Source of the DNA: Eledone cirrhosa
Taxonomy: Eukaryota
Length of the DNA stretch: 64,000 nt
NCBI GenBank assembly: GCA_964016885.1
Contig: OZ024740.1
Location: 192,076,001 to 192,140,000 of the forward strand
Direction of reading: 5' to 3'
The position numbers and the translations under genes were made by a program. The notes below the pieces were generated by a model. That model was given only the letters and a program-made list of their open reading frames with translations, did not search any database and was not told the origin of the DNA. Every line of letters starts with the position of its first letter. Positions within the stretch are counted from its first letter, which is position 1. This document shows positions 1 to 64,000 of this stretch, piece by piece.

Positions 1-1540
1 CCGAATTCGTTGGGTTATCTTCAGTGTTGGAGGGAAGAGGTATGTTTGCTGGTAATGTTTCCGTGTTGGTTTTCTTTGTGGGGGAGATGGATGTCACTAT
101 GTTAGACTGTGTTGTTTGCTGTGTCTGCGGTGGTTGTGTTGTTTTATTGAGTGAGAGGTTGGGTGGGCCTGTATTTTGTTTTGGGGTAGTGATGTGACTG
201 TTTGTGTTGTGGTGGTGGTGTAGTTTTACTGAGGGACGGGTTGGGTGGGACTGAGTTTTGTTGTTTGTTTATCTGTTGTGGTGGTGGAACTGGTGTTGGT
301 AGCAGGGTTTTCTTTTTGTTGAGTTGGGGACAAGCGGCCTTCAGGTGCCCTCTGCCTGCACAGATATGGCAGGACGGCCTTCTCAGCTCCACGCTAATGT
401 TTATATACCCGTGGTCCTCTAATAGGATTCTGTCGGGTATTTGGGCGATGCGTTCAGGCTTCATTTGCACTACCAGCTCTATACCTGTTCCACTGAACGC
501 ATTGCCTGTGGTTTTCCCAATGGAAATCACGTTGTCATTCACTGGATCGATGAAGCCAGCTATGACCCAGCAGTAGTCCACACCTGGCATCATTGCATCC
601 AGCCATATGCGTTGAGTTCTTTTACCCATATAAGATGGATAAAAGGTAACATTTTTTTCGAACGAATCGGTGACAAAGGCCATTGTTTTGCCGCGATTCG
701 TTCTTCATGATAATTGCTAGGCTTCCATACAGTTTGTCTTTTCTTATGAAAGTGGTTTCATTAAGTACTTCTGTGAGTACTGTTTTGATATCTGCTTGAG
801 AAGGCTGTTCAGGTTTTTTTGTACTGTTGTTGATGGTCCGAAACTTGACCGTTCGGCTTTCAATGTCTTTGGTGAATTCTTGAGGCATTTTTACCGATAA
901 AATACCATTCTCTCCTTCACTTATGTATTGTTTGGCGTCTGTGATCCTTCGTGCCACATCTGAAATATTTTCCGGTATATAAGTCAAAGATTTCTATGTT
1001 TTCTGTGCAAATGAAATCTTGTCTGCTTTGCTTTCTGTTATGGTGTTATTTTCAAATGTTATTTTTGTGTTTGTTGTGTCTTTGTTTGTGGTGTTAGTAT
1101 GGTCATGCAATTTTTTTTTTTTGTTGGAATCCATGTCCAGATTTGTGTTTTCATCATTTTTTTCTCCGCAGATTCGTCCGTTTTTATTTTAATTTTTCCT
1201 TCCTTCTCTATGACGTTAGTTGGGAAGGAAGGGGGGGGGGGGACTAAAGCGTGCGAGCTTACAACTCTTACCGCTGTCCCCCCACCACTATTTTCGTTCG
1301 CTTCGTTTAACATTTCTGTCAGACGATTGAACTTTTTTTGCAACAAATTTTTTTTAAATAGGTTTTTCACCTCTAGGAGGGGTAAAGATGAGCGGACCCA
1401 CCACCTGACAGTTGAGACGGGGGGTCAAGCTACACAATAGTATCAAAATTAAATTTGAACTCACAAAATTTCCGCAATCAATTTGAACAAAACTTCTGCG
1501 CGAAGTGAATTACATCCACACTGTAGAACAGACGACAGCT
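1..1540 (-). mobile_element. 5' part (ORF1, gag-like) of an L1/Tx1-like non-LTR retrotransposon, frameshifted, running off the left edge
   Basis: Minus-strand ORF pieces 1059-1370, 622-987 and 144-683. The last has a CX2CX4HX4C zinc knuckle (CHICAGRGHLKAAC) followed by a Pro/Gln/Thr-rich tail. Homologous to the ORF at 63595-64000. Confidence 0.6.
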
Positions 1541-1566
1541 AGATTAATAGATAGATAAATAGATAT

Positions 1567-1633
<67 letters not shown>

Positions 1634-1697
1634 TATTTCTTTATTAGCCACAGGGGCACAAAAGAAGGGGACAAATACAAAGGGGGAAGTTTACATA

Positions 1698-1729
<32 letters not shown>

Positions 1730-1730
1730 C
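1541..1730. repeat. (AGAT)n microsatellite containing a short LINE 3'-end-like fragment
   Basis: GATA repeats flank ttctttattagccacagggg..., which reads AATAAA on the minus strand. Confidence 0.55.
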
Positions 1731-1880
1731 GTTATCACTATACAGATGTGATGACAGATTTGCACTCAAAATTCCCCATTTTGAGATCGTTTGGAAAAAA
1801 CGCGCATAGGTGTCTCTCATTCAACAAATAGACATGGTAACACGTACTTAAAATAAAAGAAAAACATTTGACCATCACTG

Positions 1881-1999
<119 letters not shown>

Positions 2000-2077
2000 T
2001 TTATGTATAGTGGTAGCTATGCTGCTTCTATAGGCGATATGAACAAATTAGCACTCGATATTCATCAGAGTAGAGTG

Positions 2078-2344
2078 TATATATTATCAAGAAAACGAAA
2101 AATCAGTGATGCATCTGGACTTAGTTTATTTCGTTTTACAAATGTTTCTCCGGCATGTAGCTCGAGTCATGGTCCTTGTATCGAGACATACTCCGGACAT
2201 AACAGACGTGTCTGAAAGAACCCTCAGAAGTAGAATCAGCCAGATCCATACAAGGACCATGACTCAAGCTACATGCCAGCGAAACATTTGTAACACGAAA
2301 TAAACTAAGTCCAGATGCATCACTGATTTTTTTTCGTTTTCTTG

Positions 2345-2350
<6 letters not shown>
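2078..2350 (+). mobile_element. Fold-back PLE pseudo-LTR relic with a degenerate large-stem-II hammerhead (2207-2297)
   Basis: Inverted arms ~2078-2181 and ~2246-2350, ending in (TA)n. Motif: cgtgt-CTGAAAGA...GAAAC-attt-GTA-acacg (stem I cgtgt/acacg), then AATAAA. Confidence 0.6.
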
Positions 2351-2379
<29 letters not shown>

Positions 2380-4013
2380 TTCTGATTGTTCGTGTGTGTG
2401 AGTGTGGGTGTGTACGTGTAGATATTTCATAGGGCAGCGTAGAGACGAGTTGTACTTGCTTCAATTAAAAATACACTTTTGATAACATTAACCACAAGTC
2501 TTAATAAATAGCTTCACTCGGTATAATGTGAGTGAGAGAAAGAGATTGCGCACTACATAATACAAAGTCACAGCGTAACCTAATATACATATAAATATTA
2601 TACATACAACATACATAAGGAACTGATGTTATTAATAATAAAATAAATGTCAATGCATGTAATTTTGAGAAGACAATACACTCTTAGATATACAAAAACA
2701 TCAGATTGTTACTGTTTAATAATATCTGACAATCAGACAAATGAATATTTTACATATGAAAAGTCTGGAGGGGTGTTGTGCCAAGTATATTTTCATAAAG
2801 AAAATCAGTTACATAAGCAATGACCAATATTTCATGCTATAATTTGTTTCACCTATAATATCACTTTACGAGGAACAATCCCATTAGACGTGTTATTCAT
2901 CAATCAAGAAACACACTTGACATGCAAGTGAACTATTTTCAAATGCCATCGTTTGAAATAGAGAGGAGTCAATGGTATTGTACCGCCTGATACAATATTT
3001 TAAAATAAATGAGAAAATCTTGGGATGGAATTCCTTTCAAAGTGCCTGTATCCTTTTGTATACAGCGTTGAACTATTAAGTGATACTTACAAAAGCAGTA
3101 ACAGCACAGACAATAAGCATTAATCCATAAATTAATATCTATTTTCGTTGTATATATATATATATTCATATCATTTTAATATAATGTTTAGTGTTGTGAT
3201 GGTATATTTGGTTTTTAGTGTATATATGCAAGATTTCGTCATCCTGTAAATAAATGACAAATAAAGGCATGATGCAAAAATGCATTAGAATTGATATTCC
3301 AAATATCGTTTAATCGTTTAATAATGTTTCATATATCTATGTCCTTCTATTTTAATATGCTATACAGATACACAGGATTTAAGAATTAATGAAATTACTT
3401 ATGTAATTCAATTTCTGTTAAAACGTTACGCGTTCCCATCCACCGAATCAGGAAAATAATCGCACCAAATATATTAAGTCATATGAGGATTCTTGTGTTT
3501 TGTTTCAATGTTTTGTTAAATATAATTGAAAATGCTATCAAGTATAAATATATTGATTTGCCTCACTGGAAAGAACTTCTACAGGCCTGAACTCAGGATT
3601 TTAAACCTGAATTCAATGTAAGCATCAAAATCATGATAATATAATATAAAACTAAAAGATGGTGGAGCGTATTTATTCTGATATATAGACACTGCAGAAA
3701 GTTTCGAAGGATTTATAAATGTCCGTTGATTTATTTGATTTACCCTTATCAGACTTTGTATTGAATAAATCTGTTTAGTGTAAAATTAAAATTCCGTTAT
3801 TGTCACAAAAAAAAAATTGGCATGCACATATACTCCAGATGTATACAAAGTGCAGATCACTTTCTTAAAGTATAATATGCTGGAATTATAGCCGTGACTT
3901 TGTACATATTTTACTTGTGTAATTTTATATATATATATATAAATATATTGAGGGACTCATTTTATAACATGTTATCCATGTGCAACCATGCAGTATTCTT
4001 CTTCCCATTTGCT

Positions 4014-4082
<69 letters not shown>

Positions 4083-4344
4083 ACACAAGAGGAAAACAGA
4101 GATATCAAACAAAGACATAGTACAATGAATTAATATGGTATTAGTTTTGCGCTTGATATATTAGGAAAAGGGAGTGGTGGTTGCGTTGGGAAAGGAGCCA
4201 GATGTGGTGGCGTCGAAAGACTGGGGGTAGAAGTAAAGGAGGTTATATCGTCGGAAAGGTAGCGTGGTGGGGTCTCAGATGAGGTGGAAAAGAAATATAT
4301 ATATATATATATATATATAAATGTATATATATATATATAAATAC

Positions 4345-4950
4345 ATGGTGGCTGCCAACTCGTTTTCGAGTACGGCCACTACTTTATATCCATGTAGGAG
4401 AACCCCTACCGAAGCGCTGAACGAGTGTGACATTTTAGTCCAGCCAGCGACTTGAAAACTCTGGTACAAACACTACACTTGTGACAATTATTGACACATA
4501 GTGCTGGGCCCATGGTACCATGTGACAACAGGTGCAGAGAGATCTCCAGATATAAAGGAATGCCTGTGCCGTGAAGCTTTTATAGTGAGCAAAGGCACTG
4601 CACAAAGCCAGTCCCACTCTCTAAACCAAGATGATATTTACTAAAAAGAAGATCAAGTCAACATCATTGGATACCATCAGGGTTGCAGGTGTTATATCAG
4701 AGTTTTCCTTCTCCTAGAATCCTGCCTTGACAAAGGCTAAGGGGTCATCTCTCCCGGTGATTTTGGATGGCCATTGACTCTTAAGAGTTCCTTTGCCCTT
4801 TGTCGGGTCACCAGTTGGTGCTACTGTTAACATGTATCCCAGTACAACCTGTCTCATGGTCGGGTCGTTGGCGACTAAACTGTCAACCCCACTAAGGTTT
4901 CTTGGTGAGGAGGGTGACTTTGGACATCCTGCAGGACTAAAAACAAAACA
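4345..4950 (-). mobile_element. Non-autonomous RTE-derived element (5' UTR fused to 3' end) with inverted 5' segment
   Basis: Homologous to 44730-45323. Contains ctaggagaaggaaaactctg (RTE 5'-UTR-like) and a C-terminal C..C.RVFKSL.GLK.H.R remnant. Segment 4803-4950 is flipped relative to the other copy. Confidence 0.6.
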
Positions 4951-6325
4951 TACGTACATACATACATACATACATACATACATACATACATACATACATA
5001 CATACATACATACATACATACATGCATATATACACATATATCGAAAATAGAATGAACATATTTCATCGCCAATTCACTATAGAAAATAGTATGATATTAG
5101 GGAATATGCAACCCAGTAAATTACAAAAATATGTGCGTAACGTGCATGGGTATTCCAGACCGATTACACTAAAATTGTCTAACATACCTAACGCGAAAAT
5201 AAGCAGTGACAGTTAGATTACTACACACGTTGATTAACAATTTTTCAGTTATGGAGGTACTTATTCTTTAACATTACATTATTTTCTATAGTCAGTTTAC
5301 GGTAAAATATTCTAATACTATATTGAAAAACATTTGATCACCACCGCATCTCAATACACACGCGAAGAAGGTGTATCCCCTCAATTTTCCTATTACTACA
5401 TTATTTATTTGATTTTGCAGCGTTAACCACTCAAAACTGTAGATCACGCTCTGTTACATCTTCAAAAATATATCTCTGTGAATGTATATATTGTAAAGTA
5501 AATGTTAAGGAAATTTTAAGTTATACATGTTTCTGAAGGTTTATTAATTTTTGCCAAGCAACGCTACAGTGTGCTATATCTATAACCATTTAGAGTAGTG
5601 AGGAATTTACAAGCTACATTTTATTCCTTAATTTTAATTGCTTTCGTATATTAAAACCATGGCAAATCCCGAATTGCGTTCTGTAAAAATTTTAAAGGAA
5701 AATATTAATGCAAAGAGATGGGAGTGGAGTAAATAGATTAGAACAGAGAATTGTATGAAAAGTAAATGAAAATACGAAATAAATGAAATTAAGTGTCATA
5801 TACCTGTAAGTTAACTGATGTGAAATACATAAAATATACATGCAGCGAGAAAACTGCAATATAAATTCCAAAGGTGCGTGAAATAAAATTTGTGAATGTC
5901 GAATAACAGTTATAATAATTAGTTCTTCAAACATGGGACCCTAACACGTATCCTTAAGTGTATAGTATTATATACAGCTTCTCCCTCCTTACACACATGG
6001 TATTATTTGTAACTGAAACTTATTTCTTAATATAATCGATGACAAGTCATGCGAAATGAAAGAGATAACACCATCAGAAGTCAATATTCGAGAAAAATTC
6101 AATGATTCTGACCTTCGTCATATGAACATCATTATATATATTTATTTTTATCAACATTTTAATTCATTAATTTGCAACAAAATCATATTCATTTGAAGCA
6201 TGGAGATTGGGTTCAACATAACAATGAATAAGACCAGCGATTTAAGTTGTAATGTTGAAAACATTTACATTCTTAGAAGAAAAGTAGGGTGAATTAAAAA
6301 AAGGAAAAATGACTGCATTATTCTT

Positions 6326-6510
6326 GGTGGATTGGCAGTATCGGTAGAGGGTCGGACGCCATGCTTTCCAGCATAGTTACGTCCCTTTACGATCTGAGTT
6401 CAAATCCCGCCGAGGTTGACTTTTCCTTTCATCCTTACGCGGTCGATAAAAGAAAGTACCAGTAATGTACTGGGTAGTTGCTGGCCTTGTGCCTAAATTA
6501 GAAACAATTA
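6326..6510 (+). mobile_element. tRNA-derived SINE (octopod-type)
   Basis: A-box-like tggcagtatcgg, B-box gagttcaaatccc, body cctttcatccttacg..gtcgataaa, tail tagaaacaatta. TSD attattctt at 6317-6325 and 6507-6515. Several more copies in the window. Confidence 0.85.
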
Positions 6511-6551
6511 TTCTTAATTGCTCGACTCTAATGTTTCAGCCCAGGTTACAG

Positions 6552-6612
6552 ATGGAAGTTACCGTATATGGATTCATCCCAAAAAACCGAATGGTATGAG
6601 TTGGAACATAAA
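6552..6612 (+). pseudogene. Possible decayed exon of an M12B (ADAM/ADAMTS-like) metalloprotease prodomain
   Basis: Follows ttacag. Reads YGFIPK/(frameshift)TEWYELEH, resembling the G.I....Y.IEP prodomain motif. By-eye similarity only. Confidence 0.25.
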
Positions 6613-6865
6613 TGTGCGAAAGTGTATGCTGCAAAGCATAGTGCCCGACGCTCTACCGATATTGCAAATATACCGTCCTCTTGTCTGTGCATTATAAGTA
6701 CAGCAAAACCTTGCTGTGATATGCTAAGCTGTGATAATGCCACATCTATCTAGGCAGCCAGTGAGAATGACAGGCACGTGTTTCTGGATTTCAATGTCAT
6801 CGGATAAATGTACTTATTATATATATATGTATATACGTATATACGTATATATATATATATGTACG

Positions 6866-7056
6866 AACATATTGAAGACCCCGACGGCAGAGCTCAAGCC
6901 GTTTCGCCGGCTATTTCTGGATTCATAGCCGTCGAAACGGCTTGAGCTCTGCCGTCGGGGTCTTGAACATTTTCCTATTACTCACTCTACTGCCCAAGTA
7001 TTGCGTACTCTCGTGCGTTATGGTCCATCTGGTTCCCTACCACAATTCCTTCGTTA
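6866..7056 (+). mobile_element. Fold-back PLE 3'-end relic with 3' half of a hammerhead
   Basis: Hairpin 6873-6965. GAAAC-ggcttgagctctgcc-GTC-gggg gives a stable stem III. Ends in (TA)n. Same family inverted at 28260-28466. Confidence 0.6.
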
Positions 7057-7488
7057 TATATATATATATAAACACATTTATTTGCATACTTACACACAAG
7101 CAGAAACAACACAGAACTTTACTGTTTTTTATTCACAATAATTCGATGAGACATATTTCACATTTCTGAAGTTTCTCTCTGAGGGCTCCCCAGTGGACTC
7201 TCATTGGTAATGGATGGCAAATCCGAAAATATCATTCTCACTATTCTACTTTACTTCACGGCTTTCTTTCATTCTTCTACATTTTTATTACCCTGGCATC
7301 TTTATCAAACTCGAATTGAGCTTCCAAATAACCATACTAGTTTCTTATTTATATTTGTATCTCACATAAACATACATACACACACACGCACGCACACATA
7401 CACACGTGTGTATATATAATACATATTTAAAATATAGTCAGTGATATATGTTATATCTCATTGAATAATATCGCTTAAAATATATTCA

Positions 7489-7722
7489 GAGAAGCTCATG
7501 AACACAAATATAGGACTATCTCAAATATTGTTCAGAATTGAACAAATGGAAGATCGCAGTAAAATACTTCAAATAAAGAAAACTTATAAGCGGATCAACC
7601 CGGGGTAAACGGCTTGTCAAGCGATCTGAATCTAGGGTCTTAACAAATGGTTCCACTACTGCAATTCCAGAAACTATAGTAATGGAATTAGCCATCTCAA
7701 TCAAGATACTTATTTCTGCGTG
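7489..7722 (+). pseudogene. Possible decayed M12B metalloprotease exon (furin site and start of catalytic domain)
   Basis: Follows attcag. 7610-7722 reads RLVKRSESRVLTNGSTTAIPETIVMELAISIK, like RxKR followed by xVxELAIxxD. Stops and frameshifts present. Confidence 0.3.
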
Positions 7723-7874
7723 ATCCATGCATGTTTTGAGATTGTTCTATATGTATATATACATACACTCACACACACATACACACATACACACATACAC
7801 ACACACACACACACAGACACAGCCATACACACACAGACACTCCGCACCCACATATATATATATATATATGTATG

Positions 7875-7931
<57 letters not shown>

Positions 7932-8028
7932 TTGAGGTTGGTAATGGCACATGGAATATATAAGAGACAGAATGCTTTTTTGTGAAAAAACATAATTTTA
8001 TAAGGTAAGGAAATAATAAAGGGTATAA

Positions 8029-8076
8029 AAAATGACCGGTTTCGATGGGTCTGCAAAAGCCATCTTTTCAAATGTT
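8029..8076 (-). ncRNA. Type I minimal hammerhead ribozyme motif (U3-A8 core) in PLE pseudo-LTR
   Basis: aacat-TTGAAAA-gatgg(cttttgcagac)ccatc-GAAAC-cg-GTC-atttt. Confidence 0.7.
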
Positions 8077-11067
8077 GATTAATATTAAGAAAAATTAATA
8101 ATACGAAGAGTTAAAATTTGAGATTTGAAAATTCAAGTATAAAATTCAGTGTGGGATTTCATAGCAGTTTTCATCTAGGTAGCAACAACAGGTTGACTGC
8201 TGTGTCCCTTTCTGGTAGTGAATGAGAAGTTATTTGGGGTGTGGGTTATTTTATAAAGGTCAGATTTAGCAATCGTCAACTGGCCAGCTGCTGGTCAGTG
8301 AGGGGGTGGAAGCAATATACATACACATATCTTCCTGTGGTGGGTAGGATAGTGGAGCGTGATAGAAAGGGATTTAGTGCACTTACACCTATATATACAC
8401 ACATACCTTCATCCACACATACATACATATGCATATACATATACATATATATATATATATATATATACATATACACACATACATACACACACACATACAT
8501 ATACATACACACATACACACACACACATATATACACATACACACACATATATATATATACACACACACACATATATATACATACACATACATCCAGATAC
8601 ACACATACATACACACACACACACACACGCACACACAATACATATATCCACATGCACACACATACACACACACACATATACACATACATACACCCACACA
8701 GAAATGGCCTCCAAACATATATATATATACATACATACACATATATTTTTTTCCATAATATAAGAAGTTAGGACGGTAAAATTAAAATACAAGTCATTCT
8801 GATCACATTGAGTTCTTCATGTAGATTGGGCCCCGCAACCGACAGTGGTGAATTCTGTGTGCGCATATATATATAGATATATGTGTGTGCACGTGCAGGG
8901 TTTGACATGGATGTGTTGGTCACACAAAGGCATGGTCTGTCAACGAATAAACCTGATTCTACAGAATTGGTCTCTGGTCTTTAATAGTAGTGATTCCGTG
9001 CGTATGTGTGTTTATATTTTATGACAATTCTATTGGGGTGATAACCCGTTTAGTTTTGGTTTAAATTTGTTAAGGAATAGATTTTCTTTGTTTATTCTTT
9101 GTTGCTGTGTGAACGAATCTGAGCACTTGTAGAAGGGGAAGATTTTAAAGTTGGGTAGTGTCATTCCTGCGCAGTTCGCAATATGGCTGCTCAAGGGGAT
9201 TTTTCTTGTGTTAGCGTCCCGGATTTGTTGGCGGTGGATGGTCATTATTTTGCGTAATGAGGTGCCCGTCTGTCCTATGTAGTTGTGTTTGCACCCACCG
9301 CAAGTTATTGCGTAAATCAAGTTCTCCGAGTTGCAGGTGAAATTGTTTTTTACTGTAAATGTTTGGCCATCTTTGAATGTAAATGTTTGTCCTTCAGTGA
9401 GGTAGAGGCACGTTCCACAGTTTGTTCTACCACATTTGGTAACTAGGGTTGAGGATTGGTTTGGGTATATTTGGTCCAGTGAGAATGCGTTTAAGTGATT
9501 TGGGTTGTCTTTTACTTTTAAGGATCTTGTGTGTTTCAAGAATAGACTTCATTTTTACATCTTTAAGTAGGATGGGGAGGTTTTTGTGTAGGTGATAAAA
9601 CATTTCGGTATTTCTGGGGTTGAAAGTGGATACATATGGCAGGGTGTTTAGTGTGGTTTTCTGTTTTGGATTGTTAAGTTGATGGGGATTTAGGTGTTTT
9701 GCCCTGTCTATTCCATTGTTGATTATTTCAAGTGGAAAGGCTCTTAAGATAAGGGTGTCTTTTAGTTCCTTTAGTCTTTGCTCCCGTTTAGGTGGATTTA
9801 CAGTAAAAACAATTTCACCTGCAACTCGGAGAACTTGATTTACGCAATAACTTGCGGTGGGTGCAAACACAACTACATAGGACCGACGGGCACCTCATTA
9901 CGCAAAAGAATGACCATCCACCGCCAACAAATCCGGGACGCTAACACAAGAAAAATCCCCTTGAGCAGCCATATTGCGAACTGCGCAGGAATGACACTAC
10001 CCAACTTTAAAATCTTCCCCTTCTACAAGTGCTCAGATTCGTTCGCACAGCAACAAAGAATAAACAAAGAAAATCTATTCCTTAACAAATTTAAACCAAA
10101 ACTAAACGGGTTATCACCCCAATAGAATTGTCATAAAATATAAACACACATACGCACGGAATCACTACTATTAAAGACCAGAGACCAATTCTGTAGAATC
10201 AGGTTTATTCGTTGACAGACCATGCCTTTGTGTGACCAACACATCCATGTTAAACCCTGCACGTGCACACACATATATCTATATATATATGCGCACACAG
10301 AATTCACCACTGTCGGTTGCGGGGCCCAATCTACATGAAGAACTCAATGTGATCAGAATGACTTGTATTTTAATTTCACTGTCCTAACTTCTTATATTAT
10401 GGAAAAAATATATGTGTATGTATGTATATATATATATGTTTGGAGGCCATTTCTCTGTGTGGGTGTATGTATGTGTATATGTGTGTGTGTGTATGTGTGT
10501 GCATGTGGATGTATGTATTGTGTGTGCGTGTGTGTGTGTGTATGTATGTGTGTATCTGGATGTATGTGTATGTATATATATGTGTGTGTATATATATATG
10601 TTTGTGTATGTGTATATATGTGTGTGTGTGTATGTGTGTATGTATATGTATGTGTGTGTATGTATGTGTGTATATGTATATATATATATATATATATGTA
10701 TATGTATATGTATATGTATGTATGTGTGGATGAAGGTATGTGTGTGTATATATAGGTGTAAGTGCACTAAATCCCTTTCTATCACGCTCCACTATCCTAC
10801 CCACCACAGGAAGATATGTGTATGTATATTGCTTCCACCCCCTCACTGACCAGCAGCTGGCCAGTTGACGATTGCTAAATCTGACCTTTATAAAATAACC
10901 CACACCCCAAATAACTTCTCATTCACTACCAGAAAGGGACACAGCAGTCAACCTGTTGTTGCTATCTAGATGAAAACTGCTATGAAATCCCACAATGAAT
11001 TTTATACTTGAATTTTCAAATCTCAAATTTTAACTCTTCGTATTATTAATTTTTCTTAATATTAATC

Positions 11068-11115
11068 AACATTTGAAAAGATGGCTTTTGCAGACCCATC
11101 GAAACCGGTCATTTT
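11068..11115 (+). ncRNA. Type I minimal hammerhead ribozyme motif (U3-A8 core) in PLE pseudo-LTR
   Basis: Same motif as 8029-8076. Stem II gatgg/ccatc, GUC cleavage triplet. Confidence 0.7.
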
Positions 11116-11251
11116 TTATACCCTTTATTATTTCCTTACCTTATAAAATTATGTTTTTTCACAAAAAAGTATTCTGTCTCTTATGTATTCCATGTGCCAT
11201 TACCAACCTCAATTTTCTCTATAACCTTCGTTTTGTGTAAAAAATTACACT

Positions 11252-11283
<32 letters not shown>

Positions 11284-11287
<4 letters not shown>

Positions 11288-11536
11288 AAAAAGGGATGAA
11301 ATCGAAAATGCAACTGAAGTCTTATTTTTTTAAAAAATATATATATTTATTTGGTTCCTTTACCGGTTTCGCAGTTCTTCTGCTTTTCAAAAGGTGAGTT
11401 AAAGGAACCAAATAAATATATATATTTAAAAAAAAAATAAGACTTCAGTTGCATTTTCGATTACATCCCTTTTTCTTTATACTTCCACTCGTGTAGGACA
11501 CCTCGGTTATTTTTCATTTTGTAAAAAAAACCTCAA

Positions 11537-11603
<67 letters not shown>

Positions 11604-11608
11604 CATAC

Positions 11609-11659
<51 letters not shown>

Positions 11660-11870
11660 AGAAAGTGAGGTTTTTTTTACAAAATGAAAAATAACCGAGG
11701 TGTCATACACGAGTGAAAGTATAACGAAAAAGAGATGAAATCGAAAATGCAACTGGAGTCTTATTTTTTTTTTAAATATATATAATTATTTGGTTCCTTT
11801 ACCGGTTTCGCAGTTCTTCTGCTTTTCAAAAGGTGAGTTGAGATGGAGGGTCTGTGGTTTTTCTCACATC
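11284..11870. mobile_element. Nested fold-back PLE 3'-end relics with two hammerheads (11357-11394 and 11796-11833, minus)
   Basis: Inverted arms 11284-11361/11400-11480 and ~11480-11545/11656-11720. Motif: cctt-TTGAAAA-gcag(aagaa)ctgc-GAAAC-cg-GTA-aagg. Confidence 0.75.
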
Positions 11871-11897
11871 TGTATATTTATACACACACACACACAC

Positions 11898-11935
<38 letters not shown>

Positions 11936-12890
11936 AAAAGATAGAGGCATGTTTTTAAACACTTATTAACCACATGTTATAACCGTTTGCTTGCGAAGGC
12001 ATATCACGATTATATTTCCTCCAGCCATCAAGTGTCGGTCTTTTCTTTCTCACACTCTTTCAACATTATGTGCCTGAACTTTACACAGCAGACACACTTA
12101 ACACTTTGATTACATTCATTTGTATCTACAACTGGATATACATTTTTTTTTCCTGTAACTTTTCTCTTGTCTGTGTCTGATCCATCCTAGATAGCTTATA
12201 TTACACATCAACGCCGCATCACGTCATAGCCAGAGTTCTATATCAAGAGAATCACTGTGAATACATTCATTTCTTTCTTCAAGTTATTTTTGTTCCCATA
12301 GTTCCTTTTTTTCTGCGTGTCTTTCAACCCCAAATCTTACATTACACGATCATGCCGCAGCCTTTCGCAGTGAAATTTCTACATCAAGTGAAATTGATGA
12401 AGTACTTGCAACTTGTAATCGATTTTCATTTTGTTGCCTGTTTAATGGTTCATTGACAACAGGAATTCAATCAACTTCAAGGTAGGGTCATGCAGTTGAG
12501 TGGATTTTATGAAGACATATTGTTTCTTCGAAATATTTAATTAGACATGCTATGGCACCGCAACTTAAAGATTGTCAATATGATGGCAAAGGTCAATTTT
12601 ATTGGCTTGCAGTGCAGTAGTGATATTGTCATCGTTATATTTAATTAACATTCGTCAGATTTAAATTCAATACTAAGATAAAAAATAAGGACAATTAGTT
12701 ACATTCCGAACCATACACAAATAAAAGGTGTGTGATTCTAATAATATGCTAGCAAGGCAATATATACAATATGTACATTTAGATATAAGATTAGTTTCCG
12801 CTAAAGCTTTTATACACGAGCTCACTCGCTTTCATACACAAACATTCTTCCGACACACGGACACTCGCACACACACAAACACATTGGTAT

Positions 12891-12950
<60 letters not shown>

Positions 12951-13020
12951 TTATTTATTAAAATAACAGATTAAAGTTTAAGCAAAGAATCGCTGCATCT
13001 TCTGAAACTAAAAAAAAATC

Positions 13021-13155
13021 AATCTGTGAACGCAGAAGTAAATATTTCGAAAAACGTTGCAACCGAAGGAAAACGGGAAGACGATACTTTGGTTCGTGAA
13101 GACGTTCCCTGGCAATGAACGGAAAAAAGCGAAGATAATACGTCATTATGTGGGA
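13021..13155. mobile_element. Internal fragment of the Helitron-like element at 34039-35212
   Basis: Reverse-complement match to ~34846-34980. Confidence 0.65.
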
Positions 13156-13962
13156 CGCCGAGAACAATTACACACAAAGACAAAACCACGTATATTGGAT
13201 AAATGAAGTCGTGACTAATATTCTATTTAGGAAAGCGAATGATTCTCGGCTTCAGAGTTAAGAAGAATTGTTTCTACTTTTGGCAAAAGGCCAGCAATTG
13301 CCCAGTACAGAGTTAAGAATAATGTAAATTGGTAGAACGAAAGTGACTGAGGTTATCAAAATCAACAATAATTAAATATATACATACACGCATTCGTATA
13401 ACCCACTATGAATGCATATACAAGCATGTACACATAAACACGCGCACACATACATAAACCCACGTGACACAAGGACCCGCACACATATTAACGTATACAC
13501 TAAATACACATAACAAAATATATATGTGTGTACGTGTGTGTATATGTACATATAATTATATAAACGTATATAAATATACACACGTAAATATGCACGCACA
13601 CACATACCTACAGGTAAATACAGAAATGTACACTAAACGTACATCAACCAAAATACAAAGTGCACATATACACAGACCTTACATAAGTGCAAATACGCAT
13701 ACCCACACAAACATAAAATACACATATACACATAACCATATACACATGTACCCGTATATATAATGTAATATATACACCTATAACAAATACAAGCAAATAT
13801 ACGTACGAGAAATTATAGGCACTTTCACAAAACATACGGGTGAGGCATACTTACCTACACAAATAATTAATGGTACAAACATAAAATATACTTAGCTACC
13901 ACATCAAGACGTAAATTGTCCACGCATTGTTCGTACTATCCGTTAGGGTATAATGTGGGGCT

Positions 13963-14830
13963 CTAATACAGGAAAGTTTTATGTAATTTATGTTTACAAG
14001 CCGCAATTCCCTCAGATTTTTTGTTTAAGATGTGGTCATTGGCGTACAGTATTTCCAGGGCTTTATCGGCGCAAAGATCACATGGTCTTTTATTTCCGTT
14101 ATACGATCTAGCCTAGCTAGGATCACCCAGTGTAACCTACATTGGATGTGGTTGTCTTTTAGACTCCAGATATAAGCTGAAAGTGACGTCATATTCCTTC
14201 TTAGAGGGTTAAGAAAAGAATGGGTGTGCATGTAAAGACGATGCTTCAATCTATTGGCGGTTAACCCTATGTAGGCCCTACTGGATGTGTGTGTTTCGAC
14301 CTTACATTTGTAGACAATGCTACTGGAGAGGCATTTCCGGGATAGATGTCAATCAACCCGATTCCTACAATTACAGTTAGTACTAGCTACAGGGATGCAC
14401 GTATTCCTATGGCTAGGTAATTTAGCTAAATTTGAAGCTGTGATGTTATGTGCAACGTTAGGAGTCGTAGAGTAAGATATTTTAATGGTATTTCTATTAA
14501 AAATATTATTTTTCTTATGTGCTACGGAGAAATACTTCTTAATAAGGTAGAGAAAGATCTTAGCTAATGGTGTGGCCGCCTCCATAGTATATATAATGCG
14601 TCGGGATCTATTTTTCCTTGGTCTAGGCTCGTACTTAGTATGTGCTACCATATCGACAAAAGAGCTCTGAGCAGGATCTTCATTGTAATATGTGGAATGG
14701 TCGGTGAAAATATGCTCGTTTGTAGATAGACGGGAAAGCCTCAAAGAAACGTTTCTTTGTTATGCTACAGGATGATTAGAATTCTTACTTATGTAATTAA
14801 GCGTATCATTCGGCTTTCTATACGAGTAGT
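13963..14830 (-). mobile_element. Decayed Hydra-like Penelope element (RT thumb, CxC linker, GIY-YIG endonuclease)
   Basis: YRKPNDTLNYISKNSNHP...IKISYSTTPNV...NCNCRNRVD*HLSRKCLSSSIVYKCKV...AYIGLTANRLKHR...TSLSAYIWSLKD...(frameshift)CDLC...LNKKSE...CKH. Confidence 0.8.
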
Positions 14831-15327
14831 GCTTGTGACTGTTTGAGTGCGTGTGTGTGCGCGTGCGTGAGTCTGTGTATGCGTGTGTGTGTGTTTGCGT
14901 GTGTGTGTATGCGAGTGTGTGTGTGTGTATATATGTGTGTGTGTGTGTGCATGAGTTTGTGCATGTGTGTAAGTTGAGATAATTACAAAAGTGTTTCCGA
15001 ATTGTTAAACAATTGCAGAACCTACCGAGAAGAATTATGGGATTTGGATGTTAATATACATTAACAGATGGAATATAATATGAGAGGAAAATAGGGGGAA
15101 TTGTAAAACATACTGAGATGTTGTTATTAATGTGGGTGGGGGAATCCAAAGGAAACTAACAGTATAATGTAACGTTTACATAAACGTCGAGAATGGAAAG
15201 TGTTCAAGCTATAGGATTAAGTTTAAAGTACGAGGACAATCTTTGAAGCCATGAAACTAACGTATGCATTTTGATAGTAGTAACACTTGAGAAGTTTAAC
15301 TAATCTATCATATTTAAAGGAATTTGT

Positions 15328-15516
15328 AATAATTGTTTCTATTGTTCGCACAAGGCCAGCAATTACCCAGTACATTACTGGTACTTTATTTTATCGACCC
15401 CGTAAGGATGAAAGGCAGAGTTAACCTCGACGGGATTTGAGCTCAGACCACAACAGATAGTAACTCTTTGCTGCAAAGCACGGCGTCCGACCCTCTACCG
15501 ATACTGCCAATCCACC
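15328..15516 (-). mobile_element. tRNA-derived SINE
   Basis: Reverse complement of the 6326-6510 family. Confidence 0.85.
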
Positions 15517-16063
15517 ACCGTATATTGGAATTGGTAATAATACAATTGTCTTTTAACTATGAATAATACAATATTGTATAACACAATATACAGCTTCCGC
15601 AAAATCGGCCCTTTTTTTATTTTCTTTATGTACATTTGTGTAGACACACACACACAAATCCACACACATAGACACACACACAGAAACACACAAACACACC
15701 CACACTAACACATAGACACAGGCACCAGGTCCATGCAGTGGAACATGCTTAATAGTCAGGCGTATGCTATACCATCCCCTAGAGTTCACTGTACTTTGAG
15801 GCAATGATCAGGGAGAAAATGCATTTATCACAAATATTCATCATCTTTTCTCTATCGAGCAGCCGTTCAAATGCTCAAGTCTTCAAGCTGTGCTATGACC
15901 ATAAATAAAACTCAGGATCAGAGTCATATGAGAATCAGTTTTACCCATGGACAGTTAGATACATCTAGGTTGTTCAGCAGTGAGAACACCTAGAAATGTT
16001 CATTTCATATACTATGCACAAGCATTTGTGTGTGTGACTGTATACACACACACACACACACAT

Positions 16064-16144
<81 letters not shown>

Positions 16145-16147
<3 letters not shown>

Positions 16148-18435
16148 CAATATATTTAGAAACACACAGATACATGCGGACACACACATATATACATGAA
16201 TGCATCCGCACCCAACTGTGAGTTAAGGGTGCCAACTTCACCGATGTTGCTCAATGAATGACTGGGACAGACCAATTCAGTTGAACTAGACTGAACCAGT
16301 ATCAGAGTTTAAAATACATTATGAAGAGAGAAGAAACATTTAGATATAATTAGTAATAAAATGTATCATACCTAAACTGCTCCTAAATTCCTCGACTACG
16401 TAGTTTCGTGGCATAAACAAAAACAATATATCATAAAGATATAGAGTCCTTGCGAGGTCTGCCGACTTATCAAGAGGATACCTCATTTTACTAGTCTCAA
16501 GAACGCGTCTACACGACGTGAGAAAGAATCCCAAAAGGCGGAGGGGGAGATAGTCACGCGATATAACGGTCGAGAAACAGAGCTAAGCCTCTTATAACAC
16601 CGAAGAAAATACCGCGGAGGCGGAGGGGGTATTTATATCGAGGCCGTAGAAGAGGTGGTGAAGAAGGCGAGAAGTACGAGTAATGGAAGCTTTCCAGCTG
16701 TCCCCACACTTCAAAGATTGCTCGACCAGAGGGAGTTATTAACAATATATTTAGAAACACACAGATACATGCGGACACACACATATATACATGAATGCAT
16801 CCGCACCCAACTGTGAGTTAAGGGTGCCAACTTCACCGATGTTGCTCAATGAATGACTGGGACAGACCAATTCAGTTGAACTAGACTGAACCAGTATCAG
16901 AGTTTAAAATACATTATGAAGAGAGAAGAAACATTTAGATATAATTAGTAATAAAATGTATCATACCTAAACTGCTCCTAAATTCCTCGACTACGTAGTT
17001 TCGTGGCATAAACAAAAACAATATATCATAAAGATATAGAGTCCTTGCGAGGTCTGCCGACTTATCAAGAGGATACCTCATTTTACTAGTCTCAAGAACG
17101 CGTCTACACGACGTGAGAAAGAATCCCAAAAGGCGGAGGGGGAGATAGTCACGCGATATAACGGTCGAGAAACAGAGCTAAGCCTCTTATAACCCCGAAG
17201 AAAATACCGCGGAGGCGGAGGGGGTATTTATATCGAGGCCGTAGAAGAGGTGGTGAAGAAGGCGAGAAGTACGAGTAATGGAAGCTTTCCAGCTGTCCCC
17301 ACACTTCAAAGATTGCTCGACCAGAGGGAGTTATTAACAATATATTTAGAAACACACAGATACATGCGGACACACACATCTATACATGAATGCATCCGCA
17401 CCCAACTGTGAGTTAAGGGTGCCAACTTCACCGATGTTGCTCAATGAATGACTGGGACAGACCAATTCAGTTGAACTAGACTGAACCAGTATCAGAGTTT
17501 AAAATACATTATGAAGAGAGAAGAAACATTTAGATATAATTACTAATAAAATGTATCATACCTAAACTGCTCCTAAATTCCTCGACTACGTAGTTTCGTG
17601 GCATAAACAAAAACAATATATCATAAAGATATAGAGTCCTTGCGAGGTCTAGACGCGTTCTTGAGACTAGTAAAATGAGGTATCCTCTTGATAAGTCGGC
17701 AGACCTCGCAAGGACTCTATATCTTTATGATATATTGTTTTTGTTTATGCCACGAAACTACGTAGTCGAGGAATTTAGGAGCAGTTTAGGTATGATACAT
17801 TTTATTACTAATTATATCTAAATGTTTCTTCTCTCTTCATAATGTATTTTAAACTCTGATACTGGTTCAGTCTAGTTCAACTGAATTGGTCTGTCCCAGT
17901 CATTCATTGAGCAACATCGGTGAAGTTGGCACCCTTAACTCACAGTTGGGTGCGGATGCATTCATGTATATATGTGTGTGTCCGCATGTATCTGTGTGTT
18001 TCTAAATATATTGTTAATAACTCCCTCTGGTCGAGCAATCTTTGAAGTGTGGGGACAGCTGGAAAGCTTCCATTACTCGTACTTCTCGCCTTCTTCACCA
18101 CCTCTTCTACGGCCTCGATATAAATACCCCCTCCGCCTCCGCGGTATTTTCTTCGGGGTTATAAGAGGCTTAGCTCTGTTTCTCGACCGTTATATCGCGT
18201 GACTATCTCCCCCTCCGCCTTTTGGGATTCTTTCTCACGTCGTGTAGACGCGTTCTTGAAACTAGTAAAATGAGGTATCCTCTTGATAAGTCGGCAGACC
18301 TCGCAAGGACTCTATATCTTTATGATATATTGTTTTTGTTTATGCCACGAAACTACGTAGTCGAGGAATTTAGGAGCAGTTTAGGTATGATACATTTTAT
18401 TACTAATTATATCTAAATGTTTCTTCTCTCTTCAT
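16145..18435. mobile_element. Tandem plus inverted array of a 595-bp non-coding hammerhead-bearing unit (retrozyme/PLE pseudo-LTR-like)
   Basis: Units start at 16145, 16740 and 17335 (minus sense), invert at 17650, then ~1.3 plus-sense units run to 18435. Copies near-identical; both ends run into (TA)n. Confidence 0.88.
17683..17772 (+). ncRNA. Hammerhead ribozyme motif with branched stem II (also 18278-18367 plus; 16389-16478 and 16984-17073 minus)
   Basis: tcctc-TTGATAA-gtcggca...tgccac-GAAAC-tacgta-GTC-gagga. Stem I tcctc/gagga. Stem II encloses hairpins cct-cgca-agg and tatatc-tttat-gatata. Confidence 0.72.
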
Positions 18436-18816
18436 ATATATATATATATGTATATAAATATATGTGTGTGTGTGTGTGCGTGTGTGTGTGTGTGTTTGTA
18501 GTTATATGTGAGTGAATGGCTTGTACGTGTAAGTCTATATAATATGAATTAGATGGTATCGGGAGATTATATCACGTTCCTGGCAAAGGTGTATATTGAT
18601 AATGGAGGTTATTGTTAACTATGCCAGAGATGGTAATGGATTTATACACTGAAAAATTGAACTGCAAAGACACCAAGATGGCTTCCTTAATTTTGTTAGG
18701 AACATTTTTGATTTCTATTTTAGACTTCATCTTTAACATATCCACACACGCACACGCATATTTATATACTTTTACAGATGTCGTTATGTATTAATATACA
18801 AATAAATAAATTAGAA

Positions 18817-18933
<117 letters not shown>

Positions 18934-18994
18934 GAGAGAGAGAGAGATAGAGATAAATATACACGGGTGTGTATGATTGTGTGTAGAAGATTAT

Positions 18995-19169
18995 ATTAAT
19001 AAAAGGAATTGCAACTTTCTCTGATATACTCGTTTTATTTACAATCATTTAAAATTTATAATGGTATTTAATATTCTAAAATACTATTTCATTCTAATAC
19101 CATTATAAATTTTAAAGGATTGTAAATAAAACGAGTAAATCTGACAAAGTTGGAATTCCTTTTATTAAT
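18995..19169. repeat. Fold-back inverted repeat (~75-bp arms)
   Basis: 18995-19069 is the reverse complement of 19096-19169. Confidence 0.7.
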
Positions 19170-19685
19170 AAATACATATATGTATACAGACGTACAGTAC
19201 TATGTATATATATACATACATTTACACATATATATATATATATGTACGTATCGGTCTACCGAACATTTATTAAAATGTTCGGTTTATAAAGAAACAAACA
19301 TCCCGAATTAATCCGTACTTAATATGTATAAGCCGTTAATATGTCAGACGTTCAATCATCTGGCAGGAAGGTATACGATGCTGACGATAGCTAATAAGCT
19401 TGAAACTAGTACATCGTTCCTTTGTCAGTGTTGAACAAAAGGGCAACTATGGTTACTAAACACTGTACGGCTTAATTCGGGCTGTTTATTTTCAAACCGA
19501 ACATTATAATAAATGTTCGGTAAACCTATACGTACATATATATATATGTGTACATGTATGTCTATATATATAATAAACTACGTCTGTATACATATATGTA
19601 TGTACTTATACATACATACTTACATTTAAGTAACTGCCGTACTAAGTGTGAGAAATGAAATTTCGTTTCATTTTTTCCATTTATA
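19170..19685 (+). mobile_element. Dispersed copy of the ~450-bp hammerhead unit with inverted 5' piece; hammerhead 19375-19417
   Basis: acgatg-CTGACGA-tagctaataagctt-GAAAC-ta-GTA-catcgt. Homologous to the 36178-38370 array. Confidence 0.8.
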
Positions 19686-19700
19686 TATATATATATATTT

Positions 19701-19743
<43 letters not shown>

Positions 19744-20165
19744 TGTGTGTGTGTGTGTGTGTGCGTTTGTCTCTATGTATGATGATGTGTGTGTGCGCTT
19801 AGTATATCAAACAGTATCTGACCTTCACCCGCGGTTTTTATATGTGTCCATAAATGTTTACATCACATCTGTATATTTATACATAAGTATTGATGTGTCT
19901 GTGGCTATCTTTGTCTAATATAGTGGATGGGTATTGTATTTCCTTGCTGATGTAAAGCTGTAAAGAACGAAATTGCGATTCAATTATATGGCTTCGAATA
20001 TCTAAAATCAACATTTCCTTCTATATTGATGACTCACACCACTAGTAAAATAAACAGTAAACTAAAATTTACGAGATTTGATTCTCTCGAGGTATTATTG
20101 TTGATTTTCCCTTTAGTATTTCCTCTACGTTATCGAAACCTACACATCCAAAAAACATATACGTG

Positions 20166-20262
<97 letters not shown>

Positions 20263-20303
20263 TCCTGCTTTTCTATATTTAATTTTATTATCCTATGTTT
20301 CAG

Positions 20304-20633
20304 TTCAGATGTTGAGCATGATCCCATTCGACTTTCATTTCCTCAGATTGAAACATAAGTCCAAGTATTGCATTGATATTGCAGGTTTCCAGTGAATGTA
20401 ATCCAAAATTCTGGTATTATGATAATGCCCAAAAATTCATGTTTCAATCATCGCATGAGAATTGTTTTACTGGAAACGATGCTATCACCATTATATTAGA
20501 TTCTTTAATTTTCTCCTGGTTTAGCTTCTCTGGATTCATGCAAAATCAGTTCAACAATACACATGTTCAAATAAATCCATATATCATGCGATTTGATACA
20601 CTAATTGGATACAACGGAAAGGCATGACCGTAG
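20304..20633 (+). pseudogene. Possible decayed M12B metalloprotease catalytic-domain exon
   Basis: tgtttcag acceptor and gtataat donor. Frameshifted VQML/HDPIRLSFPQIET*VQVL/ILQ...PKF...NAQKF resembles the ADAMTS V..LYHDPSL...I.I.V..L.IL...NA motif. Confidence 0.3.
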
Positions 20634-22045
20634 GTATAATTTGTGATAGCAGCTACTAGCTATCACAGTATATTAACAGTAATAAATATATATGACTGCA
20701 AAGTAAAATATATCCCTGCACACATACTCTCGGATGCAAATGATTGCATATAGAGAAAGGAAAGCGTTTACACAAGATATGTAATGTGTAGACACATACA
20801 GCATATAGAAATGCACATGCACACATACAGACACGTCCACATCCATATTTAATATACGGCTTAGAAATAACAGCCAAATAGAGATAACCATAGGGGGGTA
20901 ACTTTTTTGGACTGTATATATAATCATTCTTTCGATTTCAGAAAATCGAACGAATGAATGTGACAGTTCATTGCTTGGTTCGTGCCCTTATTATTGTCTG
21001 TAACATAAACGCATACATGCATACATACAAGAATACACACATATCTATATAATCACATACACACAGTAGTATGTACCAAGTTACACGAGTTATCTCGCTT
21101 CATTCGATATAGTTCAAAATACATTCGCCGTGGGAATTGTTATAACTTGATTATGAATCACCATTTCATGACTTTTCTTTTCCAAGGACACTGCTACTAA
21201 ATATATTGCCATTTCAATCTCTCAAACGTGTCATTCCTTCAAAGAGTTAGCTGAACATATTAATCCGAACGTTTATAGTATCTGAACCTAACACCAACCA
21301 TCACCTCGTAAAGCACTCTGAACTTAAGACGGACACTAAATAAAGAACTATCCTAAAGAGTTTCCCGAACCCAACTGAAAACATCCATCTCTAACTCCAG
21401 AATTTACTATATACATAACCAAAGTAAACACTCATAAACATGACCAATGTGAGCACTCATAAACATAAGCAAAAAGACACTCATATACATGACCAAATTC
21501 TGACACAAAATTTACATCTAAACCTAACACTAGCCCAAAGCAGCACATCTCAGATGTCACCGTAAACTTAAACCAAATCTCATATTTAGCCCTAACAAAA
21601 TCCCTATGCATAGCTCTATCCCTCACACTGATCATATGACTAGCCGGAATACAGACATGTACACACGGATAACATTGTCTTTGCACACACAAAATCACAC
21701 ACGCGCGTGCCCACAGATTATCGGTTGTAGTTCAAGGCTTACATTTAGAGTTTATAAATAATGGTGTATCTGAAATATTTTAAGTTCTCCCGGGTGACGT
21801 GCCTATTACTAAATCGCAATCTGACAGGCAAACCTTGAAAACAAATATAAAAAATGTTCCCGGCCATCACTACCCTAGAATATTGTCGAGTTTATCTTCC
21901 ACTGCATTTCTTGTAAATGTACCGTTAACTGAACATGAATAAAAGGAATTTCTGCCTTGAAATTCTGAGAATATCCATTGTTCATTTAATATTTTCCTCC
22001 AATAACCATATTCGGACAACGATAGTACATAAGAGAATAGTAAAA

Positions 22046-22086
<41 letters not shown>

Positions 22087-22090
<4 letters not shown>

Positions 22091-22622
22091 AACTCTGGTT
22101 GTCGGTGAGCATGTCCAGATAACCTCAGTCTCCTCTGTGTCACTTTTGAGCAGACTTTTGGGATGCTCCCATACAGCTCTGAGTTTTTCATCCTCAGTGT
22201 ATACTGATTAATGTTCAGAGCCATCCTCAGCATTCTTGTGTAGCACCCATCCACCATCTGAGTGAGTTTCTTGGTCAGTGTCCAGGTCTCAGACCCATAC
22301 AGCAGCACAGACTCCACTACAGCAATGAAGAGGCGGATCTTCAGGTCTTTACGAATGTCCGATGTCACACCGATCTCAAGCTGTGGCACGCCGCCCAGGC
22401 TTTGCTCTTCCTCTCAACCACATCATCTTTCGTATTCCCAATCCTTGCTCTTTGGGAGCCCCTACATGGACACACTAGAAGAGGAAGACCAAGGTTAACG
22501 TATGTTGATGCCCTAAGGACAGACACTGGTCTGTTGGAGACGCAGGACATGGCAGCGATAATGAGGGACAGAGACCGTTGGAGCGAACTCGTTCATGGAT
22601 CTCGGGTATTTTACCCGCCTTA
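22087..22622 (+). mobile_element. RTE-clade LINE 3' fragment with twin-priming-type 5' inversion
   Basis: Minus 22087-22434 encodes LKIRLFIAVVESVLLYGSETWTLTK...RRLRLSGHAHRQPEL. Plus 22435-22622 encodes its natural continuation LWEPLHGHTRRGRPRLTYVD...DRDRW. Confidence 0.85.
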
Positions 22623-22650
22623 GATATATATATATATATATATATGTGTG

Positions 22651-22684
<34 letters not shown>

Positions 22685-23232
22685 TATTATATGTGTGTGT
22701 ATGTGTGTATGGGTGTACGTGTGGGTGCGTATATATGTGTGTGTGTTTGTATGCGAGTGTGTCCGTCCGTGTGTGTGTGTGTCTGTTTCAGAATTTCTAG
22801 CGGCATATAAAATAGAAAACTCTCGCCGAATGTATGATTTATCTACTCTGCCAATAGCGAAATTGAAGTACGAGCTAAATAATATATATACTTTGTACAA
22901 CTGTAACAAGCGGTGTCAAGATTATGGGCCAGATATCAGTCATCTACAGGGCATGATGCAGTGCAGATGATTGTGAACAGATAGAGTTTGTGGCGATACT
23001 TTGACATTAATGTTAAGACGCCACTTCTTCTATTTCATTGACTTAGTAATTTACAAAGAAATAAAACTATTTTCGATGTTTATTTCGTTGTACAATACTT
23101 TTTAAATGCGATTTTCGATAACTGTATTTGAATTTAACTGTAATCAAATTAAAAAAAGTATATCACCTTCAAACTTTCGATTTCTTTCGTCCCCTTTTTT
23201 ATTTATTTAGTAATGTACATACATTTTACTGA

Positions 23233-23336
23233 AGGGAATGCATGGCGCCCAATCGTCTTCCAAACGGTATTTTCTTAATTACCACAGACTACATCATTGA
23301 AAAAATTGGCAATTTGCCGACAGAACAATTTGAAAG
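23233..23336 (+). pseudogene. Possible decayed M12B exon (post-HExxH GMxHD region)
   Basis: aag|GMHG...PNGIFLI...ICRQNNLK, followed by donor GTATGT. Weak by-eye similarity. Confidence 0.2.
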
Positions 23337-24044
23337 GTATGTGAATTTTCTGACATTTAATCTCAAGTGGAATTATTTTGTTTTATATCAGTAATATTTA
23401 ACAATGCCATAGATTGTTAAATAGACATTGAATCCTGAAGTTACATAATGACGTTCAATGTCAACATTTACAGTGATCAGCAATCAATTAATTATATATA
23501 ATCTCTGTATCCTCTCTCTCTCCCTCTCGCTCACTTTGTCTAACTCTATCACAATCGCTCTGTTGCTGAAGAATCGCTCGTTTTACTCTCAGTTTGAGCA
23601 ATATTAATATGATTTAGTTTATTCGATATCACAGAAATAATTTGAGTCCTTCCCAAGAATACATATACGTGTATACACGGACACCCCCCCCCCCCCCCAC
23701 ACACACACACAAACACACACACATATATAGATATATATAGATATATAGATATATATAGATATTTTAAAAAATAGAGGGGTGGGACACGAGTTAGTAAAAA
23801 GGAAAAGAAAATGCTGACAAATGTTTCCCATTGAAAAATAGTTTAATTAGGAATAAGTATAAATTTGTAATAAGTATTGGTTAGTATTCAGTTTTAGTTT
23901 TAAATTATTACCGATTGCGCATTTCTAATGCTTTTCAAAAATGATTTTGAGATAGAGCGTTCGTGATGTTTGCTCTAATCTGATCAGTTTTTGAAATTCT
24001 TCCTGCATTATGTGAAAAAAGTGGCTCCAGAGGTATTAAGATGT

Positions 24045-24180
24045 GGTCGGTTGTTGAATGTCACGTGACTAAGTACTATAAATTTCGCGCCAATTCGTGT
24101 TGTATAATTCTTGTAGTCAAAAGAATGTTGATTGGTCGGTAGAAGTCACGTGAATGTTAAAATTGATTTTAGCGCGAACT
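24045..24180. promoter_or_regulatory. Promoter-like motif cluster (two E-box/CLEAR, two E2F-like, CCAAT, TATA)
   Basis: GTCACGTGAC 24060-24069, TATAAA 24077, TTTCGCGC 24083, CCAAT 24090, ATTGG 24131, GTCACGTGA 24145, TTTAGCGCGAA 24168. Confidence 0.4.
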
Positions 24181-24916
24181 GGTTTGTGTTCAACAACACA
24201 GTTATCTCAGTCTTCCTAAGTATTTTGAAGTGAAACTTACCAATTTCTTGATACCTGCAGAAGAGCACAGGAATAGGAAATTTCAATTAATTGTTGCGAA
24301 ACAAATTTAAAATTTGAAATTTAAATTTGTCCAGGTATCACGGCTATTGCCAATATAGGTTTGCTTTTATTGATATATTATTTTAAATCGAGACAGGCAA
24401 ACTGTATTATTTTAATTAGTATTTTTCAATCTAGCTAATTTGGTCATTTGCAATGCAAACACTTGTATTCTCGTTTCAGTGTTTATCTCTATAAATATAT
24501 TCATTTGTATTACACGGCTCAGAAATATTCCTTTCTTTGAGCTATTAATTGTAAAAGACTATTTGAGTTTATAACTCTATATATAATATATATATATCTA
24601 TAATTGGGAATCAGTACAATTGAATCTCTGGCGGTTTGCAAGTAATTCGGCCTACTTATATGAACTGATGGGTTAGCGAAGCACTCGATAAGATAGGTCT
24701 CAGAGTTATAACATACGTTTAAATAGCTTGACAAATCGGACATTGTGGTAGGCTAAACTAACACACAATACATACCAAAGTAACGAAGAAACTAATCAGG
24801 TTGAGAAAAATAGACCTGTACAAATCAGACGAGCGTTTGAAATGTTTCTCTGACTCCGAAATCAAATATGAGACCTACTTTAGTGGCAATTTCATGGTAT
24901 TGGTGACTGAACAGAG

Positions 24917-24984
<68 letters not shown>

Positions 24985-25342
24985 GACGTCTGTACTTTTC
25001 GCTCTTGAAATCCACCCAGCTTATGCTGACCTGGACTACCATGTTGCTTGTTTATCTCCTTTCTTTGGTTTGTTTTTATCCTTCTAAGTTGTTCACTTGT
25101 CCCCCTCGCTTTATGCGATTACTGGTCCCAATAACCTTTTTTAGATTATTGCTCGCACCAACCTGAGGTATCTGATTTTTAATGCGATGAGATACCAATG
25201 ATGGTTGGAAAATCACTGACGAAGGACTATTTTTATCATATGTAACCCATGTGCAAACCACGCAGTATGCTTCTTTCTTCTCCTGTTTTATATATATATA
25301 TATATGTATATATATAAATATATAACATTTATATACAACACT

Positions 25343-25375
<33 letters not shown>

Positions 25376-25407
25376 ATGTGTGTGTGTGTGTGTGTATGTG
25401 TGTGTGT

Positions 25408-25443
<36 letters not shown>

Positions 25444-25541
25444 GTGTGTGCGCGTGTGTGTGTGTGTATGTGTGTGTGTGTGTGTATGTGTGTGTGTGTG
25501 GAATGTAGAAGAGTGACACACGAGTTGATATGTATAAAACA

Positions 25542-26022
25542 AATAGTAAAAAGGAAAAAATACAGTAGAAAATGCTGGAGGGATTTTTTCAGTATAATTT
25601 CAAAGCGCTTATTTACAAAGTTGGTATTTCCGTATTTAATCGTGGTACCGGTTTCAGCATTATATGCTTTTTCAACGACGGAAGTGTAAAGTGCAGCTAA
25701 ATTGCATATTTATACGAAGAATAATTAAATGGAGAAGAACGAATTATTATCTTTTACATACATATTTACAGCCTCGGACAGAAACATGCAGTCCCCTAAA
25801 TATGTATGTAAAAGCTAATAATATGTGCTTCTCCATTTTAGTATTCTTCGTATAAATATACAATTTAACTGCACTTTACACTTCCGTCATTTAAAAATCA
25901 TGTAAAGCTGAAACGGGTACCGCAATTAAATGCGGAAATCCCCACTTTATAAATAAATGCTTTGATATTTGAGTGAAAAAATCCATCCGTCATCTACTGT
26001 ATTTTTTTCCTTTATACTATTT
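25542..26022. mobile_element. Diverged fold-back PLE relic (~225-bp arms) with hammerhead at 25641-25680 (minus)
   Basis: Arms 25542-25768 and 25797-26022. Motif: cgtcg-TTGAAAA-agca(tataa)tgct-GAAAC-cg-GTA-ccacg. Confidence 0.7.
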
Positions 26023-26115
<93 letters not shown>

Positions 26116-26572
26116 TGCATCTGTGTGTGTGGCTGTGTGTCTGTGTGTGTACATGTATATATGTATATATGTGTGTGTACCTAAAAATACTAAATTCATG
26201 TATGATCTGTGTTGCGGCGAGAAATGAAATTCTAATTATATATTGAGTTTCTGGCACGATCAGCCGTAACTCGTTCGATATGAAAATGAGGCTATTTAGA
26301 TGATGTGTACTTTAAAGAATACTATACATTTTCAACCGTTCAACAGATTGACTACACAGTCGTGATGGAGGCTAATAGCCCAGAATCATGTTGATTGTTC
26401 CTCATTGCCAGTGTTGAAGAAACGGACGACGATTTGTCATCGACACGGCACAACCTTAATCGGTCCGTTTGTTTACAAACAAATCAAATATTATTATTAA
26501 TATTCGAGATAACCCATACCTACATATGTACCCATACGAACATATGTGTTGAAATATATATATATATATATG

Positions 26573-26634
<62 letters not shown>

Positions 26635-27080
26635 AGCTTCTAAGGGCTAGAACTGTTTCATTCGTGAGAAATCATCATTTCTTCTTTTTTTTGCGACTAT
26701 GTGCCTGAGACTTTCCATCCTCTCATGCTCCCCACCAGTGCTGCCGCAACATCCGCATGCCACTTCTTAGTGCACGAAATGTCTAAGTGAAAGATCCAAC
26801 CATAGGCAAATTGAGGGTGAGAGAAAACGTTTTAACACTTCTAAAGAAAAGCACTATTTCAAAGTGTGGATTTAAGTTTTCTGTATGTTATATTCAAAAA
26901 TACTTTAGATCGATAGAGATTTTAGCTTTCATTGTATTTGTTTGAGGGGAATTAATCATCATGATGATTTCTCATGAATAAAACAGTTCTAGTCATGTAG
27001 AAACTCATCTATATTAAAACATGTATACTCTGCTAGGTATTGAGTACATTACTTACTGAGGTTACCTACGATTCAACCCG

Positions 27081-27810
<730 letters not shown>

Positions 27811-27842
27811 GTTTATTGAAGAAAACCAACAGAGATTTAATA

Positions 27843-28027
27843 TAATTGTTTCTACTTTAGGCACAAGGCTAGCAAATACCCAGTGCATTACTGGTACTTT
27901 ATTTTATCAACACCGTAAGGATGAAAGGCAAAGTCAACCTCGGCGGGATTTGAACTCAGATCGTAAAGGGACGTAACTATGCTGGAAAGCATGGCGTCCG
28001 ACACTCTACTGATTCGGCCAATCCACC
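27843..28027 (-). mobile_element. tRNA-derived SINE
   Basis: Same family as 6326-6510. Confidence 0.85.
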
Positions 28028-28205
28028 AATATAATAGGTCTGTTTATCTTGACTATGTTTTCCTGCGATTTTCATCAAAGATTTTTGAATGCATCTTCTC
28101 TTCTCACGATATTTCGATTACATTGAGTTCTTCATACGGATTAGACACTATCGTATATTTTGGTAGATTTATCTACATATATATATATATATGTACATAT
28201 CCATG

Positions 28206-28259
<54 letters not shown>

Positions 28260-28262
<3 letters not shown>

Positions 28263-28464
28263 CGAACGAAGTGTGATAAGGTACGGGATGGACCATAACG
28301 CACCAGAGTGCTCAATGCTTAGGATAGTGGGTAATAGGAAAATAGTTAACCCCGATGGCAGAGCTCAAGCCGTTTCAACGGTTATTTCTGGACTAAAAAT
28401 CCTAATTTAGTACAGAAATAGCCGTCGAAAGGGCTTGAGCTCTGCCGTCGGGGTTTAAAATGTT

Positions 28465-28466
<2 letters not shown>
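28260..28466 (-). mobile_element. Fold-back PLE 3'-end relic, same family as 6866-7056
   Basis: Reverse-complement homology, with internal hairpin 28349-28455. Confidence 0.65.
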
Positions 28467-28494
<28 letters not shown>

Positions 28495-28499
<5 letters not shown>

Positions 28500-28626
28500 T
28501 TATCGACCCCCGTAAGGATAAACGGCAAAGTTGCCCTCGGCGTCATTGGAACTCACATCATAAACGGCCGTAACTTCATGCTGCAAATCTTGGCGTCCGC
28601 CCATCTACCTATACTGCCAATCCACC
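28495..28626 (-). mobile_element. Truncated tRNA-derived SINE
   Basis: Degenerate match to the SINE head and body. Confidence 0.7.
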
Positions 28627-28708
28627 TCCAGCTACATATATATATTTAACGACTGGTGCCGTCTAGTGGAATCCAACTGAAACAGCGGGGGACAACAGTC
28701 GATAAACA

Positions 28709-28754
<46 letters not shown>

Positions 28755-28757
<3 letters not shown>

Positions 28758-28950
28758 TTATTAAAATAAAAGATTAAAGGTTAAGCAAAGAATCGCTGAT
28801 TTCACCCTTAACCGTTAAGGATGAAAGCAGCGATTTTTGCTTAAACTTTAATCTGTTATTTTAATAAATATTTGCTCTACTGCTCTTATATATTTGATAT
28901 CCTTATCGAGCTCTCTATGATTTTAGTCTTCAAATTTATTATTATTACTA
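28755..28950 (+). mobile_element. Fold-back repeat relic; end also present at 12953-13000
   Basis: Arms 28755-28798 and 28828-28870; shared ttattaaaataacagattaaag.ttaagcaaagaatcgctg. Confidence 0.55.
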
Positions 28951-28984
28951 TATATATATATATATCTATATATATATAACAGAT

Positions 28985-29760
28985 CTACCAATCATGTTTG
29001 TAAACAAAGCGTAGACACATCTCTTTGACGTGATCCAGCCTAACACTGTTGAAGCGGTTTCTCATGTCCACCTTCACAAGGAAGTAGGGTGACGAAAGAT
29101 GTGCGTGTTCTATGAAATGTCTTGCCGCTTGAGCTGCAACATCACAACTGAACTTGATTCCCTTCACGAGCTGGTCATGGATTAGCACCTCCTTCGTGTA
29201 GACGTTGAAAGATATGCAAGGTGTCTTACATGCAAGTAGTCTCATGAGAGATGTTGAGAACTGTTATCGAGTTAAGGCTGCGAGATAAGTTCTCTGAGGT
29301 GGCCGGGGCGCAGGGCGTCCACTTCGGCAAAGCTACTGCCTGGTAAGTATCTCAGGGCCGCTGCTACGTCCTCAGTGGTCGCAACCGGGGAAAGGGTGCT
29401 TGCCGGGGCTGGAACGTCACTGATGTCAGCTCAGGGTGTCTGGATGTTTATGGCTAAGCACTGATAAGACATCCTGTGTGGGCCGAAATAAAGCTTCGCT
29501 CGAGGCCATCTCCTGTAACACCACCGAAACGTCGCCCTCAGCCTAGGGTTGGATCTTTCTCTTAGACGTTTCGTGCAATAGGATGTGGTCTACGGACGTA
29601 GCGGCAGCACTGGTGGGGAGCATGAGAGGAGGGAATGTCTCAGGCACATGGTCGCAGAAAAAAAGATAGTTCTCTTGAGTCTCGAAATCATGGAGAGGCC
29701 CTATCTCCCTCACACCGTCGAATTACAAGCAATCGGGATCCCGAGTACGAATGTCTAAAA
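28985..29760 (-). mobile_element. Decayed CRE-clade non-LTR RT fragment
   Basis: DVAAALRYLPGSSFAEVDALRPGHLREL and QLVKGIKFSCDVAAQAARHF...LVKVDMRNRFNSVRLD, matching the CRE-type QxGVG..G.EAA.HA.R...LKxDxxNAFNSV.R motif. Confidence 0.65.
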
Positions 29761-31564
29761 AATAAACAGTTTGGTCCAATCTTGCGGGTGTCTCGCTCCG
29801 TGGCTGCCTGAGGCAGGACATCGGCGGCAGAGCCTCATCCAAGTTTTAAAATTTCGGGTCCCTGTTATGCTAGGCATCTCGTGGTGGATAGGCATTGCGG
29901 GCAGTGCCACTGGTGTTTTGTTTTCTTCTATTTTCTTCTATTTTATCATTCCTAATTGTCAACACTAATTCTCAACTCATGTTTATTATACTGCATACTG
30001 GCGAGACTGCTTATTATATTATATTATCATAACTGCCTCTACCACTACTGTCAATGAGGCCACGTGCCATACATATTTAACTATGGTATTGTCGATTCAA
30101 CCTGTAGAATTATTGTTGTTGCTGTAGAAAAATCCATCCGACAGGCTGTCCGATTTGCTGGATGATATTCTGCTGGAACAACCTCTGACAAATAGCTTGT
30201 ATCCTTGTATACCCCTTGTGTTAATGCTGTATATTCTAAGCCATATGTCATCGGTATTTTGAGAAAGCAACACCAATGATCAGTCCGGGACATATCAATG
30301 GATTGAAACTACAGAAGTAATCGTCTTTTCTTTTTCATGCGTTTTCTCTGTTCAACTATTAACTCGTTGATGAGTTGATAACAAATACGTAACAATTGCA
30401 GCGATTATATAAGGAATACATGAAGTAATTTCTAACATGTCGACCTGTGGTTCATTATTAACTATATGTATATGCTGTGGTTGTTGTTTTTTAATTTAGC
30501 ATAATTTTACGTCAATCTAGTTATTTTACTCTGTTTCAAATATCTTACTACGTGCTGAGCTGAGAATACAGTTAATTGTACTCTCCGTAGAATATTCATT
30601 ATTTATATATATGTCCCAGTTTGGATTTAATCCAAATATTTTAAAACTCTACTGAGTTTTATACTCTGAAACACAATAGGTTCGAATTACATTGAAAGTT
30701 TAATTAAATGTTTACACCTCCTGAGTTATGTCGGTCGTACTACATCTTAGATTTGTGTCTGTACTTTACAACCCCAGTGACCTTTTCAGGTAATGTTGCG
30801 GCTCCCATGAGAAAACGTGTTTACACTTCAAATAAAAAACATTATTTCAAAGTGTGGATTTAAGTGTTGTGTATGTTATTGGCAATAATACTTTAGATCG
30901 ATAGAGATTTTAGCTTTCATTGTATCTGTTTGCGGGGAATTAATATTATTTTAATTTCTAGCTGTTAGTCAAGTGTTTGCTCTCTGGTTGCCAGTTTTGT
31001 GAAAGTTGATATGCATTTACGAACACTGGTCAGGTGTTTTATGCAGAAATAGGGAACTTTGTCATTAATAAGTGTTCTTTTTTTTTATATAAATGCGATT
31101 TATTGTGTTAGCCTGTTCTTTGTCCAATATGATGTGCCCAGTTTTGGCTACTAACATATTTCCTCACAATATCATTTCATTCATGTTACTGCCTTAGTAT
31201 CATAAGGTATTTGTTTTATATTTGCTGGAATTAGGCGTGAATTTATTTCCGTTGATATTGATGCATTCTCCAATGTGATGTTGTTTTGTAAATGTCTTTG
31301 AAGAATTTGTTGTTATTTGATTCAAACAGCTTGTTCAAAAAAAGGACACATTGACAGTTTAATTGCATCATTTTGTTAATGTTTTTTTTCTTTTATCTTT
31401 CGTTTAATAGTTCCTATTTACGTTGATACATGTTTTAGTTAATTCGGTTGCCTTTTATAGCTGAGCTATTCCTGTACGATTTGATTAAGAAAGATCTGGC
31501 TTATATATTGTTTCCGGTTTATGTACAATATGTTTATACATTAGGGAGAGGGATTATAATTATT

Positions 31565-32152
31565 AGTAGTAGTAGGATCGCTAAAGCGTCGGACAACACT
31601 AATAGTGGCATAGAGTTATGGCGATTTGTGTTCTGAGTTCAAATCCCCCCGGGGATAAAATAAAGCACCAGTCATGCACTGGGATCGATTTAATCGACTT
31701 TCCCACCCCGAAAAGGCTGGCCTTGAGCCTAGATTAGAAATAACCATTATTATTAGTGGATTGGCAGTATCGGTAGAGGGTCGGACGTCAAGCTTTGCAG
31801 CATAGAGTTACGGCCCTTTGTTGTCTGAGTTCAAATCCCGCCGGGGTTAACTTTGCCTTTCATCCTTACGGAGTCGATAAAATAAAGTACCAGTAATACA
31901 CTGGATTAATTGCTGGCCTTGTGCCTAAAGTAGAAACAATTATTATGGGATTGGCAGTATCGGTAGAAGGTCGGACGCCATGCTGTGCAGCATAGAGTTA
32001 CGCCCCTTTATAGTATGTGTTCAAATCCTGCCGAAGTTCACGTTGCCTTTCATCCTTATGGGGGTGGGTGGGAGGGGGGCTCGATAAAATAAAGCATCAG
32101 TAATGTACTGGATTAATTGATGGCCATGCGCCAAAAGCAGAAACACAATTAT
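31565..32152 (+). mobile_element. Three head-to-tail tRNA-derived SINEs (~31565-31750, 31756-31945, 31947-32152)
   Basis: Repeated gttcaaatcc B-box and gctggcc...agaaa tails separated by attattat. Confidence 0.8.
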
Positions 32153-33179
32153 TATTATAATGATTATTGATTAACTTCGCTCTAGGGATTTTTCAATTGG
32201 TCCGTAAGTTTGTTAATTTTCATCTCATTTTGCAAAGTTTCTTGTTGAAAGTTTTGCTATAAACTGTTATACCGCACGTGGAAAACATACCGCTTTCTGA
32301 CATTGCATCGAGTGATGCCAGAGGAAAGAGTGGTTTACCGTCAGCAACAAAAAAAAAAGAATGTATGAATTAATTTATTAAAATAAAAAATGAATGACAG
32401 CCACATTAAAAACAACGAGAAAAGATCATATTACCCCGCAAAAAATCATAAATTAATTACAATATATCAAACAACATGCAGAATCCTGAAACACAATGTC
32501 CTCAAAACAATTGGGGATAACCAAACAACCATATCTAAAAGATATATACCGATATTATTGTGGTGTTGAGCACATCTGGATGGCGGACAGATCAACAATC
32601 TTAATAGGGAGAAATATTAACCAGAAAAAGTCGTTGGACCTAGAGATCCATTTCGTCCAACAGCGTTGTCAGGTGCTTGATGGATGAACCCGTTAAATTG
32701 GCTGATGTCTGCTTTGGTAAATACATCAAAATAAATATAATAACATGCAACAAACTGGGTTAAGTTCGTGAGCAGGGTGACATGACTCATCCAGGAATGA
32801 ACCGATGTCGAACAGAGGTAGAGAACAAATAACAGTGGATTCGTCATCTACTAACGCTTGACAGTGATAACTTGTCATGGTCCACATCTGACAACACAGG
32901 AGCGTTAACATTTTCCCGTTTGGTGGAAGGGGTGCGTTGCAATCATTAGGCTGTTCATTTGCCATCAACATCTGCTGCGTGGAGGGCTGGGTATAATGCA
33001 TGAACATACTCCAAGGCAACATTTCCAGTTTTTCCTTGGGGGTGAATTTGTGCAGACACCGTTCACTAGATGCAGGTTTCTACATATTGACTTTTTGGCG
33101 GTCCTCAACTCCTGGGAATATAGAAGACTGTGAGGGAGCGCTTGGAAATTTAAACCTTCATACACTTCTGCCAATCTGA

Positions 33180-33960
33180 CACTGGGATCCTGGAAGCTAC
33201 ACCTTGGCGTGCTATAGACAGTTAGCGTTTAGCCTCGAATGCAATCGACAAAAATCAGCTAGTCAATCATTTCTGGAATAATTTTGGTCCTGGACACAAA
33301 GATAACTTCCAGAAAAGTCTGCCAGGGATTCTTTACTGAGACATGCTAACAAGGTATCCATAGTATCGGAGCTGTGACTTTCAATTCGGAGGAGTAGATG
33401 ATGTACATAGAGTGACACTCTGATTTCCGAACTGTGCACTCTATCGAGTAACTGTACTCCAGAAACCTTTCGAAGGAACCCAATTTAGCCAACTTGTATT
33501 TACGACCATGATAATTCACCTATTACACAAGATCCATGACCATAAGTTAGGGTTCGCACGGATACCGAAATGAAGATAGTCATTTTCGCTTTTACGCCTA
33601 CCCAGTGTATCAGTTTTCACAACACTGATTTTCGTTCCAGCCGTGCTGCTCTAGGCATCAAACCTATCGAGTGCAAGTCGGAGATCAGCTTCTGCCAAGT
33701 TAAGCCGTAGCATGTCGTCTGTAAATTATAGGCGACAGATTGTACGCACGCCCATCATGATAGGACTTCCAATCTGGCTGCACATGTCAATCCTGTTCAT
33801 GTAAATAATTAGCAAGTGACGTGACAATACAATTCCTTGACATTGTCTGAATCCTAGATTTAATGATTTCCATTTAGCACCATTTATCCGAACCAGCCAT
33901 TCGTATATAGACATCGAAGGAGCAAGAAGCTGACCATCGATCGCATTCTCTTGTAGAACC
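33180..33960 (-). mobile_element. Highly decayed RTE-like RT fragment
   Basis: VRINGAKWKSLNLGFRQCQGIVLSRHLLIIYMNRID is RT motif B-like; many stops. Confidence 0.5.
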
Positions 33961-34038
33961 TTTTATATCATCATCCTCTTCAGCATCAGCATCACCATTA
34001 ACAGAATCATATTATTTAATGTCGTCACATATATATTA

Positions 34039-34503
34039 CTAGCAAAGTTACCCGGCGTTGCTCGGGTATTAAATAGCATTGTGTATACCATTTATGTCAA
34101 TACTTCAGTGCTGCTTCGAAAACTATACTTTTACAAAATCATCGGCTTCTTCCAAAAGGGGATTCCTGCCCCCAGGTGTCCCCTACTCAATATCTGCCAA
34201 TTCTGAGAGTTTACATTCATCTGTAGGACAAACGTAGTCCATGTGACAAGTTTTGTGAAAATCGGTTGCGAACTCTAGAAGTTGTGACGTTTTGTTGCAT
34301 TGCACTGCAGTGCTTAAGTCGACTCCAAGAAAGTGGTTAAAGGGGTTATCTGCCTAAAGACCCTATAATCAATATCTGGAAAAATGAAAGTGCCCATGAC
34401 CATCCGGAGTAGATAAGTAACATATGTCTTAAGTTTGGTGAAAATACTGTAGTAATGCATAAGGTTTATACATACGCGTGCGTGTGTGCGTGCGTACGTG
34501 CGT

Positions 34504-34586
<83 letters not shown>

Positions 34587-35212
34587 CGTGGGTGTGTATG
34601 TATTTGTGTGTGCGTATGTATGTGTATGTCCGTCGGGACATACGCATGTACTCGCCTAAATCTTCTTCACTATTTACTTTTACTATTTTAATAACCTCTG
34701 TCATTTTCGTTTTCAATTTTATTTACATCATTCTTAAACTCCGGGGCTGGAAATCATTCTGTTATGTTAAATAGAATATTAGTCTAACGACTCAACTTAT
34801 ACGATATATTTGGTCTTGTCTTTGCATGAAATTGGGCTTCTCGCTCCACATAACGACGTATTTTCCTCGCTTTTTTTCCCGTTCATTGCCAGGGAACATC
34901 TTCACGAACCAAAATATCGTCTTCCTGTTTTCGTTCGGTTGGAACGTTTCTCGAAATATTGACTTCTGCGTTCACAGATTACTCTAAGTTCAATTTGAAT
35001 GAGAAATTCCTGTCTCATCGATTTTCTCCGTAACTATGGAAGCTTGTAACCAACGCTGTAACTATGGAAGCTTGTACCCAACGCCTCTTTGGGTCATTCT
35101 GAATAACTGTGTAAATTTTCGCTGCTTTCCACCTAGCCGTTTCGACGTTTATCCGACTACACCTACTAACTTAAATGTACAACGTCCGACCACTTCCAAC
35201 GTATATAGTTGA
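34039..35212 (-). mobile_element. Non-autonomous Helitron
   Basis: Minus strand starts A|TCAACTATATAC and ends with hairpin ACCCGAGCAACGCCGGGT, then aactttgCTAG|T. AT insertion site, no TSD, internal (CA)n. Confidence 0.7.
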
Positions 35213-35740
35213 TTTCAGTCATAATCTAATCGCTGAATTACTCTTATTTTTTTATTTGCTTTTCTCCCTCTTACATCTCCTAGAATCACAAACCAAACAA
35301 AATATGCGATACCTATGTGCAGATAGTTTTATCGTTAATTATAATTGTAATAGAATAAATCATCTCACATTTAAATAAGTGCAGTCAACGCACCAATGTA
35401 ACATTTACAGGAAAATGTAAGAATGCCTTTAGTGTATTTCAGTATGTGTTATTCAAGCAGGTCTACCGAAAATGAACGTGAAATATAATTAAAATATCAC
35501 CTCAAATGAACATTGTTTACACATTCGTTTTACAACTAATCTTTGACATATTAGCGATAGGGTTATGGAAGAGATGTGCAAATACTATTGATTACTTGGA
35601 AATAGATTTACAACTGAAGTAATTAGATTGGTCAAACGATACTTACTGGCGTGCAAATGCAGCACAATACTTGTTGAAATCCACTTGTGATATATGCAAA
35701 TGGACATATATCCGTACACAGGCACTCACATACTGTTTTA

Positions 35741-35956
<216 letters not shown>

Positions 35957-36040
35957 GCAAAAGTTATATTTAAATTGTTTGGATACAACAAGTAAATATT
36001 TTTATAACTGATATAAAGCACTCGACAAGTATTTGTATCG

Positions 36041-38383
<2,343 letters not shown>

Positions 38384-38387
<4 letters not shown>

Positions 38388-39377
38388 TACAATAACAGAG
38401 ATAGTTTAAAGCTAAACTCTGACTGGTAACCATCTCACTCAACAAACATTAGGTTATATTAAAATATAAACACAATTTAAGTGTTTGGGGTGCTAACAAT
38501 ATGTATAATGTGGAAAAACCAGTTGTATTATTTTATGAGATATAATTAAAGTTAAAGTATATATCTCTTTCCAAACAATTGTTTCATTATAAGTTTTCTA
38601 CAAGTTTGGGAGAATGTTTCCAGTTTATGTAGAAGCCTAATATATATTCATGTAAGAATATATTTAGGTGGGTACTTATAAATCATCAGTGGAAGCCCAT
38701 TAAACATTGATATAAGAAAACAATTTCTTACCGCTGTCAAAGATCATGTCCGTAAAGTTGCTCTCTCTCACCTCGAATGACCGCCAAATTTGAAATTCCA
38801 GCAGTTTTTGTCTGAGGAATTATCATAGCGACACGAAGTGGGAAGGGGGGACAACTCACGAAATGAGGAAAAAAATAATATACACGCGGGTTAATTAGTT
38901 TTTTTGAAAACATTATCAATCCAACGTGTTTAAGAACTCAATTGAAAATAAAAAAATAAATATATGCTTGTATACATTACACACGCATATAGATATTTTC
39001 TTAGGCTAAATCAGAAGTTGTACCCGAATAAGAACCGCTTCTCATAACCGCAGTAAATGCAGAAAGTTATGCTATAAAGGGCAAATGGGAATATAATTCT
39101 CCGGCCGAATTATTAAGAGTAAAATATAAAACACACGCGGGTTAATTAGTTATTTCAAAACCAATATTAATTCCTCGTGTAAAGAACTCAATTAATAAAA
39201 GAAAATAAATACATATATGCATGTAATTATATACGTAGGCATATATATATATTTTCCTAGGCTAAAAAACAGAGAAGTTACAACCCCAAAAAGTCAAATT
39301 CATAAGGTACCTGGAAATAAACACATCTGGCCATTCAAGAGTAAATATTTAATACAATAACAGAGATAGTTTATAGC
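38384..39377 (-). mobile_element. 965-bp non-coding unit with 29-bp terminal redundancy and a large-stem-II hammerhead (38569-38694)
   Basis: ttaatacaataacagagatagttta at 38384 and 39349. Motif: ttcca-CTGATGA-t-ttataag...cttataa-t-GAAAC-aatt-GTT-tggaa. Internal ~250-bp duplication at 38882 and 39133. Confidence 0.7.
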
Positions 39378-39378
39378 C

Positions 39379-39470
39379 GCCCGCATAGCTCAGTCGGTAG
39401 AGCATCAGACTTTTACGATCTATTCTGTGAAGGTATCTCAGGGTCACGGGTTCAAGTCCCTCTGCGGGCG
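39379..39470 (+). tRNA. trnK-UUU: tRNA-Lys(UUU) with 19-nt intron (39416-39434); probably a variant or pseudogene
   Basis: GCCCGCATAGCTCAGTCGGTAGAGCATCAGACTTTTA[cgatctattctgtgaaggt]ATCTCAGGGTCACGGGTTCAAGTCCCTCTGCGGGCG. Perfect acceptor stem; one anticodon-stem and two T-stem mismatches; no oligo-T terminator. Confidence 0.85.
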
Positions 39471-39476
39471 AACTAG

Positions 39477-39507
<31 letters not shown>

Positions 39508-40138
39508 CATATGTAGATAAATATATATACATATATATATATATATACATATGTAGATAAATCTACCAAGAGTTTGCGGTAGTGTCCTAGAAACGATCGT
39601 TAAATAATGAACTTTTTTTGTTTAATATAAGGACCTGTTTCATTGTTTTATTCATTATTTTTTTAATATTTTATATATATACATATATATATATATACAT
39701 AAATACACACTCAACACGATACATGTAAGTATCACTCTTTATGCTTTTGCATACTAATGTCTCAGTGTGTGTCGGTGTAGGTGTGCCTGAGTCTGTCACT
39801 CTGTGTGTTCAAGAATCATATAGACACCAACTAACTCATAGTTATGTCGACGCTTGTCATGAAGTCCAAAGAAGCGTACGAGATAAAGTTTTTTTGCAGC
39901 CGTGCAACATTTCTTGTACAACTTTTAGGATATTATTGCGGTATATTTGAGATGGAGATATATACTAGAAGACAGCACAAGTCACCAAAGAGATTGCAAT
40001 CAAGTTTGCTAAAAATCCTGCCATCATTGTTGCACATAGGGTGTTGCGCCTACAATAGGTTTCTTGTGACATACGATACGTGTTAAGCATTCAGGTTTGT
40101 CATGAATAACAGACCCGAGGGCGTTATACGTTACCGAA

Positions 40139-40322
40139 GGATTGGCAGTATCGGTAGTGGGTCGGGCGCCATGCTTTGCAGCAAAGAGTTACGGCCCCTT
40201 GTGGTCTGAGTTCAAATCACGCCGAGGTTAACTTTGCCTTTCATCCTTACGGGGTCGATAAAATAAAGAACCAGTAATACACTGGGATAATTGCTGGCTT
40301 GTGCCAAAATTAGAAACAGTTA
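40139..40322 (+). mobile_element. tRNA-derived SINE
   Basis: Same family as 6326-6510. Confidence 0.85.
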
Positions 40323-40904
40323 TATGTTACCGATGAATATAAAAAGCAAAGTAAACATAAATGATTTACCCTATACCTTTCTACTCATCTGAAAATGAGT
40401 CATGTTTCACTAATATGCCCCGAAAATTCTAGAATAATTCAAGGAATTTAAAAAATCTCAATATAAACGAAATAAACCGGAATGGTTGAAGCACGAATAT
40501 ATGAATATAAAGCGGACATTTGTATCTTAACAGAATCTGGGACGTGAGTTTTTCGTCGATATTTTAAGACACATGTTATCAGGATATACTTCGAGAGTTT
40601 TGTAGCTATTCCTTCGGAATCATCATGCATAATAGGTGCAGACACAGCACAAAGAAGACAATGAAATAAATTTGCACGTTAACCAGACAACTGAAGATTA
40701 AAATAATTCAGAATATTTCATTTATTAGATTGCAAAATATGGACTATTTTATGTTTACAGTAGCCAGTGTGACCTTCCTCATTTCTACATGGGATTACAT
40801 TTTGTGGGATTTCTCGTCTTCATTTTATTGATGTGCATATTTATCTATAGTGATCGAATTGCCTCAGTCTTAACGCCCCCTTCTTCCTCATTACTAGTTT
40901 ACCC

Positions 40905-41031
40905 TTGTAATCGTTCCCGGCATCCGGCTGAATAAACTGGAGCAATGTGAAGTAAAATGACTTGCTCAAGAACACAACGTCTCACCGGTTCATGAATAAA
41001 TTTCCCGATTATAGGCCCAATGTTCTAACCA
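40905..41031 (-). mobile_element. Old SINE fragment of a second family
   Basis: aactggagcaatgtgaagtaaaatgacttgctcaagaacacaacg is a SINE-core-like motif. Confidence 0.5.
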
Positions 41032-42450
41032 TATTGTATATTTCGCTCTCATGCAATGAAACTGTATTTGCGTTCACCCACATGTATCTATTCTGATTGT
41101 CATCTACACAGTTTTCCATATAATAAATAAATCTCCGTTAAAATTAGACGATGCATTTTTATTATATTCGTTAAACGGAATTTCCGACACTTTAAATTAG
41201 TGTGTAAATAGGTGACTACTCTACAGTCAGGTAACGTGATTCTGAAGTTCATTTGGTGTGGTATATTGTGGGACGAGATTGCCCCTTTGAATTATAGGAA
41301 CAGTCGATTTCATTAATAAAGCTTCGACCAGCAAAACATTGAAATACATATACGCAAATTTCAAGCTTTGGAATTGAACCTGAAATGTTTTTTCCTTTTT
41401 TTTTGTTTGTGAAGTAAGCTACTTTAACAGTTCAGCTATGAGCTCTTATTAACGGGTTAGTTTATGCGTTTTATCTGAACAAATATTTCTCTTTACTATT
41501 GCTTCCTTTTACTATTGGGTTTTCAGAGAGTAATGTTGCCTTTTACAGCACTTACGTTTCATCGGTGTCCAGTCATTAAAAGATATTTAACTTAATCATA
41601 TAAAATATCGAAAGAATACGCGTTCAAAAACGATTTAAATCCATCGCTTAGTATCTCTAGACACTATTAATTGGAGAGATCACATAACATTGGCTATCCT
41701 GGGAGATAATGGCCCACTTATTTCCTATTTACCAGGTGAACTCATATACAGAACGGAGAAAAATCATTAACTAAACATATATATGCCTCTCTCTCTCTCA
41801 ATTTAGTTACGTCTCACGAGAAACAGTTATATATTGTTCATAGCAGCCCAAAAAAGGTTTTAGAGTTATAAACAATATACACTTGCAAGACCAATCTACA
41901 GTACATACTTTCTTCAAAAATATATGTTTTTGATTGGGAATAGCAACACAAAATACAAATATTTACTTGAAGCATATAACAGACACTTCAGAAAACTAAT
42001 ATGTCAAAACATATTTGTTCAAGCCAAATAAATGAAGTGTGATAAATAAGCTTCAACACGTTTAAATAAACAGTCCTCAAGACACATCGAACGTTTCAAA
42101 CAGTAGCAACAAATTATACCGCAAACCATCACTATCTATATAGTAAAATGTTCATACTATAGTCTACAGATGAAAACCAAGTCTCCATGTAGATTTAGCG
42201 AACCATTTTGGGAGAATTCCCAATTGACATGGTCATAAATCACTAGTAATCAACAGCAAAACAACTTTGACTCCAACAATATTTTTACACAGACGACAAT
42301 CACAATATAATCAATCATCGTAAGTCTGAGCACATGTTCCATTAGAAAGACACTCGCACATAAAGAACCAAAATAATACGTTTATAGAAAAAAAAAGTAT
42401 GTCTAAACATACTTTTCAGGTTATTTTTATTATACACACATGCATGTGTG

Positions 42451-42548
<98 letters not shown>

Positions 42549-42572
42549 ATATATATATTTACACACATACAT

Positions 42573-42629
<57 letters not shown>

Positions 42630-43274
42630 GTATATATGTATATATATGCATGTATGTGTGAGTGTCTGGGAATGTGTGTGAATGTCTATGTGTACGTATG
42701 TATATATGTACGAGTGTATGTATAACATAATAATCAACAAAAAATATACACTGGTCTCTATATTGAAAGAGATCTAATCTCTAATTATTGTGATTGGTAC
42801 ACACGATATTGCATTTGCAAATAAAAGTAATATAAGCTACGGATGTTGCCCGTATATTTTACTTACAAATGCCGGAACGAGATTTTGCAAAAGGTCTGAT
42901 GCGAAACATTGAGCAAAATATATGAAACAAAATTGAAGTGATAGAGGTGAGCTAACGCTGGTGTAAAATAACAATTTACTAATGAAAAAGGTACTAATAT
43001 GTCCCCAAAATAGATCAAGAAATATGCCAAGGAAATATATCACGTTCAACACATATGTCTACGAGCTAGTCAGTCTGAAGTTAAATCATTTTCCGAAATA
43101 TCACTTCCTTTTTTCAACTTTTGTTCTTGTAATTTTCTGAAAGGTTTTCCACGAACAAGATTGAGACATCTTCGTATTTTATTTGATGCTAGCGTACCAA
43201 AGTTTTGGTACCCTAGAAATATATATAATAGAATAAATATGGTTTTATAAATATAGTTTCCATTTATTTAATAT

Positions 43275-43354
<80 letters not shown>

Positions 43355-43358
<4 letters not shown>

Positions 43359-44047
43359 GAATAATCGAGTATCGGAAAATCAGCTCACGAATTAACGATA
43401 AACAAATCCGATATGAGTGGCAGAGGGCTCAATAATTTGGATAAATCAGAGCTATAACTATCGTTAAATTACCAACACATAAATATTATGCCTAAAATCA
43501 CCCGTGCAGCCGAAAAAGAACGACCAGGAAGATTCGGGTCACTCAAATAATATATCAATAAATCAATAATTTAAATGAATGTAAAAAACTTACCCGGACC
43601 CGCTAGAAGGGTGTTAAATCTAGCTTCTTGGGTTTCTGCAATTCCTTAATCCGTTCACTATCAGCCCACATAAAAATATATAAGACTTCTAGGAAAGGAC
43701 TGGACCGGAAGAGCTTTATCAACGGGTTGCGTCCGATAATAAAGAAGTGACCTTTAGCCAGACACGCACATGGTGCCCAGCAAGGGAGATAACCTCTATA
43801 TTAGCGAAAAATTGTCGGTAATGTGGAAATCATGTGGGGGTACAAAATATCACATATCGAATCAGAGTGCTCAATAGAATCGACAAAAAAAATGATCAAT
43901 AAAATTAACTGGTCAATAGCTATGTCTAGAGCTAAATATAATAGAATAATCGAGTATCGGAAAATCAGCTCACAAATTAACGATAAACAAATCCGATATG
44001 AGTGGCAGAGGGCTCAATAATTTGGATAAATCAGAGCTATAACTATC
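43355..44047 (-). mobile_element. 585-bp non-coding unit plus partial second unit, with large hammerhead (43592-43727)
   Basis: Repeat starts at 43355 and 43940. Motif: acccg-TTGATAA-agc..ttcc...ggaa..gca-GAAAC-cc...gg-GTC-cgggt. (TA)n flanks. Confidence 0.75.
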
Positions 44048-44629
44048 ATATATATATAGAGAGATAGATATATGTGTGTATGTTTGTGTGTGTGTGTTTT
44101 ACAGAAACTTAAATCACCAAAAGCCTGCCTAAACGCAAAAACAGAAATGTTCACCAGTTGCCCACACATGAAATAACATTTGCTTTCCAGCTCATATAAA
44201 CTTAACTCACTTTCCTTAACTTACCATTTTATAGACTTCTCATTCAGTTTTACGCATCTTTTATTTTCATGTTTATTTTTATTTTTACTTTACATCCACT
44301 AGTGAACCCCCGCCCCCTGCTTTTTGATTCATTAACTTTATATCTTAACAATTATACATTATTTACATTTATTTTACTTCCCCCTTTTCTTTCACTACCA
44401 GACATCACTTGTCACTTGTGTTTTTAACTCAAGATATTTTACGTTGTCCCTCTGCCTCTTTTATGTATGTATACTTGCGTATATTTTGTACACATTTATT
44501 CATACGGTTGTTTTCTTTATATATGTATGCGTATGTGTGCATGTATGTGTATACGTGTTTGTATATGTATACGAACGCATTCGTATGTGTGCATGTGTGT
44601 GTGTGTGTGCGTTTATGTATATGTATTTT

Positions 44630-44670
<41 letters not shown>

Positions 44671-44729
44671 TCGCGTGCGTGCGTGTAAATAGATGTGCAT
44701 GTATGTATATTGTGTGTATATGTATGTAT

Positions 44730-45323
44730 GTCAGGTCACCAGTTGGTGGTACTGGTAACATGTGTCCCAGTACAGCCTGGTCGGGTCGTTGACGACTAAA
44801 CTGGCAACCACACCAAGTTTTCTTGGTGAGGAGGGTGACTTTGTACATTCCACAGGACTCAAAACAAAACCTGTCAAAGGGCAAAGGAGCTCTTAAGAGT
44901 CAATGGCCATCCAAAATCACCGGGAGAGATGACCCCTTAGCCTTTATCAAGGCAGAATTCTAGGAGAAGGAAAACTCTGATATAACACCTGCAACCCTGA
45001 TTGTATCCAATGATGTTGTTCTTCTTTTTGGTAAATATCATATTGGTTAAGAGAGTGGGACTGGCTTTGTGCAGTGCCTTTGCTCACTATAAAAGCTTCA
45101 TGGTATAGGCATTGCTCTATATATGGATATCTTTCTGCATTTGTCACATGGTAACATGTGCCCAGCACTATGTGTCAATAATTGTCACAAGTATAGTGTT
45201 TGTACCAGAGTTTTCAAGTCGCTGGATGGACTAAAAAGTCACACTCGTTCAGCGCATCGGTAGGGTTCTCCTACATGGATATAAAGTAGTGGCCGTACTC
45301 GAAAACGAGTTGGCAGCTACCAT
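44730..45323 (+). mobile_element. Non-autonomous RTE-derived element, colinear copy
   Basis: RTE-like 5' UTR fused to a C-terminal VCTRVFKSLDGLKSHTRSAH remnant; sits in (TATG)n. Confidence 0.65.
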
Positions 45324-45762
45324 ATGTATGTATGTATGTGTGTGTGTGTATGTATGCTTTTGGGCACGTATTTTTGTCTGTATGTGTACATATATTTATA
45401 TATATGTATGTGTTTATGAGCTTGTTCGCGTATATGCATGTTTTCTACTTTTTATTTATTTTTTATAGTGTTATTTTATATTACAACCCCTCCCACTAAC
45501 TTTCTCTTTGCTTTAATGTTTTTATTATTATCTTATTATTATTTCATTTATTCAGCATATTTTATATTTGTATCGACCTTCCGTCTGACACTGCGTTGAC
45601 TTTAAACACTCCCTTCCCTGTGTATATCACATACATGTATGTGGTTGCGCGTGTCTGTATGTTTATACGTATGCATCCTTTCATCCTTGTATGTATATTT
45701 CAGCGCTTAGTCTCTGAGTCTGTATGTACGCTAACTCCATTATCTTACAATTTCTATTTTCA

Positions 45763-45857
<95 letters not shown>

Positions 45858-45937
45858 ATATGTACACGTAACAGCCGTATGAAGAGAGTGAAATGAAATT
45901 TCGTTTCATTTTTTCCGTTTATATATATATATATATA

Positions 45938-46800
45938 TTAGAATGATCGAGTATCGAAAAATCGGCGTACGAGTTCACGACAAACAAAATTCGATATGAG
46001 CAGCAGAGTGCTCACTGATTTAGATAAATCAGAGCTATAACTATCGTTAAAATACCGTCACACACAAAACAAGTCTATAATCAACCGCACGATCGAAAAT
46101 TTGCGATTACGGAAGATTCGGGACACTCAGATAAAAAGTCTCAATAATTCAATAAATTAAATGAATGTAAAAAGCATACCCGGACCCGCTAGGAAGATGT
46201 TAAATCGAGCTTCTTGGGTTTCTGTAAATCCTTAAACTGCTCCCTATCAGCTCACATGAAAATATATAAGACTTCTAGAATTCAGCGGACAGGAAATTTA
46301 CTTCTTCAACGAGCTTTGTCCAAACGGATAAAATGGCATAACCCAAGCTAAATACGCACATGGAATTCGGGAAGGGAGATAACCTCTACATCCGTGAAAA
46401 CTATTCGAGAAAATGTGGAAATACACATATCGAATAAAAGTGCTCAATAGACATGTTAAAATAAACAGGAGCTATTCATCACTTAATAGAATCGACAAAA
46501 AATGAACAATAAAATTAACTGGTCAATAGCTATGTCTAGAGCTAAATATATTAGAATGATCGAGTATCGAAAAATCGGCGTACGAGTTCACGACAAACAA
46601 AATTCGATATGAGCGGCAGAGTGCTCACTGATTTAGATAAATCAGAGATATAACTATCGTTAAAATACCGTCACACACAAAACAAGTCTATAATCAACCG
46701 CACGATCGAAAATTTGCGATTACAGAAGATTTGGGACACTCAGATAAAAAATCTCAATAATTCAATAAATTAAATGAATGGAAAAAGCATACCCGGACCC
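45938..46800 (-). mobile_element. 613-bp unit plus partial second unit (sister subfamily of the 585-bp unit), large hammerhead 46178-46314
   Basis: Repeat starts at 45938 and 46551. Motif: gctcg-TTGAAGA-a-gtaaat...atttac-a-GAAAC-cc...gg-GTC-cgggt. Confidence 0.75.
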
Positions 46801-47151
46801 ACATTTTCGGCGTGCAGGAAAAGCGAAGCGAAACGCAAAAATGAGAAATGATACTAGCAAAGTGCACAATAGTTAAAAGCCGGAGCTAGTTGTCACACAT
46901 ACACTAATATGTTTGCCCTCATGTATGTACTTACGCACATATGTTTTCACTATACACATGCAGTTGTACATAGACACATGTACATATGTACATATGTATG
47001 TGCATGTAGACACATTTACACACATCCCCTTACTATATTTCGTTATTTTTATTTTTTATACATTTCTTGTATTATTAATTTTGTTTATGTTTTGCCCGTT
47101 AAACTTTTAGCCTTTCTTGAGGAGATTTTTCAAATGTTTCACTATGTTTTA

Positions 47152-47229
47152 AATTGCCTTATCTGACGAACGAATGCGGACGTTTATTGTATTGGCCTTA
47201 TTCGGGAAACCTCTGGTAATGAGGTAATT
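47152..47229 (+). ncRNA. Type I hammerhead ribozyme motif
   Basis: aattgccttat-CTGACGA-a-cgaat...attcg-g-GAAAC-ctctg-GTA-atgaggtaatt; 11-bp stem I. Confidence 0.8.
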
Positions 47230-47312
47230 ATATTGTATTGTTTATTATACATTAAATATATATATATATAATAATAATAAAATAACAGGAGGCTGGACTT
47301 GAAATGTTTATT

Positions 47313-47370
47313 ATACTATGATCATTTCAATGACCGTGGTCCGTATGAAGTCGGTGATATCATCAGGTAT
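47313..47370 (-). ncRNA. Type I hammerhead ribozyme motif (AUA triplet)
   Basis: atac-CTGATGA-t-atcaccg...cggtcat-t-GAAAT-gatc-ATA-gtat, then AATAAA. Confidence 0.7.
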
Positions 47371-47515
47371 TCGAAATATAATAAATGAATGTAACAGATA
47401 ACATCCATGGGGCTGAAAATCATAGACCCGAGGACGACCGACCATCTAGCATCTTCTATTGCATCAAGATTGACCATACGGAATGACCAACCCTTTGCAG
47501 TGGTGAACCTTCAAA

Positions 47516-47556
<41 letters not shown>

Positions 47557-47660
47557 ATATACATTCAGGGAATGTAACTTGGAGCTACTGTAGGTTCACC
47601 CGGGTGACCACTAGATGTTTAGATTCACTTCAGTGTCAAGTGTAGAGCTATACAGAATGT

Positions 47661-49793
47661 ATTATAGTGAAATATAGCAAGGACGATTGGTTACTCCTTC
47701 ATTACATTTATTGTTTGGTGACGCGCGTTTCGCCACAGATCAGCTCAAGGTTCGATCTGTATCGATCTTACCCGATTCTTTTATCTGCAGCTCGATGGAC
47801 CCCCTTGAAATGCTAGTAGAAAATGAATACATGCTATATGATAAAGTCAGAATTTCATATTTTGGTCAATAAAGTTTGTTTTGATTGGTGGAATTGTTCA
47901 TAGAAATGTGTTTGCTTGTAGCGCATGTGGGGGTGGATGTGATGATAAGATGGTGGTGACGGTCGCAAGCTGAGGTGGGCAGCAGTGTGGGGGTGGTGTA
48001 TTGTCGGTAGACTGATTGGCACACATTCGTTGCTGCTTTGTGTGTGTTGTGTGGTTGTGTTGTTGTTTGGGGTAATGGTGTTTATGATGGTGTGATGGAT
48101 GAGTAGGTGGTGTCAAATTCAATAAGGAGATACATACATAGACACACTTAGTCTGACAAAAACGTTGCATACATACACATATGTATATATATATATATAT
48201 GTGTATAGAGAGAGGGAGAGCCAGTTGAGATGACGTTGTACATAGAGAGAGGAGGAGAGCCAAAGGAGATGGCGTTGTACATATAAATATACTTACACAC
48301 ATACACACACACTTGCATTGTTTAGGGAGGGAAGATATGTGTAGGTGATGTTAATGATGTTAATGATTGTTGAAGTATGTAAATGTGCCTTTTTGGTAGT
48401 GTTGTGTGGGACAAAATATATACAGGTTAAAAAGTAACATAGGGAACCCAGGGCAAACAAGGCTGTGAACGTATAGCGATGTGTGCGGTCTTGTTGGTGG
48501 TGGAGCCAATGGGGTGATATGTTTAATAATATATTTACATGATCGGATGTTACGGTGGTTTACAAGGTAACACCTGACAGAAAGGACAGATATAACACAA
48601 TGGTTCTGAGGGGGAGGGATGATATGTGTTGGTGATGTTAAAGATGTTAATTATGTTAATGATTATTGAAGTATGGAGATGTATCTGGTGGTGGCGATGG
48701 TGGTATGTGCGACAGAATATTTACAGGATCGAATTTTACGAAGGATTGCAGTTTAAAAAACGAGAGAGGGAACAAGGGGAAAAGGGGTTGTGGATGAGGG
48801 ATGGTATACATATAGCGATGTGTATGGTGGTGATGGTGTTGGCGCTGGGATGAAATGTTCGACAATATATTACAGGATCGGATGCTACTATGGTTTACAA
48901 GGTAAAACCTGACAGAGATGACAGATAGAAAACAATGTTACTGAGATAAGGGGTGTATGGCGATGTGTCTTTTGGTGGGGGTGATGGATGCGACATGATA
49001 TTTACAAAATCTGAACTTACAAAGGGTTATATGTTATAAAACAAATGCTCTGAGATGAGGGACGGTGTGGCAAGGCAAAGGTGGTTATCACTATGTTGAG
49101 TCATGGTTAGTGTGCGGCCGTCGGCCGAATGATTGTGCATAGAAGGTGTTCAAACTTGTGTGTCTACAATTTATAATTATGTCAGACCTAGAGTTTATGG
49201 CAGATTGTAATTTAATTATCTCAGCCGCCTCGGCTAGGCATAACCTGCAGTGGTTTCTGTCACTGGGGAGTTGGGCCACGCATCTTTTGACTGACCATAT
49301 GATCTGGAATTCGATGTTCCTGTCTTTGAGGTCCCAGATCAAATCGCCCAGTCTTGTTTGGGATCGTTTAGCCTATGTTTAAAGAAGCTTCTGCGGTTAA
49401 ACCAGCGCTCCTTAAACGTAGTGGAAGTCGCACCAATATATGAGTACTCTTTATTGCCAGCTGTGATATCACACCGGTAAATAATGTTTTTAACGAGGCA
49501 CTCCCCATTTAGTGGTCATTCTACCCGTTTTTTGCAGTTGCAGTTGGGGGTTACCGATTTGTTGGCACGTTGTCGGTTGTTCGCATGCTGTGTGGAGCTG
49601 GCATGTGGGTTGTTCTGGTGTGTTGTGTATGTGGTTTCGTTCTGTTTTGCGGTAGTGGTTTGTTATGGGCTACCATGCGTTTGCGTATTTTTTTCCTATT
49701 AGTGTGTGCTATTGAGCTGATCAGTGGCAAACACGCGTCACCAACCAATTAATGTAATGAAGGAGTAGCCAATCGTCCTTTTTATCTTTTTAC

Positions 49794-49797
<4 letters not shown>
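47661..49797 (-). mobile_element. Decayed Hydra-like Penelope element with inverted terminal pseudo-LTR piece
   Basis: Inverted ends 47661-47748 and 49713-49797. Protein: MVAHNK...NCNCKKRVE*PLNGECLVKNIIYRCDI...YIGATSTTFKERW...IWDLKD...CRLCLAE...INSRSD...CRH. Degenerate hammerhead 47717-47801. Confidence 0.8.
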
Positions 49798-49844
<47 letters not shown>

Positions 49845-49846
<2 letters not shown>

Positions 49847-50145
49847 GTATGTAAAGTATATTTGGCAATATACGGTATATTTATATGTTTAATTAAAAAA
49901 ATGTTGAAGACCTTGCGCTATCATTTTAAAGAAGTGACAAAGAAGGGAGTACGTCGCGCTGAGGAACACCAACAGTGTTAAACAGAATCTGACAGCTTCT
50001 CTCCCTTTGCCGAAAAATGAAGTAAGTCACTACTTTAAAATGATAGCGCAAGGTCTTCAAAATGTTTTGAATTAAACATACGGTATATGGCCAAATATAC
50101 TATACATACATTCATCTATACATCGCTATTTCAGAGCACCAATCC

Positions 50146-50150
<5 letters not shown>
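49845..50150. mobile_element. Fold-back PLE relic with degenerate hammerhead (~49955-49996)
   Basis: Arms 49845-49937 and 50026-50111; CTGAGGA-acac(caaca)gtgt-TAAAC in the spacer. Confidence 0.6.
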
Positions 50151-50186
<36 letters not shown>

Positions 50187-50716
50187 AGTGTAATTTTCTA
50201 CACAAAACGAAGGTTATAGAGAAAATTGAGGTTGGTAATGGCACATGGAATATATAAGAGACAGAATACTTTTTTGTGAAAAAACATAATTTTATAAGGT
50301 AAGGAAATAATAAAGGGTATAAAAAATGACCGGTTTCGATGGGTCTGCAAAAGCCATCTTTTCAAATGTTGATTAATATTAAGAAAAAATAATAATACGA
50401 AGAGTTAAAATTTGAGACTTGAAAATTCAAGTATAAAATTCATTGTGGGAGTTCATAGCAGTTTTCATCTAGGTAGCAACAACAGGTTGACTGCTGTGTC
50501 CCTTTCTGGTAGTGAATGAGAAGTTATTTGGGGTGTGGGTTATTTTATAAAGGTCAGATTTAGCAATCGCCAGCTGCTGGTCAGTGAGGGGTTGGAAGCA
50601 ATATACACACACATATCTTCCTGTGATGGGTAGGAGAGTGGAGCGTGATAGAAAAGGATTTAGTGCACTTACACCTATATATACACACACACCTTCATCC
50701 ACACATACATACATAT

Positions 50717-50757
<41 letters not shown>

Positions 50758-50826
50758 CACACATACATACACACACACATACATATACATACACACATAC
50801 ACACACACACACATATATATACACAT

Positions 50827-50877
<51 letters not shown>

Positions 50878-50916
50878 TATATATACATACACATACATCC
50901 AGATACACACATACAT

Positions 50917-50985
<69 letters not shown>

Positions 50986-51087
50986 CACACACACACCCCC
51001 ACACATACATACACACACACATATATATATACATACACACATACAAACATACACACACACACACATATATATACACACATACACACA

Positions 51088-51118
<31 letters not shown>

Positions 51119-51166
51119 GCATATATATATATATATACACATACGCATACATCCAGATACCCACAT

Positions 51167-51197
<31 letters not shown>

Positions 51198-51602
51198 CAA
51201 TACATACATCCACATGCACACACATACTCACACACACACACACACACACATGCATACACCCACACACAGAGAAATGGCCTCCAAATATATATATATATAT
51301 ATACATACAGACACATATATTTTTTCCATAATATAAGAAGTTGGAGCAGTGAAATTAAAATACAAGTCATTCTGATCACATTGAGTTCTTCATGTAGATT
51401 GGGCCCCGCAACCGACAGTGGTGAATTCTGTGTGCGCATATATATATAGATATATGTGTGTGCACGTGCAGGGTTTAACATGGATGTGTTGGTCACACAA
51501 AGGCATGGTCTGTCAATGAATAAACCTGATTCTACAGAACTGGTCTCTGGTCTTTAATAGTAGTGATTCCGTGCGTATGTGTGTTTATATTTTATGACAA
51601 TT

Positions 51603-53860
51603 CTATTGGGGTGATAACCCGTTTAGTTTTGGTTTAAATTTGTTAAGGAATAGATTTTCTTTGTTTATTCTTTGTTGTTGTGTGAAAGAATCTGAGCACT
51701 TGTAGAAGGGGAAGATTTTAAAGTTGGGTAGTGTCATTCCTGTGCAGTTCGCAATATGGCTGCTCAAGGGGATTTTTCTTGTGTTAGCGTCCCGGATTTG
51801 TTGGCGGTTGATGGTCATTCTTTTGCATAATGAGTGCCCGTCTGTCCTATGTAGTTGTGTTTGCACCCACCGCAAGTTATTGCGTAAATCAAGTTCTCCG
51901 AGTTGCAGGTGAAATTGTTTTTTACTGTAAATGTTTGGCCATCATTGAATGTAAATGTTTGTCCTTCAGTGAGGTAGAGGCACGTTCCACAGTTTGTTCT
52001 ACCACATTTGGTAACTGTAGGGTTGAGGATTGGTTTGGGTATTTTTGGTCCAGTGAGAATGCGTTTAAGTGATTTGGGTTGTCTTTTACTTTTAAGGATC
52101 TTGTGTGTTTCAAGAATAGACTTCATTTTTACATCTTTAAGTAGGATGGGGAGGTTTTTGTGTAGGTGATCAAACATTTCGGTATTTCTGGGGTTGAAAG
52201 TGGATACATATGGCAGGGTGTTTAGTGTGGTTTTCTGTTTTGGATTGTTAAGTTGATGGGGATTTAGGTGTTTTGCCCTGTCTATTCCATTGTTGATTAT
52301 TTCAAGTGGAAAGGCTCTTAAGATAAGGGTGTCTTTTAGTTCCTTTAGTCTTTGCTCCCGTTTAGGTGGATCTGATACTATGGTACATATACGTTTGGCC
52401 AAATTGTAAGGAATGTTAAGTTTTGTATGTTTTGGGTGACTTGATGTGAAAAAGAGGTATTGCTTGGAATCTGTGGGTTTATAGAATATATCTGTATCTA
52501 ATTTCCCGTCTATTACAGAGATGAGAATATCCAAGAAGGCTAATTCCTTAGGATTGGATTCCATTGTGAATTGTATGTTATTATCTATGTTGTTTATCAT
52601 GTTTTTAAACGTAGTAAGTGAGTTCATGTCTTCTTGCCATAGGATAAAGCAGTCGTCTAGATATCTTTTCCAATTGGCTTTGAGGTGTGTGTGGAAAGAG
52701 TCTCCAAATAAGAGAAGGGACTGACTGTATATTTGTTGTTCATGGAATCCCATGACTAGGTTGGCATATGTGGGTGCTACTTTCGTGCCCATTGCCGTAC
52801 CTGATACTTGTCTGTATGTTGAACCATTGAATGTGAAGTAGTTATTTTGTAGGATAAAGCGGAGTCCGTCAGTGATAAAATCTGTGTTGATGCGTGTCGG
52901 TATTTCTGATGGGTGTGTGTTAAGCCAGTATTGGACTGCTGTTATTCCATAGTTGTGAGGTATGTTTGTGTAGAGGTTTATTACGTCAAAGGAGACAAGA
53001 ATTGTATTTGCACTTACTGTTTTAGGGAGGTGTTTCAGCATGTCAAGGTCATCTCGTATGTAGCTCTGTATATGTTGTAGAAAGGGTTTCAGTAGGATGT
53101 CCAGAAAGTTGCTAAGTCTGTGGGTTTCACATGTAGGGCCTGCTATAATTGGCCTGAGTTTTAGGTCTTCTGGTGGTGTTAGTTCAATGTAATTGTTGGT
53201 TGAGGTGTCACATGCATCGTTTATGGGTTTACATTTGTGAAGTTTCGGTAAGCCGTAAAAAGAGCTTGTATTGCATTTGAAGTGGCTTATATAGTTAAAC
53301 TCTTTTGTGGTTAAGCTGTTGCGGTATTTATTCAGTAAGGTCAAAAGGTTCCCCATTGTTTTGGTGTGTTTGTAGTTTTCTGTTTTTTCATAGTATGTGT
53401 TGTTTTCTAAAATGTTAAGTGCGAGGGTTCTATAGTAGTCCGTATTCATAATCACAACAGTACTGCCTTTATCGGCTTCTTTGATAGTTATCTCAGGGTT
53501 GTTTCTAAGTGTGAATAATTCTTCCCATTCGTGTGTAGATAGGTTTGATTTCGTGTGTTTATTTGTAATTTTTTCATAGGGAAAGTTGGTGATGTGTTCG
53601 CAGTACGTGTCCAGTGCTTTATTTCTTCCCTTTTGTGGGCAGAAATTGCTTTTATTTCTAACCAGTGATTCGTCTTCAGTGTTGGTGTCGTTGTGGAAGA
53701 ATTCCGTTAGTCGCAGCTTTCGGCAGTATTCCATGATGTCATCCTTCATTTCGGGGAAGTTTGGTTTACGTGGTGTAGGTGTAAATTTCAGGCCCTTACT
53801 TAAAATGTTGATTTGTGTGTTGGTTAGAGGTGTCTTTGAGAGGTTGATTATTTTTGGTTT
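51603..53860 (-). CDS. Penelope-like reverse transcriptase plus GIY-YIG endonuclease (1-nt frameshift near 51835)
   Basis: KIINLS...[79 protein letters not shown]...YIGQT. The copies at 9030 and 9778 show the intact C-terminus. Confidence 0.9.
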
Positions 53861-54490
53861 CTCCTGAGGGGGGGGGCCATCGAGTATCCTGGTATTTCAG
53901 GCTTTTCCCTAAAAAAGGAATGTAGTTTTGTGTGTGATTATATTTTGTTGGTCTGTTGCGTGTGGGTCTGTAGCTTGTTGTTTCATGAGGGTGAATGTGA
54001 TGGTGGGGGTGGTATGTGTTGTGGTTGTTGATGAGCAAGGGTTCTGTTGTTGGTTCATGTGGTCTGGGTGCGTTATTTCTGTGGTACAGAGTGTTGAGGC
54101 TGGGGGGTTGTCTTTTGTTGGATTGAGGGTGATGTCTGGTGTGGTTGTGGGTAAGTTCTGTTGTGATTTCAAGTGGCCTGGGTGGATTTCTTCTGAGGAA
54201 TGTGGTGTGTGTGTTGTGAGTTGGATCTATGTTATTTCGTCGTTGGTTTATGTAGGGGGCATTTCTACGGAAACCTGTGTTGTGGTGGTTGGGTGTGTTT
54301 CTTTTGGTGTAGTTGGCCGTATTTGGTTTGTGTTGGTGGGGGATGTGCCTGTGGTTAGTGTGTGTTGGGTTTGGTGGTGTAAATGTGTCTGTTGTAGTTC
54401 TTGTTATGTTCAAATGCTTTATAAAGGGGTTACCTGTTTGGTGCGTCCTTTTAAAGTCTTCTTCATATTCGAGGAACCAGTTTTCGGATT
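53796..54490 (-). CDS. 5'-truncated upstream ORF (N-terminal region) of the Penelope element, His/Thr/Asn/Pro-rich
   Basis: Open frame [11 protein letters not shown]...NYIPFLGK, overlapping the RT frame out of phase. Confidence 0.5.
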
Positions 54491-54655
54491 TTTCTGGATG
54501 TATGCGTATGTGTATATATATATATATATGCGTGTGTGTGTGTGTGTGTGTATATATATGTGTGTGTATGTGTGTATATATATGTGTGTGTGTGTGTGTG
54601 TATGTTTGTATGTGTGTATGTATATATATATGTGTGTGTGTATGTATGTGTGGGG

Positions 54656-54765
<110 letters not shown>

Positions 54766-54796
54766 GTGTATCTGGATGTATGTGTATGTATATATA

Positions 54797-54851
<55 letters not shown>

Positions 54852-54924
54852 ATGTATGTGTATATATATGTGTGTGTGTGTGTATGTGTGTATGTATATG
54901 TATGTGTGTGTGTATGTATGTGTG

Positions 54925-54967
<43 letters not shown>

Positions 54968-55463
54968 GTATATGTATGTATGTGTGGATGAAGGTATGTG
55001 TGTATATATAGGTGTAAGTGCACTAAATCCTTTTCTATCACGCTCCACTCTCCTACCCATCACAGGAAGATATGTGTGTGTATATTGCTTCCACTCCCTC
55101 ACTGACCAGCAGCTGGCGATTGCTAAATCTGACCTTTATAAAATAACCCACACCCCAAATAACTTCTCATTCACTACCAGAAAGGGACACAGCAGTCAAC
55201 CTGTTGTTGCTACCTAGATGAAAACTGCTATGAAATCCCACAATGAATTTTATACTTGAATTTTCAAGTCTCAAATTTTAACTCTTCGTATTATTAATTT
55301 TTCTTAATATTAATCAACATTTGAAAAGATGGCTTTTGCAGACCCATCGAAACCGGTCATTTTTTATACCCTTTATTATTTCCTTACCTTATAAAATTAT
55401 GTTTTTTCACAAAAAAGTATTCTGTCTCTTATATATTCCATGTGCCATTACCAACCTCAATTT

Positions 55464-55499
<36 letters not shown>

Positions 55500-55519
55500 A
55501 TTAGAATTGGTGCTCTGAA

Positions 55520-55550
<31 letters not shown>

Positions 55551-56018
55551 AGGATTTTGCAGTGAAGGTTCATTTTTCTGTTTGTTCACAATATATTTCG
55601 GTAAACATTTGCTTCTAATGTTTCCAATTAGGACAATAAAAAAGTCTGGAAATGTTCAACTTTGATATAAAACAGGCTTTGAAATTTAGAACTATAAAAT
55701 AAATTACTTTTAAATTGAGAACTATGAATACTATTTCGCATAACCTTAGTTCACAACCCAGATTTGGATAATAATACTTATATTTGGGTTCGATATTTTC
55801 CGAATAGTATTGTGCAATAAATGGATTAAGCTGTTTAAAGCAATGAATTATAAATGAATGTATTAAATAATACATTGTTTTGATGTCCGGCCGTTAATTA
55901 CAGTTGTTAGTGCTGCTTCGATAATTCAAGCTATTGTTAGAAGATCTGAAGGATTAGCATTAAGCACAAACATCCAAATTTCTTTAGACTCCACAATTTT
56001 AATAGGTACATAGATATA

Positions 56019-56072
<54 letters not shown>

Positions 56073-56111
56073 TATATATATATATAGATAGATAGATAGA
56101 TAGATAGATAT

Positions 56112-56154
<43 letters not shown>

Positions 56155-57632
56155 TATAGATAAACAGATAGATAGATATATATGAACCAATATATTATTT
56201 CACAGTGTTTTAGAACTAAAACATTTGTATTTTTTAAATATTATTTTCATGGAAATTTATATTATCTCTTAAGATAATATCTGTTGTGTAAAATCTGATT
56301 AATTATGTATATTAGATTAATGCTAAAGCATGATTCTTGCTAAGATAAAAAAATTGTTTGTGATATACACTTTTATTTAAAATGTTTACTGAGAACCAGA
56401 AACAGAACTTTCGAAGTAATGGTTTGTTCGTTGTGTATAAGGTTTTAACATTTCACATGAACTTCGTTTCACAGAATATATTACAGGGAACTAGTGAAGA
56501 TCAATGTCAATGAATTACCAATAGCACAATATCTTAATGCATCTGTGTTTAGTAAATCTACTTACCAGCTTATAACTACTGAGATTGTCATGAATACTAG
56601 ATACCTAGATATGTGCCGTTCTGTATGCCTCTCTCTTAAATAAAAATAATACTGTTTGTTATGATTGAAATATGATGAATGATGATTTCAGTAGTGGCAG
56701 TGCGAAGAAACGAAAGAAAAACAGAAAGAAAATATAGTTTTTAATCACAGAGATAAAATTAGAGAGTTAGAATAGGATAGCTAACACCTTTTCGTTTCAT
56801 TCACAAACTTGGAGATATGTTGAGTAACGTAATATATAGGGTTACCTTAGTTCTTTGACCATTGAAAGTAATATTTGTTTTTCGAAACTTAATTAACGCT
56901 CTCTTCTGTAAACAAGTTATTATATACATGCTTCTCCTGATTAGAATCCTAAACCTGAAGGGAATGCAACAAACGTATCAGTGTAGACATATCCAGTTCA
57001 AATATATTATTATGGAATACCATAATCAGCAACATGTCATACACGTAATAGATTGATATATGTAATCATTCACTTATATACTTTACTCGAAATTACATTC
57101 TCTATTCACACTTAAATATGCTCTTTGCCATCTGCTCGAAGGCGTAAAATAAAAAAACCTTGAGTTTCTCGAATTAATTTCATCTCACATATTGAATACT
57201 CATTCTTGCAAAGTATAAATATATTTATGGATGAACATATATACATAAGTTCGCTTAATTAGTGAGATGCATTGCCTGTGATAAACAGATATGGTTGAAA
57301 TCAAAAATGTTTTCCTCCAAACACGATGTCCATCGGAACGATTAGGAATACATTATCTATATACTAATAAAAGTCTGTGATTATGAGATTCTCTGTAATT
57401 CAATACAATCAAAACAGCGAATGATGTGGAAATACGTTGAAAGGAAGTTACACCTGAAATGGGAATAAAAATGGAATAAAACAATTTCGCGTAAATCGGA
57501 GCACGGATTCCCAAGATATGGGTTTTTTCAGGGAACCCTCATTAAATGAGAGAGATATTGGTTTTCAGAGAGTAGATACAAGAGCGACATAGAGAGAGAG
57601 AGATATATAGACAGAGAGAGATAGATATATAG

Positions 57633-57718
<86 letters not shown>

Positions 57719-58568
57719 AGACAGAGAAGGACAATGAAAGAGAGAGAGAGAGAGAGTGCTGCTGGTGTTGTTGAAGGAAATCATGCATACTGCATTCCTT
57801 TTTCTAGCCAAAAATTGGTGACAGATTATTAACTCAAATGTATCATATAACTTTTGTGAGGACAGGATGTGTGGAACGAATATTTCCTGCCAAATAGAAA
57901 GTGCTTCTAAATGTGTGTGCATAGGTGTGTGTGCATATATATATATATTCGTGTATGTATCTTTTTGTGCGTGCGTTTGTGTGTGTATGTAAATCTGGGT
58001 ATCTGTGACACACACATATATATTACGAGAAAAGGAAAGCAATTGTCTAAATAATAGCGCATAAAAGATCCTTAACGTAAATGTATGGACGATAGCAACG
58101 ATGAGACAAGAACCATCGTCTTCATGCTTGCCGGGATGACATATTGCCATTGCACCAATGAATGCATTGGTAATATACAATGTTCATTAATGAATATATT
58201 CATATGTATGGAAGGATATGAATAGTATGTGAGATAGATGAAATTAAACGGAGTAGATCCAGGGCTTTCTATTTTACATCTTCAGACAGATGACAAAGTG
58301 TGTATTTAAGTGTGAATGCGTCAATGAATATATATTTTCAACTATTACATGTATGAAATTTAGCTTGCTTATAATGTTCCGTTAGAATATATTTGAACTT
58401 CGCTGTATTAAATGTGGGCTAGCATTATTAAATTGATTCATCTTCAAAATGAGAAAGCTAATCGGATACATGTGATCAAATAGATTTCGAATTATTATTT
58501 ATGTAATTATTAAGACTTCATGTATTCATCATATATCTAAATCTTAACATAATGAAGGATTTATTTTG

Positions 58569-58630
<62 letters not shown>

Positions 58631-58636
<6 letters not shown>

Positions 58637-61600
58637 ATTATTATTATTATTATTATTGTTCTTTGAGCCTCAGTCATTGATGTGATTTGACTGGAAAGTT
58701 TGTTGATATGAATATCAAGCCACTACCTGCAGCCTCAGATATTCAGGACGCATCGCAGGGTTCTTGCTGTTCCCAGCAAGCCTGCCTTTAGAAGTGTTCC
58801 AAAAAGCGGGTCGCGACTAATTTTCTTTAACCATCCTTGAAAACTCTTTGAGATAGTAGCTAGTGCACCTATGACAATCGGGACCACTTTGACTTCATGG
58901 CAGTTCCAAATCCTTTTTACCTCCAACTTTAAGTCCTGGTCTCGGTTAATTTTCTCCCTCTCCTTCTCCTGCACTCTCGTCTCGTGTCGAATGGGCAGGC
59001 TACATCTACAATCAGGCACGATCTTTTTTCCTTGTCCAAAACCAGCAGGTCAGACATATTGTGTTCCAGTTTCCTGTCCGACTGTATCCTAAAATCCCAC
59101 AGCACCTTCACCTGATCGTTTTCTATCACCGACTCTGACTTCTACTCATACCGCTACTCAGATTGTGGTAAATTGTTTACTTTGCATTGGTGCCAGTGGA
59201 TCACCCTCATCACATCATGTCTCCAGCCTTTATAGTGAGTCTGGGCTAGGTGTTTACACTCCGATACAATGTGAGCCACCATCTCCTCTCTCTCCACAGA
59301 TCCTGCTATGTGGGCTAGACTCCTCCTCGGAAATATGGTGCTTCAGCCATTTCGTTTTGAGGGCCTGCTCGTGCGCAGCCATTACCATTCCTTCTGTAGC
59401 TTTCTCAACCAGTTCCATGTCTGTGGATCTCTGAATTCCGTTTTCTCAAAGAAGGTACTATGAAGGGATTTTTCATGAAGGTTGCTCTTTCTCCTTGTTG
59501 TTATTTACTCCTTGGATATCCCCTGGTCTATTGTCCTCTCCTTCAGTACAATTCTGTGCATTGGCTTCTTCTTATAGGTCACGTATTTGTGTAGGTTGTT
59601 TATCTCCATCTGAACACAGTCCTCTATGCTCATAAGACCTCTTCCACCTTCAGATCTCCTTGAGTAGAGTCTATCGACATCACTCCTCTTGTGGAACATG
59701 TTGTAGATAGGCAATAGCTTCCTAGTCTTCCTATCCATTTCTTTTTGTTCAGCAACATTCCATCTCAGAATTCCCGCACTGTACCTAATAATAGACACAG
59801 CTCATGAATTTACTGCACTTATGGCATTCCTGCTGTTCAGATGTGACTTCAATACGCTCCTTATTCTCCGAATGTATTCAGATCTTATCAATTCCTTCGT
59901 TTTTTTGTTATTGATGTCATCAGCCTCTAGAATACCCAAATACTTGTATACTTCTTCAGTGTCAATTTCCTTTATCATCTCACCTGTTGGTACCTGGATT
60001 CCGTTGCTTCTGCTCAATTTACACCTCTTCATCCCTAGGACACCACCCTTACTAATACCAAATTGCATACATATATCATTGCTGAAAATACGGACAGTGT
60101 CAACAAGCACATCAAACTCCTTCTCATTCTTCCCGAAGAGCTTAAGTTCGTCCATGAAGAGGAGGTGATTGATGTTAAGCTCTCACTTTCGCAACTTGTT
60201 TCCTGCTTTCACTTTTCGCAGTATAATGGTCAGGGGCATCAGGGCAATGACAAACAACAGAGGGGACGAGCTATCTCCCTGGAAGATAACTCTCTTGATC
60301 TTCACGCCTCCCAAGGATTCTCCAGCTGATGTTAACTCTGTTTTCCAGGACTTCATACTTTTGCTCAACAACTGTCTGATATTATCTGCCACCTTGAAGA
60401 TCTCTAGGCCTTTGGTGATCCAGTGTGTCTCCGCTTGCGATTTCCTCATTACCATCTTATCAATAAGTAACTGGTCCGTTGTACCATGGGACTTCTTTCG
60501 GCATCCTTTCTGTTCGTCCGGTAACAAGTTGGTTGTGTGGAGGTGATGGTAGATATCCTCAGACACAATGCTTGTCAACAGTTTCCACATTACGGACAGG
60601 CATGTGATAGGTCTATTGTTGGTAATATCATTACCCTTGATGCAGTCTTTCATTACCAGAACTGTGGAACCTTTTGTCAACCACTCCGGTACCTCACCTG
60701 ACATCAAGCAGTCATTGACCAAGGTTGTCAGTTTCGGGTGGAGGGATGTTATATTTTTAATCCAATACCTCTGCACACCATCTGAGCCTGGGGATTTCCA
60801 GTTGGTTAGTTTTTTGGCCTGCACCTTAAGAGTTTCAAGTGTGATACTCAAATCAGTTTGTTGGTGTGCCTGTTTACTAATTCCTTTTGTACTGTCTCAA
60901 TCCACACTGTCTGGTCATTATGTTTAACATCCTGCTCCCATATTCCTCTCCAGAATGTCTTAGTTTGTCCCGCATCATGGATCAAGTTGTTGCCTCTTTC
61001 TTTCCCTTCAAGCTGTCCAAACAGCATCTTCTGGTTGTTGTCGAACATGCGGTTCTCTCTATACTGACTGACTCTGCTCTCGTATCGCCTAATTTTTGCA
61101 CTCTTTGCTATAATGCGTTGCTTCAGTTCCTCTATGATAATATTTAGCCTTTTTCTCCTAGTCTTGTACTTTATTTCCAGTCTATTTTTAGTGTCTATAT
61201 TTTTTAGTGTCCCATTCAGTAGGGACTCAAGCTTTCCAATGTCACTTCTCATATCGCTGATTTGACCATTCAGTCGTTTCTTACACCAAGGTTCTGATCT
61301 TTCTTGTTGTTGTTTCCTCTCGCTTTTATACCAAGTAGTTTCCTCACCGTATTTGCTGTCGCTTTGAGGATATTGTTGCACTGGTGAAGGCTCCTCACCT
61401 CAAGGTATGGGATGACTTTGTTTACCTTAGTTGTTTCTTTTAACTTGTTCCTGTCTACAAATCTTAGGTTCATAAGTTTCCCACTATCATTGTTCATTTC
61501 ATCTACCACTAAGTTTAGGATATTAACCAAATCTTGTCCTAGCCCGTCAGCATTCATCTCCTCAATGGCCGTATATTTGTTTCAGGTATAATAATATAAT

Positions 61601-62090
61601 AATTTCAGCATTCAGATCATTGTTTGCTTCAGATGGTTCCTCCGTTCTCTCAACCTGTTCACCTTCATTTCCCACTGGCTCGTTTGCCTGGTATACTCCA
61701 CTCTCCATTTCCAAGCTAATCTCTCTGCTCAGTTCCTCCAGTTCCAGCTCGCTTATCCGCCCATTAGTTCTTATTACCCGAGCCTGCCCGGACACATTTT
61801 GCTCATCTAATTTAAATAGACCAATCTCGTTCCAGATGTTATGCATCCGTTTCGTATAGCCTTTTTCCTTGGGGTTACTCTTCAGGTAACATTGCATAAC
61901 AGTTATATTCAATTCTTTCGTCCAGTTGATTCTGGTCCCTTTCCTTCTTCTTCCTCCGACACCAGCTTTATTTGGTTGAAAGCCAGGTCCCTGCTGCTGA
62001 GCCAGGGAGCACCTGCTGGGGGAGATTCTGTCACATGACATTCCAGTCTCCACTTCACCGTTATTCGAACTGTTTAGGTTCAACATTGAA
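58631..62090 (-). mobile_element. Decayed R4/Dong-clade non-LTR retrotransposon (RT plus restriction-like endonuclease) with (TAA)n tail
   Basis: N-terminal WTKELN..VMQCY.KS.P..KGY.KRM; RT NWKSPGSDG, RPITCL, EQKGC, IFQGDS.SPLLF, FMDELKL, YKYLG; RLE KVLWDFRIQSDR...D...IVDVACP...K...PIVIGALA. (TAA)n at 58631-58657. Confidence 0.9.
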
Positions 62091-63325
62091 ACCCTTTTCC
62101 TTTAACTCTTTTGTTACCGCATTTCTAAAGAAAGACACTTCATATGGTGTTTCGAACATAACTTAAGGTATCTAAAACAAAATTGTGCTGGAAGGTTTTG
62201 GGATAAAAATATGATTTTCGAGGATTGGTGAATGTATGGTTACATAACCACGGGTGATTTGATCACCCTCGGTGATTTTAGCATGGCCCTATCACGTTGT
62301 AGACGAACATAAATAAACAAACAAACAAATAGGTAAACACCCCAAAAAATAAGCATAAGTTTCATTGTAATGTAATGTTCGAATGTCTGACTAAGTTTGT
62401 TTGCTTGTCTGTCTGTCTGTTTGCTTTTCTTTTCTTTTTTCTTTTCTTACGTTTTTCGTCGCTGTTGTGCAGTTTTGATTTTGATTTTTGATTTTTTGAT
62501 TTTCTGACCGGGTCATCAAATCAGTCTATTTATATCTTTTGATGCCTTCCTCATTTAGTGGGAACACTACGATGCATGTCTTAGCAGGAGGTAGTGGGAG
62601 AGAATATCGGTGGTAGCAATAATGAAGCAGTGGTGCTGGTGATGTGCTAGTAGTACTTAGCAGGATGTAGTGCGAGAGAATAGTGGCGGTAGCGATAATG
62701 AGGCAGTGGTGGTGGTGATGTGATCGTAGTACTGTAGTGATGGTGTTGAAGTTGAAGTACAAATAGAAGTTGAGGTAACTTGACTAGTGTTTTTGGCGTG
62801 GTAGTGGTAATGTTGGTGGTGGTGTTGGTGGTGAAATGATTTGCTTGTCTGTCCACTTAGCCATTTTTCTCTTTTTCGACTATAACATTTCTGATCCAAA
62901 ATTAAATATTAAATTGTGGGGCCCTATGCCGTAATGTGATGTGTTGTCGCTTGCTGAGAGAAAACACTGTAAAATTATACTTCATTTGTAATAAGAATTA
63001 TTCTATCACAGTTGTTTTAAATAAGTAAAAATCAAAAACTTACAGGGGCGATTCCATAACGATATATATCCACCATGTTCGTTTTCTTCCCTATCTTTCT
63101 TCCCTATTTCTTCCTTATTATTATTATTATTATTGTTATTATTATTATTGGTCTAAGCGGACGTATTTTGCTCGCTCACAGTAAGTCGCTTTGTTTGCCT
63201 GTTAAATTTATTTGTTGTTAAATATTTCTTGTTGTGTAAGGGATATAAGCCCTTAGACTTTGCTCCGTGAAGGGGAAAGTATAATATTTGGGCCTTTTGG
63301 ACCAAATATTTGAACTTTTTTTTAC

Positions 63326-64000
63326 ATGTTAAAAGATTTACGAAGACAAAATAACATTGCTGAGCCACGCCCCCCAGCGATATGTCGGCTGTCGTGCGAC
63401 AACGACGTAGAAGTTGAGAGGAGCGCTACAGCGAAATTAACACACATTGATAATACAAACACCACCACAAACAGGGTAAACAAAGACACCAATGATACCA
63501 ATAAGAACACTGAAAAAAATGGCAGTAACAGCGACCACGAAAATACAGATAACAAAAAAATAACAAATACAACAACAATATCAACACCACTAACATGAAA
63601 ACAAATACCGACAACACCAACAGCAACAATACTAACTGCACCGAGAATAACGTTGGCAACAAAGACAACAATGATAACAGCGACAGTGCTAACAACAACA
63701 CCAACAAGAACAACGACAGCAAAACCCCCAACGAAAACAAGAAGAACACTTTCGCGGCGGCAGCAGCAAAAAAGAGGCCATGCTTCAACATGGACCTCTC
63801 AAACAAAAATGAAAAGTTGGCCCAGGCATGGAAGCTCATCAGGCAAGAGCAAACTTGGGCCAACTTAACTGTCCCGGTAGTAGCTATTGAGGCAGTGGAG
63901 CGCAAAACGGTGCATTATAGATGCATCTCAGCACAAACCAAAAAGGCAGCTTTAATCCAACAAGAAGATGTCGAAGTCGCGCTAAGGTGCATCAGAGAAG
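63326..64000 (+). mobile_element. 5' ORF1-like region of an L1/Tx1-like element, running off the right edge
   Basis: Frame from ATG 63595 is open to the window end. It is Asn-rich, then NLTVPVVAIEAVERKTVHYRCISAQTKKAALIQQEDV, which aligns with SVKMPQEFTKDIESRTVKFRTINNSTKKPEQPSQADI at 622-987. Confidence 0.55.

Follow-up and report, generated by a model that had tools for sequence, protein, structure and literature searches.

We begin by considering two neighbouring tandem arrays on the minus strand of a 64,000-nucleotide stretch of Eledone cirrhosa DNA (the window), described in an earlier note as sister elements that share an unusually large hammerhead. The question is to what kind of element the arrays belong, and whether the hammerhead is a working part of it. 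We consider it probable that the arrays are copies of a dispersed tandem element that codes for no protein and has a type I hammerhead fold that covaries. This element is likely a non-LTR retrozyme of the non-autonomous Penelope-like kind, and its RNA is predicted to cleave itself at a single site in each unit.

Two arrays and the family to which they belong

The first array, a subfamily A insertion (43355..44047, minus strand), consists of one unit of 585 bp and a 5'-truncated partial unit of 108 bp, and its fixed 3' end at 43355 abuts a (TA)n run (43280..43354) that is the putative target. The second, a subfamily B insertion (45938..46800, minus strand), has one unit of 613 bp and a partial unit of 250 bp, with its fixed 3' end at 45938 against another presumed (TA)n target (45920..45937). 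At the period of 585, 107 of 108 overlapping bases are identical, and at the period of 613, 244 of 250. The A and B families are 80% identical, which bears out the proposal that the arrays are diverged homologues. The 585-bp period given for the first array is real, but the family unit is ~624 bp, and the window copy has lost 39 bp between two 8-bp direct repeats, at 43878..43879.

A first look through the genome gives 2,201 candidates for B and 2,714 for A; a shared 24-mer has 706 exact matches, and an 18-mer from the unit 3' end has 2,622. Searching the genome with a pattern of core motifs and spacing finds 3,498 matches, against 13 for the reversed control. These matches include more distant families, and most are homologous across the whole unit. 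The superfamily is one of ~580-630-bp non-coding elements, spread genome-wide, in which subfamilies A-D are 78-93% alike. Identity within subfamily C is about 98.5-99%, and because of this (~98.5%) we regard that subfamily as young. The longest ATG frame in four reference units is 35-47 aa, so the unit does not code for protein; a coding remnant in its 5' third, of which there was a slight hint, was dropped. Variants of the element are also present in contigs of two sequencing runs of unrecorded kind, which has no bearing on expression.

Sixty loci were taken to examine the insertions, and after removal of 6 duplicates all 54 distinct loci have one fixed end against a TA run while the other end varies. 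The fixed end is the 3' end of the minus-strand RNA, and the variable end is its 5' end. When copies were selected by their 3' end, four or more TA repeats were present at 42 of 46 ends, and the TA run was interrupted at the other four. The combination of 5' truncation, partial tandem and fixed 3' end is also present in 48 insertions picked by their 3' end. Any target-site duplication would be hidden by the (TA)n flanks. The arrays range from partial units and dimers to at least 39 kb. A satellite of this size, made of ~608-bp hammerhead units of the A-D family, is located at G000:C1:81,709,000-81,748,000 (L193-L195). Inverted 5' pieces are found in two of the three long C-type arrays fetched (L196, L197). 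Within young arrays the units differ by 0-2 bases, compared with 2-5 to outside copies, a pattern that would fit either repeated copying of one template or local amplification; units of older dimers are 3-7 differences apart, barely closer than outside copies (6-8). Since the fixed 3' end on (TA)n, the variable 5' end, the tandems and the inverted 5' pieces all match, the element very probably belongs to the Penelope-like class.

The hammerhead fold and a predicted pseudoknot

In array A the type I hammerhead covers 136 nt (43592..43727, minus strand), with the predicted cut between 43597 and 43596. Stem I pairs ACCCG (43727-43723) with CGGGU (43596-43592). Between these strands are the core UUGAUAA (43722-43716, with a U3-A8 pair), a stem II of 77 nt (43714-43638) with extra A's at 43715 and 43637, the GAAA (43636-43633), and a stem III, ACCC/GGGU, with a bulge and a hairpin. 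In array B the hammerhead covers 137 nt (46178..46314, minus strand) and the predicted cut is between 46183 and 46182; stem I is GCUCG/CGGGU (46314-46310 / 46182-46178), the core is UUGAAGA (46309-46303, with U3·G8), stem II spans 46301-46224 and the GAAA starts from 46222. A remnant of a second hammerhead (GGGUC and the stem I 3' strand) is retained at 46791..46800. The motifs named earlier, including the two differing cores, are all in their places on the minus strand of both arrays.

For window copy A the hammerhead is the unconstrained minimum-energy fold (-41.9 kcal/mol, with a z of -2.47 and equally good folds in 2 of 200 shuffles). This is not the case for window copy B, where z is 0.04, so the earlier view that both arrays fold as a ~136-nt hammerhead on this strand is correct for A without constraint, but for B only at a cost of +1.2 kcal/mol. 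Private mutations in window copy B weaken its hammerhead; without constraint, L068, which represents the B family, adopts the hammerhead, as do most subfamily representatives. The RNAalifold consensus has the same three-way junction with stem I open, and a circle from cut to cut folds modestly better than shuffles (z -2.1, 40 shuffles). Rfam finds no hammerhead in the window, either at the gathering score or at E up to 10, and none in six loci.

Within A-D, the positions U4 G5 A6, A9, GAAA, A15.1-U16.1 and H17 are nearly invariant while N7 is free, with all four bases occurring there. The same catalytic positions are fixed by the search pattern in the divergent families. Position 8, which the pattern does not constrain, is either A or G in 100 of 100 matches listed (counted by eye). 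The 3-8 pair is U3-A8 in 68 of 154 copies and a U3·G8 wobble in the other 86 (~56%), and our literature search found no activity data for a hammerhead with this wobble and no paper with C3U/G8A data. The G10.1-C11.1 pair is invariant, and the stem II base is flanked on both sides by one extra base (A); for the one 3' of C11.1, carried by all copies, the search found no published counterpart or activity data. Stem II is 71-80 nt long across the family. Stem III is invariant among 15 aligned sequences and therefore gives no covariation signal.

The next question is "do the paired positions change together?" In the alignment of these 15 sequences (13 subfamily representatives and the two window copies), 90.8% of cells pair, and there are 23 double changes against 10.5±2.5 in shuffles that ignore relatedness, with 0 of 500 shuffles reaching this number. 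At the stem II base, counted over 26 clusters and placed from motif anchors rather than from the model alignment, 140 of 156 positions are paired against 112.8 expected (0 of 5,000 shuffles), while the corresponding test for stem I gives no significant excess (116 of 130 against 114.8, p 0.25). A model built on A-D matches 13 of 13 distant loci and 0 of 4 loci of other families; its fitted alignment, which leans to the model, has 104 double changes against 36.8. An alignment of genomic copies, the check proposed for the fold, has therefore found both a conserved core and pairing. The stem II base indeed differs between A and B and stays paired by two-sided changes. The compensatory change claimed for stem I has to be withdrawn, as it consists of two one-sided changes to G·U wobble.

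At what level is the fold maintained? Private mutations hit 7 of 1,402 core cells and 435 of 66,420 non-core cells (p=0.61). Because they strike core and non-core alike, decay is neutral after insertion, and it is on the propagating RNA that selection for the fold acts. The suggestion of an expanded hammerhead under selection is supported by the covariation with this specification of level.

A second interaction, absent from the earlier note, involves a 4-mer 2-6 nt 5' of stem I that is complementary to four bases of the first internal loop in stem II. On the minus strand the two segments are GGAC at 43731..43734 and GUCC at 43702..43705 in A, and GGAC at 46318..46321 and GUCC at 46287..46290 in B. 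Its forms are GGAC/GUCC (85 copies), GGAA/UUCC (18), GAAC/GUUC (~21) and the wobble GGAC/GUUC (5). The helix was first spotted in A-D; the distant families, fetched afterwards, have GAAC/GUUC and up to 7 bp, and neither strand is part of the search pattern. It is kept in 21 of 22 untruncated clusters (four of the 26 are truncated before the 5' flank and were left out), and a count based on the alignment is too low because MAFFT shifts the C-family pseudoknot by one column. From these sequence changes we predict a covarying pseudoknot as the tertiary contact between stem I and stem II, and it is in stem II and in this helix that the true two-sided changes sit. Such a pseudoknot would explain the large size of the hammerhead. 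The long stem II would start as a normal helix of 6-8 bp, its terminal loop would be replaced by an internal loop docking on the 5' flank of stem I, and beyond this loop the stem would continue into a long capping hairpin.

The alternative of a Helitron-like rolling-circle DNA element or a DNA-level satellite, with the RNA fold a relic or a matter of chance, can be weighed at this point. Helitrons have a fixed 5' TC end and a 3' CTRR end. The head-to-tail tandems, the satellite of at least 39 kb and the CTA-N at the end of A-C are in keeping with such an origin, but the element has its 3' end fixed and its 5' end variable, the divergent families have no CTRR end, and inverted 5' pieces are present. 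Furthermore, the covariation comes with many G·U pairs on one strand only, and the plus strands of the window copies fold no better than shuffles. This alternative is largely refuted and we give it almost no credence. We proceed with the Penelope-like retrozyme.

The same layout is seen in a family of separate sequence, E (L018, L071, L090, L096, L180, L229-L258, L301-L330), made of non-coding units of 520-570 bp, with frequent 5' inversions and a 20-mer with 9,418 exact genome matches. Family E has no significant homology to A-D (best E 0.55). Its core is a canonical C3-G8, its stem III is palindromic and its stem II is ~50 nt long. In the corresponding places it has one additional base at either side of stem II, a stem II base of 6 bp that covaries, and a predicted GAGAAU/AUUCUC pseudoknot.

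Further hammerheads were met along the way. In the window, a separate 449-bp tandem element in TA repeats (37317-38190, plus strand) has a small canonical type I hammerhead at ~37593-37635, with core CUGACGA and a palindromic stem III (by eye), that is degraded in the second copy. Elsewhere, type I hammerheads were seen in L196 (near 5138), L165 (near 801), L029, L129 and L149 (near 998), four of the five with a long stem II and one a short motif downstream of a GIY-YIG frame. A long stem II seems common in the Eledone cirrhosa genome.

The 5' ends, the rival readings and a candidate helper

We turn our attention to the 5' ends of the copies. For this purpose we use 48 insertions chosen only by their 3' end, with one top-hit array left out. 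Of 53 passes across the interval +1..+30 downstream of the predicted cut, 13 end there; in the remaining 30-nt windows the figure is 35 of 852 (Fisher p 9e-7). The mapping of 5' ends against the cut site that had been suggested has produced a cluster just downstream of it. The result is the same when two windows in which stops cannot be seen are dropped (35 of 760, by hand), and the most TATA-rich window, 60-89 nt before the cut, has 2 of 33. The stops concentrate at +8..+30, with seven at +14 and almost none at +1, and a second, smaller cluster (5 of 38 at -59..-30) is seen at the base of stem II, on its 3' side. The post-cut cluster repeats in D (10 of 30 partial rows), in C (7 of 38) and in family E (6 of 30 matches, several as inversion points, by eye). 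Among the top hits of A and of B it shows up only weakly, with 4 of 25 short partial rows and 4 of 35, respectively, and in many copies the sequence continues past the predicted cut site. The B array itself, as had been pointed out, begins at 46800, 5 nt upstream of a predicted cut between 46796 and 46795, but this is not a cleavage end, because an RNA cut there could not template those 5 nt. It also lies upstream of the cut and thus outside the downstream cluster of the family.

The post-cut 5' ends could be explained by cleavage followed by trimming to a TA match, or, in part or entirely, by stalling of the reverse transcriptase (RT) at structure. An element of the same class is therefore conceivable in which the hammerhead cleaves barely or not at all and is kept for protein binding or packaging, the 5' hot spot being due to RT stalling and TA microhomology. 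The U3·G8 core of over half the copies, the frequent read-through and the second stop cluster at stem II speak for this reading, as does an anole Penelope-like element in which the hammerhead is reportedly dispensable for insertion in vitro, cutting needs protein and priming is internal (PMC11167929). Against it, the catalytic positions do not change whereas N7 does, and only bases able to pair with U3 occur at position 8. The covarying contact between stem I and stem II is a feature tied to fast cleavage in PMC3088659, and the stops before the 5-bp stem I outnumber those at the far stronger stem II. We judge a hammerhead of this barely cleaving kind to be unlikely, and keep self-cleavage as the preferred reading.

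Splicing provides another potential explanation, with a donor at +4, a lariat or intron circle, and an RT that halts at the branch. The motif overlapping stem I in copy A, GUAAGU (43588..43593, minus strand), resembles a splice donor, and GUAAGU, GUGAGU, GUAUGC and GUAUGA occur in A-D. A pyrimidine tract with UAG at its end is found 6 nt ahead of the cut, and Penelope 5'-UTR introns overlap the pLTR and the hammerhead. The GU, however, is dictated by stem I pairing, the divergent families lose the +5 G (GUAAAU, GUAACU, GUGAAU, GUUUGU), and the upstream UAG belongs to a covarying hairpin that changes in those families. The splice donor reported just after the cut is therefore present as a motif in A-D but doubtful in function, and splicing as the force that shapes this RNA is highly improbable. 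A 9-nt mini-exon around the cut was also considered and dropped.

Returning to the self-cutting retrozyme, the following cycle can be proposed. Tandem transcripts would be cut, probably slowly or partly, to give linear RNAs one unit (~620 nt) long and probably circles of the same length. A Penelope-like RT/GIY-YIG protein acting as helper would nick (TA)n and prime inside the RNA at a fixed site, after which comes AUAU. Copying would run for a variable distance, often for more than one unit, and would often stop where the RNA had been cleaved, the end then being trimmed back to the closest TA microhomology (~+14). A broader proposal, which we offer tentatively and rate somewhat below even, is that the genome harbours a lineage-wide retrozyme class whose hammerhead is of an undescribed subtype (an extra base at either side of the stem II base, a pseudoknotted long stem II, and U3·G8 tolerated), which would cleave as a monomer in vivo and yield ~620-nt circles, the 5' ends being a fossil record of cleavage in the Penelope cycle.

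A possible helper can be seen in the window itself. At 50180-55510 (minus strand) there is a Neptune-like Penelope element whose RT is at 51815-53896 and whose GIY-YIG end is frameshifted; it also has an inverted 5' pLTR copy and, at ~50370-50323 (minus strand), a minimal U3-A8 hammerhead. Its family has 13,903 candidates with many near-identical 777-aa frames, and it is very young and apparently recently active. The family ends on (TA)n, with two alternative 3' ends 35 nt apart and ATATA after both, which parallels the unit junction of the A-D family; the 3' end of family E resembles that of the Neptune-like element. The unit profile has no match on this element, on 30 loci of its family or among the weak hits elsewhere, in a parent search that covered one autonomous family, the others being seen as fragments. 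With no detectable sequence in common with the unit, the Neptune-like element is a candidate helper only. The window also contains, on the minus strand, a fragment of this same Neptune-like family at 9030-9894 (GIY-YIG, below the Pfam cut-off) and a broken LINE-type RT at 59800-62100, and, on the plus strand at 39379-39470, a tRNA-like match (Rfam 45.3 bits) with a 20-nt insert in the anticodon loop, which is either an intron-bearing tRNA gene or a SINE head.

Comparison with known systems

Besides the sources cited below, the literature compared took in PMC7761336 and PMC13282606. The element class is already known, whereas the hammerhead architecture and the genomic trace of post-cut 5' ends appear to be new. 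No description of the A-D architecture or family was found in the literature searched; PMC5785218, on Penelope-associated hammerhead variants, and the supplements of PMC4209133 and PMC3088659 lie outside that scope and may show similar variants.

The closest likeness in organisation is to the metazoan non-LTR retrozymes (PMC7229834; bioRxiv 10.64898/2026.07.22.740005), which are also non-coding, low-GC tandem units with one type I hammerhead each, present as thousands of dispersed copies, from monomers to long arrays, alongside Penelope-like elements. Their units are 51-972 bp in the preprint, a range that includes the A-D unit, and the preprint derives retrozymes from pLTRs. The hammerheads differ: those of the metazoan retrozymes have short helices and loop-loop contacts, while the A-D family has a stem II of 71-80 nt, a bulge and hairpin in stem III, a U3 core and a predicted internal-loop pseudoknot. 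Metazoan retrozymes make circles (PMC7229834), which are only inferred for the A-D family. As to activity, cleavage is retained in an axolotl motif whose stem II base is U·U (PMC7229834), and of nine Xenopus retrozyme dimers eight are without cleavage and one is cleaved (bioRxiv 10.64898/2026.07.22.740005).

In insertion anatomy, Neptune, Naiad and the non-autonomous Chlamys/MRC1 (PMC8557442) share the partial tandems, the 5' truncation, the inverted 5' pieces and the (TA)n targets that mask target duplications; the A-D family differs in having no ORF and no homology found to the autonomous family tested in the genome. The pLTR hammerheads of Penelope (PMC4209133) resemble the A-D motif in the 5-bp helix I, the longer helix II, the base between 9 and 10.1, the invariant G10.1-C11.1 and the U3-A8 variant. 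The animal motifs among them are minimal, have a weak or palindromic helix III and work as dimers. In the A-D hammerhead, by contrast, helix III is stable, a second A is inserted ahead of G12, more than half of the copies have U3·G8, and there is a long extension. A circular template has been proposed for Penelope-like elements (PMC4209133). Of the animal motifs that have been assayed, most cleave poorly, and one is dispensable in vitro. The role of the hammerhead in these elements is directly testable here because of the thousands of copies, the young subfamily and the post-cut 5' ends in several families. The fold is also invisible to Rfam, so that ribozyme counts in animal genomes likely miss long-stem variants.

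The predicted tertiary contact has its counterpart in the pseudoknotted hammerheads of PMC3088659, where a Watson-Crick contact of 4-7 bp likewise joins the stem I and stem II regions. According to that study U3-A8 is active and ~40% of hammerheads use pseudoknots; among its tested examples are a type II motif from a metagenome and the C10 motif of vertebrates, and repetitive type I motifs are left out of two of its tally panels. In the A-D family, a retroelement of high copy number, it is an internal loop within a long stem II that would make the contact, and the natural pairs of U3-A8 and U3·G8 together with the three pseudoknot sequences provide ready-made tests of structure and function.

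Follow-up and report, generated by a model that had tools for sequence, protein, structure and literature searches.

The Hydra clade comprises short Penelope-like retrotransposons (Penelope-like elements, PLEs) with a C-terminal endonuclease (EN+ PLEs; Craig, Yushenova, Rodriguez and Arkhipova, 2021, PMC8557442). According to the sections of that paper and its supplement on which we draw throughout, members of the clade carry a CxCX5C linker in place of CX2-5CxxC, have no CCHH in the endonuclease and insert into (TA)n; they are further marked by possible CxxC and CxH motifs around a conserved E and N, by DKT instead of DKG, and by RWK near the N-terminus (PMC8557442). The unit size is given as '<3 kb', and an octopus member is already listed in the supplement: Hydra-1_Obim from Octopus bimaculoides, with a length of 2507 bp and (TA)n (PMC8557442). 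For PLEs, complex tandem and inverted insertions have also been described (PMC8557442).

In-frame stop codons are part of the family consensus in another group, the selenoprotein-encoding Naiads of clams and spiders (Naiad_Scon, Mmer, Sdum and Smim), which have three or four UGAs per ORF (PMC8557442). The SECIS elements of these PLEs were found with SECISearch3; as described in the sections used here, they are of grade A and lie 1-21 bases downstream of the first non-UGA stop in three families, and overlap the stop in Naiad-Mmer (PMC8557442).

In the stretch of Eledone cirrhosa DNA analysed here (64 kb, hereafter the window), positions 49566-49354 (minus) read ANKSVTPNCNCKKRVE, a stop, and PLNGECLVKNIIYRCDITAGNKEYSYIGATSTTFKERWFNRRSFFKHRLNDPKQ. 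The stop is a TGA (49518-49516) that breaks an otherwise readable linker and GIY-YIG endonuclease frame, and it takes the place of the third Cys of the CxCX5C linker, as judged by its position in the published Hydra alignment, where 9/9 Hydra-clade rows have Cys (PMC8557442, supplementary figure text). An earlier note, made from the sequence alone, had read one frame across this TGA, which the sequence and its minus-strand translation bear out, and had placed the TGA at a linker Cys, which coincides with the published alignment (PMC8557442). The codon almost certainly arose by a neutral C-to-A nonsense mutation that is private to one dead Hydra-clade copy, truncated at its 5' end (the 49-kb copy), whose family encodes Cys (TGC) at this site.

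A tblastn search of the 49-kb stretch against the window returned a second copy at 14378-14232 (minus; the 14-kb copy), which reads NCNCRNRVD, a stop, and HLSRKCL, with 36.7% identity over 49 aa (E 8.5e-10). Its stop, a TGA at 14351-14349, occupies the same column as the TGA at 49518-49516. Predicted protein features support the assignment of both copies as Hydra-like PLEs. The two linkers, CNCKKRVE (49-kb copy) and CNCRNRVD (14-kb copy), each followed by a stop where the relatives have C, agree with the CNCR...C of the published rows (PMC8557442). Relatives of both copies run upstream into RT frames, with GGGLYRDDALLM in the 49-kb family and GLYRDDGLL in the 14-kb family, and the endonuclease is C-terminal. 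By eye, the translations have no Cys from YIG to HCRLCLAEAAEII...N...INCRH in the 49-kb family or to PCDLCAAEALEIL...N...ACKH in the 14-kb family. The 14-kb family has SDKTGNLY and RLRWRAF, and one relative in the 49-kb family (L061) has PADKRGNLY, i.e., DKR rather than DKT. A Pfam scan of both endonuclease frame pieces, with TGA read as C, matched no family at E<=1.

As in the Hydra clade, a GIY-YIG endonuclease lies C-terminal to the RT, the RT of the relatives has YRDD, and (TA)n is found on both flanks; the linker of the 49-kb family, CNCKKRVE[C]PLNGEC, and its E...N...CRH pattern are likewise those of the clade (PMC8557442). The linker and the CxxC/CxH pattern thus fit the Hydra-like endonuclease that the earlier note had recognised at 49091..49660. 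Unlike the clade as described, the 49-kb copy consists of a broken tail end only, L061 has DKR, and no canonical hammerhead was detected (PMC8557442). The 49-kb unit also looks longer than '<3 kb', with ~1.5 kb after the stop codon, and the endonuclease of its family differs in sequence from that of the published Hydra-1_Obim (PMC8557442). For the hammerhead, there was no Rfam family match at E<=10 in 47000-50000 or 12500-15500 and none at the gathering score in the whole window, and a simple regular expression for the hammerhead core found nothing in 47553-49090; either copy could still carry a diverged or non-canonical motif.

Structure and decay of the 49-kb insertion

What is left of the coding region is a C-terminal PLE ORF remnant at 49091..49714 (minus), delimited by translations and by the extent of homology, which comprises the end of the RT-EN linker and the GIY-YIG endonuclease. 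Homology of the 49-kb copy to its relatives starts at ~49714, and in an all-against-all comparison other copies reach >1.4 kb further upstream and have variable 5' ends; the 49-kb copy is without RT because it is 5'-truncated at this point. That all members of the family share one 5' end, as a comparison with the truncated 49-kb copy as query suggested, is rejected as an artefact of this query, since 5' truncation varies in the all-against-all comparison.

The TGA (49516..49518, minus) results from a private C>A at 49516, and among the 30 aligned copies TGA occurs in its column only in the 49-kb copy. A second private nonsense codon lies 49 codons upstream in the same frame: a TAA at 49663..49665 (minus), where relatives have CAA. 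Position 49665 is C in 26/29 relatives and T in the 49-kb copy; this codon falls just outside the stretch from 49091 to 49660 that the earlier note had delimited. Two private 1-base deletions, both identified by reading the alignment at sites where the relatives are split between two bases, shift the frame. One lies in the linker (49668..49669, minus) and is seen as a frame switch and as a gap in the 49-kb copy alone among the rows homologous there; the other lies in the endonuclease between FKHRL and KRSQTRL (49369..49370, minus), where 28/29 relatives have G or C. The frame proposed for 49091..49660 is thus readable across the TGA, but is shifted by the 1-base deletion between 49370 and 49369. 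The endonuclease then resumes in another frame as AKRSQTRLGDLIWDLKDRNIEFQIIW...HCRLCLAEAAEII...INCRH..., up to a TAG at 49093-49091 (minus). The PLE ORF normally ends at this TAG (49091..49093); a reference relative stops at the same place (...TNHNPT).

Two short-read contigs, from runs that are perhaps derived from the assembled sample, bear on these lesions: a 65-nt contig of run X2 (49482-49546, depth 8) covers the TGA without a difference, and a 149-nt contig of run X1 (49317-49465) covers the deletion at 49369/49370 unchanged. Because these contigs show no differences, the TGA and the deletion are not assembly slips, a check that is less independent should the runs stem from the assembled sample. 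In 32/630 alignment columns (5.1%), the 49-kb copy does not share the majority base of its relatives, and C>A is the commonest class of change (8/32 differences). Lacking an RT and carrying a second stop and two frameshifts, the 49-kb copy is dead; the element is of a known kind, a decayed retrotransposon fragment.

The sense arm of the insertion extends from ~49714 to ~47553, with the ORF remnant first and then a long 3' untranslated part of ~1.5 kb (47553..49090, minus), which ends against (TA)n; homology to relatives continues down to ~47518. The flank at this end is a (TA)17.5 (47518..47552), placed by the repeat listing and the aligned 3' ends, and where the 3' end of a relative fell within the fetched sequence, it mostly lay against TA repeats as well. 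On the other side, an inverted arm (49712..49798, plus) stands head-to-head with the truncated sense copy and was recognised by blastn as the reverse complement of the copy's own 3' tail (47679-47748), to which it is 91% identical over 70 bases on the opposite strand. The tails of 16 other loci match it too, with 86-95% identity and again on the opposite strand. The inverted arm adjoins a (TA)25 at 49794..49843.

An inverted 3' tail head-to-head with a 5'-truncated sense copy, with both outer ends at (TA)n, is the two-armed structure known from PLEs, for which complex tandem and inverted insertions are described (PMC8557442), in the target typical of the Hydra clade; compared with these there is nothing unusual in the 49-kb insertion. 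From what is known of PLEs we infer that the element would have been inserted into a (TA)n microsatellite by target-primed reverse transcription, leaving the two arms, inverted tail and truncated body, after which the copy would have decayed until ~5% of its positions were off the column majority of its relatives.

Within the tail of the 49-kb family, one stretch is well conserved and reads GAGCTGATCAGTGGCGAAACGCGCGTCACC in most copies. Two alternative 3' termini, a long and a short one ~100 bases apart and both at TA repeats, occur in the family (loci L002-L030); in the window, the sense arm has the long terminus and the inverted arm the short one. The untranslated region also contains an internal duplication of ~330 bases (~48299-48946, minus), which shows up as offset hits when copies are compared and has units that are 70-77% identical; it was not reported by Tandem Repeats Finder.

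The linker codon in two repeat families

A DNA search of the species' own genome (~3.0 Gb) with the 49-kb copy gave 530 candidates, 40 of which were scored, with 87-92% identity over the query. Among 30 aligned loci, the TGA column contains TGC in 26, TGT in 2, TTC in 1 and TGA in 1, the last being the window copy alone. A genome-wide census of the exact 26-base context, which in this family as in the 14-kb family misses copies altered in the flanking pattern, counted GAATGA... once (the 49-kb copy) against 99 cases of GAATGY... (TGC or TGT). The earlier note had considered a retained or recoded UGA and had itself named Cys codons in close relatives as the sign of a private nonsense mutation; such codons are what was found, in 28/29 relatives and, as TGY, in 99/100 exact-context copies.

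Stops are not peculiar to this codon. The alignment of the 49-kb family (30 copies) contains 32 in-register stops at 17 codon columns, and TGC>TGA changes occur at other Cys codons as well (Cys 2 in 2 copies, Cys 16 in 1 copy). One CGA/TGA column near the C-terminus accounts for 11/32 of the stops. This column, codon 142 of the endonuclease-region alignment, reads CGA in 14, TGA in 11 and GGA in 4 copies; it may reflect two subfamilies with different natural stops, or a hotspot of CpG decay.

The 14-kb copy belongs to a different repeat family. It had been described as clearly divergent from the 49-kb copy, which would argue against a recent duplication of one mutation, and this is upheld: because the copies fall in separate families, with 36.7% identity between them, the two TGAs are not one duplicated mutation and represent independent events. 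The genome search for the 14-kb family yielded 2520 candidates, of which 40 were scored and 30 loci aligned; at the column of its TGA (14349..14351, minus), TGC is present in 28 loci, TGT in 1 and TGA in 1, again the window copy alone, so that this change is private as well. The exact-context census found 11 TGA vs 838 non-TGA copies in the GAT context and 7 vs 555 in the GAC context, which together make 18 TGA vs 1393 non-TGA (18/1411, or 1.3%).

Whether TGA copies group together can be read from trees of 66 rows, which comprised the window copy, 17 other TGA copies, 20 TGC controls and 28/29 of the other search copies (the remaining one lacked the anchor pattern); the six trait bases were masked. 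At least 14 changes are needed to account for the 18 TGA tips, compared with a mean of 16.2 (SD 1.3) for shuffled labels, and 50/500 shuffles gave 14 or fewer. For the 38 census-only rows, 10 changes were needed where shuffling gave 12.9 on average, and 41/500 shuffles came to 10 or fewer. Only one pair of TGA copies is evident, and its members are 23 kb from each other on a single contig. In the tree built by FastTree from the 66 copies, the 14-kb window copy is nested in a GAC-TGC group, which makes GAT and TGA alike private to it. TGA copies form no clade in the trees of 66 and 38 rows, which give no sign of a TGA-founded lineage in the 14-kb family. Across the two families, TGA at the linker Cys codon is thus found in ~1% of copies and marks no lineage.

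Decay, recoding and the shared column

Ordinary decay, rather than a recoded stop, is preferred because the 49-kb copy is truncated and frameshifted and other copies in the genome have a Cys codon; the TGA is most likely decoded as nothing. Decoding as selenocysteine, by means of a SECIS in the 3' UTR as in the Naiad selenoproteins of clams and spiders, is very improbable. The likeness to the Naiads is that, in a Cys motif associated with the endonuclease, a TGA stands in frame in the place of a conserved Cys; the Cys concerned is Zn-knuckle-like, its replacement by TGA is the pattern reported for Naiad selenoproteins (PMC8557442), and the second family in the window has a TGA in the same column. 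However, the Cys codons of 28/29 relatives and 99/100 exact-context copies speak against selenocysteine, as do the scattered TGA copies of the 14-kb family and the state of the 49-kb copy, with its missing RT, its other stop and its two frameshifts. Unlike the consensus UGAs of the Naiads (PMC8557442), TGA is found here in ~1% of copies with TGC as the majority codon, and a SECIS was not found by the Rfam scan. The earlier note had suggested a SECIS search downstream of the TGA; this gave no Rfam match at E<=10 in 47000-50000, nor was there one in 12500-15500, i.e., downstream of either stop. Apart from weak chance matches, among them miRNA look-alikes driven by microsatellites, the E-value scans of these two intervals were empty. 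A related reading, that both window copies are strays of a small lineage, among the thousands of Hydra-clade copies in the genome, with a diverged flanking context, founded by a TGA at the CxCX5C Cys that is read as selenocysteine, is equally improbable; if it were true, this small lineage would represent a TE-borne selenoprotein outside the Naiads. Rare TGA copies of such a kind may have escaped both the genome searches, in which 40 of 530 and 40 of 2520 candidates were scored, and the exact-context censuses.

The earlier note had also raised programmed readthrough, by which RT-only and RT-EN products would be made from one ORF, and editing of the UGA. The position of the stop in the linker between RT and endonuclease would be a sensible split point for the former. 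But the family codon is Cys and the frame is continuous in relatives (e.g., 416 aa in L061), and the idea is inapplicable to the 49-kb copy, where no RT precedes the stop and the frame is broken again by another stop and two frameshifts; readthrough is accordingly rated as still less probable than selenocysteine. Cephalopods edit RNA heavily, and A-to-I editing would turn UGA into UGG (Trp). Such editing finds no support at this locus and ranks as low as readthrough: Trp would displace the Cys that is found at this codon in the relatives and kept in 9/9 published Hydra-clade rows (PMC8557442), the A at 49516 is a recent private mutation, and the frame of the 49-kb copy is broken at three other places. 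The TGA differs from the family majority by a single base, as an assembly or sequencing error would, yet the same bases are present in the X2 contig (49482-49546, depth 8), whose run perhaps stems from the assembled sample, and an error is therefore considered very unlikely.

One observation does count against decay as the preferred reading: two divergent copies within one 64-kb window both have TGA at the same conserved Cys. Given ~1% TGA per family, such a pairing is unlikely in any one window. In one reference copy per family, 51/151 and 55/147 codons of the endonuclease region are one substitution away from a stop; with such a share of stop-prone codons, single stops in two copies would share a column about once in 50 pairs, and when very many windows are scanned, a shared column is unremarkable. 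The match between the 49-kb and the 14-kb TGA is most likely a coincidence of two independent mutations of TGC codons. A stop at a conserved Cys in a high-copy repeat, even one that recurs in a nearby divergent copy, is therefore no evidence of selenocysteine or readthrough, and a recoding question of this kind is settled by counting the codon across the family. On present evidence, and as far as the sections of PMC8557442 used here go, TE-encoded selenoproteins stay confined to the Naiad cases reported there.

Other features of the window

A different PLE is present at 51815-53896 (minus), with a linker of the CX2-5CxxC type, the start of a GIY-YIG domain and an open frame of 693 aa. This Neptune-like ORF matched Pfam RVT_1 (E 3.6e-07), the sole Pfam match obtained, the endonuclease pieces having given none. 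A fragment at 9030-9894 (minus) is related to it, and low-complexity sequence rich in CA/TA surrounds both. At 39379-39470 (plus), a tRNA model matched 92 bases with 45.3 bits; the match is longer than a plain tRNA and is the only one in the window to reach an Rfam gathering score. Open frames of 179-237 aa at 60183-62101 (minus) look, by eye, like the RT and an upstream ORF of a non-LTR retrotransposon.
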